From the NCBI GenBank assembly GCA_965203275.1, contig OZ241865.1, positions 32,001-96,000 of the forward strand: a DNA stretch of 64,000 nt. The letters are read 5' to 3'. The position numbers were made by a program, and so were the translations under genes. Under the pieces are notes generated by a model that was not told the DNA's origin, did not search any database, and was given only the letters and a program-made list of their open reading frames with translations. This document shows, piece after piece, positions 1 through 64,000 of this stretch (its first letter is position 1; each line of letters starts with the position of its first letter). The stretch comes from Bdellovibrionales bacterium (lineage in GTDB: Bacteria; Bdellovibrionota; Bdellovibrionia; Bdellovibrionales; JAUICD01).

Positions 1-3000
1 GTATCTTTCTTCCATCAAACTTTTTCTTTAAATTCTTTCGGATGTCTGATGGAGAACTATTAGAAGAAAGTACTTTTGGTTCATTTGATACTGAAAAGAT
101 TTGTCCTGACTGATAATGTCGTCCGCTTGACACACGACGATCCACATCTACAAGAGCCAAAATAGTGGCTATCCTGAAATCAGCAGACGGTTTTAATTTA
201 TCTATAAATTGATCTATAGCACCATCCTCTTCAGTTAGCTTTGTCATAAGATCATCTACACTACCTGATGGATCAAGTACAAACAAAATATCTGTTTTGT
301 TAAGATCCTTTTGTGTTATGGACTGTGTGTGTCTTTGATACTGGGGTGGTTTTCTTTTTTGACAAGTGACTGAGTTTCGGCCTCCATGGTATCCATCACA
401 TCGCCATCTATGATGAGTGCTTGTATCAGCAATAGCCCTAGCATTGTACCAACCTTTAAGACATTTATTTCTACGAGCATTGTTGCACACTCCATCGATG
501 GGTTTTCTTTTTTGACAAGTGACTGAGCGACCTCCATGGTATCCATCACATCGCCATCTATGAAGTGTGCCTGTATCAGCAATAGCCCTAGCGTTGTACC
601 AACCTTTAAGACATTTATTTCTACGAGCATTGTTGCACACTCCATCGATGGGTTTTCTTTTTTGACAAGTGACTGAGCGACCTCCATGGTATCCATCACA
701 TCGCCATCTATGAAGTGTGCCTGTATCAGCAATAGCTCTAAATGTGCCTGTACGACACTTATTTGGGCGAGCATTGTTGCACACTCCATCGATGGGTTTT
801 CTTTTTTGACAAGTGACTGAGCGACCTCCATGTTGTCCATCACATCGCCATCTATGAAGTGTGCCTGTATCAGCCACAGCTCCAGCATTAACTCTACCTG
901 CATAACATCTATTTTCGCGAGCATTGTTGCACACTCCATTGATGGGTTTTTTCTTTTGACAAGTGACTGAGCGACCTCCATGCTGTCCATCACATCGCCA
1001 TCTATAGTCAGCACTTGTATCAGCCACAGCTCCAGCATTAACTCTGCCTGTGCGACATGTATTTTGGCGAGCATTGTTGCACACTCCATTGATGGGTTTT
1101 TTCTTTTGACAAGTGACTGAGCGACCTCCATGCTGTCCATCACATCGCCATCTATAGTCAGCACTTGTATCAGCCACAGCTCCAGCATTAACTCTGCCTG
1201 TGCGACATGTATTTTGGCGAGCATTGTTGCACACTCCATTGATGGGTTTTTTCTTTTGACAAGTGACTGAGCGACCTCCATGTTGTCCATCACATCGCCA
1301 TCTATAGTCAGCACTTGTATCAGCCACAGCTCCAGCATTAACTCTGCCTGTGCGACATGTATTTTGGCGAGCATTGTTGCACACTCCATTGATGGGTTTT
1401 TTCTTTTGACAAGTGACTGAGCGACCTCCATGTTGTCCATCACATCGCCATCTATAGTCAGCACTTGTATCAGCAATAGCCCCAGCATTGGCTCTGCCTG
1501 TGCGACATGCATTTTGGCGAGCATTGTTGCACACTCCATTGATGGGTTTTCTGAGTTGACAAGTGCCTGAATTTTGACCTCCATGTTGCCCATCACATCG
1601 CCATTTATAAAGTGTGTTTGTATCAGCCACAGCCTCATCATTGGCTGTACCTGTTTGACATCTATTTCTCTGAGCATTGTTGCACTGTCCAGTAATTGGT
1701 TTTATGAATTGACAAGTCTCTGAGTTTTGACCCTCATATTGTCCATCACACCTCCATTTATAATGTGTGTCTGTATCTGCCACAGCCGTTGGATTAGGTG
1801 TGCCAGCAGAACACTCATTTTGGGCATTATTATTGCATGACCCATTAAGAGGTTTACCTTTCTGACAATCTGTAGCAGTTGTTCCTCCATGCTCCCCTTC
1901 ACAATGCCATTTATAAAATTCTTCTGTGTCTGCTATGACAGCATCATCAACATCACCTGCAAGACATCCATTTCTTTGAGCATTGTTACACTGTCCGTTA
2001 ATTGGTTTTATGAATTGACACGTGCCTGAGTTTTGACCTCCATATTCTCCTTCACAATGCCATTGATAATATGTGTCTGTATCTGCCACAGCCGTTGGAT
2101 TAGGTGTGCCAGCAGAACATCCATTTTTGACATTGTTATTGCAGGCACCATTAAGGGTTTTATCCTTCTGACAGTCTGTAGCTGTTGTTCCTTCATGTTC
2201 CCCTTCACAATGCCATTTATAAAATTCTGTTGAATCTTCTGAGGCCTCATCATTGACTTGGCCTGCAAGACATCCATTTCTACGAGAGTTATCACACTGT
2301 CCATTGATGGGTATTCTCTTACTGCAATCTGTGGCTGTCTCTCCATTGTTGACCCCCACACAATGCCATTTATAAAATTCTTCTGTGTCGGCTATGACAC
2401 CATCATCAGCATCACCTGTCACACAACCATTTCTAAGAGAATTGTCACATTGTCCATCTATACTTCTATCAGAAACAAGACCTGGACGATCATTATTATT
2501 TGTACTTGCTAATCCAATACTCTCTGAACAAAAATGTTGCCCCATACTTTCTTTCAGAGAACCAAAATAACAAAACCCACTTTGAGCTGGGCAATAATTG
2601 TAATATTGATAAGATGAGTCAATGTGATCTCCTGAAGAAATCCAAAATTTAACAAGAGTCCTCTGACACTCTTTATTTGAACTTAAACTAATATCTATAG
2701 AACCTTGACAATTTATTGAAGAACGCTTTCTATTATTGAGCTGAAATTCGCATTTGTCGGCATTTTTAATATCTAAATTTAAAATTTGGGTATTTCCTCT
2801 AGGCCTTCTATATTTATAAATATCATTGTTTTCTAGCACTACAGCTATGTCCTGACCATCATCTGTTATTTGAAATGGATTGATGTAGGCCTGCAGATTT
2901 TCTGTCACTTGAATTTCTTTTTTTCTATAGACCAGACATCCTGCTGAATCCACAGCAGAGACTTCAATGATCAAAGGGCCTGATGGCTCCCCTGTCAGGT

Positions 3001-3679
3001 CTATAGTCAATGTTGCACCATTAAAAATTTGCTCCCTAGAAGGTAATGTAACTTTCCACGTGATATCTGTAAAATCAGAAGCATCTCTCAAGGTCAAAGT
3101 GGCAGAAGAATCACTGGTGAAAGAACCTGACTGAAGCTCTATCTCTAATATATTTTCTAAATGACATTCTGCCCCGACCACAATCCGCTTAATGGATTGA
3201 GTCAATGAATCAGAAGAACTTCCTTGGTGGGCTGTGGCAAATAAAATGTAACTTCCTGTTTGTGTGAAGCGATGTTGATACTCATTTTGATTTGTGATTT
3301 GAGAGTCTACAATACTTTCAAAACCTCTTGTAATAGTCCATTTAAAGTTATCTGCGTTAGGATGAACATGTCTCATTTTGAGATAGACATCTGCATTGAC
3401 ATCAAATCTATCTTTGGGCATACCCTCGCCCTCTGAGGATAAGTAAGCAATGACTTGACCTTTTTCATAAGACAAAGATGAAGGTGCCTCGGGATTTTCT
3501 GGTTCTTGTGAAGTGGTGCTGGTAGATATGGTTTCAGACTTACAGTTTTGAAATACGACCACTAAAAAGCCAATGCAAACCAAACCTATAATATATAGAC
3601 CTTTAAACTTGCTTCTTCTCACATGTATATTACGTACAAAACTGTTTGAATGATCTTGTATTTTCTTAAAAAATTTCAT
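1..3679 (-). CDS. Large predicted lipoprotein/adhesin: FQNC lipobox-like N-terminus, ~14 Cys-rich ~50-aa repeats, C-terminal VWA domain; runs off the window start (3' partial)
   Basis: Manual translation from ATG at 3679 (MKFFKKIQ...GLVCIGFLVVVFQNCKSE); the frame reads open in every segment I translated, including the window start; repeats like PINGVCNNARQNTCRTGRVNAGAVADTSADYRWRCDGQHGGRSVTCQKKK; DILFVLDPSGS MIDAS-type motif near 265-300. Absent from the ORF track because it has no stop in the window. Confidence 0.85.
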   Translation of the reverse strand, partial: MKFFKKIQDHSNSFVRNIHVRRSKFKGLYIIGLVCIGFLVVVFQNCKSETISTSTTSQEPENPEAPSSLSYEKGQVIAYLSSEGEGMPKDRFDVNADVYLKMRHVHPNADNFKWTITRGFESIVDSQITNQNEYQHRFTQTGSYILFATAHQGSSSDSLTQSIKRIVVGAECHLENILEIELQSGSFTSDSSATLTLRDASDFTDITWKVTLPSREQIFNGATLTIDLTGEPSGPLIIEVSAVDSAGCLVYRKKEIQVTENLQAYINPFQITDDGQDIAVVLENNDIYKYRRPRGNTQILNLDIKNADKCEFQLNNRKRSSINCQGSIDISLSSNKECQRTLVKFWISSGDHIDSSYQYYNYCPAQSGFCYFGSLKESMGQHFCSESIGLASTNNNDRPGLVSDRSIDGQCDNSLRNGCVTGDADDGVIADTEEFYKWHCVGVNNGETATDCSKRIPINGQCDNSRRNGCLAGQVNDEASEDSTEFYKWHCEGEHEGTTATDCQKDKTLNGACNNNVKNGCSAGTPNPTAVADTDTYYQWHCEGEYGGQNSGTCQFIKPINGQCNNAQRNGCLAGDVDDAVIADTEEFYKWHCEGEHGGTTATDCQKGKPLNGSCNNNAQNECSAGTPNPTAVADTDTHYKWRCDGQYEGQNSETCQFIKPITGQCNNAQRNRCQTGTANDEAVADTNTLYKWRCDGQHGGQNSGTCQLRKPINGVCNNARQNACRTGRANAGAIADTSADYRWRCDGQHGGRSVTCQKKKPINGVCNNARQNTCRTGRVNAGAVADTSADYRWRCDGQHGGRSVTCQKKKPINGVCNNARQNTCRTGRVNAGAVADTSADYRWRCDGQHGGRSVTCQKKKPINGVCNNARQNTCRTGRVNAGAVADTSADYRWRCDGQHGGRSVTCQKKKPINGVCNNARENRCYAGRVNAGAVADTGTLHRWRCDGQHGGRSVTCQKRKPIDGVCNNARPNKCRTGTFRAIADTGTLHRWRCDGYHGGRSVTCQKRKPIDGVCNNARRNKCLKGWYNARAIADTGTLHRWRCDGYHGGRSVTCQKRKPIDGVCNNARRNKCLKGWYNARAIADTSTHHRWRCDGYHGGRNSVTCQKRKPPQYQRHTQSITQKDLNKTDILFVLDPSGSVDDLMTKLTEEDGAIDQFIDKLKPSADFRIATILALVDVDRRVSSGRHYQSGQIFSVSNEPKVLSSNSSPSDIRKNLKKKFDGRKI
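350..2460 (-). repeat. Intragenic tandem repeat, ~150-bp period (one ~141-bp unit), ~14 units
   Basis: gatgggtttt recurs at 791, 941, 1091, 1241, 1391, 1541; units from ~950-1500 are almost identical. Confidence 0.95.
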
Positions 3680-3842
3680 TTTTAAAATACCCAGAATGTC
3701 TTCAATTGATACATACCTGTTAATAATATCGGTAAGAATAAAACAAAACTTAAGTATTAAAAAAAAATAAAGCACCATTATTTGAATTGTTTAATTATGT
3801 CTTTATTTTTTACACAGAGATTTATTTTCTCTAACAGGGTGT

Positions 3843-4524
3843 TTATCTGGGATCTGGGATCCGGGATCAGGCAATCTGGCATCCCGGGATCCGGCATCCG
3901 GGATCCGGGATCCGGGATCCGGCATCCGGCATCCGGCATCCGGGATCAGGCAGTCAGGCAGGGATGAAGCGAATAGCTTGTTTCCTTAACATTTCACTCA
4001 AAATGCATCATGCCTTTCTTTCACTCAAAATGAGCCACACCTCTGGTGTGTTTTTTGATGTTGCCTGCAAAGGCTTTCGCCTTTGACAAAATGGTCATTG
4101 TCTCATTTGATTTGCACTAAAAGTAAACTGACCTCTGGTCACTTTCTGGCGATGACCACGACGGCTCTCGCCGTCGATAAAATGGTCATCGCCTAGAAAG
4201 CCTGTTCACTTTGAGTAAGAAGGAACCCTTCGTTTCTTAACACGATATTAAGGAAACAGAGTTTCATTTGTAGACCCGCCTGCTCCTTAAAAACATTTTA
4301 GAAGCATATCTTGTTTCCTTAACATGCTGTAAAGGAATAAAAGGATCCTCTCTACTTAAAATGAACAAGCTTTTGAGGTAGCCAGCCTTTGATCGACGGC
4401 GTGAGCCGTCGGGCTGGCTACCCAAAAGTGGCCAGAGGCCAGTTCATTTTGAGTGAAATGTTAAGGAAAAAGTTCAGTTTTAGGGCCTGTTGCCGGATGC
4501 CGGATCCCGGATAAATACCATGTT
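3843..4524. repeat. Cluster of structured ~150-bp palindromic elements plus GGGATCC/GGCATCC heptamer array
   Basis: Heptamers 3846-3950; element copies with TTTCCTTAAC-N5-GTTAAG, CC-AGA-GG hairpin and AGTGAAA terminus; head-to-head pair ~4113-4458. Confidence 0.9.
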
Positions 4525-4540
4525 ACAGTCAGTGATGATA

Positions 4541-6427
4541 TCAATCATCAGGCCAGGCTTCGACTGCCCGTTTTCTTTCAATGACACGCTCTATGTATTG
4601 ATGATAGACTTGTTCTTGGATATTTATTTTAGGTTTACTGTTCTCTTTAAAATTTTCTAGTTTGAGGCGTAGGGAATTATTAGATGATATCTCACTTTCT
4701 AGGATTTCAAGTTCTCTTTGTTTGCTCCGCCCTAATAGATTTTGTCTTTTGCATTGGCTTTTTAATGTTATACCGATATCAAGATTATAACAGTCATTAT
4801 AAAGCCTAACATCATTTCTTGTAAGGCAGTTGTTATAAAGAATAACATTAAAATGAGTAGGATCTAAAAGAGAGACATCTTGACCTGATTTAAAAACATT
4901 ATTCCATCTATCCAATGTATAGGCCATAATGCTATTATATTGAATACTCTCAAGATTATTATTATTTGTTGAAGGATTCACACTGATATATTCACTATCT
5001 ACTCCAATATCCTCTCCAGTATCCTCAAATATCGGAAAAGACATAGCATATTCATCTTCTAATCCAAAGATATGAAGTAGTTCATGAAGCATAGTAGGAC
5101 ACTCTATATTGCTTGGATATTCATCAAATCTTGCCATCATAAGATTAGGAAGAGTTATAGTTATTGTGTGTGCTGGAGTGCAAATATCTTTCTTTTCATA
5201 AGCGTCTTCAAGAACAATTTCTAGCTTTTCACCACGTGGTCCTAACATCTTAGGATTTACTTGATTTATACACTGCCTTGCTTTATTTAAAAAATGTGTA
5301 TGGATATGGTGATCATACGCTTCTGATACCTCTTGACTGTCTGAGCCTGAAAATCCATGAGGATCGGTATTGTGAGGATCAGCATGAGGATCAGCATGAG
5401 GATCAGAAGGAGCTATAGAGGTGAATTTTATAGGTACAGATATTTTATAGTGATTATTATTTTCTTTTTTAACAATGTAATTGGCAAAGTCACCTACTTT
5501 TTCTCTTTCTTCACCAATTGAATACTCACTACACAAGAGATGATCATTGATTTCATTTAGAAAACTTTGAGTATCACTTAAAATTGTTTCCTGGCTTAGG
5601 CAACTTTCAACTGTTTGAGGATTATGTTGTATCTGTGCTGTCAGTAAAGACAGACGTCTTTGGATCACCCGATTGTTCGTCAATATATTTTGGCATATAG
5701 GATGATTGCTTTCCTGCTGACAACGACCTGGTATAGATAATTTAAAAGAAGGATAAGCTTCATAACTTCTATAACGATAACGACGACTTGGACCTTCTTT
5801 GAGAAAACCTATCATAGCTTTTAAACAAGCATCTCCCATTCTTTTTAATTGATCCAATGCCTGATTAGATTGCTGTGGAGAACCATAGATTAACATTTGA
5901 GCCACATCAGGATGGCGACATATATCACATCCTGCATCAAAGAGAGTTTCGACCTCATTTACCAGGCTTTGATCAAGAGAGTCCACAGGTTTATAATTAT
6001 CAGGATATAAAATACGACTGGCTTGATGTTGTAATAGTTGCTGTTGTATATTTATAATCATAGGTTCTATTTCTTGTAAACAAGATTCATCATAAGTGGT
6101 TGGTTCGTTAAGTGATCTCCGATCATTTGTACATAAGCTTGCTATTTTATCGTTTAAGTAGTTATTTATCCACTCTTTATTTTCACGATCTGACTGATTT
6201 AGCCATTGCTTAGCACGTTCTAAAAAAGATGACCTGTTGATCATTCTTCTATTATTATCAAAAAGAATAATAAATTTTTGGTTGTAATCATTAAAGTAAT
6301 GAATGGTGACCCTTTGATTATTTTCTACACTAGAGTCTACCTGTGTGGAGGAGGATATTATTTGAGAATTAGCAACAGTAATATAAAATATAATTAAAAG
6401 AAAATATAATAATCTATATGTTTTCAT
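4541..6427 (-). CDS. Secreted zinc metalloprotease-like protein
   Basis: 628-aa ORF, signal-peptide-like N-terminus, HELLHIFGLEDEY zinc-binding motif followed by SIMAY Met-turn-like motif; short DPHA repeat. Confidence 0.75.
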   Translation of the reverse strand: MKTYRLLYFLLIIFYITVANSQIISSSTQVDSSVENNQRVTIHYFNDYNQKFIILFDNNRRMINRSSFLERAKQWLNQSDRENKEWINNYLNDKIASLCTNDRRSLNEPTTYDESCLQEIEPMIINIQQQLLQHQASRILYPDNYKPVDSLDQSLVNEVETLFDAGCDICRHPDVAQMLIYGSPQQSNQALDQLKRMGDACLKAMIGFLKEGPSRRYRYRSYEAYPSFKLSIPGRCQQESNHPICQNILTNNRVIQRRLSLLTAQIQHNPQTVESCLSQETILSDTQSFLNEINDHLLCSEYSIGEEREKVGDFANYIVKKENNNHYKISVPIKFTSIAPSDPHADPHADPHNTDPHGFSGSDSQEVSEAYDHHIHTHFLNKARQCINQVNPKMLGPRGEKLEIVLEDAYEKKDICTPAHTITITLPNLMMARFDEYPSNIECPTMLHELLHIFGLEDEYAMSFPIFEDTGEDIGVDSEYISVNPSTNNNNLESIQYNSIMAYTLDRWNNVFKSGQDVSLLDPTHFNVILYNNCLTRNDVRLYNDCYNLDIGITLKSQCKRQNLLGRSKQRELEILESEISSNNSLRLKLENFKENSKPKINIQEQVYHQYIERVIERKRAVEAWPDD

Positions 6428-6854
6428 TACCTAGTCCTTGTTATACTTTATAAGAAGACATTATACCGTATATCAATAAACTATAAATGTCAAGTGCTAT
6501 TACATATATTTTTATCGGTATCGGCAAAAATAAGCTTTCATTTGATCTGATCAACGGCGATAAGCCGTCGGGTGTAAGAAGAGAATTCCCCCCCCCCTTC
6601 CTGGGTTTGATAGCCAGAAAAATAAAGTTGTGAGATTTCAGTAGGTTATAAGAGTAATAAGATTTTGTGCCACTACAATGTGAGCTTTTTAAACCTAAGA
6701 AATTATTGTACATTATATCAGTTTTATTGATGATTTGCTTCTTAAGATATATTTGACACAAGTTGAGTATGCCTTTCTTAATGACTTCCAATATAGATGG
6801 ATCATAATAGCGTTACACCTTTTTCCAAATAGCTTATTCATAAAGGACTTGAAT

Positions 6855-7328
6855 TTATGAATCTTTTTTATCTTTATCAATTTTTTTATATTTTCTTTTC
6901 TCTTTTATCTTTGGTATAAAGTTCTTTATTTTTATTCTTTTCTCTAGCTTTTTACTATCATCCATAATCTTTTTGTTAATTATTTCATTCTGGTCAATTT
7001 CATCGCCTTCAATATCACCATGCCTTGTCATAAAATCGCCCATAGCGTCTATAAAGCTATCCTTGTCAATATCAATATATCTTGATGCTAAAATGACAGT
7101 CAAAAAAAGACTCTCAAATCGACCGTGTTTTCTAAAATAATCAAAAGCCTCTTCAACACTCAGTGAAGTATTTCTTGGAGTATCAATAACTCTTTTCATA
7201 TCTTTATAAATATTCTCAATACCATAGCCAGTATGATCACTTAAAAAATTTATAAGACCATCAAGTATTTCAAATAAAAATTTTGCTTTAAGTTGGCTTG
7301 TTTCTTTTTTATTCATAAAACCCTCCAT
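6855..7328 (-). CDS. Hypothetical protein
   Basis: 157-aa ORF; GGAGG upstream of an internal ATG (MNKK) suggests start at ~7316; Lys-rich tail. Confidence 0.6.
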   Translation of the reverse strand: MEGFMNKKETSQLKAKFLFEILDGLINFLSDHTGYGIENIYKDMKRVIDTPRNTSLSVEEAFDYFRKHGRFESLFLTVILASRYIDIDKDSFIDAMGDFMTRHGDIEGDEIDQNEIINKKIMDDSKKLEKRIKIKNFIPKIKEKRKYKKIDKDKKDS

Positions 7329-7514
7329 GTTAGTTTATGTTTCTAAGTTGATTTCTTTTTATAGGATTATTTTTTGAAAAAAGCAAAAAAAAAGATATCC
7401 ACATCCATAAATCAACTCAATACAAGGCATACAAAGCCGATTCAAAGCATCTTAAACGAATACGAACCTCTCGCTGTCGATATGCTTGACTATCATATCC
7501 TTTTTTAAGGCAAG

Positions 7515-8400
7515 GTGTTTATCCGGGATCTGGGATCCGGGATCCGGGATCCGGGATCCGGGATCTGGGATCTAGTTCCAGAGTATTGATTGTAATGAAT
7601 TTTTTCATCTAAAAAATTTCCTCCTGAGCCCTGGCGGGTTTAAAAAGAACTTTTTCCTTAACATTTCACTCAAAATGAGCCACACCTCTGTTTCCCTAAA
7701 ATTGAACTAGCCTCTGGCTACTTTTGGACAGTTAGCCCGACGGCTCTCGCCGTCGATCAAAGGCTAACTGTCTCAAAAGCCTGTTCAATTTTAGGAAGGA
7801 GGATGTCCTCATTTCTTAACACAATGTTAAGGAAAAAGATTTCCTTCTGACATTTGCTCTGACAGCTATCGCTGTCTAAAAAGAGCAATGCCTCAAAAAT
7901 CTGCTCATTTTGAGTAGAGCGGATCTCCTTGCTTCTGACACCATGTTAAGGAAACAAGATATGCCTCTAAAATCTTTTTGGGAAGCAAGCGGGTTGCAAT
8001 AAATGAACTTTTTCCTTAACACCGTGTAAAGAGAGGAGAGGATCCTCCCTACTCAAAGTGAACAGGCTTTTGAGGCAATGACCATTTTGCCAATGGCGAA
8101 AGCCATTGCGGTCATTGCCCAAAAGTGACCAGAGGTCAGTTCACTTTGAGTGAAACAGAGGCTGGTTTACTTTTAGTGAAACAACCCGGGATCTGGCAAC
8201 CGGCATCAGGTCCTAAAACTGAACTGTTTCCTTAACATGGAGTTAAGGGACGAAGGGATCCTCCTTACTAAAAGTAAACGGACTTTTGAGGTAGCCAGCC
8301 TTTGATCGACGGCGGTAGCCGTCGGGCTGGCTACCCAAAAGTGACCAGAGGTCAGTTTACTTTTAGGGAAACAGCCCACTTTTAGTGAAACTTAGTGAAC
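7515..8400. repeat. Cluster of structured elements plus heptamer array
   Basis: (GGGATCC)n 7521-7572; four element copies; ends ...agtgaaacttagtgaac next to gyrA stop. Confidence 0.9.
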
Positions 8401-8404
8401 CAAC

Positions 8405-10858
8405 TCACTTTGAATGAAAGTCTTCTTCTAAAATCAAGGCAAAGTTGGCTACAGATTGTCCACTTTTGAGATTAATAAGACGTACACCTTGAGCATTCCT
8501 GCCTATTGTAGAAATTTGCTCTGTTTTGAGACGAATCAATTGACCTTTATTGGTGATCAACATGAGATCATCATGTTTGCCAACACTGGCTGTACCTATA
8601 ACAGAACCCACTTTATCTGTGACCTTTTGAGTGATAATACCTGTTCCACCTCGCCTTTGAGTCCTATATTGATCTGCAAAGGTTTTTTTGCCATAGCCTT
8701 TTTCTGTGACCATCATGATAATTTGCTTTTCTTCCTTACTAATATTTTCTTTTGGCTTTTCAAGGATTTCTATGCCCACAACTTGATCATCTTTTGCTAA
8801 AGCTATACCTTTGACACCTCTAGCAGTTCGCCCCATTGGCCTGACTTGATCTTCATTAAAACGAATGGACTTACCCTGTGATGTGGCAACAAAAATATCA
8901 TTTTGACCAGAACTCAATTTAGCCCCTACAAGATGATCATTTAAGTCAATCGTCAAAGCAATGATGCCTGAAGGTCTTGGTTTTGAAAAAGCAGACAGTG
9001 GTGTTTTTTTAATGATGCCTTTTCCAGTAATTAAAACAACATGGCTATTCTCTTTAAACTCATCGACTGGTAAAATAGCCATCACCTTTTCTTGAGCAGA
9101 TAAATTAATTAAATTAGCTATAGCTTTCCCTTTAGAAGTTCTAAGCCCTTGAGGTAATTTATAAACCTTTAACCAATAGATTCGACCCTTGTTGGTAAAC
9201 ACCAATAAGGTTGTAAAGGTATTGACAGCAAATATATTGCACACAAAATCTTCTTCTCTGGTACCTGCTCCTTTGATACCTCGACCCCCTCTATGTTGTG
9301 TTTTATAAGTTGAGCTGGGGATACGCTTAATATAATTTGTGTGAGTTATTGTCACAATCACATCTTCTTTAGCAATGAGGTCTTCGTCTTCAAGATCTTC
9401 TTGCCTCTCCTCAATCACAGTTTGTCTTTTGTCGCCGTATCTTTCTTTAATAGCTATGAGTTCCTTTTTAATGATTTGATAAATCTTTTTAATATCACTT
9501 AACACCTCTTTAAGCCATTGAATTTTCTTTTCTAACTCTTTGATTTCATTAAGGATTTTTTCTCTTTCAAGACCAGTTAAACGTGCTAACCTCATATCTA
9601 AAATGGCTTGAGTTTGTACTGGAGTAAAATCAAATTTTTTCATTAAGGTAGCCTTTGCTACAGAAGGCTCTCGGCTTTTTCGAATCACTTCAACCACTTG
9701 ATCAATATGATCCAAAGCCTTTTTCAAACCTTGCAAAATATGAATGCGACTTTCTGCTTTTTGCAAGTCAAAAATACAGCGTTTGGTCACCACATCTTTT
9801 CTGTGTTCAATAAAAGCTTTTAGACAAGATTTGAGATCAAAAACTTTTGGTTGGCTCCCTTTATCTAAAGCTAACATAATCATAGAGAAACGAATTTGCA
9901 TCTGTGTGTATTTATAAAGACGATTTAATATAACTCCACTATTTTCACCCTTTTTAATGTCTAAAACAATTCGCATGCCGGCTTTTGAAGACTCATCTCG
10001 AATATCAGAAATACCTTCAATCTTTCTCTCTTTGACAAGATCAGCAATGGATTCAATAAGGCGAGCTTTATTGACTTGATAAGGGATTTCTTTGACAATG
10101 ATCGCCTCCCTATCACCTTTTTTGCTTTCAATATCCACAACTGATTTGATGGTGACGCCACCTCTGCCAGTTTTGTAGGCTGATATAATGCCATCCCTTC
10201 CTGAAATCACACCATGAGAAGGGAAATCAGGACCAGGGATAATTTTAATTAAAGAATCAATAGAACAATCAGGCTGGTCAATCAAGTGGATACAACCATT
10301 AATGACTTCTACGAGATTGTGGGGTGGAATATTAGTGGCCATACCTACAGCAATACCTGAAGATCCATTGATCAAAAGATTAGGGATCTTAGCAGGTAAC
10401 ACAGAAGGGATCTCTAGTGAATCATCATAGTTAGGGTAAAAATCTACTGTATTTTTTTGAATATCTTCTAGCAACTCTTCTGCTAGTTGAGTCATGCGAA
10501 CTTCTGTATACCTCATAGCAGCAGGGCTATCTCCATCAATGGAACCAAAATTACCTTGTCCATCTATTAGAGGGTATCTTAAAGAAAAACTTTGTGCCAT
10601 TCTCACGATACTATCATAGACAGCAACATCGCCATGAGGATGATACTTACCAATCACATCACCTACCACACGGGCTGATTTTTTATAAGGTTTATTATGT
10701 ACATTGTTCATTTCGTGCTGTGCAAATAAGATGCGACGATGAACTGGCTTAAGCCCATCTCGCACATCTGGTAAGGCTCTGCCCACAATCACACTCATGG
10801 AGTATTGCAGGTAAGCGTCTTTCATTTCGAGTTCAATATCGACTTGTTGAGGCTTCAT
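8405..10858 (-). CDS. gyrA: DNA gyrase subunit A
   Basis: RALPDVRDGLKPVHRR, KYHPHGD, PAAMRYTE catalytic Tyr, GyrA-box QHRGGRG. Confidence 0.98.
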   Translation of the reverse strand: MKPQQVDIELEMKDAYLQYSMSVIVGRALPDVRDGLKPVHRRILFAQHEMNNVHNKPYKKSARVVGDVIGKYHPHGDVAVYDSIVRMAQSFSLRYPLIDGQGNFGSIDGDSPAAMRYTEVRMTQLAEELLEDIQKNTVDFYPNYDDSLEIPSVLPAKIPNLLINGSSGIAVGMATNIPPHNLVEVINGCIHLIDQPDCSIDSLIKIIPGPDFPSHGVISGRDGIISAYKTGRGGVTIKSVVDIESKKGDREAIIVKEIPYQVNKARLIESIADLVKERKIEGISDIRDESSKAGMRIVLDIKKGENSGVILNRLYKYTQMQIRFSMIMLALDKGSQPKVFDLKSCLKAFIEHRKDVVTKRCIFDLQKAESRIHILQGLKKALDHIDQVVEVIRKSREPSVAKATLMKKFDFTPVQTQAILDMRLARLTGLEREKILNEIKELEKKIQWLKEVLSDIKKIYQIIKKELIAIKERYGDKRQTVIEERQEDLEDEDLIAKEDVIVTITHTNYIKRIPSSTYKTQHRGGRGIKGAGTREEDFVCNIFAVNTFTTLLVFTNKGRIYWLKVYKLPQGLRTSKGKAIANLINLSAQEKVMAILPVDEFKENSHVVLITGKGIIKKTPLSAFSKPRPSGIIALTIDLNDHLVGAKLSSGQNDIFVATSQGKSIRFNEDQVRPMGRTARGVKGIALAKDDQVVGIEILEKPKENISKEEKQIIMMVTEKGYGKKTFADQYRTQRRGGTGIITQKVTDKVGSVIGTASVGKHDDLMLITNKGQLIRLKTEQISTIGRNAQGVRLINLKSGQSVANFALILEEDFHSK

Positions 10859-11044
10859 TATAGGTTCCCTTTTTTGTTTTGTTGATGACTATTGAATTAA
10901 CTATTGAAAGGATTATGATAAAACAAATAGATATCATTAATCAAGTTATTTTTTAGAGCTTGCTACTGCATTATTTATTCACCTAATTTCTTACACAAAT
11001 GCATTTATTTTCTTAAAAGCATAGATATATTATTTCTTAAATAA

Positions 11045-12307
11045 TTATGTTGATTTTCGTTCAATGGCTCGGTCCATAGACTCAGGAGACATACCAAATA
11101 TGTCAAAGTAAGTATCCTGATCCTTTGATCCTGAAGCATTATATGCTTGAATGATCTGATCGGATAATTGAGTAAAGGCTTGAGCAGCTGTATCTAAATC
11201 TCTTTTTGTATGGGTTGCAATAACAGAACATCGAATAAGTGCTTGACCCCTAGGAACTGCTGGATACATGACAGGGGTTGTAAAGACACCTATATCTAAA
11301 AGCTTTTGGCAAATGATAAGAGTGGCCTGATCGTCCCCTATTAATATAGGAATGATACTTGTCTGAGAATCAACTATGTCTAGTTTTGCTTGCTTGAGTT
11401 GATCTCTTAAATACTTTGCATTAGCTCTTTGTTGGTTGATTCTTTCGGGTTCTGCCCTCAAAATATTCAAGGCTGTGTTAGCTGCTGCTGTATTTGCAGG
11501 TGAAAGCCCTGCCGAAAACATAAAACTACGCGATCTATGTTTAATCCATTCAATAGTCTCATGGCTACTGCAAATGTAACCTCCCTGGGTAGCTAGTGAC
11601 TTAGAAAAAGTTCCCATAATAATATCAGGACACAAGCTATAATGACTGCTAGTCCCTCGACCTTCTTTGCCAATAACTCCCAATCCATGAGCATCATCTA
11701 AATAAATTTTAGCATTGTATTGTTCAGCTAAATCAGTCATTTTGTCTAAAGGAACAATATCTCCTTTCATAGAAAATACACCATCTGTAATAATGAGTTT
11801 GTCTTTTTTGTGAGAAGTTTTAAGCTTTTCTTCCAGATTGTTCATGTCTGAATGCTTGTAAACATGTACTTGAGCTTTTGTCAGTTTACAGCCTTCAATA
11901 ATACAGGCATGGTTTTCTTCATCACTAAATATATCAGTGTTTTCATCTGTGAAAGAGGCTATGGCTAAATTAGCCATAAAGCCTGCTGCATAAACTAAAC
12001 AAGAGTCATAAGCTAAAAAATCAGCAAGATTTTCTTCCAACTCCTCATGCAACAAAAGATTGCCATTTAAAAATCGCGACCCTGTACAACCTACTCCCCA
12101 CTTTTTAATTGCATCAATAGCAGCTTGCATGACCCTAGGGTCATGGGTTAAGCCTAAATAATTATTGGATCCCATCATCACAAGCTTTTTGTTATTATGA
12201 ATGACATGATCACTACGACTGTCTTCTAAGATTCTAAAGTAAGGATAAATCTTTTTACTTTTCAAGAGTTTTATAAGCCGTAAGCCATGCTTTTTAGAAT
12301 CAAGCAT
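11045..12307 (-). CDS. spt: Alpha-oxoamine synthase, probably serine palmitoyltransferase
   Basis: GSNNYLGL, GCTGSRFLNG, DDAHG, GTFSKS PLP-lysine; IYPYFR N-terminus is SPT-like; AGGAGA RBS favours ATG at 12307 rather than 12334 (which lies in a repeat element). Confidence 0.7.
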   Translation of the reverse strand: MLDSKKHGLRLIKLLKSKKIYPYFRILEDSRSDHVIHNNKKLVMMGSNNYLGLTHDPRVMQAAIDAIKKWGVGCTGSRFLNGNLLLHEELEENLADFLAYDSCLVYAAGFMANLAIASFTDENTDIFSDEENHACIIEGCKLTKAQVHVYKHSDMNNLEEKLKTSHKKDKLIITDGVFSMKGDIVPLDKMTDLAEQYNAKIYLDDAHGLGVIGKEGRGTSSHYSLCPDIIMGTFSKSLATQGGYICSSHETIEWIKHRSRSFMFSAGLSPANTAAANTALNILRAEPERINQQRANAKYLRDQLKQAKLDIVDSQTSIIPILIGDDQATLIICQKLLDIGVFTTPVMYPAVPRGQALIRCSVIATHTKRDLDTAAQAFTQLSDQIIQAYNASGSKDQDTYFDIFGMSPESMDRAIERKST

Positions 12308-12328
12308 ATTTTTTCTCCTTTTGGTTTT

Positions 12329-13300
12329 TTTCACTAAAAGTAAACTGACCTCTGGTCACTTTTGGGTAGCCAGCCCGACGGCTATCGCCGTCGATCAAAG
12401 GCTGGCTACCTCAAAAGTCCGTTTACTTTTAGTAGGGAGGATCCCTTCGTTTCTTAACCACATGTTAAGGAAAAAGTTCCTTCTAACACCTTTTCCTTCT
12501 GATGCCGGATTGCCGGATCCCGGATGCCAGATCCCAGAAAAAGTATCCCTTCATTTCTTTATACCATGTTGAGGAAATAAGGCATTCGTTTTTTTGTTTT
12601 TTTTACTCTCTTTTAGATTCTGCGTAATTTTCAAAAAAGCATGAATATTATGAGTGGGAGGCGGGGGTAGGCTGGAGGGGTTGTTTCACTAAAAGTGGTC
12701 TATTTCACTCAAAATGAGCCACACCTCTGGTGTGTTTTTGGGCATTGCTCTGACAGCTTACGCTGTCTAAAAAGAGCAATACCACAAAAAACTGCTCATT
12801 TTTAGTAGGGAGGATCCCTTCGTCCCTTAACTCCATGTTAAGGAAAAAGTTCCTTCATCACCGCTGGCAACCTAGAAAGCCTGTTCACTTTGAGTAAGGA
12901 GGATCTTTTCGTCTCTTAACTACATGTTAAGGAAAAAGAATTCCTTCTTTTTCACTAAAAGTGGTCTAGCCTCTGTTTCACTCAAAGTGAACTGACCTCT
13001 GGTCACTTTCTGGTTGCCAGCCGAAGGCTATTCGCCTTCTCAAATGCTGGCAACCTAGAAAGCTTGACCACTTTTAGTAGGAAGGATCCCTTCGTTTCTT
13101 AACCACATGTTAAGGAAAAAGTTCCTTCTTTTTCACTAAAAGTAAACTGACCTCTGGTCACTTTTGGGTAGCCAGCCCGACGGCGACAGCCGTCGGGCTA
13201 ACTGCCAGAAAACATGCCAGAGGCATGATTTATTTTTAGTGAAAAAAACAATCGAAGGGTGGCGGGTGGGGTTAGGGAGTTAGTTGTTTCACTAAAAATA
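12329..13300. repeat. Cluster of structured elements plus heptamers and G-rich tracts
   Basis: Complete unit 12329-12483 (reverse orientation); further copies 12685-13245. Confidence 0.9.
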
Positions 13301-13560
13301 ACCCAACCCATTTTAAAATCTATTTTAGAATTTCATCATAGATAGGTGAATAAAGTCAAGATAAGAATAAGCATATTTTTATCAAATAACACAAAAAATA
13401 AGATAAATTTCAAAAAATGGCTTTATAGATGTTCTAAGATTTGATTTTATTTAGTAATTATTTTTTACGACAACCATAATATTTAGAGAACTCTTTTGTC
13501 AATGGTCAATAAAGTCAATAAATAAACAATAAAATGTTAATGAGAAACTTATAATACTTT

Positions 13561-15720
13561 CTAAAATGTTTTAAAATTCCAAATAGATTCATAAGCTTTA
13601 TGTATCTGATCTAACTTCCAACAAATATGATGATTGGCAATCACATCTCCTCCTGTTTGACCTATGACTTGAGCTTTACAGTTATGTCCATTGAATTGCT
13701 CTAAAATATTCTCTTTATGCTGAAGATCTACAACTAGAATCACTTGGTAGAGCTGATCAGAAAATAAATTAGGAATATCTTCAAATAATTTTATGCCTAC
13801 ACAAGCTTCTTGAATAATATCTTCACAGCAACACATTTTACACAGACTGTACCCTAGCCCCCATCGACTCACAATATGGGAAGCTAGTACTTTTTGAGTC
13901 GAACATAAATCTTGCAAAGCAACAATCCATTGAGCTAAGAGGTGATGTGTTGCATTTTGAGGAGAAATATCGTATGAAAACTCTAAAAGCAAAACATCTT
14001 GTCCTTCTTGCATAATATAGTCTTTTGGAATTGCTAAGGTGCTTTCTTTCAAGCCTACCATGCCAATGGCAGGAGTTGGTAATATATTATGACTTTGAAA
14101 CTCATTATAAAAACTTACATTGCCAGAAACAATAGGTGTCTGTAAAACCTTACAAGCTACATTCATCCCATCAATAGTATCCACAAATTGAGTCATTATT
14201 TTTTTATTTTCTGGATTGCCAAAATTCAAGCAATTCGTCACAGCTAGAGGTTGGAAGCCTTTAATAGCAAGTTTTATAGCAGGATAAAAGATAGCATCAT
14301 GCCCTCCTAAAAAGGCATTTTGTTGCATGAGGTGAGGACGACCTCCCAACACCACTGCTAAGTCTCTTTGGCTTTCTGGTAGTTTCAATACACCTATACT
14401 CCAGCTACAATCTTTGTAAGTGTTTGCCCCCACCCTTTGATCATACTGCTGGAAAATCCAACGCCGAGAACGTCCTCGAATATCAGAAAGCTTTTTGAAA
14501 ATATCTTGATCATCTTTTGATAGTGGCTGTGGAAAAATACATTGTGTATGATCCCTTTGGCTATGAGGTCTGTCGTATTCAGGGGCATCTTTTACTAAAA
14601 TGTCAGGATCTATTTGAGCAATTTGTTGATGGTGCCAGTAAAGTGTAATGCTTTTTTCTTTAGTTGTATGTCCTATTTGTTGGGCTTCTAAACCCCATCG
14701 AGCAAAAATCTTTTGTAGTTTTGAGAAATTTTCAGATCGGCATAAAATTAACATACGTTCTTGGCTTTCTGATAAAAGAATATCTTCTGGTGTGAGATTG
14801 GCATCTCTTAAAGGTACTTGATCTAAAAAAAGTTTCATCCCTATTTGAGATTTAGAAGCCATTTCAAAGCTGGAGCTTGTTAAACCAGAAGCCCCCATAT
14901 CTTGAATTGCTTCTACAAGATGAGCCTTCATAACTTCTAAGCAAGATTCAATTAATAATTTTTCAAAAAAGGGATCTCCTATTTGCACAGTGGGTTTATT
15001 GTCAATATTTTTATCTGAAGGTTGACTAGCCATACTAGCACCATGGATGCCATCTCGACCTGTCTTAGCTCCTACGTAAACGATAAGGCTATTGGTATTG
15101 TCTGTATGAGATAAAAAAACTTGATCTTGCTTTCCAAAATACCCCAAAGCTAAAGCATTCATCACAATATTGTGATTGTAGCCAGGGTCAAACTCTGTCT
15201 GACCTGTGAGCATGGGGACACCTACACAATTACCATAATCAGCTATACCTTCTACCACTCCTTGAAGTAGTTTTTTTGTATGGGCAGAAAGAGGGTATCC
15301 AAAACAAAGGTAATTGGCAAGGGCTATGGGCCTTGCTCCCATTGTAAAAATATCTCTTAAAATACCGCCCACACCCGTAGCAGCTCCTTGATAGGGTTCA
15401 ATCAGGCTTGGATGGTTATGACTTTCTATTTTAAAGGCAATCCTTTCGCCTTGTCCTAGATCTACAACCCCAGCATTTTCACCCGCTCCATGTAAAACCC
15501 TTTTATGTTGAGAAAAAAGTTTTTTAAGATGTTTTTTAGAGCTTTTATAGCTACAATGTTCACTCCAAAGAGCAGAGAAAATAGCCCACTCCACCCCTTC
15601 TAATGGTCTTTTAAGTTTTTGACAGATGAGATCATATTCTGTTGGAGATAGACCATAATGTTTAAGCTTATCTTCTAAAAGCATTGTAAAACCTTTCTTC
15701 CATCTTGACACCCCATCCAA
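13561..15720 (-). CDS. purL: Phosphoribosylformylglycinamidine synthase subunit PurL
   Basis: WSEHCSYKSS, KIESHNHPS, GAATGVGGILRD, QDMGASGL, LSESQERM; true start may be ~15684. Confidence 0.96.
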   Translation of the reverse strand: MDGVSRWKKGFTMLLEDKLKHYGLSPTEYDLICQKLKRPLEGVEWAIFSALWSEHCSYKSSKKHLKKLFSQHKRVLHGAGENAGVVDLGQGERIAFKIESHNHPSLIEPYQGAATGVGGILRDIFTMGARPIALANYLCFGYPLSAHTKKLLQGVVEGIADYGNCVGVPMLTGQTEFDPGYNHNIVMNALALGYFGKQDQVFLSHTDNTNSLIVYVGAKTGRDGIHGASMASQPSDKNIDNKPTVQIGDPFFEKLLIESCLEVMKAHLVEAIQDMGASGLTSSSFEMASKSQIGMKLFLDQVPLRDANLTPEDILLSESQERMLILCRSENFSKLQKIFARWGLEAQQIGHTTKEKSITLYWHHQQIAQIDPDILVKDAPEYDRPHSQRDHTQCIFPQPLSKDDQDIFKKLSDIRGRSRRWIFQQYDQRVGANTYKDCSWSIGVLKLPESQRDLAVVLGGRPHLMQQNAFLGGHDAIFYPAIKLAIKGFQPLAVTNCLNFGNPENKKIMTQFVDTIDGMNVACKVLQTPIVSGNVSFYNEFQSHNILPTPAIGMVGLKESTLAIPKDYIMQEGQDVLLLEFSYDISPQNATHHLLAQWIVALQDLCSTQKVLASHIVSRWGLGYSLCKMCCCEDIIQEACVGIKLFEDIPNLFSDQLYQVILVVDLQHKENILEQFNGHNCKAQVIGQTGGDVIANHHICWKLDQIHKAYESIWNFKTF

Positions 15721-16313
15721 GAAAATATAGCCCTTTCAGGGTGAGGCATCAAGGCTGCTACATTTTTAGTTTTGTTAAAAATACCTGCAATGCTTTTAAC
15801 AGAGCCATTGGGATTGTTTGTATATTGAAGCCAAATTTGTTCTTTGTCTTCCATAGACTTGAGTAAATCTACTGGAGCAAAGTACCGTCCTTCTTTGTGT
15901 GCGATAGGTAAAAAAATCTTGGTAGAAATAGTCCAGTAAGATGTCTTAGAGAAAGGCTTAAGTGCCGTCCATTGATCAATGAATTTGTGATGGATGTTAG
16001 GAAGTAAAACACCTGGGAGTAATCCAGATTCGCATAAAATTTGAAAACCATTGCAGATGCCTAAAATGGGTTTTTGTTTCTGAGAAGCTAGAACAAGGTC
16101 TTTAATAGCAGGACTCATAGAGGCTAATACACCAGCTCTTAAATAATCTCCAAAGCTAAACCCTCCTGGTACCACAAAACCATCAAATGCTTGAGCATTG
16201 AATCGATCTCTATGCCAAAGCCAATGAGGTTGGTATGAAAGTGTTTTTAAAGCACGAAATACATCAAAATCGCAGTTTGTACCAGGAAATCTCAGCACAC
16301 CTATTTTCTTCAT
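15675..16313 (-). CDS. purQ: FGAM synthase glutaminase subunit PurQ
   Basis: FPGTNCD, PGGFSFGDYLR, GICNGFQ, MPHPER. Confidence 0.97.
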   Translation of the reverse strand: MKKIGVLRFPGTNCDFDVFRALKTLSYQPHWLWHRDRFNAQAFDGFVVPGGFSFGDYLRAGVLASMSPAIKDLVLASQKQKPILGICNGFQILCESGLLPGVLLPNIHHKFIDQWTALKPFSKTSYWTISTKIFLPIAHKEGRYFAPVDLLKSMEDKEQIWLQYTNNPNGSVKSIAGIFNKTKNVAALMPHPERAIFSWMGCQDGRKVLQCF

Positions 16314-16796
16314 GCTGTCACCTTCATTATTTTCATCATTGCCAGCAAACTCCTATTAATTTCTGTGGATGGTTCTGTGAATGGATTTGTTCAGAAATAT
16401 AATTTGATACTGAAAAAATAGCAATTATTACATCTTTGAGTGACAAAGAATGTCTCATTTATTGACAGTTTTTGTCATTTTTTCATGGTTTTTTCTTCAT
16501 ACACCTCTATTCAACAAATTATTTTAAAAAGCCTTTAAAATATTTATGTATACTTTTCCACCCCTTGAATGTCATCTAATATTTTTAAAAAATAAAGTTA
16601 TTTCAATATGTTATAAAAATATCATCATCCATTTTATATTTGCATATAAGGCTTAAATGAAAAATATAAATTTTATTCTGACAAATAACAAAAGATGGCT
16701 TTAGATTTGCACATATTTTTAGCGATTCATATAATTTTATGAATTTAGAGGAGTTTAAAGACTAAAAGACTAATTAATAAAAAGAAGGAGTTTAAA

Positions 16797-17978
16797 ATGC
16801 AAGTTTTAAGTAGTAAAAGATTATTTATTATAGTATTTGTTAATTTTTTTATAGGTGTACAGCCAGTGGATGCTCAAAAACTGGATATGATTATAGACAG
16901 TGAATTAAATAACGAAATTAACCGGGAGTTAAGATTTAAGTCTTTTCCTATATATCAAGCCAATGAAGAAGTGGTTAATGGTATCCCTTTAAAAGAAGTG
17001 GTCCATGGTCAGTGTGGACTCCATGTCAATACATGTATGAAAGGTCATGTGACGGATGTAAGAGAAATGAATGGCACAAGATGGTCTTGTCAGGGATCAG
17101 GCGGTGGTCGTACTGATTTTTGTTATGTTCCAGAATCAGCTGAAGCTAAAAGAAATCGTAGACTTTCGGATTTGGCAAAAGACATAGACAAAGAAGTCTC
17201 TAATAAAATGGAAGATGAAAGGTTGAAACTTTTAGAAGAACATGGTAGAAAGACTATGGAACGTCTTAATAAAAGACAAAAAGATGCCGATAGAGAAAGA
17301 GTAGCGGCTATAAATAATAAAATTCTTACAACAACCCGCACGGCTTCACCTAGAATTAACAAAGTAGATGATCAGATCATGGCTTTTTACATTGGAGGTG
17401 GAGCAGGTGTGAGGTTCTTTTCAGGCAATGAAGATGTTGACAATGGTCTTAATGTCAATGCTACTTTAGGAGCTGCATTTTCTCAAAATAAAAACTGGCT
17501 ATTTGAAACAGGCTTTTCTTATTCTGATTTTAAGTTAAGTAATTTTTATTATTATGGAGGAAGAGGAGATAAGCCTATTCAATGTATTGATTGTCGTATA
17601 AAAGAATATGCAGCAACTGTGAATGTAAAACGTCATATTTTCACTGAAACGATCAGACCTTTTGTAGGATTTTCTGGAGTATATAGATACCGTGATTATC
17701 AAGAAGATAATATTCTTCGGGGTGGTTTTGATAGTCGAGATGGATATTATAATGCTTCAGACTCTCACGGGTTTGATATGGGTATCAATGCAGGTGTCGA
17801 TTTTGCTTTAAACTCACAATTTATGGTAGGAGCAGAATTTAAGTATATGATTAACCTCGTAAGTGCTTATAAAAAACCATTTTACCCAGTTACGCCACGA
17901 GATCGCATGTTCAATGATCATCGTGCGGATGATATGAACTACTTTACTTTTGGAGTTAATGCTAAGTTCTTTCTTTAA
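16797..17978 (+). CDS. Outer-membrane beta-barrel protein with N-terminal Cys-rich module and coiled coil
   Basis: Signal peptide, GAAGGAG RBS, OmpA/porin-like amphipathic strands, C-terminal FTFGVNAKFFL. Confidence 0.75.
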   Translation: MQVLSSKRLFIIVFVNFFIGVQPVDAQKLDMIIDSELNNEINRELRFKSFPIYQANEEVVNGIPLKEVVHGQCGLHVNTCMKGHVTDVREMNGTRWSCQGSGGGRTDFCYVPESAEAKRNRRLSDLAKDIDKEVSNKMEDERLKLLEEHGRKTMERLNKRQKDADRERVAAINNKILTTTRTASPRINKVDDQIMAFYIGGGAGVRFFSGNEDVDNGLNVNATLGAAFSQNKNWLFETGFSYSDFKLSNFYYYGGRGDKPIQCIDCRIKEYAATVNVKRHIFTETIRPFVGFSGVYRYRDYQEDNILRGGFDSRDGYYNASDSHGFDMGINAGVDFALNSQFMVGAEFKYMINLVSAYKKPFYPVTPRDRMFNDHRADDMNYFTFGVNAKFFL

Positions 17979-18394
17979 GCTAACATGAATTTGTATTGCA
18001 AGATAATCTTTTGTGTGGTATAGGCATTGTTCATTGCTACATTTAAAATATGTACAACTTGACATTGGAATACGTTTTAAATAAAGATTTAGATAGAGCT
18101 TTTGAACTACTCAACAGAGAGCTTTTTTCAATACAAAATACTGAGACTGGTGATGACTACCAACAATTTGAACCATTATATCTCCCTATAATTAAACATA
18201 TAACTATTGGTCCTGCTATCGCACCTACAGTAAAAGATTTTTTTAGAAATAGAAGATGAAGTCATTAAATAATATTAATTTAATGACTATCAGTCCTATC
18301 AGGTAATAATGTCTAAAAACATTAATAAAAGCACAATGCCAACACAACTTGGGTTTTAAAAAATGCTGGTGCCTCGCACCCCTTCTTGATCAAT

Positions 18395-19756
18395 TCTGAG
18401 TTGATAGCCTGCAAAAATAAAGTTAAGTAGATTCAGTCTTTAGATATTCTAGCAGAACATAAGGAAGATATAGAAAAAAAACTCTACAATAAAAATAAAG
18501 CTCAGATGAATCTTTTTAATCAATGTAATGTTGTTTTATATGATCTAACCACTTTAAGATTTGAGAGTACAAGAGAAGATTTAGACCACCTTCGAAGATT
18601 TGGTTATAGTAAAGAAAAAAGAAGTGATTGCACACAAGTTGTATTTGGCTTGTTAGTAGATACAGAAGGTATGCCGTTAGGATTTGATGTCTATCCTGGT
18701 AATACTTATGAAGGTAAGACAATGCCAGAAGCGATCTCAAAGTTAAAAGAGAAGTTTAACATAAGAAGATTTATATTAGTAGGAGATCGTGGATTATTTT
18801 CTAATGAAAATCTAAATTTATTTAAGGAAGAAGGTCATGAGTTTATAGTAGGATTAAAGTTAGGTTTATTAAAAGATCGTTTTAAGGAGATATATAATCT
18901 AAAGAATTTTAAATGGGTTAATGATGACTTAGCTATCTATGAGACAGAACACAAAGGTCGTCGTTGTATCATCGGTTGGTCAAGCAAGCGAGCAGAACGA
19001 GATAAAAAATTAAGAGAAGATATTTTATCTAAACTGCAAACAAAATTATCTAAAAAGACAATTAATCCCAAAGACTTTATATCTAATATGAATTACAAAA
19101 AATACATAAGTCATCCTACTTCAAAAGACAAGCCTCAATTAAATGAAGATGCAATAAAAGCATCAGAACAACAAGATGGATTTTTTGGAATTATTACAAA
19201 TGCAAAAAACTTATCCTCTAAGGAGCTTATATTAAATTATAAACATCTTTGGAAGGTAGAGAAAGCATTTAGAGATATAAAAGGTTTTCTCAAGACTCGT
19301 CCGATGTTTCATTGGACAGACAAGAGGATATTAGGTCACTTGGTATTATGTTTTATATCATATCTTTGTGAAGCTTATTTAAGCAAGAAGCTTTATGAAA
19401 AAGGTATTAAATGTAGAGAAGAATTAATGACAGGTCAGAATAAACAAGCAAGGCAACTGAGTGTTTCAGAAGCAATGTTAAAGTTAAAAGAAGTCAGAGC
19501 AGTGCCTGTCACATTAAAAGATAAGACCCTGTGGATGAGAACAGATATCACAGGTCATGCAACAGATGTATTTAAAGCAGTCAAAATACCAGCAAAACAA
19601 TTAAAAGTAGAATCATCACAATCACAATCTTAATTAATCTTAATAGATTGTTCAAAATTCTGCCACAAAAACAAAAACCTAGTGGCACAAAAGCCCTTTC
19701 GACTCATAACTTACTGACTTCGCTCAACTTTATTTTTGCAGGCTATCAAACTCAGG
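18395..19756 (+). mobile_element. IS1634-family element, internally truncated
   Basis: ~30-bp inverted repeats ctgagtt-gatagcctgcaaaaataaagtt (18396-18424) and aactttatttttgcaggctatcaaactcag (19726-19755) flank a DDE transposase fragment. Confidence 0.8.
18431..19633 (+). pseudogene. IS1634-family transposase lacking its N-terminal part
   Basis: VLYDLTT, FGYSKEKRSDCTQV, VGDRG, YKHLWKVEKAFRDIK, RPMFHWTDKRILGH motifs; homology-like frame (SLDILAEHKEDIEKKLY) begins right after a stop adjacent to the left IR. Confidence 0.8.
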
Positions 19757-19882
19757 AAGATTTAAAAAACTCTTTGCCTATTTCTGAAATAGATACTCTT
19801 AAATCAGAACATATATTAAGATGGATAGAATCCCTTAATGATAAAGCAAAGGAATAAAGAATAGATTTTTTTGAAGTCTTTT

Positions 19883-19956
19883 GTTTCCCTAAAATTGAAG
19901 TGGCCAGAGGTCCGTTTACTTTTAGTGAAAGAGAACCAGTGCAGTTTGAGTGAAAC
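19883..19956. repeat. Fragments of the structured element (terminus pieces)
   Basis: tgtttccctaaaattgaa / ggccagaggtc / gtttacttttagtgaaa / tttgagtgaaac. Confidence 0.8.
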
Positions 19957-19957
19957 A

Positions 19958-21958
19958 TTAAGGAAGTGATGCCGAGGAAGATATCCAGTCATCTAACCCT
20001 GTAAAATAAGTATAAAATTCTTGTTCTAATTGGGATTGGATATGAGGATCGTTTATTTTAATTTTTGTTTGAAATTTTTTTATCTGAAACACTTGTGTAT
20101 TTCTTAAAGCTTTCTTGTATTCTAAAAGATAAGAGCCTTTTCTATACCAATAGTAATGACTGTCTGAAAAAAGTGCTATACCTTCTTCATCATTTAATAA
20201 ATTTCTGCCTATAAAAGAATACCATCCCTCATAACCTATCATATAAAGAAGAGTCGAAGAAACATCTTGATGAGAACCCACTTTTGAAATCTCTCCTTTT
20301 TTTGTTAGCCCCCTTTGATCTAAAATAATCAAAGGGACTTGTAGAGATTGCAAGGTATTAGCTTGATATGTGATAGGATTCCATGATCTATGATCTCCCG
20401 TGAGAACTATGATAAGATTATCACCTAAAAGGGCAGAAATATCTTTAACAAAATTTTCTACAAGCCAATTCGTATAACATAATCCCTTTTGAAGATCTTG
20501 AGAATAAATAGATTGAGGATTAAGTTGACAAAACTCATCAAATGCAAATTGTTGAAATAGAGAATCTGAAGATGAGTTGATCACATCTCCAAAATGGAGT
20601 GAATTAAAAATCATCTTTACAAAAAGAGGCCCCTTCTGATGATGTCTTTGTATTTCATCTAAAGTACTACTGATCAGCTTTCTATCGTCTATTTGAATGA
20701 CTCCTCTTAAAGAATGAGAAGAAAAATATTTAGGTACAATCACTTTATCTCCACCATATTCTAAAAAGTAAGGCTCCATATTATATAAACCAGATCCTAC
20801 AGCTAACAAAGAGGTGTAACCCATTGGTTTAAGTAATTGCATGAGAGACTTTTTATTCAAACTATTGTCAGGTTGAAAATGATAACCATCAATCATGGGA
20901 AAACCCATGAGCAGAGAAAGAAGTGCATTGAAACTGCATTGCCAATGAAAATAAAAGTTTTTAAAGGATAAACCCTCCCGAGCCATTTGATTTAAATAAG
21001 GAAGAAACGAATCCTCCTCTGGAGTGCTTTCTAAAAATTTTGCAGAAAGAGAATCAATACTGACCAAAACAATATGAGGTTTTGTTTGAAGTTTTGTTTG
21101 AGGGTTTTTAAACTGTCTGACTATATTGTTCTCGTTTAAAAGTTCTGTGTGACGACTTTTTATAATATCTTGAAATGTTTCTGAAACATCAGGGTCAGTG
21201 TTGAGTCCTAAATTTATTTTATTACTAAGAAATAAATAGGAACTTAAGTTATAAAAAGCATTTTTAGCTACCACTTGATAGAAGGTTTTCTGAAAAGGAC
21301 GATGAATAATATCATTTAAAGTGATCAAAGGTTGTAAATAAATAAAACTAGTTAAAAAAAGTAACAAAACATGAAAAAAGGCGATTTGATAATATTGAGT
21401 ATTATTTAAGTGATGAATAAGTGGCTTTTTTAAAAAATAATGCCCAGAAATCAAATGGTAAAGTGTGACTAAGGAAATACTCCATCTTGTGAAAAAATAG
21501 GCAAATACAATAACTGAGGGAAGTAAAAAGATCACAAAAGGAAACTTATGATAAATAGATAAAAAAATAGGGATAGTAGAAGAGATATCTAAAAATTGTC
21601 CAAAGGCGTATGCATGAGTACGATCATAATAAATTTGAAAAAAAACAATATCTACAAAAGACAACATAATGAATAGAAAAATCACAAAGGTCATATAAGC
21701 AGTCTTAAGTCTGTGAAAAACAGATGATTTGAAAATAAATGATAAACAAGTTGGCATAAATAAAATAGATAAAACACTACTGTCTATCATCAAGCCAATG
21801 ATAAAAACTTTTAGAATTTGCCAGTCAAAAGGGATAAAGCTTCCATTAATAAATAAAAATAAGGCTCTTAGAAAAAATCCTAAAAAGAGAGTCAAAGCAA
21901 AGGTTGTTAGGATATTAGAAGATAAATCATCTTGTTTGCTCATAAGACTTTTGCTCAT
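19958..21958 (-). CDS. LTA synthase/OpgB-family membrane sulfatase-like phosphotransferase
   Basis: Several N-terminal TM helices, PHIVLVSIDSL, TGDH, GSHQDV..T motifs. Confidence 0.85.
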   Translation of the reverse strand: MSKSLMSKQDDLSSNILTTFALTLFLGFFLRALFLFINGSFIPFDWQILKVFIIGLMIDSSVLSILFMPTCLSFIFKSSVFHRLKTAYMTFVIFLFIMLSFVDIVFFQIYYDRTHAYAFGQFLDISSTIPIFLSIYHKFPFVIFLLPSVIVFAYFFTRWSISLVTLYHLISGHYFLKKPLIHHLNNTQYYQIAFFHVLLLFLTSFIYLQPLITLNDIIHRPFQKTFYQVVAKNAFYNLSSYLFLSNKINLGLNTDPDVSETFQDIIKSRHTELLNENNIVRQFKNPQTKLQTKPHIVLVSIDSLSAKFLESTPEEDSFLPYLNQMAREGLSFKNFYFHWQCSFNALLSLLMGFPMIDGYHFQPDNSLNKKSLMQLLKPMGYTSLLAVGSGLYNMEPYFLEYGGDKVIVPKYFSSHSLRGVIQIDDRKLISSTLDEIQRHHQKGPLFVKMIFNSLHFGDVINSSSDSLFQQFAFDEFCQLNPQSIYSQDLQKGLCYTNWLVENFVKDISALLGDNLIIVLTGDHRSWNPITYQANTLQSLQVPLIILDQRGLTKKGEISKVGSHQDVSSTLLYMIGYEGWYSFIGRNLLNDEEGIALFSDSHYYWYRKGSYLLEYKKALRNTQVFQIKKFQTKIKINDPHIQSQLEQEFYTYFTGLDDWISSSASLP

Positions 21959-22078
21959 AATGAGTTACCTTTTTGTTGGTAGTTTGTTTGTAGTTTTTGA
22001 AACTATAAGAATGTATTGAAATATATCCTATTTAAATGAGATAGAGTACAAATAAGATAATCTCTTGTCAAGGCTATT

Positions 22079-22360
22079 TGGACCTTTTATTATCTAATTT
22101 CGGTGATCTTCGTCTACCCGTACGTACCTCTCTCAGAGATACGTGAACTGTTTCCCTCAAAATTTCCCTTCCTTGAATATTCTATTTCTAATTTCTTACA
22201 TTCACCAGGTCAAGCCCCTTTCAGAGAACCGGAAGGTCAATTTTGAGGCGATCGGCTAGAATCTCAATGCATAACATCCTACATATATGCTCTTTGTTGT
22301 ATATATTATTCTCACTTCATTATCTGGACCTTTTATTATCTAATTTCGGTGATCTTCGTC
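22079..22360 (-). repeat. Second repeat family (diverged inverted copy, ~246-bp unit plus start of a second unit)
   Basis: Reverse complement matches 41911-42388; tggaccttttattatctaatttcggtgatcttcgtc at 22079 and 22325. Confidence 0.85.
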
Positions 22361-22361
22361 T

Positions 22362-23092
22362 TTTTCACTAAAAGTAAACTGACCTCTGGTCACTTTTGGG
22401 TAGCCAGCCCGACGGCTACCGCCGTCGATCAAAGGCTGGCAACCTCAAAAGTCCGTTTACTTTTAGTAGGGGAGGATCCTCTCGTCTCTTGACCACATGT
22501 TAAGGAAAAATTTCTTTCTTATACCTGTTGCCTGCAAAGGCTTTCGCCTTTGACAAAATGGTCATTGCCTCAAAAGCCTGACCACTTTTAGTAGGAAGGA
22601 TCCTCTCGTCTCTTTACACGATGTTAGGGAAAAAGTTCCTTTTGTTTCACTAAAAGTGGTCTAGCCTCTGTTTCACTCAAAGTGAACTGGCCTCTGGTCA
22701 CTTTCTGGTGATGACCACGATGGCTTTCGCCATCGATAAAATGGTCATCACCTAGAAAGATTGACCACTTTTAGTAGGGAGGAAACCTTCGTTTTTTAAC
22801 ACGATGTTAAGGAAAAAGAGTTCTTTCTGATGCCTGACTGCCGGATCCCAGATCCCGGATTGTTTCACTAAAAGTAAACTAGCCTCTGGCTACTTTTGGG
22901 CATTGCTCTGACAGCTATCGCTGTCTAAAAAGAGCAATGCCTCAAAAGTCCGTTTACTTTTAGTAAGGAGGATCCATTCATTTTCTGACACGATGTTAAG
23001 GAAACAAGATATTCAGCCCCGGGATCAGGCAATCCGGCAAGCAGGCATCCGGGTTCCGGGACCTGATCCCGGATACTGGATAAACACCATGT
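22362..23092. repeat. Cluster of four structured elements plus heptamers
   Basis: Starts tttcactaaaagtaaac; all units in reverse orientation. Confidence 0.9.
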
Positions 23093-23287
23093 ATAGTATA
23101 ATTTCAAAATCATTATTTAAAATACAAAGTAAGATTTTATAAAAGGTCTAGTACTCCAATGGAATAAAGCCGAAAAGGTACAATGTTTTTAGATAGATAA
23201 AGGCTTATAAAGAATTTAAGTTTTTAATTTTTACTTTTTTGAAGGCTTGACTTTATAAAAAAATAAGGGCATATTTAAATAGTTATT

Positions 23288-24496
23288 ATGCAAGGTAAAC
23301 CTCAATTAAGTGTCAAATGGATTGATCCGAAAGCTTTAGATATCATCAAACGGCTTCAAAAAAAAGGCTATCCAACATATTTTGTAGGAGGATGTGTTAG
23401 GGATTTGCTTTTAGGCATTGAACCTAAAGACTTTGATATTGTCACATCGGCTCATCCTCGCCAAATCTGCAATATTATTCCAAACAGTCATGTGATTGGT
23501 CGACGGTTTTGTTTAGTTTTAGTCAAAAGAGGACAGGATCAATTTGAAGTGTCAACATTTCGCAGAAATGCTTCTGAAAATCAGAATAAACCTGAAGGTC
23601 AATCAAAGATAATTTTGAGAGACAATCTCTTTGGAACACCTATTGAGGATGCAAACCGGAGAGATTTTACAATCAATGGTCTTTTTTATGATCCTTTCAA
23701 AGATCAGCTTATTGATCACTGTGATGGATTGAAGGATATTCGATCAAGAGTGATCCGTATGATTGGTGATCCTTATGTACGGATACCAGAAGATCCTATT
23801 CGTATTTTAAGATCTTTGCGTTTAGCTCATAAATTACAATTTTCCATTAATCCCATTTTGCGCAAGGCTATCTCTGCATTGTCTCAAGATATTGCTTTAT
23901 CTGCTTTGCCGAGGATGCGTGAGGAGATGCTTAAAATCTTAAGGCTACAAAATCCTATATTAGCTCTTCAAGAAATTTATGATCTACAAGTGATGAAATA
24001 TGCATGGCCTCAATTGCATCAAATTTTAGAATCTCAGCAATCAAGACATATTTTTTGGCATTATTTTCAATGTATTTCTGAAATGAAGCAACATGATCAA
24101 AATCAAAAAGCTTATAAAAATTCACAAAAGGCAAGCTCTTTAGAACTTTTTGCTTTACTCACTTTGAGTTTATTTGTGGCTCAAAATATTTATGATCCTC
24201 TCAAGGTTGTTCCTGCTGGTACTTATTTAGAGAACACAGAATTTAAGAGACCAATGAAAGAAGAATGGGGTATGTTTGGTTGGGAGATCACAGAAGTTTT
24301 AAGAGGTTTAGAAATTTTACCTTCACTGAAGGATAAATACAAAGTGTTTAAAAAGTGGCGAAAAACAAGGCAGAGAAATTTTTTAAGGCAAAAAGGTTTT
24401 GCTGTAGCACTTTATTTAGCTGCCGTAGAGCAGACAATACCTTATTGGGATATTTTGTCATGGACAAAAGCCTGTCAAAAATACTTATTAAAATAA
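23288..24496 (+). CDS. pcnB: Poly(A) polymerase / tRNA nucleotidyltransferase family
   Basis: VGGCVRDLLLG, PKDFDIVT, IGRRF.LVLV PAP-type signature, RRDFTINGL, EDPIRILR. Confidence 0.88.
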   Translation: MQGKPQLSVKWIDPKALDIIKRLQKKGYPTYFVGGCVRDLLLGIEPKDFDIVTSAHPRQICNIIPNSHVIGRRFCLVLVKRGQDQFEVSTFRRNASENQNKPEGQSKIILRDNLFGTPIEDANRRDFTINGLFYDPFKDQLIDHCDGLKDIRSRVIRMIGDPYVRIPEDPIRILRSLRLAHKLQFSINPILRKAISALSQDIALSALPRMREEMLKILRLQNPILALQEIYDLQVMKYAWPQLHQILESQQSRHIFWHYFQCISEMKQHDQNQKAYKNSQKASSLELFALLTLSLFVAQNIYDPLKVVPAGTYLENTEFKRPMKEEWGMFGWEITEVLRGLEILPSLKDKYKVFKKWRKTRQRNFLRQKGFAVALYLAAVEQTIPYWDILSWTKACQKYLLK

Positions 24497-24503
24497 GCGT
24501 TCA

Positions 24504-24905
24504 TTTCACTAAAAGTGGTCTAGCCTCTGTTTCCCTAAAATTGAACTAGCCTCTGGCTACTTTTGGGTAGCCAGCCCGACGACTTTCGTCGTCGATCAAA
24601 GGCTGGCTACCTCAAAAGCTTGTTCAATTTTAGGAAGAAGGATCTCCTTGTCTCTTAACACCATGTTAAGGAAACAAAATGCCTTTAAAATTATATTAAA
24701 AGAGCAATGTCTCAAAAGTCCGTTTACTTTTAGTAGGAAGAATCCTCTCGTCTCTTTACACGATGTTAAGGAAACAAATCTTTCTGATGCCTGACTGCCG
24801 GATCCCAGATCCCGGATTGGTTCACTAAAAGTAGCCAGAGGCTAGTTCAATTTTAGGGAAACAGAGGCATGGCTCATTTTGAGTGAAATGTTAAGGAAAA
24901 ATTCC
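24504..24905. repeat. Cluster of structured elements
   Basis: Begins 8 bp after pcnB stop with tttcactaaaagtggtc. Confidence 0.9.
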
Positions 24906-25172
24906 TTCTATCAGTTTCCCTTCTTTGAATTTTTGATTTTATAACATCGTAATATCTAAAAAAACTTACTTAAGGATGTTCCTATTCGCTTTTTTTACTT
25001 AATTTTTAAAAAGTGCTTGACTTTGGCCACTAAATAAGATATATTTACAAAAATTATCAAGGTTTATTTCTAAAACATAGAAAAAGCCCTTTTAATCAAG
25101 GCTTTAACCTTGTATGTACTTTATTGTTATTGAACTTAAAAATTTAAACCAATTTAAAAGGAGTAACAAACA

Positions 25173-26066
25173 ATGAGAAATATATTTATATTTTTATTTT
25201 TGTCCATGGTTGTATGTCAAAATGTTGAAGGAACACAACTTTATTTTCATCGATCTGAACCTCTAAATATCCATACGGATTTAATACATGCTAGTAAAGA
25301 TGGCGATATAGAGGCTGTAAGGAAATATCTAGAACAAGGTGCTAACGTCAATTATCAAAGTCATTATGGCTGGACGGCTTTAATGTGGGCTGGTAAACAA
25401 GGCCATATAGAGGTTGTAAGGGCATTACTAGAGGCCGGATCTAACGTCGATCTTCAAGATAGAGATGACGCGACGGCTTTAATGTATACTAGTACTAGAG
25501 GCCATATAGAGATTGTAAGGGCATTGCTAGCGGCCGGTGCGGACGTCAATATTCAAAGAAAAATTGGCAGGCACTATTTTGGCAATAGGACTTTAAATGG
25601 CGGTACGGCTTTAACTAATGCTAGTCGTGGATGCCATATTGAAGCTGTAAGGGCATTGCTAGCGGCCGGTGCTAAGGTCAATATGCCAGACCAAAAAGGC
25701 AAGACGGCTTTATGGTTTGCTAATAGGAATGGCTGTGTTGATATTGTAAGGACATTGCTAGAGGCCGGAGCTAACGGCGATATGGCTTTAATTTATGCTA
25801 GTCGTGAGGGATTTTTGCAGTCTGTAATGGCATTGCTAGCGGCCGGTGCGGACGTCGATCTTCAAACATCTAATGGCTATACGGCTTTAATGTATGCTAG
25901 TTTTGAAGACCATATTGAGATTGTAAGGGCATTACTAGAGGCCGGAGCTAACGTCGATCTTGAAGACAAACTTGGATTTAGTATCTTAGACCATGAGAGA
26001 GTACTTTCAGAAGATGTGAAAAGGCTCTTAAGAGAGTCGACGTTCCAACACCCACCATTTCTTTAA
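25173..26066 (+). CDS. Secreted ankyrin-repeat protein
   Basis: Signal peptide, AGGAG RBS, ~7 G.TALM.A...GH.E.V.ALL.AGA.V repeats. Confidence 0.93.
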   Translation: MRNIFIFLFLSMVVCQNVEGTQLYFHRSEPLNIHTDLIHASKDGDIEAVRKYLEQGANVNYQSHYGWTALMWAGKQGHIEVVRALLEAGSNVDLQDRDDATALMYTSTRGHIEIVRALLAAGADVNIQRKIGRHYFGNRTLNGGTALTNASRGCHIEAVRALLAAGAKVNMPDQKGKTALWFANRNGCVDIVRTLLEAGANGDMALIYASREGFLQSVMALLAAGADVDLQTSNGYTALMYASFEDHIEIVRALLEAGANVDLEDKLGFSILDHERVLSEDVKRLLRESTFQHPPFL

Positions 26067-26710
26067 TTTCAGAAGATGTGAAAAGACTCTTAAGAGAGGC
26101 GACACAATAACTATCTATTTAATAAGAATATACGGGCCGTAGCAATCGGCCTTTATGCTCTTTTCAAGCCGGTCTTTTTATAATTCACAAGGAAGTTTAT
26201 CATCCTATTTATCTGAAAAAAGGCTATAGAACTTAAATATATAAGTAGAATTTATCAAAATTGGCAGTTTGGTGATGCTATCACGCCCCCTGGCAGGCCC
26301 TAACTATAACCCGTGCTTATAAACTACTTTAGAACATCCTGACAATTATAATTGAAGTTTATATTCGTAGGCTTGTCTTCAATCTTTGACTCAATCTTGT
26401 TTAGCTTGCAATTTGTCAGACTCCAAAACATTAAAGGAATAAAAAAACATTTACAAACTTTCCAAACGTTCACTTTCTTTAAGAAATTCTTAGTATTTTT
26501 AAAATTCAAACTTAATCTCGATTTATTTTCTTTACTAAAACTCAAACTCACATTCAAATTCAGCTTCAAAGTTAATTTATCTTTTCTATCTAAAATCAAA
26601 ATATTCTTTACTCCTCATTAAGTAATCATTGTTAAAATGTATATTTCCCTCCGTAGGAGGTTATTTAACTCAAATTTATACACTTGTCAACAAAAAAATG
26701 AATTTTTCAA

Positions 26711-26736
26711 ATAAAAAAAAGGACCACAAGTGGTCC
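26711..26736 (-). terminator. Rho-independent terminator for 26786-27112 gene
   Basis: GGACCA-CTTG-TGGTCC hairpin followed by T8 on the minus strand. Confidence 0.75.
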
Positions 26737-26785
26737 CTTCCTAGTATCATGGAAAACTTCAATTTTCATATCCACTTAAGATTGC

Positions 26786-27112
26786 TTATCTTCTCGTAAG
26801 GACGTCAATAATCTTTTCTATATTCCCTTTTATTTCATTAATCTCATTCTTTAATTCATTAATATCTGCCTTGAGTTCCGTCCTTACGTTTTCAATCTTT
26901 GTAGGTATATGGTTGTTTACTTGCTTTTTAATGTCTTCCATGTCTTTTTTTGTAGAAATAGCTTGTTCCTTAACAAAATCCACTTCTGCTTTGATAGGTT
27001 TATTTAGAACATTATTTATCATAATTAAACTACCTACAACACTAAAAACGCCAATTATAAAGATACCTATAAGAATACCTATTATTGGTAGGGTTTCATA
27101 TACTAATTCCAT
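26786..27112 (-). CDS. Small membrane-anchored coiled-coil protein
   Basis: N-terminal TM helix; RTELKADINELKNEINEIK heptads; AAGGA RBS. Confidence 0.75.
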   Translation of the reverse strand: MELVYETLPIIGILIGIFIIGVFSVVGSLIMINNVLNKPIKAEVDFVKEQAISTKKDMEDIKKQVNNHIPTKIENVRTELKADINELKNEINEIKGNIEKIIDVLTRR

Positions 27113-27634
27113 TATTTTTATCCTTTTTTAGTTTTTAGTTTTATTATTCATGCACCAATGTTCTTATTTGTCTTGCAAGTGGTGAGTTTAGGCATGGACT
27201 AGAATATCTATTGGTATATTTAATAAAGAAGTTGAGATTTCCAAATTCTGAGGATGTGTTGATTTAATATGCTCGACACTAGTCTGATTTATAAGACTGA
27301 AACGTCATGGAACAATTAAAGGGAAAAAATAAGTTATAAGCGTTCTCTCTAACTTATCAAACATTGATTGTTTAGTGCCATCGAATGTGACTTATCGAAT
27401 GTGACTTTAGGATAAGGCCATAGAATAAATGTCTCATTAGATAGAAAAAATACTAAAATAAACCTTATTTTCTTTTTCATACACTCACCATATATATATT
27501 CTTTTAAAAAATCAATAAAAGCTTTAACCCCCTGCATAAACTTATATTTATCTTATCATGTAGAACAAAGTATGTCAAACCATCTTGAAAATGAGGTCTT
27601 GATGAGCTTTAGCATTAAAAAAACTAGCCGTTTG

Positions 27635-27908
27635 GTTCACTCAAAATGAGCCACACCGCTGGTGTGTTTTTTGATGTTGCCTGCAAAGGCTTTCGCCTTT
27701 GACAAAATAGGCAACATCTAAAAAATCCGCTCATTTTGAGTAGAGGAGGATATCCTCATCTCTTAACTACATGTTAAGGAAAAATTTCAGTTTTAGGGCC
27801 TGATGCCAGGTTACCGGATGCCTGATCCCGGATCCCGGATGAAAATCATGTTAAGGAAATAAGCTGTTTATCACGATGGCTACTGCCGTCGATCAAAAGC
27901 TGGCTATC
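27635..27908. repeat. Cluster of structured elements plus heptamers
   Basis: gttcactcaaaatgagccacacc... unit and degenerate partial unit. Confidence 0.88.
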
Positions 27909-27928
27909 TCTACCCCTTGTCAGAAAAC

Positions 27929-28579
27929 TTAAAGTAATTTCTTTAAAATTTTTAAAGATTCTACAGCACACAATCTTGGTCTATTACGACGGATGTACTC
28001 GTTATGAGTTAATCTTACTTGTGTATTACCTCTATATTCATATTTCATCATATTGTTTTCATACCGGCTTATTTTATTCTTTATAAATTCCTCCAGGGTC
28101 TTGTTGACATACCTATATTGAGTCTCATAATAATTATGATTGTCTTCTATTAAAGGTACTTGCCCTGCAAATGTATAATTATAATGATCTGCATTATAGT
28201 AATTTAATGGACCATCTAAATTAACCCCTTGCTTGACCATATCTCTTAACAAGAGAGCTGCAATATCATACTGTCTGAGTTCAATTGCTATAACCACTAA
28301 ATTTTTTGTATTAGAGTTTACTGTAGCTCCATCTCGTAATGCAGTTTGTACACCTTGAACACTTTTATTCATAAGTGCTATAAGTAATTTTTGTTCAGGA
28401 GTTAGTAACCTAGCATCATAAAATAAAGGCAAAGGAGCAACATTAGAAGAGTCTGTAAATTCTTCGCATGAAAGACTTGCAAATCTTTCTGATACTATAT
28501 CACCTAAGTATGCTCGCGATTGGGTTATAAATCCTAAACTCATAACACCCGCTATAACTAAATTGAGTAAAAATTTCAT
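27929..28579 (-). CDS. Secreted protein with degenerate ankyrin-like segment
   Basis: GGAGG RBS before MKFLLNLVIAG signal peptide; LLIALMNKSVQGVQTALRDGATVN ankyrin-like. Confidence 0.7.
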   Translation of the reverse strand: MKFLLNLVIAGVMSLGFITQSRAYLGDIVSERFASLSCEEFTDSSNVAPLPLFYDARLLTPEQKLLIALMNKSVQGVQTALRDGATVNSNTKNLVVIAIELRQYDIAALLLRDMVKQGVNLDGPLNYYNADHYNYTFAGQVPLIEDNHNYYETQYRYVNKTLEEFIKNKISRYENNMMKYEYRGNTQVRLTHNEYIRRNRPRLCAVESLKILKKLL

Positions 28580-28664
28580 AAAACACCTCCATTTTAATTG
28601 ATTAAACATTCTTATTATAATTAACTGACCATTAAAAAACTCTTAAAACACTTCCCTCTAAATA

Positions 28665-29473
28665 TCCGGAATCCGGCACCCCGCACCCCAGCATCCGAAG
28701 GAAATCTTGTTTCCTTAACATCATGTAAAGAGACAAGAGGATCCTTCTTACTCAAAGTAAACGGACTTTTGAGACGATGACCATTTTGTCAAAGGCGAAA
28801 GCCTTTGCGGTCATCGTCCAAAAGTGACCAGAGGCCAGTTCACTTTGAGTGAACCAGTGGCATTGCTCTTTTAATATAATCTTAAAGGCATTTTGTTCCC
28901 TTAACATCCTGTTAAGAAATGAAGGGATTCTCTCTACTAAAAGTGGTCAAGCTTTCTAGGTTGCCAGCATTTGAGAAGGCGAATAGCCTTCGGCTGGCAA
29001 CCAGAAAGTGACCAGAGGTCAGACCACTTTTAGTGAGCCAACAGCGTAAGCTGTCAGAGCAATGTCCAAAAGCAACCAGAGGTTGGTTTACTTTTAGTGC
29101 AAATCAAATGAGGCAATCAGCCTTTGATCGACGGCGTGAGCCGTCGGGCTAACTGCCATTAGAAGGACATTTTCCTTAACATGTAGTCAAAAAACGAAGA
29201 TATCCTCCCTACTCAAAATGCATAGATTTTTGAGGCAATGACCATTTTGCCAATGGCGAAAGCCATTGCGGTCATCGTCCAAAAGTGACCAGAGGCCAGT
29301 TCACTTTGAGTGAGCTAAAACATCTTGTTTCCTTAACATCATGTTAAGAAATGAGGACATCCTCCTTCCTAAAATTGAACAAGCTTTTGAGGCAATCAGC
29401 CTTTGATCGACGGCGATAGCCGTCGGGCTGATTGCCCAAAAGTAGCCAGAGGCTAGTTCAATTTTAGGGAAAC
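28665..29473. repeat. Cluster of six structured elements
   Basis: All in forward (GNNA-loop) orientation; ends gttcaattttagggaaac. Confidence 0.9.
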
Positions 29474-29717
29474 ATAGGAAACCCTACCCCAACTTAAGTA
29501 TTGCGACAAGAAATAAATTTTTATAATGAACATAATTTCATCTTATAACCATTGACGATCTTAAAGTTTGAGAGGTTGATTTATGAAATTAGAAGACGTC
29601 TTAAGTCTATAATTACATATTTTAGAAAAAATTCAGTCATCATTTAAGGTTCAACAGCCGATGTGTTTTTAAGGTTATATGTAAACTCATAAAACAACTT
29701 AAGATATAGGATACATA

Positions 29718-32700
29718 ATGAGTTTAACACATCTAAGTTTTATTAGCTTGTTCGTCCTGTTAATATCTTGTACAGATGATGTTATAGATAGAAATAAAAG
29801 CTGGGGACCTGCTCGTGGTTTAGAGGTTGTAGGATTAAGTGATGATTCAAAACCTAGGAAATCAAAAACATGGCTTCTTGCTTGTCAAGACGATGGCAAC
29901 TTTGTTAATTGCACTTATCGTTACAAAATCAACAAAAAATCATCACACACCTTTACAAATAAAGATCAATATAAAAAGCAAACAAAAGTGATCAAAGAGG
30001 ATGGAGATGGCCGGTATTATTTACATGTTCAAGCCAAAGCAACAACGCAACTAGCAACACAAACAGCAACACAAAAAGTTTCAAGAGTTAAAAGTGTCTT
30101 TGCTACACTCGATAACACCTCCCCAACTCGCCTGAGATCTTCTCAATTTGAAGCTCCAAAGAATTCCAGTACAAATTCCTTTAAAGTGACTGTGAATAAA
30201 TTAACAGCTAGGCACACTGTCAAAGTATATGTTGCTGGAGGAAGTGGTGGGACCTCTCAACTGATCAATACAAATAAGGCAAATAATAATATCTCTGAAA
30301 ACACAGATATTGAAGACGATGAAGACAACAATAAAGACGACGAAGACAGCAATGACGATAACAACGACAATGACGACAACAACAACAACAATGAAGAAAA
30401 TGCAAAGTTTTGTACTAAAAACAACCAAGTGGGCTTAGGTCAAGTGGGTAGCAATAAAACTTCAGTTAAGATCACAGTTAATGCAAAACCTGGAACCCAC
30501 GACTACTATGCATCTGTAACAGATAGAGCCGGTAACACTAGTGGCTGTGTGCAGGCCTTCCGCCACACAAACACAAACACGAATAACAGAGACTCTGTTG
30601 CATCTTGTCCGTCAACTCAACCATCCCCGCACTGGCAATTTGTTAAGGGAAAATGCCGTCCATCTTGTGGTCATGCAGCCACACAGGCAGGTTATGGGGG
30701 CAGTGGAGCAGATAAAAAGGCAAATACCCAAGATGATCTCTTTACTTATGATTCTAAAGCGACTTCTTGTAAAAGTTTAAACAAATGGGGACATGATGAT
30801 TGGATAGAATTTAGTTTTCAAAATGCAGGAGAGAAAATAAATAGCCGTGAATCTATTATAGTCGCAAAATATGGAGGTGTTTGTTGTGGACGAGGGACTC
30901 CTATCAATCCTGTCACTCCCCCTACTGTGACTGGTCTTGAGGATAATAATAAAGTCACTGCTCCAGCCTCTTTCAGATGGAGTTGTGATAAGAATGGCTG
31001 TCAGTATCGTTATGCTATCACTACATCTCGCAGGCATATATTTCAAGTGGCAGCTTTTACTGGTATAAATAAAATAATAAAAAAGAGCATAAGCCCCGGA
31101 ACTGTTTATTATCTTCATGTCCAAGCAGCCTTTGAGGATAGGCTCTCTGCCATTAAGACAGTCCGTTTTGCATCCCATAATTTGTCTACGGGTAAGGGTA
31201 CAGGCATCCCCAGAATTGCTTTAAAAACTCCTTTAGCTAATATGAGCCATAATTATTTACATGACAAACCGACCTTTATAATAAGCTATGTTGCTCAGGG
31301 TGACAAAGTCACTTTGTATCGAAGATCCAATACAGAAAAATGCTCAGGGGCAAGTTGTTGCACCACTGCCCATAGAGGTATTAAAGTAGCTTCTAAGGTA
31401 TGCCCTTCAGGAGAGTGTACTCTTTCAGCAAGCTTGCCCTCTATTAAAGACAGGTACAGGGATTCTTATAAATTCTATGTTAAAAGAGAGTATAAAAATG
31501 CACAAACACGCAATCGCTTGACTTCTTTATGCAGTAGCCAGTCTGATTCCAGTGAGTCAAAAAATACAAAAAATACACAAAATACAACTACTAAGAAGTT
31601 TGTTATTTATAATCGTTGGGTTTATAAGCCTCTTTCTATGGCTGAGCAATATGGGTGCTTTTTATCTAAGACAGGTCAGATCAAATGCTGGGGTCCTGAC
31701 GCTTTTAGTGGAGTCAATCAGTGCTTACCACCTGGAGGTCAGTTTGAAGATACAAATCGTATTGCTACTTTTGATCCTGAAAAATTCTCACAAAATGTTG
31801 ATTTAGGGTGCAGGGATGGTTCTAAATCATGTGCATCACATGAAAAATACACTGCACTAGCTTTATCTGTCTCTGGTTTAAAACATAAACCTTTTAGTTT
31901 TTGTAAAGTTTGTTCTAATAATAATTGTGTTCGCGGACAGCACCCTTATTGTGATGTGGGTAGAACCAATGACAGACATACAGATGGTCGCAGTCTTCCT
32001 ATCACAAAACATATTTGTGCTATCTTAGATGATCAAAAGATCAAATGTTGGGGGCAAAATAATTTTGGTCAATTAGGTCAGGGTGTTGCAGGTAGCGGTT
32101 TTGTGAGTGCTTCAAATCTAAGGCCTATCAACTTAGGGAGTGGCTTAAAAGCAAAAGCTATCGTCACAGGGCTTTATCATAGCTGTGTGATTTTAGAAGA
32201 TGCAAACAATAAACATGATGATCAGGTCAAATGCTGGGGGTACAATCAAGATGGTCAGTTAGGGCAAGGGCATAAATGTCATTTAGGTATGACAGGTGCG
32301 AATTATCCTATAAGTCATTCTTGCAATTCTACCAATGCTGTTATTGATCGTGATGTGAAAGATACACCTCCTATCAACTTAAGTGTAGGAAATATCAAAT
32401 TAACTGTAAAAGCTATTTCAGCAAAAGCAGCCCATACCTGTGCTGTTGTAGATCATAAAAACGGCAACCTTCATGATAATAAGGTGAAATGTTGGGGTTA
32501 CAATGGTCATAAGCAATATGGTGATTATGCCAATAACCATATAGGTGATGCTACGGGTGAATTAAATGCTAGCAGTAGCAGTGGTGATGGTTATTTCTTT
32601 CATAATGGGATAAAGGTAAAGGCTCTTTCTGCGGGGTTATATGATACCTGTGTGATCCGAGATGATTCAAATGACGATACAATTATTTGTCGAGGAAGGG

Positions 32701-33074
32701 GCTTATATACTGGTATAGATGCAAGCCATGCTGTCAATCGTGGCATCCGCATATTTGGTAGCCGTCCTCACGAGATTAGCTTTACTTTTAATAAAAAACC
32801 TCTATCCATTGCGGTAGGAGAATATATTGGTTGTGCAACCTTAAATGATGGAACAGTCAATTGCTTTGGCAATCATAATTTTGGTGATGCAAGTGTTTTT
32901 GGAGATTTAGGGATCAATCATTTAAACTCTCAAAAAGTGATCCATTTTGATACAGGATCGTCAAGCCATTGTGCTTATTTAAGTAATGGCAGAGTCAAAT
33001 GTTGGGGGAAAATGCTAACTGCATCTTCAGAAAACACTCCTTCTCGTCCATATATTTGTTCTCGTAATCGTTGA
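29718..33074 (+). CDS. Large lipoprotein with Ig-like YYLHVQA modules, Asn/Asp tract and RCC1-like repeats
   Basis: LLISC lipobox; HICAILDDQKIKCWGQNNFGQLG-type RCC1 repeats. Confidence 0.88.
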   Translation: MSLTHLSFISLFVLLISCTDDVIDRNKSWGPARGLEVVGLSDDSKPRKSKTWLLACQDDGNFVNCTYRYKINKKSSHTFTNKDQYKKQTKVIKEDGDGRYYLHVQAKATTQLATQTATQKVSRVKSVFATLDNTSPTRLRSSQFEAPKNSSTNSFKVTVNKLTARHTVKVYVAGGSGGTSQLINTNKANNNISENTDIEDDEDNNKDDEDSNDDNNDNDDNNNNNEENAKFCTKNNQVGLGQVGSNKTSVKITVNAKPGTHDYYASVTDRAGNTSGCVQAFRHTNTNTNNRDSVASCPSTQPSPHWQFVKGKCRPSCGHAATQAGYGGSGADKKANTQDDLFTYDSKATSCKSLNKWGHDDWIEFSFQNAGEKINSRESIIVAKYGGVCCGRGTPINPVTPPTVTGLEDNNKVTAPASFRWSCDKNGCQYRYAITTSRRHIFQVAAFTGINKIIKKSISPGTVYYLHVQAAFEDRLSAIKTVRFASHNLSTGKGTGIPRIALKTPLANMSHNYLHDKPTFIISYVAQGDKVTLYRRSNTEKCSGASCCTTAHRGIKVASKVCPSGECTLSASLPSIKDRYRDSYKFYVKREYKNAQTRNRLTSLCSSQSDSSESKNTKNTQNTTTKKFVIYNRWVYKPLSMAEQYGCFLSKTGQIKCWGPDAFSGVNQCLPPGGQFEDTNRIATFDPEKFSQNVDLGCRDGSKSCASHEKYTALALSVSGLKHKPFSFCKVCSNNNCVRGQHPYCDVGRTNDRHTDGRSLPITKHICAILDDQKIKCWGQNNFGQLGQGVAGSGFVSASNLRPINLGSGLKAKAIVTGLYHSCVILEDANNKHDDQVKCWGYNQDGQLGQGHKCHLGMTGANYPISHSCNSTNAVIDRDVKDTPPINLSVGNIKLTVKAISAKAAHTCAVVDHKNGNLHDNKVKCWGYNGHKQYGDYANNHIGDATGELNASSSSGDGYFFHNGIKVKALSAGLYDTCVIRDDSNDDTIICRGRGLYTGIDASHAVNRGIRIFGSRPHEISFTFNKKPLSIAVGEYIGCATLNDGTVNCFGNHNFGDASVFGDLGINHLNSQKVIHFDTGSSSHCAYLSNGRVKCWGKMLTASSENTPSRPYICSRNR

Positions 33075-33250
33075 TCAAACTGGCTTTGTAGCTAGGTATT
33101 TATGGATTATAGGATGTATTTTTACTAGACTTTGTCTCAAATAGAGACGAGTTTTTAAAAATTTAAAAAATAATTAATTATTTAAAAATAAGCAGCCGAT
33201 ATAATTATAGAGTAAAGAATGAATATCATTCATTTAATAAAAAAGGTGTT

Positions 33251-36200
33251 ATGATGAATTATCAGTTTCGTTTTATTTATTGTGCAGTTTTACTATCATT
33301 GTCTTTCTTTTTGATGTCTTGCAATAAGGATGAAAGGAGAAACCCAGCTGGACTACCTACGACTTCGCCCACTCCTTCTAAATCCGCATCCCCTACTCCT
33401 TCTGCGTCCCCATCTCCTACTCCTTTTGTAGAGACGGCATGTCCGTCTATTAAGCCACCTCACTGGAAATTTGTCAAAGGAAAATGTCGTCCGTCATGTG
33501 GATATGCAGCATCTCAGGCGGGTTATGGAGGTTCTGGTTCGGATAAAAAATCAGGGACATCTGATGATCCTCATATTTTTACTTCTAAGGCATCTTCTTG
33601 TGGTAGGTTAAATGTTTTAGGACATAATGATTGGCGGGAGTTTGAATTTAAAGATGCAGGTAAGACCATTACCAGTAACGATGCTCATGAAGTAGCTAAT
33701 AAGAAAGGTAGTGTATGTTGCGGGCGTGGCAGTGCTAAAAATCCTATACCTCCTCCTGAGGTGACAGGTTTATCGAATGATAATACAGAGAGGTTATCGA
33801 AGCAATTCAGTTGGGGATGTCAGCGCAATAACAAGACAGAGAATTGTAAATATCGCTCTATCATAAACACATTTTCTAAGCATACATTTCGTTCAAGTGT
33901 TTCTTATACGAATAAAAAAACAGTTACACAATCATCTGTCAGCAAGAAGACAACTTATTATTTGCATGTTCAAGCAGCCTTTGGTAGGAGGGAGTCTGCT
34001 GTCAAATCAGTAAGTTTTAAATTAAAACCAAGGCCTACACCTCGGCCTAGCCCTATTTTACCTACGCCAAAGGTAACAGGGTTAGAAAGCGATACATCAC
34101 CTGCAAGATCGAAAAGCTGGGAGTGGAGCTGTAGTACAGAGGGAACATATCCTTGTGAATATCGCCATGTAATTAATCAACGTGCTACACACAAGTTTGA
34201 TAGCAAGGCAACTTATTCTTCAAAGAATACAGCAAGTACAAGTGGCAAAAGTGATGGTCGCTGGTATTTACATGTTCAGGCTAAGAATGCAGGTGCTATT
34301 TCAGCAGTCAAGTCTGTTTTTGTGAGGATAGATAGAACAAAACCAAAGACTCCCAATAAAAACTCTATGATCTATGATGCTTCTAATACCCATCAGATCA
34401 CAGTGACATTTAGAGATTTTGTGCAAGGAGAGCGTGTTCGTTTATATAATGTATCGAATTGCAAGAGTAGCTCTTTGGGAGTTGCCACAGTGGGAGATAA
34501 TGGTGAAGGTGTGATCACCTTTACAGCAGATTCAACGCTTCAAAATTATTATGCTCAGGTCACAGATCAGGCAGGCAATGTCAGTGGCTGTGGACTTATA
34601 TTTGCTTATCCTGTAACAGGGACTGCTATTTTGCCAGAAGTTACAGGTCTCACAAATGATGACACACCTCAAAGAATTAAAAGATGGAGATGGGGTTGTA
34701 GTACCCAGCAGTGTGAATATCGCTATGTGATTAACCAACGTGCTAGACACACATTTAGAAGTGGAGATAATTATCGTATAAATGATGAGGCTTCCACAGG
34801 TACAAGCCATGCTACTGGCAAATGGTATGTCCATGTACAGGCTAAAAATGCAGCTGGAGAATCAGGAGTGAAATCTGTATATGCAAGGATAGACAGAACT
34901 CCGCCTAGGGTACCTAGTGCAGATTCAACAGTGTATCAAGTGGATGATGATGATGATGAGATCATTATTACTTTTTCAGACCTTGAAGCTGGGGATAGGG
35001 TGCAGGTTTATACAATGAGCAATGGCCGACAGGGTACTCTTAAAGGCACAGCTACAGTAGCCAGTAGCCAGACATCTGTCAATGTAGAGATCACCCCTGA
35101 GTCAACTGAAACTGATTATTGTGCAAGGGTAACTGACAGGGCTAAAAATACCAGCACTTGTGGGTTTATATTGACTTACCCTGTTTTAAATCCACGACTT
35201 GTTTTAAAAACTCCCGTGCCGAACACATTGAACAACTACTTACATGATAGACCAGAGTTTACTGTGGAAAAAGCAAGGAATAGTAAAGTTTATCTTTATA
35301 GGGTCAATGGTGATGATGAAGATATATGTAGTGGGGAGAATTGCTGTAATCCGGCTAGGGATAGTGATGTCGTGCTTGTAGGTCAGACCAGTGGTAACTG
35401 TGCTGCAAGTGCATGTACAGTTAAGGTGGCAGCAAATAAAAAATTAGCTTATCCTGGTAACTATGAGATAGATAAAAAATCTTATACATTCTTTGTCAGA
35501 AAAGAATATCAAGGTGCAAATAATGCTTTGCAAAGCAAATGCTCTCGATTAGAAAATGACAACGAAGGCTCCGCTGAAGCAAAAAAACAAAAAGCTGTTT
35601 ATCATTTATGGCCTTATAAGGCATTATCTGTAGGTCATAAGAATAGGGCTTGTTATTTGTCTAAATTAGGTGAAGTGAAATGTTGGGGAGAGCAAAAGGA
35701 AAATACACCTTCGTATTTTCAGCAGTGCTTACCTTCTGGAGGGGAGTTTGAAGAAGCAGCTATTGCAGGAAACGGTGATGTGTTTGCAGCTTTTAATCCT
35801 ATGGAATTTGCTAACTCTGTCAATTTAGGTTGTAGAAGTGGTAGCGGTTCAAATTGTCCAAAATATACAGCCCTTGCAGTTTCCCTTAGTTATGCTGGAG
35901 GCTTTAGTGATGAGTATCATACTTGTGCTATTTTAGATAATCAAAAAGTCAAATGTTGGGGGAAGAATTCTAAAGGCCAATTAGGGCAAGGCAGTAGTGT
36001 TGACGCAGATGGCAATAATGATCCCTCTACCCTCGCACCACTTAAGTTAAAAAAGGTAAAGGCTATTTCAGCAGGTGGTCTAGCTCATAGTTGTGTGATT
36101 TTAGATACCCCTAGTGATAGTGGCAATGATGAGAGAGTGAAATGTTGGGGAAATAATGATGATGGGCAATTAGGGATAAATAGTACAATTAAAATAGGAG

Positions 36201-36955
36201 ATGATGAAGCATTAGATCACGCACGAGCCATCACTGTTCCTGGCTTAGATGGTAATAGGGTCAAAGCTATTTCAGCAGGTCATAATCACACCTGTGCAAT
36301 TCTGAAAGCTAGCACACATAATGGAAAAGTTATATGCTGGGGAGAGAATGATGATAAACAATTAGGTACAAACAATAACGTGAATTATGGCAACGGTGGT
36401 AACGATGCGAATGTGGCCAATGCCTCCCCTTTTGATCATTTCGGCGACCCCGCTCGTACTACAAAAGCCAAATATGTTGCAACAGGATATGCCCGTACAT
36501 GTATTATTGAAGATACTCCTGATTCAAAAGTGATCTGTATATCAGCAGAACGTCGTTTTAATGCTTTTGAGCGTGATACTGGTTTTGAATCTAATCCTGT
36601 AGTTGACTTTTCAAACTCAGACACTGATGAAAGACAAGTTTTTAAGTATACAAGTGATAATTCTAAAAAAGCAACAAGAATATATCCTATGGATTATAGT
36701 ATTTGTGCTTTATTAGATAGCGGTGAAGTCAACTGTGATCAGAGCGGTACTCAGGTTTGGGGACATCATTTGAATGCAGATTTATATTCTGGGATATTAG
36801 GTAGTAACAAAGTTCAATCTATGGATGTAGGAGGCGATGATATGTGTGCTTATTTAGATAATGGTCAAGTCAAATGCTGGGGTCGTGAAGATAATAATGA
36901 TAATGATGATGATAGACCTCTTATGTGCGAGCATGACGCTCCAACCTCAACATAA
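33251..36955 (+). CDS. Paralogous lipoprotein with Ig-like modules and RCC1-like repeats
   Basis: FLMSC lipobox; Pro/Ser/Thr linker; three V.GL..D...W.C...C.YR...YYLHVQA modules; HTCAILDNQKVKCWG repeats. Confidence 0.88.
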   Translation: MMNYQFRFIYCAVLLSLSFFLMSCNKDERRNPAGLPTTSPTPSKSASPTPSASPSPTPFVETACPSIKPPHWKFVKGKCRPSCGYAASQAGYGGSGSDKKSGTSDDPHIFTSKASSCGRLNVLGHNDWREFEFKDAGKTITSNDAHEVANKKGSVCCGRGSAKNPIPPPEVTGLSNDNTERLSKQFSWGCQRNNKTENCKYRSIINTFSKHTFRSSVSYTNKKTVTQSSVSKKTTYYLHVQAAFGRRESAVKSVSFKLKPRPTPRPSPILPTPKVTGLESDTSPARSKSWEWSCSTEGTYPCEYRHVINQRATHKFDSKATYSSKNTASTSGKSDGRWYLHVQAKNAGAISAVKSVFVRIDRTKPKTPNKNSMIYDASNTHQITVTFRDFVQGERVRLYNVSNCKSSSLGVATVGDNGEGVITFTADSTLQNYYAQVTDQAGNVSGCGLIFAYPVTGTAILPEVTGLTNDDTPQRIKRWRWGCSTQQCEYRYVINQRARHTFRSGDNYRINDEASTGTSHATGKWYVHVQAKNAAGESGVKSVYARIDRTPPRVPSADSTVYQVDDDDDEIIITFSDLEAGDRVQVYTMSNGRQGTLKGTATVASSQTSVNVEITPESTETDYCARVTDRAKNTSTCGFILTYPVLNPRLVLKTPVPNTLNNYLHDRPEFTVEKARNSKVYLYRVNGDDEDICSGENCCNPARDSDVVLVGQTSGNCAASACTVKVAANKKLAYPGNYEIDKKSYTFFVRKEYQGANNALQSKCSRLENDNEGSAEAKKQKAVYHLWPYKALSVGHKNRACYLSKLGEVKCWGEQKENTPSYFQQCLPSGGEFEEAAIAGNGDVFAAFNPMEFANSVNLGCRSGSGSNCPKYTALAVSLSYAGGFSDEYHTCAILDNQKVKCWGKNSKGQLGQGSSVDADGNNDPSTLAPLKLKKVKAISAGGLAHSCVILDTPSDSGNDERVKCWGNNDDGQLGINSTIKIGDDEALDHARAITVPGLDGNRVKAISAGHNHTCAILKASTHNGKVICWGENDDKQLGTNNNVNYGNGGNDANVANASPFDHFGDPARTTKAKYVATGYARTCIIEDTPDSKVICISAERRFNAFERDTGFESNPVVDFSNSDTDERQVFKYTSDNSKKATRIYPMDYSICALLDSGEVNCDQSGTQVWGHHLNADLYSGILGSNKVQSMDVGGDDMCAYLDNGQVKCWGREDNNDNDDDRPLMCEHDAPTST

Positions 36956-37027
36956 TAACCCTTACTCCCTTTTCCATAAATTCGCATCACCACTACTATC
37001 TCCAAAACATTTCCCCTTTTCCACAAA

Positions 37028-37628
37028 CATCCGGCAATCGGGGCAACGCATCAGATCCTGGGATGCCTGCTTGCCGGATCCCAGATAAATACCTTGTTAA
37101 GGAAACAGAGTTTCTTTTTTTTTCACTAAAAGTGGTCAAGCTTTCTAGGCAATGACCATTTTGCCAATGGCAAAAAAACATCTTGTTTCCTTAACATGTA
37201 GTCAAAAAACGAAGAGATCCTCCTTACTCAAAGTGAACAGGCTTTTGAGACGATGACCATTTTGTCAAAGGCGAAAGCCTTTGCGGTCATCGTCCAAAAG
37301 TGGCCAGAGGCCAGTTCACTTTGAGGGAAACAGAGGCTAGTTTACTTTTAGTGCAAATCAAATGAGGTGATGACCATTTTATCGACGTGAAATAAACATC
37401 TTGTTTCCCTAACATCGTCTTCATCCGGGATCCGGGATCCGGCAGTCAGGCAGTCCGGCATCAGTGAAGCAAACGTCTTGTTTCCTTAACATGGTGTTAA
37501 AAAACGAGGATATCCTCCCCTACTCAAAATGAGCAGTTTTTTGCGGCATTGCTCTTTTTAGACAGCGTAAGCTGTCAGAGCAATGCCCAAAAACACACCA
37601 GAGGTGTGGCTCATTTTGAGTGAGACAG
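37028..37628. repeat. Cluster of structured elements plus heptamers
   Basis: Complete unit ~37480-37626. Confidence 0.9.
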
Positions 37629-37641
37629 AATCTAATGATGT

Positions 37642-38761
37642 TTAAGTCTTTGTTATTTTGAGGATCTCTTCTTGAGAAAGTCCAGAACATTTCATAATAG
37701 TTTGTAAGTCTATTTTATTTTTGATCATATTTAAAATAAGATCTCTTTGCCCTTCCTGTCGCCCTTCCTGTCGCCCTTTTTGCAACCCTTCTTGTAAGCC
37801 CTTTTGCAATCCTTCCTGTCGCCCTTCTTGCAGGCCTTTTTGTCGGGCATGATTTTGAATAATCTCACTAAATTTTAACATAACATCTCCTTGCCTTTGT
37901 TTTATTTCTTCCCCTACTTCTTCCATTGTTTTGATTAAAAGCTTTTCTGCCATGTTTCCATCGTATGTGCAGAAATACCTTACCAAATCATTTGTCATCT
38001 CTATTATATCTAACTTATCACCACTTTCATAGTCCTTTTCATTAATAATATCATCTTTTTGTAATCTACCCACTTCTCTTTCGACAATTAAAATATTTTC
38101 CCTTATTTGTTTCACTAAAAGTAAACTAGCCTCTGGCTACTTTTGGGCATTGCTCTGACAGCTGTCGCTGTCCAAAAAGAGCAATGCCTCAAAAGTTCGT
38201 TTACTTTTAGTAAAGAGGATCTCCTTGCTTCTTAACACCATGTTAAGGAAAAAGAGTTTCATTTGTAAACCCGCTTGCTCTTGAGGTAATAAAAAAACTT
38301 TTTCCTTAACATGCTGTAAAGGAATAAAAGGATCCTCTCTACTCAAAATGAACAAGCTTTTGAGGTAGCTAGCCTTTTACGACGGCGGTAGCCGTCGGGC
38401 TAGCTACCCAAAAGTGGCCAGAGGCCAGTTCATTTTGAGTGAAAGAATAAAACAAGAATGAACGGATTGTACTTTGATGCTCTATGTTGAAAACAAGCTT
38501 TACAATCAAGTGAGAATTCTTCAATTTAACCGCAACAACTAGGTCACAAAGACCTTTCATATATCCAGAAAACTCTCCTTTTTCTATTGTGAGCGTTTTT
38601 AAATCTATGATGTTTAAGAGTTTCGAAGGCAATGTGATTTCAAGAAAGGCCATCGCAATAATTTTTTTTGAAAAAAGCCGTTGAAAAGCAATGTTATGAG
38701 GATGGGCTTTTGAAGAAGTGTCCTGTTGCATTTGTTTGATCTGCTTTGATTTTGATGGCAT
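37642..38761 (-). pseudogene. Rpn/YhgA-like (PD-(D/E)XK) protein split by repeat-element insertion
   Basis: N-part PHNIAFQRLFS...CDLV...IEHQS; C-part GLQEGRQEGLQKG...MIKNKIDLQTIMKCSGLSQEEI; interrupted at ~38109-38444. Confidence 0.8.
38109..38444. mobile_element. Head-to-head pair of structured elements inside the rpn gene
   Basis: Bounded by TTTCACT...AGTGAAA with the central spacer gagtttcatttgtaaacccgcttgctc also seen at ~4260, ~7985 (rc), ~54555 (rc). Confidence 0.8.
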
Positions 38762-38876
38762 GACTGCTCCTTATTGTTCCTTTAGGTTCACTTGAAATTG
38801 CATGTCTCTTATTAACTACATGAATTTTAAAACTATATCTTTGTTTGTTCTCGACTGCAAGCAAGAACATTCGGTT

Positions 38877-39373
38877 TGTTTCATTAAAAGTGGGCTGTTT
38901 CACTAAAAGTGGGCTGTTTCACTAAAAGTGGGCTGTTTCACTCAAAATGAGCCACACCTCTGGTGTGTTTTTTGGTGTTGCCTGCAAAGGCTTTCGCCTT
39001 TGACAAAATAGGCAACACCTAAAAAATCCGCTCATTTTGAGTAGGGAAGGATCTCCTTGCTTTTAACACAATGTTAAGGAAACAAGATATTCGCTTCATC
39101 CTTGCCTGTCTGCTTGATGCCGGGTTGCCGGATCCCGGATCCCGGATAAACACGATGTTAAGGAAACAAGCTATTTATATTTATTTCACTCCCGGGATCC
39201 GGGATCAGGCAATCTGACATCCCGGGATCCCGGAACTGATGCCGGGTTGCCGGATCCCGGATCCCGGATAAACAGGATGTTAAGGAAACAAGATTTCCTT
39301 CTGATGTTTGCTCTGACAGCTATCGCTGTCTAAAAAGAGCAATGTCGCAAAAAACTGCTCATTTTGAGTGAAA
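38877..39373. repeat. Cluster of structured elements, 3 tandem terminus fragments and heptamers
   Basis: (tttcactaaaagtgggctg)x3 at 38879-38937. Confidence 0.9.
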
Positions 39374-39417
39374 AAGAATAAAATAGATCTTTTTTGATGC
39401 TTTTTGGATGTACTTAG

Positions 39418-41103
<1,686 letters not shown>

Positions 41104-41108
41104 TGTTC

Positions 41109-41910
41109 ATCCGGGATCTGGGATCCCGGACTGCCTGCTTGCCCGATCCCGGATCCCGGGAGCAAATGTTTTGTTTCCTTAACATGTAGTCAAAAAACGA
41201 AGATATCCTCTCTACTAAAAGTGGTCAAGCTTTCTAGGCGATGACCATTTTATCGACGTGAAGTAAGCATCTTGTTTCCTTAACATCGTGTCAAGAGACG
41301 AGAGGATCCTTTCTACTAAAAATAAACGGATTTTTGAGGCATTGCTCTTTTTGGACAGCGTATAGCTGTCAGAGCAATGCCCAAAAACAGCCAGAGGCTG
41401 GTTTATTTTTAGTGAAACAGAATCTAAAAGAAAATAAAAAAAAACAAAAAAATGAACTCACTCTGGGATCCGGGATCCGGGATCCGGCAGTCAGGCAGAG
41501 ATGAAGCAAACGTCTTTTTTCCTTAACATGGTGTTAAAAAACGAGGAGATCCTCCCTACTCAAAATAAATGGATTTTCTAGGCAGTTAGCCTTTGATCGA
41601 CGACGACAGTCGTCGGGCTAACTGCCAGAAAACATGCCAGAGGCATGATGCATTTTGAGTGAAACAAACCCTTAACATGTGGTTAAGGGACGAAGGGATC
41701 CTTCCTACTAAAAGTGGTCAGGCTTTCTAGGTGATGACCATTTTATCGACGTGAAGTAAGCATCTTGTTTCCTTAACATCGTGTCAAGAGACGAGAGGAT
41801 CCTTTCTACTAAAAATAAACGGATTTTTGAGGCATTGCTCTTTTTGGACAGCGTATAGCTGTCAGAGCAATGCCCAAAAACAGCCAGAGGCTGGTTTATT
41901 TTTAGTGAAA
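41109..41910. repeat. Cluster of structured elements plus heptamers
   Basis: ~200-bp block at ~41214-41417 is repeated at ~41707-41910. Confidence 0.9.
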
Positions 41911-42388
41911 TAATAAAAGGCCCAATAATATACAAAGAAATCAAGTTAAATTCAAAATTCAGCAATGAATTTCTGACCGATCACCTCAAAATTGACCTTC
42001 CGATTCTCTGAAAAAAGCTTAACCTGGTGAATATATGAAATTAGAGATAGAAGGTTCAAGGAAGGGAAATTTTGAGGGAAACAGTCCACATATCTCTGAA
42101 AGAGGTACGTACGGGTAGATGAGGATCAACGAAGTTAGATAATAAAAGGCCCAATAATATACAAAGAAATCAAGTTAAATTCAAAATTCAGCAATGAATT
42201 TCTGACCGATCACCTCAAAATTGACCTTCCGATTCTCTGAAAAAAGCTTAACCTGGTGAATATATGAAATTAGAGATAGAAGGTTCAAGGAAGGGAAATT
42301 TTGAGGGAAACAGTCCACATATCTCTGAAAGAGGTACGTACGGGTAGATGAGGATCAACGAAGTTAGATAATAAAAGGCCCAATAATA
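41911..42388 (+). repeat. Second repeat family: two apparently identical 229-bp tandem units plus a partial third
   Basis: taataaaaggcccaataat at 41911, 42140, 42369. Confidence 0.93.
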
Positions 42389-42398
42389 GAAAAAAACA

Positions 42399-42428
42399 TT
42401 GACAATTAAAATAAAGTCTTTATAAAAT
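42399..42428 (+). promoter_or_regulatory. Putative sigma70 promoter
   Basis: TTGACA at 42399-42404, TAAAAT at 42423-42428 (18-bp spacer), upstream of AGGAGG RBS. Confidence 0.55.
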
Positions 42429-42472
42429 AAAAAAATCTTAAACTTAACATTTATTAACAAGGAGGTTATATT

Positions 42473-42838
42473 ATGTCATTGTATGAATCTTTTGCACAGT
42501 TAAAATTTGATATACGCATGAAGGATTGGAATGTGAATCAAAATCTCGTTACAGAGAAAGAAATTAAAAAAAACTTAGAAAGCCTTAAAGATATGAGTGA
42601 CAATGTTGAAGAAGTCTCTCTATTTTCTACAGATCAAACACAAGATCCATCTAATGCTCCATCAGAAGATTCATCTTCTGATACATCTGATACATCACCA
42701 CCTCAACAAGCCGTGTCAGCTCAAGATGATCATCTTAATCCTAATCTTAATCCTAATCCTAATCATCCTCAACCTCATAACACAGAAGAGACAAATCCTG
42801 TCAAAACAAATGAAGATCCTTCTAATCCATGGTGGTGA
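42473..42838 (+). CDS. Hypothetical protein with disordered acidic C-terminus
   Basis: AAGGAGG RBS, 121 aa, NPNLNPNP repeat. Confidence 0.75.
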   Translation: MSLYESFAQLKFDIRMKDWNVNQNLVTEKEIKKNLESLKDMSDNVEEVSLFSTDQTQDPSNAPSEDSSSDTSDTSPPQQAVSAQDDHLNPNLNPNPNHPQPHNTEETNPVKTNEDPSNPWW

Positions 42839-42999
42839 CATAGGGGTGGTGATATAGGCTACTAAATAATTTCAAAATAAAACCATAATAGCTGTTAAAA
42901 GGAAGTAAAAAGAAAAGTCTATGCAATATAACTCTTTGAGTCATTAATTCTACTAGAGATTTGCTTTGACCATGCCTCTTTGTTAAATTATACCCTATT

Positions 43000-44115
43000 A
43001 TGGAAGTTATAGAAGTCAAAAACCAATCCCATCTTCGTCAATTTTTAAAATTACAACCACGTATCTATAAAGATCAGCCCCATTATGTTTGTCCTTTAAA
43101 TATTCTTGTGAAAAAAATGATCAAAGGATTGCATGTTCCCCAACAACATTTATTAATGGCTACCGAAAATAATCAATATATTGCTCGCATAGCTTTTAAG
43201 GTTCATAAATACAAATCTCAAACCTTTCTTCATTTTGGATTTTTTGATTGTGTAGAAGGATACAGCAAAGCAGTCAGTCAGCTCATTGCATGGGGCCGTA
43301 ATAAATATCCTCATTGGATTTTGAAAGGTCCTTATCATTTCACTATGGAAGATCCCTATATAGGTGTTTTAGTGGAAGGTTTTGATCAAGATCCTTATTT
43401 TTTAATGCCTTATAATTTTGCTTATTACGATGACTATTTACAAAAAGCTGGATTGAAAAAAGCTATGGACCTTTTTACTTATCAACTCACCAGAGAAAAT
43501 ATAGATCAACTACTAGCTCCCCTCCAACCTCAAGCACAAAAGGCACAAGAGCAAGGTATTACTGTTCGCTTTCCTCACCCTAAAAACCATCAAGAGTTTA
43601 AAGAAGAAGGCTATAAAGCTGTGAATATCTTTAATGACGCTCTTTCTGACAATTGGAATTTTGAAACATTTCAAGAAGCTCAGGCCAAAGAGTTAATTCA
43701 ATTTTTTAAATATTTATTAGATATGCGTATGGTGGCTTTTGCTATGAAGGATGGTCAAGAGATTGGTTGTTTAGTTATGGTCCCTAACTATAACCAGCTT
43801 ATTAAACCACATAAAGGTAAAATCACACCATTGTTGATCTACAAATACTTTCGAAGATATAAATATATTTCAAGTACAAGAGGTTATGTCTTAGGAGTTA
43901 AGAAGAAATACCATAGCATGGGTGTTGGTAGCTTACTGACAGTGAAGGTGTTTGAACAAGGCATGAAGTGTGGATATCAAGTGGGTGAAATTTCATGGAT
44001 TTTAGGCAATAACGATAAAATGAATCGGCTAGCTCAAACCATGTCAAAAGAAAATCAACATAACAAAGTTTATCGTGTATATGAGGCTCCACCTTTAAAT
44101 GAAAATTCTAAATAG
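43000..44115 (+). CDS. GNAT-fold acyltransferase resembling bacterial ceramide synthase (bCerS)
   Basis: FGFFDC, GVLVEGFD..P...MPYN..YY, FNDA.SDNW.F, LGV.KKY, EISWIL..N..M pattern recalled for this family. Confidence 0.65.
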   Translation: MEVIEVKNQSHLRQFLKLQPRIYKDQPHYVCPLNILVKKMIKGLHVPQQHLLMATENNQYIARIAFKVHKYKSQTFLHFGFFDCVEGYSKAVSQLIAWGRNKYPHWILKGPYHFTMEDPYIGVLVEGFDQDPYFLMPYNFAYYDDYLQKAGLKKAMDLFTYQLTRENIDQLLAPLQPQAQKAQEQGITVRFPHPKNHQEFKEEGYKAVNIFNDALSDNWNFETFQEAQAKELIQFFKYLLDMRMVAFAMKDGQEIGCLVMVPNYNQLIKPHKGKITPLLIYKYFRRYKYISSTRGYVLGVKKKYHSMGVGSLLTVKVFEQGMKCGYQVGEISWILGNNDKMNRLAQTMSKENQHNKVYRVYEAPPLNENSK

Positions 44116-45238
44116 CAAAAATGACATTCAAAATATCAACATCCAAAAAATATCTATTTTAAATTTTGTATCTTTATGGACTCAACAAAATGCCTCTCAA
44201 AATAATGTGTTTTTAGATGTACGATCCGAGAGAGAATTTTCAAATCAAAAGCTCCCTTTATTTACTTCTGCCTCACTTTTAAATAATCAGCAACATGCTC
44301 TGATAGGTACTATTTATAAGCAACAGGGAGCAGATCAGGCTCTAAAAGAAGGGTTCAGACTGTCACAGCTTCATTTAGAAGAAAGATTAAAACTTTGGAA
44401 AACCCTCACACAATCAAAAAATGTTTTTATTATTTGTCTCAGAGGAGGTTTGCGTTCTCGCATTGTCGCTCACTATGTGCAGCACCTTGCACATAAATGT
44501 TATCAAGTGGAAGGAGGTTATAAAGCTTTACGTTCTTTCTTGTTAGATCAGTTAAAATATTTAAACAAATATACTTTTTATATTCTCACAGGGAAAACAG
44601 GAAGTGGAAAAACAAAACTCCTCAATGAACTTAAAATGGAAGGAGTCATTGATTTAGAAAAGTTAGCTGATCACAAAGGTAGTAGCTTTGGCTATTATAT
44701 AGATCGAAAGCAACCCACTCAATCGAGTTTTGAAAATGCCTTATTGTTTGAATTATTAAAAGGCAGATTTTCACAAGATCATCCTTTTTATCTCTTAGAA
44801 GACGAAAGTCATTTGATTGGACATAATTTCATACCCAATCCTATAAAAGAAAAAATGCGATTATCGCCTGTGATTTATTTAGATGCAGATATTGAAGTGA
44901 GGTCGCAACGGATTTTTGAGGAATATATTTTAATGCCTTTAAAACAAGGTATTTCAAAGCAAGCTTTATTAGAGCATGGTTTGATGGGTCTTCAAAAAAT
45001 TGCCAAACGTTTGGGACATAAACAATTTGATTTATTAAAAAAATCTATGGTAGAAGCTTTTTATCAAAGTTTTATAGACAAAGAGAGTCACTTAAAATAT
45101 ATTCGTAAATTATTAGAGGTTTATTATGACAAACGATATGACTTTGCTTTTAATAAGAGTAAAAGTTCAAGAGAAGTTTTATTTAAAGGCTCTTTTAAGG
45201 ACTGCAAACTATGGCTAAACAACAACCTTACACCATAA
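44099..45238 (+). CDS. mnmH: tRNA 2-selenouridine synthase
   Basis: Rhodanese DVRS..EF, CLRGGLRS, GGYKA, GKTGSGKT, DLEKLADHKGSSFG, EDES; adjacent to selD. Confidence 0.92.
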   Translation: MKILNSKNDIQNINIQKISILNFVSLWTQQNASQNNVFLDVRSEREFSNQKLPLFTSASLLNNQQHALIGTIYKQQGADQALKEGFRLSQLHLEERLKLWKTLTQSKNVFIICLRGGLRSRIVAHYVQHLAHKCYQVEGGYKALRSFLLDQLKYLNKYTFYILTGKTGSGKTKLLNELKMEGVIDLEKLADHKGSSFGYYIDRKQPTQSSFENALLFELLKGRFSQDHPFYLLEDESHLIGHNFIPNPIKEKMRLSPVIYLDADIEVRSQRIFEEYILMPLKQGISKQALLEHGLMGLQKIAKRLGHKQFDLLKKSMVEAFYQSFIDKESHLKYIRKLLEVYYDKRYDFAFNKSKSSREVLFKGSFKDCKLWLNNNLTP

Positions 45239-46302
45239 AACTCACACAAACTGTCAAAAAGGGCGGATGTGCTTCAAAGCTTCCAGCAAAACATTTAAAG
45301 TCCATTTTACAAGAACTCTCTTTGAGATCTTCACCTCATTTATTGACACAATTTCAAACATGGGACGACGCTGCTGTGTGGGATTTAAAAAACAATGATT
45401 TTAAAAATAATACAGCCGCTTTAGTTCAAACTTTAGATTTTTTTACACCTATTGTAGATGACCCTTATACCTTTGGACAGATTGCAGCAGTCAATGCCAT
45501 GAGTGATGTGTATGCTATGGGGTGTCAGCCTCGTTTGACACTTTGTATTTTAGCTTTCCCTGCAAAAACTTTAGATATAGAAGTCATAAAACCTTTAATG
45601 GAAGGAGCTTTAGAGAGAATTCATAAAGCAGGAGCCGTGTTGGTAGGAGGTCATACCATCGATGATGAAACATTAAAATTGGGTTTTGTTGCCAGTGGTT
45701 TTGTAGATAAAAATCATTTTTGGAGTCATGCTAAGGCTCAAATAGGTGATCAACTGATTTTGACAAAGGCTTTAGGGGTAGGGACTTTAGTTTCTGCTTA
45801 TAAAAAACAAAATACACATCAAACAGAAAGATGGCTTAAAGGAGCTATCTCTAGCATGATTCAATTAAACAATGTGATTGATTTTTGTAAAATCAGAGAT
45901 GTACATGCTGCCACTGATGTGACAGGGTTTGGTTTTTTAGGACATGCTTGTCAAATGGCTAAAGCAAGTGGAGTTTCGTTTCAGTTAGATATTCAACAAA
46001 TTCCTCAATTACCTGGAGCTATGGATTCATTAAAGCAAGGTCACCTTGTCAAAGCCCATTATACCAATGCAGATTATGTAAAAGACCTTGTAGATTATGG
46101 GGTAGCTAAAGAAGAAATGAAATCGCTTTTAAATGACCCTCAGACCTCTGGGGGATTGTTACTGGCTGTTCCTGCTAGTTGTGCTTCTTTGTTTGTCTCT
46201 CGATTAAGCGAAGCATTTCCATGTACTCGAGTTATTGGAGATGTGACTGGAATAAAAAATAAATTAGTACATCTTTTTTCAGCAGATAAAAATGAGTGTT
46301 AA
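45211..46302 (+). CDS. selD: Selenide, water dikinase (Cys-type)
   Basis: GGCASK, DDAAV, DFFTPIVDDPY.FGQIAA.NAMSDVYAMG, GGHTI, TDVTGFG, DPQTSGGLL. Confidence 0.96.
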   Translation: MAKQQPYTIKLTQTVKKGGCASKLPAKHLKSILQELSLRSSPHLLTQFQTWDDAAVWDLKNNDFKNNTAALVQTLDFFTPIVDDPYTFGQIAAVNAMSDVYAMGCQPRLTLCILAFPAKTLDIEVIKPLMEGALERIHKAGAVLVGGHTIDDETLKLGFVASGFVDKNHFWSHAKAQIGDQLILTKALGVGTLVSAYKKQNTHQTERWLKGAISSMIQLNNVIDFCKIRDVHAATDVTGFGFLGHACQMAKASGVSFQLDIQQIPQLPGAMDSLKQGHLVKAHYTNADYVKDLVDYGVAKEEMKSLLNDPQTSGGLLLAVPASCASLFVSRLSEAFPCTRVIGDVTGIKNKLVHLFSADKNEC

Positions 46303-47230
46303 AAAACAACGAGGATATCCTCTCTACTAAAAGTGGTCAGGCTTTTGAGGCGATGACCATTTTATCGACGTGAAATAAATATCTTGTTTCCTTAACATGG
46401 AGTTAAGAGACGAGAGGATCCTTCTTACTAAAAGTGGTCAGGCTTTCTAGGTTGCCAGCAGATGAAAGAACTTTTCCCTTAACATCGCGTAAAAAAAAGA
46501 AATGATCCTTTCTACTAAAAATAAACGGATTTTTGAGGCAATCAGCCTTTGATCGACGGCGACAGCCGTCGGGCTGATTGCCCAAAAACAGCCAGAGGCT
46601 GGTTTATTTTTAGTGAAAAAGATAAGAAGGCGAATAGCCTTCGGCTGGCAACCAGAAAGTGACCAGAGGTCAGAGCACTTTGAGTGAACCGGAGGCATGA
46701 TTTATTTTGAGTGAAACAAACCCTTAACATCGTATTTTTCCGGGATCCGGGGTCTGGGATCCGGGATCCGGGGTCTGGGATCCGGGATCCGGGGTCTGGG
46801 ATCCGGGATCTGGCAACCCGGCAGACAGGCAAGAATGAAGCGAATATCTTGTTTCCTTAACATGGAGTTAAGAGACGAGAGGATCCTTCTTACTAAAAGT
46901 GGTCAGACAGCAAGCTTCTCTGAAGCTTGCCATGTAACAACACTAGGCAATGACCATTTTGTCAAAGGCGAAAGCCTTTGCGGTCATTGTCCAAAAGTGG
47001 CCAGAGGCCAGTTCACTTTGAGTGAACATAAAAAGAACTTTTTCCTTAACATGGTGTTAAGAGACGAAGAGATCCTCCTTCCTAAAATTGAACAGGCTTT
47101 TGAGGCAGTTAGCCTTTGATCGACGGCGACAGCCGTCGGGCTAACTGCCCAAAAGTAGCCAGAGGCTAGTTCAATTTTAGGGAAACAGACCACTTTTAGT
47201 GAAACAGAGGCTGGTTTACATTTAGTGAAA
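46295..47230. repeat. Cluster of structured elements including nested insertion and 21-bp higher-order heptamer repeat
   Basis: Nested unit 46464-46619; (gggatccggggtctgggatcc)x3 at ~46742-46805; complete unit 47041-47186. Confidence 0.92.
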
Positions 47231-47263
47231 TGATGAGGATCAACGAAGTTAGACAATGGAAGG

Positions 47264-48112
47264 TCAATTAAAGGAAAGTACTTGATCCCATTGGATTTTA
47301 AGAGGCAATAACTTAAGTTGAGATATTAAAATATAAGTTTTAGCAGGATTGAATTTAGATATTTTAAGACAACCATTTTGAATGAGCTTTCCTGTATCCT
47401 CTTGAGTCCATCCAAACCGTTTATCATTTAAGACATCTAAAACTTCTTCTCTAAGTCTTTTAGAGTCAATACCAGAAATGGTCACATTATAATAAAAATC
47501 ATCTGAATCTGAAACATCTGAGGCATTAGCATAATCTGTAACCTCTTGAATAGGATTTGAAGGCTGGCTGTCTATCTTAGGAGTTTGTACTTTAGAAGAA
47601 TCCAACTGAGATGGCGTTTGTTCCAATGTTGGTGGATCTTCAAGAGGTGGATTTTCTTGTGATGCTTGTTCAAGAGATGCTTCTTCAAGAGGTGATTGTT
47701 CAAGAGATGGCTCTTCAAGAAATGGTTCTCTAAGAGATGGATCTTCAAGAGAGGATTGTTCAGGAGAGATATCTTCAGAAGTGGTGGAGTTTTTATCTTG
47801 ATCTGTACTCTGTTCCGCTTCACTTTCTATTTGCGATGAAGAAATATCTTCTTGTAGAGGAGAAAGAGAGGCACTCGATGTATGTTGTTCCTGATCTTCG
47901 ACAGGTTGCATGTCATGGCTTTCATTGATCTGTTGTTTCGGATGATCTTCTGGTTCATCTGGAAATTCTTCAGAATCAGAAGGTGTAGGAGGTTGCTTTT
48001 GTACGTTGCCTTCAAAGTCAATAAAGACAAAGGTATGACAAGAAGGACATTGTGTCAATCCATAAATATTATTATCAATCTCTGCATGACAACTTAAACA
48101 TTGGGATGGCAT
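47264..48112 (-). CDS. Zinc-ribbon protein with acidic pentapeptide-repeat linker
   Basis: CxxC...CxxC N-terminus, EQSSL/EDPSL/EEPSL repeats. Confidence 0.8.
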   Translation of the reverse strand: MPSQCLSCHAEIDNNIYGLTQCPSCHTFVFIDFEGNVQKQPPTPSDSEEFPDEPEDHPKQQINESHDMQPVEDQEQHTSSASLSPLQEDISSSQIESEAEQSTDQDKNSTTSEDISPEQSSLEDPSLREPFLEEPSLEQSPLEEASLEQASQENPPLEDPPTLEQTPSQLDSSKVQTPKIDSQPSNPIQEVTDYANASDVSDSDDFYYNVTISGIDSKRLREEVLDVLNDKRFGWTQEDTGKLIQNGCLKISKFNPAKTYILISQLKLLPLKIQWDQVLSFN

Positions 48113-48202
48113 ATTTTTATTTTAATCTACATATTTTATAAAGTCAAAACTTACTTTGTTAAGCTTTCAACTTAAGCTGGCTATCTACAATCAAAGCTAC
48201 TT

Positions 48203-51200
48203 TTATAATACAGCTGGTTTTGCAATAGTTTGTTTTGTCATATCTACAGCGACCATCTTAGAAATACCTTTTTCTTCCATTGTGACACCATAAAGTTTGT
48301 CACAAATTTCCATAGTGTGTTTATTATGTGTTACAAGAATCATTTGAGCATGTTTGGACATCTCATTGATCAAATCATTAAATCTAAACACATTAGCATC
48401 ATCTAAAGGAGCATCCACTTCATCTAACACACAGTAAGGAGATGGCTTGACTAAAAAAATTGCAAAAATCAATGACACTGCTGTTAATGCCTTTTCCCCT
48501 CCTGATAACAAACTCACATTTTGTAATCTCTTGCCTGGGGGACGAGCTGTGATAGCAATCCCCATATCTTCCTTATCTTTGAGTTCTACCATACTCATAA
48601 AAGCTTCCCCTCCTCCAAATAAAACAGGAAATACTTTTTGAAAACGTATATTAACAGACTCAAAGTTCTCTTGAAACCGCTCATCACAAATCTTATTGAT
48701 CTTATTAATTACTTGGTTTAATTCTTTTTTTGCTAACTCTAAGTCATCTCTTTGTTGAGATAAAAAAGAATATCGATTTTTAACTTCTTCGTACTCTTGA
48801 ATAGCAGCTAAATTGACATTCCCCATTTTTTGTAGTTGAGAATTCAAAGTTTCTAGTTTTTTTTCTGCTTCATCCCAATCAATCTCCTTCCATTCTAATA
48901 CTTGATTTTCTTTACTTGTTTTATTTTTATATTCCATTGCCACATCTTTTAAATTTACCATATAACGCTCATTAATAGTTTCAACAAGAGCTTTCATTTT
49001 AAGCTCTAAAGTATTAGCTCCAAGAGATAAATCATTGATTTGCATTTGTACTCCATTGGATTCCTTTCTTAAAACAGATAATTGTTGATCCATAGTGTTT
49101 AGCTGACTTCTTGAGGTTTCATATTGATTTTGAGTTTTAGAAAATATCTTTTGCTTTTCTTGCTCTTGAGTTAAAATATTTTGTAAGCTAGATTGTTCTC
49201 CTTTGTATGTTGTTTGAGCTTCAGCTTGCATGGCAATGCTCTGCTCCCTCTGTTGTGTGATCCGAGTCATCCTTTGAGAAAGTTCATTCATTTGTTTTTG
49301 GAGCATTTCTTTTTGATGTTTTTTACCTTCTGCCTCTTGAGTACATGCTGTTGAATCTATACTTAGCTGATGGACTTTTTGCCTTAAATTATTTAATTGG
49401 CTTTGACTTTTTGATATATTTTCGGTCAACGACTTGATCTGAGAGGACAAGGTTTCTTTTTTCTTAAGGATTGTTTGTTGTTCTTTGATAAAAGATTGCT
49501 TTTGTTTTTCCTGCTTTTGTTTTTGAGTTAAAAGCCTATCAATAACGGCATTTTGTTTATCTAATACCAACTGACTATCAGTTACTTCTATAGAAGCTCT
49601 TTCTAAGTCTTTTTTTAATTCAATGACTTTCATTTCTTGTTGAATATGGTCTTTTTGAGTTTGCTTAAGATCTTTTTCTAGGATTTCAAGACAATGTTCA
49701 TGGTTTTTTAATTCATCTTCTGCAACTATGAATTGTTGCTCACAATCTATCGATTGCTTTTTGATTTCTTTAATTTCTCTGCGTAACTTTAATCGACTCG
49801 AATCAATAAAATCAGGGGTGCCTCCTATAACAATCCCCTTAGGCAAAAGAACATCTCCAGTCAAAGTGACAAAAGTCCAATCAGGATATTGAATAGATAG
49901 ATCGTATAAAATACTTTTTACAATAGCTGTTTTGTTTAAAAGAACATCAATACAAGCTCGATATTTTTTATCAGTGACAACAAAATCTTTCAATAATCCT
50001 ATGACTATTTCATTTTCAATGGGTGTATCTATAGGCTTTTGAACAGAGACATTTAAAAAGCTAGCACGTCCAGCTTGGTTTTGTTTTAAAAAATCAAAAG
50101 CTTTAAAAACATCCTCTAAAGAGTTAGCTAGAAGAGCTTGCAGGTGTCTACCTAAAACAGCTTCAAGAGCTAATTCATATTTTTTAGAGACTTCTATCAC
50201 ATCAGCTACAGGAATAAACAAAGACTTTTGTGATGATGTAAGATTTTCTCTCCATGCTAAAACCTCTTTAGCTCCTTGATCAAACCCTTCAAAGTTTTTA
50301 TAAAGGTTCTCTAATGCACTCAACTGACTAGTTATTTTGTTTTTATTGTCTTTTAATTGATGTGTTGTTTGTTTTTTTTCTGTCAGTAGTTGCAGTAAGT
50401 TATCTTGATTGTCTTTAAATTGTTGCATATCACTTGTCAAACTGAGTTGTAATTGCCTAGCCTTTTCTAATTTACGGGCAGTATTGTCTTTGATTTTTAT
50501 AGTTTCTTTATTTTTATGAACCATTTCTTTGAGTAGAGATCCTGATGTATCTTCTTGAATTTGTAATTCTTTTTGACTTGCTTGAAGTGATTTTATTTCA
50601 GCTTCAATATGGGCTTCTTCTTGATGGGCTTTCATTAGAGCAGTTTGCTGTTCATTTAAAATATTCTGATCTTGTTGCAATTTGGTTTGATCTTTTTCAT
50701 GTTGTGCATTAAGAGTTTTATACTGAGATTCAATTTGTGTGGCTTTTTTTTGCAGATCTTCATAGGCAAGACTTAATTGTTGTAAGTCTTTTTGTAAATG
50801 ATCTTTTTGTGTTTGGACTTCACTGCTCATATCAGAATGTAGACTTTCTTGTTTTTGAGATTGTTCTATTTGAAATTCTAAACCTTGAATAATCTTTTCT
50901 TTGGTTCTAATAGCAAGTTTTGTTTCTTCAATAGATTGTTGTTGAGATTCTAGTTTTTTTTCACATTCTAATTGCCAGAGTTTTTTAGCTTCTTTTTGCT
51001 TTTCTTGCTCTGCAATTTTACTTTGGTATTCAAGGTCGCTGTCTTTTAACTCTTGGAGTGAAGACTGATTAGATATATATTTTTCTTCCAAGTTAAGAAA
51101 GTTTCTTGAGCAAATAAGCAGATCCTGCTTTTCAATTTTATCTTGTAATTTTTTATATCGGCTGGCTTTTTGAGATTGACGTTCTAGAGCCGAAAGTTGC

Positions 51201-51808
51201 CTTTGTAGTTCATTCATAATATCACCTAATCTTGTAAGATTTTCTTCTGTAGTTAGTAACTTTCTTTGAGATTCTTTTTTGCGGGCTTTAAATTTTGTAA
51301 CTCCAGAGGCTTCTTCTATAATAACTCTCATATCTTCAGGCTTTGCTGTCACCAGTCGACTGATAGCTCCTTGTTCTATTAAACTAAATCCTTTAGATCC
51401 AGCTCCTGTGTCCATAAAAATTTCATGGATATCCTTAAGTCGAACAGGTTCTTGCTGAATTAAATATTCTGATTGTCCTGAGCGGTGAAGTCTTCTTGTG
51501 ATACAAATTTCAGAATATTGTAAATAGGGAGCAGGGAAAAACTGACCGTCATTTTCTAGTGTAAGAGATACTTCTGCTAGACCACCAGGGACATGACCTT
51601 GAGAGCCTTGAAAGATCACATCTTCCATAGAAGAACCACGAAGTCCTTTTGCAGACATCTCACCCATAACCCATTGCAGAGCATCTACAATATTGGACTT
51701 ACCACAACCATTAGGCCCCACAATAGCTGTGATATCAGCATCAAAGTGAATCACTGTTTTGTCTTTAAAAGACTTAAAGCCTGTGATCTCTAGCTTTTTA
51801 ATTTTCAA
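48203..51808 (-). CDS. smc: Chromosome segregation protein SMC
   Basis: GPNGCGKSN Walker A, long coiled coils, hinge, LSGGEKAL, LDEVDAPLD. Confidence 0.97.
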   Translation of the reverse strand: MKIKKLEITGFKSFKDKTVIHFDADITAIVGPNGCGKSNIVDALQWVMGEMSAKGLRGSSMEDVIFQGSQGHVPGGLAEVSLTLENDGQFFPAPYLQYSEICITRRLHRSGQSEYLIQQEPVRLKDIHEIFMDTGAGSKGFSLIEQGAISRLVTAKPEDMRVIIEEASGVTKFKARKKESQRKLLTTEENLTRLGDIMNELQRQLSALERQSQKASRYKKLQDKIEKQDLLICSRNFLNLEEKYISNQSSLQELKDSDLEYQSKIAEQEKQKEAKKLWQLECEKKLESQQQSIEETKLAIRTKEKIIQGLEFQIEQSQKQESLHSDMSSEVQTQKDHLQKDLQQLSLAYEDLQKKATQIESQYKTLNAQHEKDQTKLQQDQNILNEQQTALMKAHQEEAHIEAEIKSLQASQKELQIQEDTSGSLLKEMVHKNKETIKIKDNTARKLEKARQLQLSLTSDMQQFKDNQDNLLQLLTEKKQTTHQLKDNKNKITSQLSALENLYKNFEGFDQGAKEVLAWRENLTSSQKSLFIPVADVIEVSKKYELALEAVLGRHLQALLANSLEDVFKAFDFLKQNQAGRASFLNVSVQKPIDTPIENEIVIGLLKDFVVTDKKYRACIDVLLNKTAIVKSILYDLSIQYPDWTFVTLTGDVLLPKGIVIGGTPDFIDSSRLKLRREIKEIKKQSIDCEQQFIVAEDELKNHEHCLEILEKDLKQTQKDHIQQEMKVIELKKDLERASIEVTDSQLVLDKQNAVIDRLLTQKQKQEKQKQSFIKEQQTILKKKETLSSQIKSLTENISKSQSQLNNLRQKVHQLSIDSTACTQEAEGKKHQKEMLQKQMNELSQRMTRITQQREQSIAMQAEAQTTYKGEQSSLQNILTQEQEKQKIFSKTQNQYETSRSQLNTMDQQLSVLRKESNGVQMQINDLSLGANTLELKMKALVETINERYMVNLKDVAMEYKNKTSKENQVLEWKEIDWDEAEKKLETLNSQLQKMGNVNLAAIQEYEEVKNRYSFLSQQRDDLELAKKELNQVINKINKICDERFQENFESVNIRFQKVFPVLFGGGEAFMSMVELKDKEDMGIAITARPPGKRLQNVSLLSGGEKALTAVSLIFAIFLVKPSPYCVLDEVDAPLDDANVFRFNDLINEMSKHAQMILVTHNKHTMEICDKLYGVTMEEKGISKMVAVDMTKQTIAKPAVL

Positions 51809-51949
51809 AGCTAAGCTCCTTTTTTAACTGTGTTTATTATGACACATCTTTTTTAGGAAAATAAAGGCTTTTTTACAAACTGCCCTTCTGCCCCTTCTGC
51901 CCCTTCTGCTCTTCAAAAACAAGTGATGCAAAACTTATTTGATTATATT

Positions 51950-53263
51950 TTAATATAGTTCATTGCTTGAGAGGTTTTTTTGGATTTCTTGATGGATTTC
52001 TTCTCTTAAATCTTCATCGCTTATTTGCTCAAGCATACTTTGTAAAAAACTGATAGATAGAGATTGAAGTGCCTCTTTATAAGGTAGCCCACGGCTTTGG
52101 AGGTAGAAAATCTCATCCTCATGGATCTGTCCTACAGTTGCTCCATGTGTCGCTTTGACATCATCTGCAAAAACATCGAGTTCTGGTTTCACATCGGCTT
52201 CTGCAAAAGGGCTTAAAATCAAGCTTTTACTAGATTGGTGGGAATCCGATTTTGAAGCTTTTTGATCTATACCAACCAAGCCATTGAAAACATATCTTGC
52301 GTGGTCTAAAAGAATACTTCTCGCATTTAATCGACTTTGGGTTTGTGGTTTGATATGTTGAATGTAAAAGTGTGAATCAGAATGGCTTTGCTTTTGAAGT
52401 AGAGAAAGAGAATGCATAAAAGCCTGACTTTCTAACCCCTTTAAATGAACAACTCTGTTGTGACGTAAATATTCCTGCCCTAAGTGAACGTCAATAGATT
52501 TTAATGAGCATTTATGCCCACTTAAATCAAAATAATTTTGTGTCAAAAGTGTGGAATGAGCATCTAAAGACTGTCTAAAATAAATATCAAGATGAGCTGT
52601 ATCTTCTAATCTTGCTCTACAACAAAAAGTTAATAAGTTCTTTATATCCTTTTGTGTTTGTGTTGAATTTTTCACATCTTTGATATGAATAGAAAGCTTT
52701 AATTGGCTACCTTCTTGAAGGTGAAAAAACAATCGACACCCCATCATATTTTGTGATTGTCTTTGAATCTCAATGTGTAAAGGGAAGTCAAGTATCGTGT
52801 GAGGAGCGACTGTAATGAAATAAATATCTTTACAGAGTAAAATATTTAAATGTTCTAATATAGGTTCTTCTTTTAAAAAAGATTGAAAGAAGCTTTCTTT
52901 AAGAAGGTTATTTGTTTTTTGATCTGCAAAAAATGCATTGTCTTGTTGGGTAAGGCTTTTTATAGAGACTCCTTGAGGTAGCTTGTTTTTAAAGGATTCT
53001 GGCTGGCATAAACCTTCATTAAAAACAATTTGATAGGGAGTCTTTGACGATATGGAAGTATTTTGAGTATTGTGAATATTTTGAGTATCAGAATATAAGA
53101 GATGATTTATGTGAGGGAATAGAGTATATTTCCATTGTTCCCTTCGAGGTGGAAATGTTTTTAAAGCTTTTAAGGCGTTAGCACTTTTGAGTTTTTCTGT
53201 TTTGAGGAAATCAGGAATAAGCATAGATGTTGTGGCTTTAAGTGCAGCATCAACAAACTTCAT
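51950..53263 (-). CDS. sufD: Fe-S cluster assembly protein SufD
   Basis: E.WKYT, KPELDVFADDVKATHGATVG, FYLQSRGL; follows sufC. Confidence 0.92.
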   Translation of the reverse strand: MKFVDAALKATTSMLIPDFLKTEKLKSANALKALKTFPPRREQWKYTLFPHINHLLYSDTQNIHNTQNTSISSKTPYQIVFNEGLCQPESFKNKLPQGVSIKSLTQQDNAFFADQKTNNLLKESFFQSFLKEEPILEHLNILLCKDIYFITVAPHTILDFPLHIEIQRQSQNMMGCRLFFHLQEGSQLKLSIHIKDVKNSTQTQKDIKNLLTFCCRARLEDTAHLDIYFRQSLDAHSTLLTQNYFDLSGHKCSLKSIDVHLGQEYLRHNRVVHLKGLESQAFMHSLSLLQKQSHSDSHFYIQHIKPQTQSRLNARSILLDHARYVFNGLVGIDQKASKSDSHQSSKSLILSPFAEADVKPELDVFADDVKATHGATVGQIHEDEIFYLQSRGLPYKEALQSLSISFLQSMLEQISDEDLREEIHQEIQKNLSSNELY

Positions 53264-54042
53264 TATGAAACCTCATGAGATATATGGGCATCTTTTAGAA
53301 AATAATCATAACCTTGGGTTTCTATTTGATGAGCTAGTTGCCAATCCCCTGTTTTAATGATTTGGCCTTGATGAAAGATATGTACATAGTGAGGTTTAAT
53401 ATATTCTAAAATCCTTTGGTAGTGGGTGATCAAGAGCAATGCTTTATGAGATGAGAGGAAGTTTTTAATAACATGCGTGAGCATTTTGAGAGCATCTACA
53501 TCTAAACCTGAATCAATTTCATCTAAAATAACTAATTTGGGATCAAAGATGATCATTTGTAGAATTTCATTTTTTTTCTTTTCCCCGCCAGAGAAACCTT
53601 CATTGACAGATCGGTCTAAAAATTTTTGATCAAAGCCAATAGTTTGGGCTTTTTCTAAGACCCATTTACGAAAGTGATTTTCTGAAAGTGGACCTACACC
53701 TTGGTGACAGCAAAGGGATTTAAAACAAGAATAGAGAAACTGAAAATTGCTTAATCCAGGGATTTCTAATGGGTGTTGTAAAGAAAAAAAAATACCTTCT
53801 TTTGCTCGCAGATCAGGATTCATATCTTGGAGAGGTTTGAGTTGGCTATTGATTTCAAACTGCATGCTTCCACCTGTGATTTGAAGATGAGGATATCCTG
53901 AAATTGTTTTAGCCAGGGTGCTTTTACCTGAGCCATTAGGTCCCATCAAAGCATGTATTTCTCCTTTTTTAATGTGAAGATAAAGGTTTTTTAAAATTTT
54001 TTTCTGGTCAATTTGAACATTTAAAGCTTCAATTTGGAGCAT
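53263..54042 (-). CDS. sufC: Fe-S cluster assembly ATPase SufC
   Basis: MGPNGSGKST, RSVNEGFSGGEKKKNEILQ, DEIDSGLDVDAL, ITHYQRIL. Confidence 0.96.
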   Translation of the reverse strand: MLQIEALNVQIDQKKILKNLYLHIKKGEIHALMGPNGSGKSTLAKTISGYPHLQITGGSMQFEINSQLKPLQDMNPDLRAKEGIFFSLQHPLEIPGLSNFQFLYSCFKSLCCHQGVGPLSENHFRKWVLEKAQTIGFDQKFLDRSVNEGFSGGEKKKNEILQMIIFDPKLVILDEIDSGLDVDALKMLTHVIKNFLSSHKALLLITHYQRILEYIKPHYVHIFHQGQIIKTGDWQLAHQIETQGYDYFLKDAHISHEVS

Positions 54043-54156
54043 GATTTCTTCCTTTTGAGTTTTTGAGTTTATATTAAATATGCAAATAATTGACTTATAT
54101 AACGATTTATAGATGTCATCAAGCTTCTTTTTTTCTCAATATGATGTTCCGTTCCT

Positions 54157-54885
54157 CTGGGATCTGGGATCCGGGATCCCGGGATCTGGGATCCGGGATC
54201 CGGCAACCCGGCATCAGAAAGAACTCTTTTTCCTTAACATTTCACTCAAAATGCATCATGCCTCTGGTTCACTAAAAGTAAACTAGCCTCTGGCTACTTT
54301 TGGACATTGCTCTGACAGCTTACGCTGTCTAAAAAGAGCAATGTCTCAAAAGTCCGTTTACTTTTAGTAGGAAGGATCCTTTCCTCTTTGACACGATGTT
54401 AAGGAAAAAGTTCCTTCTTACATCTTTTGCCCGCAAAGGCTTACGCATTTGACAAAATGGTCATTGCCTCAAAAATCTATGCATTTTGAGTAGAGGAGGA
54501 TCCTTTTATTCCTCTACACCATGTTAGGGAAAAAGTGCTTTTATTACCTTAAGAGCAAGCGGATTTACGAATGAGGAACTTTTTCCTTAACATGGTGTTA
54601 AAAAACAAGGAGATCCTTCCTACTAAAAGTGGTCAGGCTTTCTAGGTTGCCAGCAGATGAAAGAACTTTTCCCTTAACATCGCGTAAAAAAAAGAAATGA
54701 TCCTTTCTACTAAAAATAAACGGATTTTTGAGGCAATCAGCCTTTGATCGACGGCGACAGCCGTCGGGCTGATTGCCCAAAAACAGCCAGAGGCTGGTTT
54801 ATTTTTAGTGAAAAAGATAAGAAGGCGAATAGCCTTCGGCTGGCAACCCAAAAGTGACCAGAGGTCAGTTTACTTTTAGTGAAAA
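54157..54885. repeat. Cluster of structured elements plus heptamers; contains second copy of nested composite
   Basis: ~54623-54850 nearly identical to ~46428-46655. Confidence 0.92.
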
Positions 54886-54889
54886 AGTT

Positions 54890-56401
54890 TCATTTCGATT
54901 GGGAAAAAAGGTGACTATTAGAAGGACGTTGACCAAAAAGCTGATAACACTTTCCTTCCTTATATTGATAGAGCTTAGCAACTCTGCTGGCTTTGTTTTT
55001 GATCTTTTCAATCCAAACAAAAGTTCTTTTATAAAAAGGTTTTGTGCATTCCACATCAAAGAAAGCAGGTGACCATGTCCCGCTATTAAGATGCTCAATG
55101 TCTTCAAAGTTTTTATGCATCCACGTATGAGTGTGTCCATAAATAATACGTTTAACACGGGTGATTTGAGATGCTATTTGAAAAATCCTCAATTTAGGGG
55201 CTTTGTAATTGAGAACTTGTGATTTAAACGTACGAGAATAAAAAATGAAAAAAGGTATAAAAAATGCTAATGGAATAAACATCCAGAAAAAAGAAATACC
55301 AAAAAAAAGCTTAATATTAACAAAAATAACATAAGTGATTAAAAAAATAATTAAGACAAGAAGAGCTTGATCAATCCACAGCTCTCTTGCTAGAAGCAAG
55401 GGATTAAAGGCAGCTGGATGGACTGCTAGCTCTTTCATTTCTCTGACCATACGAGGTGTGGCATTGGCATTGCGAGCGATAGATTCAATTCGACCTTCAA
55501 TTGTGAGAGGGTCCTTCATTGCAGGCAAAAGTGTATAAATAAAAGAATAAATTAACGTCATAGCTGCACTGGTAAACCAAGTCACAAGAAGTAAAGGCTG
55601 TGCTTTGGCCATATATTTAAAGAAGAAACGTATATATTCTTTGATAGTCATAATAAAGTTAGAATCTGCATGAGGATTAAAAAAGCCCATTTGATTGATC
55701 ATATAACGACAAGCTAAGTTACCAAAAGGTATGCGAATTTCCATACGTTTGAGTCTTTGAACCATAGGGGAAATAGGATTTTGACAAAGACAATAAGGAT
55801 CATACTGATTGCCATGTTCAATAAGAGTATCTTGATTACTAATGTAAAACCAAGAACAGAATCGTATTTGATTTAAATGTGCTTTTGGTAAATCAAGGTA
55901 TTCTAAAATATTATTTTGTACCATCTGATAATGGAGTTCTAGATCATGATTGCCAATAATAAAGACAGCTCGATGACCATGCAGTATGAAATTTCTTAGA
56001 GCCTCTATCCAAACCTTATGATCTTCAAGTATTTTGCGTATTTTAAAGGCTGATTTGATTTCTTGAGGGAAAAGACCACATTTACGTTCAATCCAAGAAA
56101 CCTTATAGGGAGGATTCTTTGGAATAGCCATGCAAGAGTCAAAATCAAAAATATCTCCATTGAGGATCAGTTCTATTTGTTGATCTCCTGCCTTTTTCTC
56201 TATAAAATCTAAAAAATTTTTAAATTTATCATCAAAAAAGAACTCTCTTGTTTTAAACTTTTTCCAAAGGGGATGTTTAGGGTCCGGCTCTTGTGCCTCA
56301 CATAAATGAAGATCAGAAATCACCACTGTACAAGAAGCTGTGGTAAAATCTTCTTTGTTAAGTAAAGATTGCTTTGATGGTTTATATATATATTCAGGCA
56401 T
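54890..56401 (-). CDS. Membrane-associated calcineurin-like metallophosphoesterase
   Basis: ISDLH, NGDIFD, GNHD, EHGNQYD, GHTH, NSGTW; TM helices in C-terminal half. Confidence 0.88.
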   Translation of the reverse strand: MPEYIYKPSKQSLLNKEDFTTASCTVVISDLHLCEAQEPDPKHPLWKKFKTREFFFDDKFKNFLDFIEKKAGDQQIELILNGDIFDFDSCMAIPKNPPYKVSWIERKCGLFPQEIKSAFKIRKILEDHKVWIEALRNFILHGHRAVFIIGNHDLELHYQMVQNNILEYLDLPKAHLNQIRFCSWFYISNQDTLIEHGNQYDPYCLCQNPISPMVQRLKRMEIRIPFGNLACRYMINQMGFFNPHADSNFIMTIKEYIRFFFKYMAKAQPLLLVTWFTSAAMTLIYSFIYTLLPAMKDPLTIEGRIESIARNANATPRMVREMKELAVHPAAFNPLLLARELWIDQALLVLIIFLITYVIFVNIKLFFGISFFWMFIPLAFFIPFFIFYSRTFKSQVLNYKAPKLRIFQIASQITRVKRIIYGHTHTWMHKNFEDIEHLNSGTWSPAFFDVECTKPFYKRTFVWIEKIKNKASRVAKLYQYKEGKCYQLFGQRPSNSHLFSQSK

Positions 56402-56548
56402 AGTTATTTTTCAAAGTATTGGTTTTAAAAGTAAAACGTTTAGATATTTATACCACTTTTCTGCTAAGATTCCAAGTAGTATTAAATTCTTTTTTTCAAC
56501 ACTTTAAGATTGTTTGCAATAGTCTTAAAATTAAGTTATTTCACTGCA

Positions 56549-57159
56549 TTATGATAATTTATTGAGCAAATCATCACAGGATATTTTTAAATCTTCTATA
56601 GAGCCATTATTCCAAATGACAAAATCAACTAAATTTAATTTTTCTTCTTGAGGTTTTTGAGAATCCATAATGCAATCAATCATTTCTTTTGTCATTTGTC
56701 TGCTTTCTTTGAGTCTTTTGTAAATAATATCTCTGCTGGTTGCAACCAAGACAATAAAATCAAATGTATCTTGTATATTTTGCTCAAAAATCAAGGCTGC
56801 GTCATATATGGCTAGGGGTGTGCCGATTTCCTCTAGATGTTTTTTCTCCTGAAAAGCCATAGTTGCTATAATGGGATGCACAATTTCTTCTAAAATGGCT
56901 CTTTTTTGAGGATCCTTAAAGACAATATTTCTTAAGGATTTTCTATCAATGGATAGATATTTTGAGGATGGATGCGTCATCTTTAAAACACTTTCTCCAA
57001 AAGAAGATAGTACTTTTTGGATAACTTTTGGTTTTTCTAAGGCTTTATGCCCATAAATATCTGCATTTAAAATAGGTAACCCTTTTTGACGCAAAATTTG
57101 AGAGACTGTGGATTTACCTGTTCCAATGCCTCCAGTCAAACCAATCCATTTCATTATCA
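56549..57159 (-). CDS. coaE: Dephospho-CoA kinase
   Basis: IGLTGGIGTGKSTVS, LE.IVHP, DFVIWNNG; exact start uncertain (57153-57196). Confidence 0.94.
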
Positions 57160-57256
57160 TTGACTCTATTCTTTTTGATATTGTTTCACTAAACACTTGC
57201 TTTTAATACGACTTTTATTTTAATTAAGTATCACATAACAAGTCGGAGGATTGTCA

Positions 57257-58792
57257 ATGCAAAAAGTTTTAGTTTTAGACTTTGGTTCTCAGTACACACA
57301 GCTGATCACTCGTAAGGTTCGAGAGCTTAAAGTTTATGCAGAAATTCACCCTTATCATTGGCCTTTATCCTGCATTCAAGAGTACCAACCTGTTGCTATT
57401 ATACTCAGTGGGGGGCCTAGCTCTGTACATCAAAAAAATGCACCTGTCAGAGATATCAAGCAACTAGCTCAAATAGCTCCTCTTTTGGGTATCTGTTATG
57501 GGATGCAGCTTATGGCACATTTTTTAGGAGGGACGGTTTATAAGTCTTCTCATAGTGGAGAATATGGTAGGCAGAAAATTTCTTGGATAAATTCACCTCC
57601 TATAAATATCCCTCAAGAAAGCTCCGTCTGGATGAGTCACAGTGATGATGTTGTTAAATTGCCTCCTGATTTTGTGACGCTAGCAAAAAGCCAACAGGAT
57701 ATTATAGCAGTTATGTCAGATGGACGTTCTTTAGGATTACAATTTCATCCAGAGGTTACTCATACAGAATATGGACAAAAATATTTAGAATATTTCTTAT
57801 TTCAAATGGTAGGACTTTCAAAAAAATGGCAGACCGATAGCATTCTTCAACAGGCTACAGCTTATATTGAAAAAAAAGTCAAGCCTGATGAAAAAGTGCT
57901 TTGTGGATTAAGTGGAGGTGTGGATTCAACTGTAGTAGCTACACTGTTGACAAGGGTGTTAGGACCTAAGAGAGTTAAATGTATTTTTGTCAACAATGGA
58001 CTTTTGAGAAAAAACGAATATACAGAAGTTCTTAAAAGTTATAAAACATTAAATCTTTCAGTGGAAGGGAAAGACGCCAGTCATGCTTTTTTATCTGCTC
58101 TTAAAGGTGTCACTTGTCCAGAGAGTAAAAGAAAAATCATAGGCAAAGTTTTTATAGATGTTTTTGATTGTTTTAGAAAGCAAAACAAAGACATTAAATG
58201 GTTAGCACAGGGAACACTTTATCCTGATGTCATTGAAAGCTGTTCTTTTAACTTTTCTGATCAGAAGGCTGTCCATATTAAAACACATCACAATGTGGGG
58301 GGATTACCGCAACACATGGATTTAAAAGTTTTAGAGCCGGTCAGAGAGCTTTTTAAGGACGAGGTGAGGGAGATGGGCAAACACTTAAATATTCCTTCTG
58401 AAATTTTGTACAGGCATCCTTTCCCTGGTCCTGGTCTAGCTGTGAGGATTTTAGGAGAAGTAACAAGAGAGAAAATTATTATTTTGCAAAATGCAGATGT
58501 TATTTTTAATCAGTTACTTAAGGAAGAAAATTTATATAATTGTATATGGCAAGCATTTTGTGTTTTGCTTCCTGTGCAAACAGTGGGAGTACAAGGTGAT
58601 CGTCGGTCTTATAAGTACTGTTTAGCTATTCGAGCTGTGACTTCAGTGGATGGGATGACAGCAGATTGGTTTGAATTTACTCCCTCTATTTTGAAGAAAA
58701 TATCTACACAAATCACAAACCATGTTAAAGATATTAATCGAGTAGTGTATGATATTACCAGTAAACCTCCTGGGACAATAGAGTGGGAATAA
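57257..58792 (+). CDS. guaA: GMP synthase (glutamine-hydrolysing)
   Basis: LDFGSQYTQLI, GICYGMQ, QFHPEV, SGGVDS, KTHHNVGG, RHPFPGPGL, KPPGTIEWE. Confidence 0.98.
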   Translation: MQKVLVLDFGSQYTQLITRKVRELKVYAEIHPYHWPLSCIQEYQPVAIILSGGPSSVHQKNAPVRDIKQLAQIAPLLGICYGMQLMAHFLGGTVYKSSHSGEYGRQKISWINSPPINIPQESSVWMSHSDDVVKLPPDFVTLAKSQQDIIAVMSDGRSLGLQFHPEVTHTEYGQKYLEYFLFQMVGLSKKWQTDSILQQATAYIEKKVKPDEKVLCGLSGGVDSTVVATLLTRVLGPKRVKCIFVNNGLLRKNEYTEVLKSYKTLNLSVEGKDASHAFLSALKGVTCPESKRKIIGKVFIDVFDCFRKQNKDIKWLAQGTLYPDVIESCSFNFSDQKAVHIKTHHNVGGLPQHMDLKVLEPVRELFKDEVREMGKHLNIPSEILYRHPFPGPGLAVRILGEVTREKIIILQNADVIFNQLLKEENLYNCIWQAFCVLLPVQTVGVQGDRRSYKYCLAIRAVTSVDGMTADWFEFTPSILKKISTQITNHVKDINRVVYDITSKPPGTIEWE

Positions 58793-59011
58793 ATTTGGTT
58801 GTTTCACTTTTAGTGAACCAAACTCCCAATAGCCCAACAACCTAATCCGGATGGATAAGCCTAAAATATTCTTGACAAAACAGTTAGTATATTCTAACTT
58901 TTTAAAAGCTTGGAATCTTAGAAATCATATCAAATAAAGAAAACAAAAAAATAGAGGTTGAAAAATCAATCGCACCATAAAAATCTTTTACTTTAACTTT
59001 AATGATTTGCC

Positions 59012-59758
59012 ATGGTTATTTTAGCAGTGGAATGTAGCACTTCTTTAGGAAGTGTTGCCATATCTCGCTTTTCAGATATTCTTTCATCTTTGTCGTGGAA
59101 GCATCAAAAATCACATGAAAAAGTCATTGTCTCGTCTCTATCTCAAGCTCTTCAAGAAGCTCATCTCACTTTTAAAGATATAAATTTGTTAGCTGTAGGG
59201 AATGGGCCAGGCAGTTTTACAGGACTTCGAGTGGCTCTTTCAGTTGTCAAGACCCTATCTTATGCTTATGATTTGCCTGTAGCAGTTTTTAATTCCTTGA
59301 GAATATTAGCAGAAAATTATCAAAACTCTTGTCCAGAAAGAGTTTATACTCTACAAAACGCTTTTAGTGCAAAATTCTTTTTTGCTCATTATCTTAAAAA
59401 TGGACTTATATGTCAGGAGATTGAAAAACCACAGCTAATTGCTCAAGAGCAAATAAGAGACGTTCTAAAAAAGCCAGGGATGGTTTTAGGATGTGTTTCT
59501 AACTTGATATGCCAAAATCCAGGATCTCAAAGTCAAAGACTTCAAAGTCGAAGACTTCAAAGTCAAAGATTTTTTTTAAATAACAATAAGCATTTAAAAT
59601 TTGTAGAAGATTCCTTAATAAACTACCCCGATGCTAAAAAATTAGCTATCCTATGTTCAAGGCAGAAGCAAAGTTATTTTAAGGAAAAATGGCAACAAGT
59701 TTTTCCACTTTATCTGAAAATGTCTGCTGCGGAAGAGAAAATAAACTTTAAAAAATAA
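59012..59758 (+). CDS. tsaB: tRNA t6A modification protein TsaB
   Basis: ILAVECST, GPGSFTGLRV, C-terminal PLYL. Confidence 0.9.
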   Translation: MVILAVECSTSLGSVAISRFSDILSSLSWKHQKSHEKVIVSSLSQALQEAHLTFKDINLLAVGNGPGSFTGLRVALSVVKTLSYAYDLPVAVFNSLRILAENYQNSCPERVYTLQNAFSAKFFFAHYLKNGLICQEIEKPQLIAQEQIRDVLKKPGMVLGCVSNLICQNPGSQSQRLQSRRLQSQRFFLNNNKHLKFVEDSLINYPDAKKLAILCSRQKQSYFKEKWQQVFPLYLKMSAAEEKINFKK

Positions 59759-59909
59759 ATGACGATAGCTATTTATAGCAATACAATATTTGCTAAAGAC
59801 TTCTAATCATTTTAAGATTATGCCATAATAAGTATGAGAATAAAAAAAAACAAATAGGGTAAGCCTTTTTTTGAGAATTACCTAAAAACAGAATGAGGAT
59901 ATAAGAAGG

Positions 59910-60281
59910 ATGTTTTCTTAACACGATGTTAGAAATAAGGAAATACTATTTCCGGGATCCGGGATCTGGCAACCCGGCATCAGATCCCGGGATACCTGCT
60001 TGCCGGATCCCGGGAATAAATATCTTGTTTCCTTAACATGGTGTTTATCCCAGAATCCGGGATCCGGGATCCGGGATCCGGGAATCGGGCATCAGAAGGA
60101 AATGTTTCCTTAACATGGAGTAAAAAAACGAGGAGATCCTCCCTACTAAAAGTGGTCAGACAGCAAGCTTCTCTGAAGCTTGCCATGTAACAACACTAGG
60201 CGATGACCATTTTACCGATGGCGACAGCCATCGTGGTCATCGCCAGAAAGTGACCAGAGGTCAGACCACTTTTAGTGAAAC
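59910..60281. repeat. Heptamer arrays plus one structured element carrying an extra hairpin
   Basis: gcaagcttc-tct-gaagcttgc insert at ~60163-60183, same as ~46910-46930. Confidence 0.9.
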
Positions 60282-60297
60282 AGCAAGCGGTGATTTT

Positions 60298-60879
60298 ATG
60301 TCAATAGAACATCATATAGGAAAAACATATTATGATACACTAGATGTATCCAGTTCATCATCTCAAAAAGAGATTCAATCTGCTTATATAAAAGCAAAGA
60401 ATACTTATTCTGCTTGCAATCCAAAGCTTTACTCTGTTTTTTCTAAGAAAGAGCTAGAAGATCTACTTAAATTAATAGATCAAGCTTATTTTGTTTTGAG
60501 TCATCCTGAAAGACGAAGTACTTATGATAAGGAACTTTTAAAGAGCCATAACAAAAATATACTTCAAAAAAACATGGTTATTAAAAGTTATTATAAAAAA
60601 GACCCCATGTTTGAAAAGCAAATAGAAGAGAAAGACATTTTCGATGGACCTTTTTTAAAAAATATTCGCAACTATAAAAATATCACTTTAGATGAAATTT
60701 CTAAAGTGACCCGTATTGGAAAGCCTTATTTGATAGCTATTGAAAATAATGACTATCAAGCATTGCCTGCCCCTGTATTTGTGCGAGGCTTCATTTCACA
60801 ATATGCAAAATGTTTATCTCTGAAGACCCAAACAGTTGTTAATTCTTATATGTCACTTTACAAAGCACTCTATGTCTAA
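60298..60879 (+). CDS. DnaJ-like domain plus RodZ-type HTH protein
   Basis: YYDTLDV...EIQSAY...AY.VLS.PERR..YD; IS..TRI...YL.AIE......LPA.VFVRGF; ATG at 60298 lies outside the repeat. Confidence 0.85.
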   Translation: MSIEHHIGKTYYDTLDVSSSSSQKEIQSAYIKAKNTYSACNPKLYSVFSKKELEDLLKLIDQAYFVLSHPERRSTYDKELLKSHNKNILQKNMVIKSYYKKDPMFEKQIEEKDIFDGPFLKNIRNYKNITLDEISKVTRIGKPYLIAIENNDYQALPAPVFVRGFISQYAKCLSLKTQTVVNSYMSLYKALYV

Positions 60880-61933
60880 CCCTCAAAAACAAATTTGCCT
60901 TATTATTGATGATCAATTTAAAGGACTGCGAGCAGATATTGTTTTAGTTAAGTATATTTCCTCCTTATTAAAATCAAATTTATCAAGATCAAAAGTTTCA
61001 AAGCTTTTTGATTCAGGGTGTGTTTTGATCAATAATATACGTTGCAGGCCTTCCTATAAATGTCGCATAAATGATCAATTAAAATTTAATATACCTTTCA
61101 ATCTTCAAAGAAATTATGTGCTTTTAGAGCCTTATTCTTTTGATTTAGATATTCTTTTTGAAGACAAATGGGTGATTGTAGTAAACAAGCCCGCAGGTCT
61201 GGTCGTACATCCAGGAGCAGGACACACCCAAGATACTCTTGTCAACGCTCTGATTTATCATAAAAAGAAGCTTTCATTTTTAGATTGGGTACAGGCTGGA
61301 CAAGTACCTTTAGAAGATTGTCGGCCAGGCATTGTACATCGGATAGATAAAGACACAAGTGGTTTGCTTCTCATTGCAAAGGATGAGGATGTACATCAAA
61401 AGTTAGCAAAACAGTTTGCTACCCATAAGGTTGATAGACACTATTGGGCCTGTGTTTTTGGGGTACCTCAAAGACGGCGTGGAGAAATCAAAAGTCAAAT
61501 TGCAAGGAATATTCATAATAGAAAAAAATTTCAAAGCTTTGATTTGAGCTTAAATGTAGACGGCGGAAATGATCATCATAGTCATTTTGGAAGCCTTCAA
61601 AAAAGTCCTCGTGGGAAAAAAGCTATTACTTATTATGAGGTAATAGAATCTTTTGGAGGTATATCACTTTTGCATTTAAAATTAGCAACAGGGCGAACAC
61701 ATCAAATACGTGTGCATCTTTCAAATTTAGGACATCCTATTTTAGGTGACAAAATTTATGGTCGTAAGAGATCACTTCATTTTTTAGATAGCTCTTTTAA
61801 GGATTATGTGGAGGCTCTGCCTAGGTTAGCTTTGCATGCAGCCAGGTTGCGATTTTATCATCCATATCTTGGCCGTCGGTTAGAATTTGAAGTTGGCTGG
61901 CCGGATGATCTACTCCCTTTTGCTTTCTCTTAA
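60872..61933 (+). CDS. rluD: RluA/RluD-family pseudouridine synthase
   Basis: S4-like N-terminus, VNKPAGLVVHPG, GIVHRIDKDTSG, TGRTHQIRVH, GDKIYG, LHA. Confidence 0.88.
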   Translation: MSNPQKQICLIIDDQFKGLRADIVLVKYISSLLKSNLSRSKVSKLFDSGCVLINNIRCRPSYKCRINDQLKFNIPFNLQRNYVLLEPYSFDLDILFEDKWVIVVNKPAGLVVHPGAGHTQDTLVNALIYHKKKLSFLDWVQAGQVPLEDCRPGIVHRIDKDTSGLLLIAKDEDVHQKLAKQFATHKVDRHYWACVFGVPQRRRGEIKSQIARNIHNRKKFQSFDLSLNVDGGNDHHSHFGSLQKSPRGKKAITYYEVIESFGGISLLHLKLATGRTHQIRVHLSNLGHPILGDKIYGRKRSLHFLDSSFKDYVEALPRLALHAARLRFYHPYLGRRLEFEVGWPDDLLPFAFS

Positions 61934-61963
61934 AAATATATCTTAAATACATCTACTGGCTTA

Positions 61964-62590
61964 TTATTTTTTGAGTTGGGCTTTAAAGATTTTTTTGATG
62001 TATTCATTAGGGCGACTGCCAATTCTGTTACCCCATCGATTCACTTCATACAAAGCCACTTGGGGGAAAAGACTATAAAGCTCTGCTCTTTTTAAAACAT
62101 CCTTCCCGCTCGATTTACCAGTCTCAATACGATGAATAGCAGCAGGGGAAAAATCAAATACCTTTGCAAAATCTCTAATAGAAAGTTTTAAATTTTGACG
62201 AAACATCTTCAAATCTTTTCTTGTAAATTTATAGTCATACACAGGAGTAAATACAAATGAAGAAGGTCCTTTTTGTCCAATGGTTGAAAGCAATACAAAA
62301 GGGTCTTTTTCATCTGGTGAAATGCCTGTCATTTCACAATATTCTTCATAAGCAGGATTTTGCTTTGAAGGTATACGATCTGCAAATGATACAAATAATT
62401 CCTGAGATTGATAAGTCTTTTGACTACAAGGAAACTCAGGTCCTAATGCAACAGCTTTTTTATCATAAAGATATTTTTGATCATAGTTAAAGATAAACTG
62501 ATCTTTTTTACGCGATAGCTGGCCTACATATTGTCTTGAAGTATACTTTTCAAGATAAACATCTATAGCAATGACTTTAAAATTTTTCAC
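61964..62590 (-). CDS. HipA N-terminal (HipS-like) domain fused to XRE-type HTH; putative antitoxin
   Basis: VGQL....FIFNYD..Y...LF..F.DRIP pattern; C-terminal LKMFRQNLKLSIRDFA......IHRIETGK. Confidence 0.7.
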   Translation of the reverse strand: MKNFKVIAIDVYLEKYTSRQYVGQLSRKKDQFIFNYDQKYLYDKKAVALGPEFPCSQKTYQSQELFVSFADRIPSKQNPAYEEYCEMTGISPDEKDPFVLLSTIGQKGPSSFVFTPVYDYKFTRKDLKMFRQNLKLSIRDFAKVFDFSPAAIHRIETGKSSGKDVLKRAELYSLFPQVALYEVNRWGNRIGSRPNEYIKKIFKAQLKK

Positions 62591-63485
62591 AATCCTTGAT
62601 CCTTTTTTTTAAAAAAGTCCAAAATGCCTTTTTTCTTTTTATGGATATATAAGATTTACTTATTTCTTTCTTGATGCAGTCCATTTGGGTTAATAATTTA
62701 TTTTTAAATTGCATACATACTTTTTCAAATCCCAATCTATGAAATTCTTCTATATAATCTAAAAGTTTAGGCTCTTTTGAAGAAGTTGTCCAAATAGAAC
62801 AACTAGGATTCAAATCAGCACCCAACATATCTTCTGTCTCTACTCCAAAATAAGAAGGATTGTCATACATAGGAGCTAGTTGCTTTCTATTCCTCATAGT
62901 TATAATGCCTAAGTTTCTGCCATGCCTGTCGTTATTTCCTATGAATGCATCAAATAAACAAATTTTTATAAACTGCACAACATCGGCTAAATGTCCTGTT
63001 TCTTTTTTAATAACTTGAATTAACTCAGAACAATTATGATATTCCTCTCCCTTAGGTAAAAATTTATAAATATGATCTAATGTGGATTTTTGATAATCCT
63101 GCATAAAATTATAGGTAACAAATGTCGGTCGACGTTTTAAAATTATAAGATAATGTTTAGGCACTTCTAAGGATAGTAATTTTGCAATACGATTACAGGT
63201 GTATTCCATACCTGGCAAATCAAGATATTTTTTTTCTTGAACTTTTAAAATATAATCTACCTTATTTAATTGTGCAGAGTATTTTAAATATCTGCCATGA
63301 TAAAAAGTGTCTGTTTTTTTTTTAACTTTCCATTGATCAGAGGATGTTCCTATTCTTTTAGAATCCAAATCCTTAAACCTATAAACCTGAGGTAAATCAA
63401 ACCATTTTAGAAAACATGATTCATGTAATCCATAACAAACAGGGAATGTTAAAGGCTTTCTGCACTTGATACATTTTTTTTTCAT
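62577..63485 (-). CDS. HipA-like kinase (C-terminal domain only) with N-terminal CxxC...HxxC
   Basis: G.Y.K glycine-rich region, YILK, E..C..IA, IGNNDRHGRN catalytic loop, LAPMYD. Confidence 0.82.
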   Translation of the reverse strand: MKKKCIKCRKPLTFPVCYGLHESCFLKWFDLPQVYRFKDLDSKRIGTSSDQWKVKKKTDTFYHGRYLKYSAQLNKVDYILKVQEKKYLDLPGMEYTCNRIAKLLSLEVPKHYLIILKRRPTFVTYNFMQDYQKSTLDHIYKFLPKGEEYHNCSELIQVIKKETGHLADVVQFIKICLFDAFIGNNDRHGRNLGIITMRNRKQLAPMYDNPSYFGVETEDMLGADLNPSCSIWTTSSKEPKLLDYIEEFHRLGFEKVCMQFKNKLLTQMDCIKKEISKSYISIKRKKAFWTFLKKRIKDCEKF

Positions 63486-63526
63486 TTTGAAAATATCCTT
63501 TATTTATTGTTTATGATAAAATAATT

Positions 63527-63653
63527 TTGTATGCAATATATTACTAAAAAATTTTGTACTTTATTGAGTACTTATTTTTATTGTATGCAATATACTACTA
63601 AAAAATTTTGTACTTTATTGAGTACTTATTTTTATTGTATGCAATGTACTACT
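63527..63653. repeat. 54-bp direct repeat (2.3 copies) upstream of the hipA-like operon
   Basis: ttgtatgcaa at 63527, 63581, 63635. Confidence 0.9.
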
Positions 63654-63882
63654 TAATGTACCATAAATATCAGATGAAAATCAAGAGGGCCTATAATTAT
63701 TTTTTAAATATCGCTTAAGATATATGATAGAAGGTAAAAGTGTAAAATAGAGATAATCTTTTTTTAATTTACAATATTTTATAGGAAATCTAACACTAGA
63801 CACATTTTCATTCTCTAGTTATTCTATTCTTTTGAATACACTGTTATCGTTTACAAAGAAATAAAATTTCAAGGAAGTTTTT

Positions 63883-64000
63883 ATGTGTGGTCTTTTTGTA
63901 GATACAGGTTCTACTCTACCAAAAGAAACATTGCTACATGCATTTGACAAGATTGCTCATCGTGGTCCTGACTCCACTGTGATCAGATGTATTCAATCGT
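63883..64000 (+). CDS. asnB: Asparagine synthase-like Ntn amidotransferase, 5' part
   Basis: MCGLFVD...AFDKIAHRGPDS; AAGGAAG RBS; runs off window end. Confidence 0.75.
   Translation, partial: MCGLFVDTGSTLPKETLLHAFDKIAHRGPDSTVIRCIQS

Follow-up and report, generated by a model that had tools for sequence, protein, structure and literature searches.

A ~150-bp non-coding repeat with a conserved branched-hairpin fold in a Bdellovibrionales genome

The repeat unit and its surroundings

Positions 47041-47186 of the window (the whole 64,000-nucleotide stretch that was analysed, from a Bdellovibrionales bacterium) hold a complete copy of a ~150-bp non-coding repeat, the parts and neighbours of which are given in Table 1. 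Units of this family measure 141-148 bp and form a branched hairpin composed of an outer stem (S1), an inner S2-S3-S4 arm and a side hairpin. Their constant elements are the 5' anchor TTTCCTTAACAT, the GATCC mini-palindrome, the T-rich bulge, the G-N-N-A apical loop, the CC-AGA-GG centre of the side hairpin and the 3' end GTGAAAC; the 3' arm of H1 is degenerate in many copies, where it contributes A·C cells. The fixed layout that the first-pass annotation had described for this copy was borne out segment by segment, with one small correction: the bulge, given there as 5 nt, measures 6-8 nt.

As single-stranded DNA, the focal copy has a folding energy of -44.6 kcal/mol for the + strand (z = -9.8) and of -44.7 kcal/mol for the - strand (z = -10.7), none of 200 shuffled sequences being as stable, and its RNA folds resemble its DNA folds. 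A small ORF inside the unit was considered and rejected, as the ATG of the H1 loop is not conserved (ATCGT, ATGTA followed immediately by TAG, and others). In the preceding complete unit, an extra 37-nt mini-hairpin (46907-46943) replaces the S2 5' arm, and the S1 arms are mismatched to each other.

Table 1. Parts of the focal copy and neighbouring features, in window coordinates
Feature	Coordinates	Strand	Remarks
Nested group	46297..46690	+	5' fragment, followed by a second unit whose two parts flank a complete third unit at the bulge
Companion "module B"	46721..46851	+	Degenerate anchor, then CCGGGATC-type octamer repeats; leader ...GAATATCTTG at its end
Adjoining complete unit	46849..47027	+	Co-oriented with the focal copy
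Leader, purine-rich CATAAAAAGAACTTT	47027..47040	+	Connects the preceding unit to the anchor; similar leaders precede most anchors
H1: near-invariant anchor TTTCCTTAAC, 5-nt loop ATGGT, weaker arm GTTAAG	47041..47061	+	
H2: GATCC-centred mini-palindrome region	47062..47080	+	Sequence and alignment columns
S1 5' arm CCTAAAATTGAAC	47081..47093	+	Pairs with GTTCAATTTTAGG at 47169-47181
S2 5' arm CTTTTGAG	47097..47104	+	Fold and genome-wide pair counts
S3 5' arm GCAGTTAGCC	47105..47114	+	Fold and genome-wide pair counts
T-rich bulge TTTGAT, 6 nt	47115..47120	+	One of the sites where other units interrupt units
Apical hairpin S4 CGACGGC-GACA-GCCGTCG	47121..47138	+	G-N-N-A loop
S3 3' arm GGCTAACTGC	47139..47148	+	Fold and genome-wide pair counts
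S2 3' arm CCAAAAG	47149..47155	+	Most frequent end point of truncated 5' fragments
Side hairpin TAGCC-AGA-GGCTA	47156..47168	+	Near-invariant CC-AGA-GG centre
S1 3' arm GTTCAATTTTAGG	47169..47181	+	Pairs with the S1 5' arm
3' terminus GAAAC	47182..47186	+	Elsewhere joins unrelated gene DNA directly
Two stacked orphan 3' ends of other alleles	47187..47230	+	AGACCACTTTTAGTGAAAC, then AGAGGCTGGTTTACATTTAGTGAAA

Covariation of the stems and reassortment of their alleles

Covariation was analysed on 46 units, namely 30 of the 32 complete window copies and 16 of 21 copies from relatives; seven units were excluded, of which three were long (179-191 bp), one measured 162 bp and three were duplicate rows. 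In this set, 96.8% of the cells were paired, against 80.1% in shuffles (0/500 reaching the observed value), cells changed on both sides numbered 321 against 95 in shuffles, and compensatory changes were found in 30 of the 41 pairs. When the partner was slid by 1-3 columns as a control, 34-48% of the cells paired. The normalised mutual information of partner arms (0.71-0.92) was above that of closer linear neighbours. Stems are 96-99% Watson-Crick with two or three base-pair types per position, and over the 732 complete units of the genome, Watson-Crick pairs fill 31,378 of the 33,672 pair cells (46 pairs), a position showing at most three pair types. That the fold is conserved rather than the stem sequence, as had been proposed, is thus supported by the covariation, by the shuffle and slide controls and by partner-arm linkage.

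The S1 arms are perfectly complementary in 580 of the 732 units, and the five S1 allele pairs quoted in the annotation (units 47041, 37480, 8010, 28935 and 41271) were all recovered as such in the alignment. One S1 allele combines with at least seven S3 alleles, concentric stem modules being reassorted. Once one fixed pair is set aside, G·T amounts to ~1% of cells; with H1 and one fixed T·G pair excluded, G·T cells number 311 and A·C cells 156, uncorrected for shared descent. A fold pairing the 5' arm of S1 with that of S2 was considered instead and rejected: of the variable columns, one alone covaries four ways and the other assorts freely, so that the long hairpin is the conserved fold. The fold may be kept by selection, by a copying mechanism or by module-wise recombination.

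Abundance, placement and arrangement of the copies

A profile search returned 55 matches in the window, distributed in 17 clusters (32 complete and 23 partial copies), and a covariance model returned 50 at E ≤ 0.01, 30 of which had served to build the model; the initial estimate of about 40 copies in ~15 clusters was therefore about right. With at most 2 mismatches allowed, the window contains 47 occurrences of the H1 motif, against 0.10 expected. Genome-wide, 1,389 non-overlapping profile matches (copies and fragments) cover 159,246 bp, or 6.2% of 2.57 Mb, and fall into 500 clusters. The 1,382 matches that were classed comprise 732 complete units, 308 5' fragments, 266 3' fragments and 76 internal fragments, and exact anchors number 999.

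With a crude gene prediction (ORFs of at least 90 aa), predicted ORFs overlap 2,137 of 159,440 repeat bases (1.3%), and 4 of the 500 clusters are contained in an ORF. Genes in contact with units are truncated, and unit 3' ends adjoin truncated Rpn and four-helix genes. In tandem intergenic regions, 207 units are co-oriented with the genes and 166 opposed to them, a 55:45 lean to the gene direction; no replichore or replication-strand bias of unit orientation was seen, the GC skew itself being weak.

Adjacent pairs are in the same orientation in 808 cases, head-to-head in 124 and tail-to-tail in 29; ~70 head-to-head doublets share a conserved 40-51-nt core, and only 20 of 101 adjacent complete pairs are near-identical. 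Units lying beside or inside others in the same orientation make up arrays, nested copies (35 cases genome-wide) and stacks of orphan 3' ends. Outer 5' fragments were matched by an orphan 3' arm of the cognate allele in 68 of 166 brackets, i.e. only 41% of them (shuffles gave 28 ± 4.7, and at most 44 in 1,000 trials). The leader at a junction depends on which allele the upstream unit carries, and several composite junctions are found more than once, so that many "nested" arrangements may be composite copies or recombination products and not separate insertions. Half-unit chimeras, joined at the hairpin apex, also occur. Identical twins were found for 104 of 545 units, and one 144-bp sequence is present at 8 loci with differing flanks.

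Distribution among relatives

Outside this genus-level lineage the family was not found. The rpsQ-rplN spacer contains no unit in the source genome (G000) or in G003, four units in G001 and three in contig C11 of G004; the repeat period of the G001 array takes in 52 bp copied from the rpsQ 3' end and resembles a duplication of the unit together with its flank. The extension of the family to a second genus, suggested by G004, was tested on contigs C4 and C11 and rejected: both are collinear with G001 at 85-91% identity and have weak or no match to G003, and the apparent presence is probably an artefact of mis-binning. Among named genome contigs the anchor was found at at least 15 loci; among the matches listed, 11 lie in one Bdellovibrionales MAG record and the other 4 are single chance-like matches. 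BLAST found no counterpart of the unit among plasmid and phage records. No literature on repetitive extragenic palindromic repeats in Bdellovibrionota was found, and the matches listed for literature on intergenic palindromic repeats include no description of the family.

Search for partner enzymes and related elements

The first-pass annotation had proposed looking for a transposase, HUH, reverse transcriptase or recombinase partner and for known IS ends; no known partner enzyme was found, and the ends of the resident IS are unlike those of the unit. For RAYT (Y1 HUH, PF01797), the source genome gave no match, 6 candidates being scored, with a control search positive in 6 of 14 reference genomes. 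The Y1 transposase TnpA was not found in this genome, nor was TnpB, the sole PF07282 match being a zinc-ribbon stretch within a 1,365-aa ORF. PF04986 and PF01548 had no match either (no IS91 Y2, no IS110), and reverse transcriptase PF00078 had none in the source genome and three in G001. No Ssn homolog was detected: G000, G001, G002, G003 and G004 each have one GIY-YIG (PF01541) match, in ORFs of 612-653 aa, the size of UvrC. Tyrosine recombinase PF00589 has two matches in the source genome, and RecA is present. Other genes that might serve as partners are six serine recombinase genes and multi-copy ORFs of unassigned function, among them a 557-aa family.

A resident IS256 and two DDE elements were rejected as parents, their ends being unrelated to those of the unit. 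By eye, no flanking direct repeats indicative of a target-site duplication were seen in solo copies or at gene junctions, and the 5' and 3' ends of the unit are not inverted copies of one another.

Three further candidates were set aside. The gene of a four-helix-bundle protein (PF05635) lies within 160 bp of a unit in 11/11 copies of the source genome, yet is also multi-copy in relatives without units (18 copies in G021, 11 in G025, 19 in the true G004 contigs). H1 was compared, as a possible mimic, with the chromosome dimer-resolution site dif, a consensus of which gave one candidate at position 1027690 of the source genome; in this weak test the anchor has 2-3 mismatches in 11 relative to the right arm, the genome contains 1,549 such 11-mers, and the resemblance is not specific. 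A 23S rRNA intervening sequence built of a unit was also rejected, with weak partial matches only, outside the gene.

Interpretation

The reading that we favour, and consider probable, is that the stretch is one copy of a lineage-restricted, non-coding, non-autonomous ~150-bp DNA repeat that spreads by means of a trans-acting activity reading its fold. The unit would spread as DNA, copied or joined by this activity, which would recognise it by its constant ends and loops and by its folded-strand or cruciform shape, whatever the sequence of the stems; copies that fold well would therefore go on multiplying, and both arms of a stem would move together. Resident copies would be preferred landing or recombination sites. 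Mobility and recent copying are indicated by the identical twins, the 144-bp sequence at 8 loci, the rpsQ-rplN difference and the 3' ends abutting truncated genes, and targeting of resident copies by the 808 co-oriented pairs, the low share of near-identical neighbours, the nested cases and the cognate brackets. This explanation is weakened in that the search yielded no candidate enzyme and that neither a clean empty/filled junction nor a target duplication nor terminal inverted repeats could be defined.

The same structures could be produced with no dedicated enzyme, through RecA-dependent gene conversion, unequal crossing-over at constant segments, replication slippage and hairpin template switching, the last of which makes imperfect palindromes perfect (quasi-palindrome correction). 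RecA, the allele-specific leaders and recurring composite junctions, the near-identical tandem duplicates, the array period of G001, the chimeras joined at the hairpin apex and the failure to find mobilising enzymes of the six kinds tested are all consistent with host processes. Recombination alone, however, does not seed ~500 separate intergenic sites or explain identical 144-bp copies among unrelated flanks, and conversion tracts with random ends should often part the S1 arms, which are perfectly matched in most units while the inner modules are reshuffled. We regard this explanation as rather unlikely.

It is a little less likely again that a DNA-copying or -joining system not yet described acts on the unit; it would read the branched hairpin or cruciform shape and a few constant loop and end bases, reassort concentric stem modules, use no RAYT, Ssn, IS200/605, IS91, IS110 or reverse transcriptase, and possibly be run by a nuclease or recombinase family that is expanded in this lineage.

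The repeat had been put forward as a "structured RNA/ssDNA" element; the DNA half of this title is favoured and the RNA half is not, in view of equal strand folds, rare G·T and the lack of an orientation rule. The units could encode a structured RNA or act in cis as part of one, such as a small RNA or a hairpin that stabilises or processes mRNA, and the covariation would then result from selection on the fold of that RNA. Conserved loops, covarying stems, apical loops that obey G-N-N-A, G·T cells twice as frequent as A·C outside H1 and the 55:45 lean to gene orientation also fit an RNA, and to this extent speak against the preferred reading; moreover, the rpsQ-rplN spacer units of G001 and G004:C11 are co-oriented with the operon, and units within the ribosomal-protein operon of G001 must be transcribed. 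Nevertheless, no Rfam family reached its gathering threshold over the whole window (0 matches), and at E ≤ 10 the region 46250-47300 gave chance matches only (11-23 bits against thresholds of 33-245). Both orientations are about equally frequent beside genes, wobble pairs are far rarer than in typical RNA families, the H1 mismatches favour the opposite strand, and an RNA function hardly accounts for the ~650 copies that are truncated, nested or chimeric, or for a share of 6% of the genome. An RNA is thus improbable. The evidence favours a mobile or recombining DNA (single-stranded or cruciform), because both strands fold alike, G·T pairs are few, orientation is tied neither to genes nor to replichore, identical copies are dispersed, copies are nested, and a site empty here is occupied in a relative.

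Less probable still is a role of the expanded Rpn/YhgA PD-(D/E)XK "recombination-promoting nucleases", which would cut hairpins or cruciforms and so drive RecA-independent spread and reshuffling. E. coli Rpn proteins increase RecA-independent recombination (PMC5350276), and the available part of that article makes no mention of hairpins or palindromes. The source genome carries 25 Transposase_31 and 18 PDDEXK_2 ORFs or fragments, both families matching TIGR01784 (the score of the PDDEXK_2 representative exceeds the curated cut-off, whereas that of the Transposase_31 representative falls short of it, at 43.8 against 52.1 bits). PF04754 was detected solely in the family of the source bacterium (4 of 41 relatives; 16 matches in G000 and 19 in G001), and nearly all Rpn ORFs of G000 have a unit no farther away than ~200 bp, while among ORFs in general 30% have one within 300 bp. 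This link, strong in the source genome, was not reproduced in the relatives, and the candidate was rejected: in G001, units were present in 6 of 16 Rpn-centred regions and in 5 of 20 arbitrary regions of equal size, and G003 has 16 Rpn genes and no unit. Several Rpn genes of the source genome are themselves broken by units, so that their closeness may only reflect dispensable genes that tolerate insertions.

The least probable reading, a very remote one, is a known system with a missed or lost partner gene (a MITE of a resident DDE IS, a RAYT-served REP/REPIN or an IS200/IS605-type palindrome-associated element): the unit's ends are asymmetric and carry subterminal hairpins, target duplication is absent and insertion is in a fixed orientation beside a short conserved flank (...CTT or ...CTTG), which resembles the behaviour of IS200/IS605, and the head-to-head doublets recall REPINs, but the source genome has no PF01797, TnpB, IS91 Y2 or IS110, IS256 and the two DDE elements have ends unrelated to those of the unit, same-orientation neighbours (808 against 153 inverted) are unlike alternating BIMEs, and the genome is one 2.57-Mb contig, though scored 90% complete.

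Significance

The bacterium is probably host-associated. The repeat breaks genes, comes between genes of the ribosomal-protein operon in a relative and accompanies multi-copy gene cassettes, and in these ways it shapes the bacterium's genome. Hairpin-repeat families have led to enzymes for folded single-stranded DNA, RAYTs from REPs and Ssn nucleases from NTS/SRM. Here, ~1,400 copies provide an unusually rich natural "mutagenesis" record, with stems in several complementary versions and a handful of invariant loop and end bases. If an enzyme exists, the constant bases would reveal what it reads, and the two sister genomes would shorten the search list; if there is none, the family would be a clear case of host recombination and hairpin-templated repair building and maintaining, on their own, a structured repeat that amounts to 6% of a genome.

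Comparison with known repeat systems

The suggestion that the family lies outside the catalogued REP/REPIN, ERIC, Correia and Rickettsia elements is supported, no hallmark of REP/RAYT, MITE or Ssn/SRM systems having been found when these three were tested. RPE, Correia, ERIC, BOX and RUP elements are 100-160-bp repeats with long hairpins, abundant in host-associated or small genomes and often with no known transposase; BOX elements are modular, and RPEs are often inserted in-frame within protein-coding genes. The unit, unlike RPEs, is kept out of coding sequence, and unlike Correia elements it shows no terminal inverted repeats or target duplication. We know of no concentric reassortment of stem alleles in any of these five.

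In integron attC sites, the fold of one DNA strand defines the substrate, and ORF-attC cassettes form an array that goes with an IntI integrase. The unit shares with attC a variable stem, short conserved ends and co-oriented arrays, but most units adjoin units with no gene cassette or ORF between them, and they are dispersed in ~500 clusters instead of one array, in a genome with two tyrosine recombinase genes.

NTS/dRS3/SRM repeats, like the unit, occur as hundreds of hairpins around genes. Their folded single-stranded DNA is recognised by the GIY-YIG nuclease Ssn, the small gene of which is usually flanked by its own repeats (PMC11893778, in the part available). SRM motifs measure ~30 bp (same source) against ~150 bp for the unit, and the source genome has no Ssn homolog.

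REP, BIME and REPIN elements are associated with RAYT (TnpA-REP) transposases (PMC2817692, PMC3733652), and REPs alternate in orientation within BIMEs (PMC2817692), according to the sections available. A REP is a simple, imperfect 20-40-bp palindrome with a conserved tetranucleotide head, and REPINs are inverted doublets of REPs, whereas the unit is ~150 bp long, branched and devoid of a GTAG or CGTC head; its arrays are co-oriented, unlike alternating BIMEs, and its genome has no RAYT gene. In both cases, hundreds to thousands of intergenic hairpin repeats form mosaic arrays and some inverted doublets, and their stems stay complementary though sequences vary. The present family looks like new selfish intergenic repeats of a REP/BIME-like kind.

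Structure of the repeat unit and conservation of its fold

The focal copy of the repeat (47041-47186 in the window) is composed, from 5' to 3', of the H1 anchor hairpin, a GATCC mini-palindrome, the outer stem S1, stems S2 and S3, a T-rich bulge, the apical stem S4, the returning arms S3' and S2', a side hairpin centred on CC-AGA-GG, S1' and a GAAAC terminus, a layout claimed in the first-pass annotation that matches the sequence exactly. Folded as single-stranded DNA, this copy reaches -44.6 kcal/mol on the + strand (z -9.8) and -44.7 kcal/mol on the - strand (z -10.7), energies attained by none of 200 shuffles; its architecture is unchanged under RNA parameters, whichever strand is used. The repeat cluster to which it belongs measures 960 bp and is located between convergent genes (see Table).

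For pair counting, 46 units were used (30 of the 32 complete window copies and 16 of 21 from relatives), leaving out three long copies (179-191 bp), one 162-bp copy and three duplicate rows. Taking copies as independent, with shared descent uncorrected, 96.8% of cells were paired (80.1% in shuffled sets) and 321 cells carried compensatory changes (95 when shuffled), values attained by 0 of 500 shuffles; such changes were found in 30 of 41 pairs, and pairing dropped to 34-48% of cells when the partner was slid by 1-3 columns. Genome-wide, 732 complete units were aligned to a profile and scored at 46 pairs (H1 plus the consensus fold), giving 31,378 Watson-Crick cells, 1,074 G·T, 690 A·C and 425 other mismatches. 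A single fixed T·G pair at the base of S1 accounts for 725 of the G·T cells and H1 for 38, H1 being also the source of 534 A·C cells. Variable pairs in S1-S4 and the side hairpin show 2-3 Watson-Crick types apiece; at pair 73-110, for instance, 287 units have G-C, 286 have A-T and 150 have T-A, leaving 9 exceptions. The claim that stem alleles differ and yet keep pairing is thus borne out by the Watson-Crick cells and by the shuffle and slide controls. An alternative pairing of the S1 and S2 5' arms was rejected, its support not being consistent.

Linkage between stem modules, expressed as normalised mutual information, is 0.71 for the two S1 arms (88 nt apart), 0.82 for S2, 0.78 for S3, 0.92 for S4 and 0.87 for the side hairpin, against 0.37 for the S1 5' arm and S4, which are 40 nt apart. 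Full complementarity of the two S1 arms is seen in 580 of 732 units, and at least seven S3 alleles were found with the commonest S1 allele. The unit is a concentric mosaic. Some units carry a 37-nt extra mini-hairpin in place of the S2 5' arm, present in the window's own genome (G000) and in G001-like contigs, which behaves as an optional module.

Copy number and repeat families

The H1 motif, with at most two mismatches, occurs 47 times in the window (0.10 expected). A profile HMM trained on 545 complete units defined by regular expression gave 55 matches in 17 clusters of the window, 32 of them complete. Applied to the whole genome, a single contig of 2,567,810 bp (35% GC), it gave 1,616 matches, reduced to 1,389 once overlaps were removed, which form 500 clusters and occupy 159,246 bp (6.2% of the genome). 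These comprise 732 complete units, 308 5' fragments, 266 3' fragments and 76 internal fragments, with 7 between classes. Since 15-mers occurring at least four times make up 19.6% of the genome, the unit family, though the largest, is one of several repeat families. Another, «module B», follows 136 anchors (the near-invariant 5' part of H1) across the genome and is found on either side of four-helix-bundle gene cassettes. Local tandem amplifications were also observed.

Coordinates of the repeat features and neighbouring genes
Feature	Sequence	Position	Remarks
AIR-synthase-family gene	Window	ends 46302	One flank of focal cluster
Unknown 282-aa ORF, then SMC gene	Window		Other flank of focal cluster
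Module B	Window	46721-46851	Opens with the unit's anchor, then tandem CCGGGATC-type octamers, closes ...GAATATCTTG before next anchor
37-nt mini-hairpin	Window	46907-46943	
37-nt mini-hairpin	Window	60102-60282	Position is that of the long copy
37-nt mini-hairpin	L048	3298-3335	
37-nt mini-hairpin	L050		
Rpn/YhgA (Transposase_31) gene split by doublet	Window	37642-38761 (- strand)	Units 38107-38446, ~325 bp of coding sequence replaced
Local tandem amplifications	G000 C1	near 280640-281377, 315197-315611, 606453-607390, 920544-921506	Periods: whole units 147 bp; 5' halves 89 bp; unit-plus-flank blocks 270-395 bp
rpsQ-rplN tandem array	G001, L075	2400-3230	

Distribution among related genomes

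Searches by BLAST with the unit and by a covariance model built from A1 (the alignment of complete units from the window and relatives) found the unit in 3 of 151 genomes of the order, namely G000, G001 (same genus) and G004, and not in G002, G003 or 146 further genomes. A separate sample of the phylum, from which G001 and G004 were absent, gave a match in G000 only (1 of 151). The proposed cmsearch of other Bdellovibrionota genomes confines the unit to these three among those examined. In G001 the units have the common architecture and constant bases but stem alleles peculiar to that genome; judging from 12 matches in 92 kb taken at arbitrary places, G001 would contain a few hundred copies. 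In G004, the unit-bearing contigs C4 (L048) and C11 (L049) are 85-91% identical to and collinear with G001, whereas against G003, the supposed congener of G004, C11 is 71% identical and C4 has no match at E<=1e-40. Judging from these identities, both were probably placed in the G004 bin by mistake and belong to a G001-like organism, which puts the unit's presence in a second genus in doubt.

The rpsQ-rplN spacer contains no unit in G000 (spacer of ~40 bp) or G003, four in G001 and three in G004:C11. The G001 array at this site has a period of ~200 bp, consisting of a unit and a 52-bp copy of the rpsQ 3' end, and successive periods carry different unit alleles.

Arrangement of units and junctions with genes

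An identical twin exists for 104 of 545 units, and eight dispersed loci share one 144-bp sequence, in no fewer than three upstream and six downstream contexts. Neighbouring units have the same orientation in 808 cases, and are head-to-head in 124 (about 70 of such pairs having a conserved 40-51-nt core) and tail-to-tail in 29. Of 101 adjacent complete pairs, just 20 are near-identical; because the rest are as divergent as random pairs, arrays are not mainly local duplications.

A unit may be interrupted by another at the S3/S4 bulge, within the S4 loop, or past S3' and S2', and in 35 cases (one in the focal cluster) the insert is followed by the matching remainder of the broken unit. A stack-based test recovered an orphan 3' arm of the cognate S1 allele for 68 of 166 outer 5' fragments, compared with 28 +/- 4.7 in shuffles (maximum 44 in 1,000), using a loose terminus pattern for which 395 of 1,001 orphan termini have no recognisable context. 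A simple insertion model is complicated by the purine-rich leaders of 10-25 nt that link a truncated unit to the next anchor, which go with the upstream unit's allele whatever unit lies downstream, and by the recurrence of several composite junctions. The anchor thus acts as a point of joining, and recombination or the copying of composites may account for many of the arrangements.

Five Rpn-family genes (PD-(D/E)XK «recombination-promoting nucleases»), the one in the window (see Table) included, are interrupted by a head-to-head doublet that replaces 139-343 bp of coding sequence, with unit 3' ends (GTGAAACA...) meeting the gene at either side; they trace to three independent events. The four-helix-bundle gene (102 aa, PF05635/TIGR02436) has 11 near-identical copies in G000 C1 (L058-L068), all within 160 bp of a unit, and two copies are cut off by a unit plus leader. 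Inspection by eye of gene junctions and of solo copies revealed no flanking direct repeats. One four-helix cassette is present/absent between G001 and the G001-like contig G004:C4 (L078 vs L048), its left junction reading as a unit 3' end fused directly to an anchor. As a partner of the unit this gene was discarded, being multi-copy in several relatives without units.

The unit is probably a selfish, non-autonomous DNA repeat, the propagation of which would depend on a folded strand or cruciform plus a few constant bases, and for which resident copies would be the preferred landing or recombination sites. The main rival, though an unlikely one, is a purely recombinational origin with no dedicated enzyme; RecA is encoded in G000.

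DNA or RNA element

The first-pass annotation had proposed an RNA/ssDNA element. Equal folding of both strands, rarity of wobble pairs, balanced strands and ORF avoidance favour the DNA side of this proposal and disfavour the RNA side. Along the chromosome, 718 copies are on the + and 671 on the - strand, with no replichore pattern (GC skew itself being weak), and only 1.3% of repeat bases lie inside ORFs, as crudely called (at least 90 aa). Repeats are present in 125 of the 337 convergent intergenic regions, 124 of the 337 divergent ones and 246 of the 1,191 tandem ones; in this last group, 207 complete units are oriented along the gene direction and 166 against it. An RNA function is very unlikely, even considering that unit loops are conserved, that apical loops obey G-N-N-A, and that G·T cells, once H1 and the fixed pair are set aside, number about double the A·C cells (311 vs 156, two positions dominating and copies being non-independent). 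Comparison with Rfam returned no family matching the unit.

Candidate mobilising enzymes

The two Rpn/YhgA nuclease families of G000 amount to 43 ORFs or fragments; TIGR01784 is matched by both, the PDDEXK_2 representative exceeding its curated cut-off and the Transposase_31 one falling short (43.8 vs 52.1 bits). That these nucleases drive the spread of the unit is highly improbable: Rpn genes do adjoin units far more often than other ORFs in G000, and among 41 relatives PF04754 turns up only within the bacterial family of G000, but G001 has units in 6 of 16 Rpn-centred regions vs 5 of 20 arbitrary ones, and G003 has 16 Rpn genes and zero units.

The search for a transposase, HUH, reverse transcriptase or recombinase partner gave no match in G000 for the Y1 transposase family (RAYTs, IS200/IS605), reverse transcriptases, IS91 Y2 transposases or IS110 transposases, and the TnpB zinc-ribbon model matched only within a large unrelated ORF of 1,365 aa. 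GIY-YIG has its sole match in a UvrC-sized ORF, and there is therefore no Ssn in G000 (for Ssn, see PMC11893778). Tyrosine recombinase genes are two only; PF00589 has no match in G003 or G004 (1.6 Mb each), and thus no Xer-type recombinase was detected there. Ends of resident IS in G000 bear no likeness to unit ends. A classical partner enzyme that was missed is scarcely credible.

Multi-copy families of G000 further include IS256 (9 ORFs), two DDE elements, six resolvase-domain ORFs, 32 ankyrin-repeat ORFs, 29 small coiled-coil ORFs in tandem arrays, a 12-member family (640-914 aa) with repeated HTH-like stretches, each member flanked by units, and unannotated families of 557 aa and 334 aa. 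Such gene content (ankyrin, coiled-coil, HTH-like etc.) suggests a host-associated lifestyle.

Comparison with known systems

The unit was also compared with Correia, ERIC, BOX, RUP, RPE, attC and IS200/IS605, and quasi-palindrome correction and the dif consensus were considered as background. The unit family lacks each of the tested membership features of REP/BIME/REPIN and Ssn-type repeats, but it is these hairpin repeats that it works most like.
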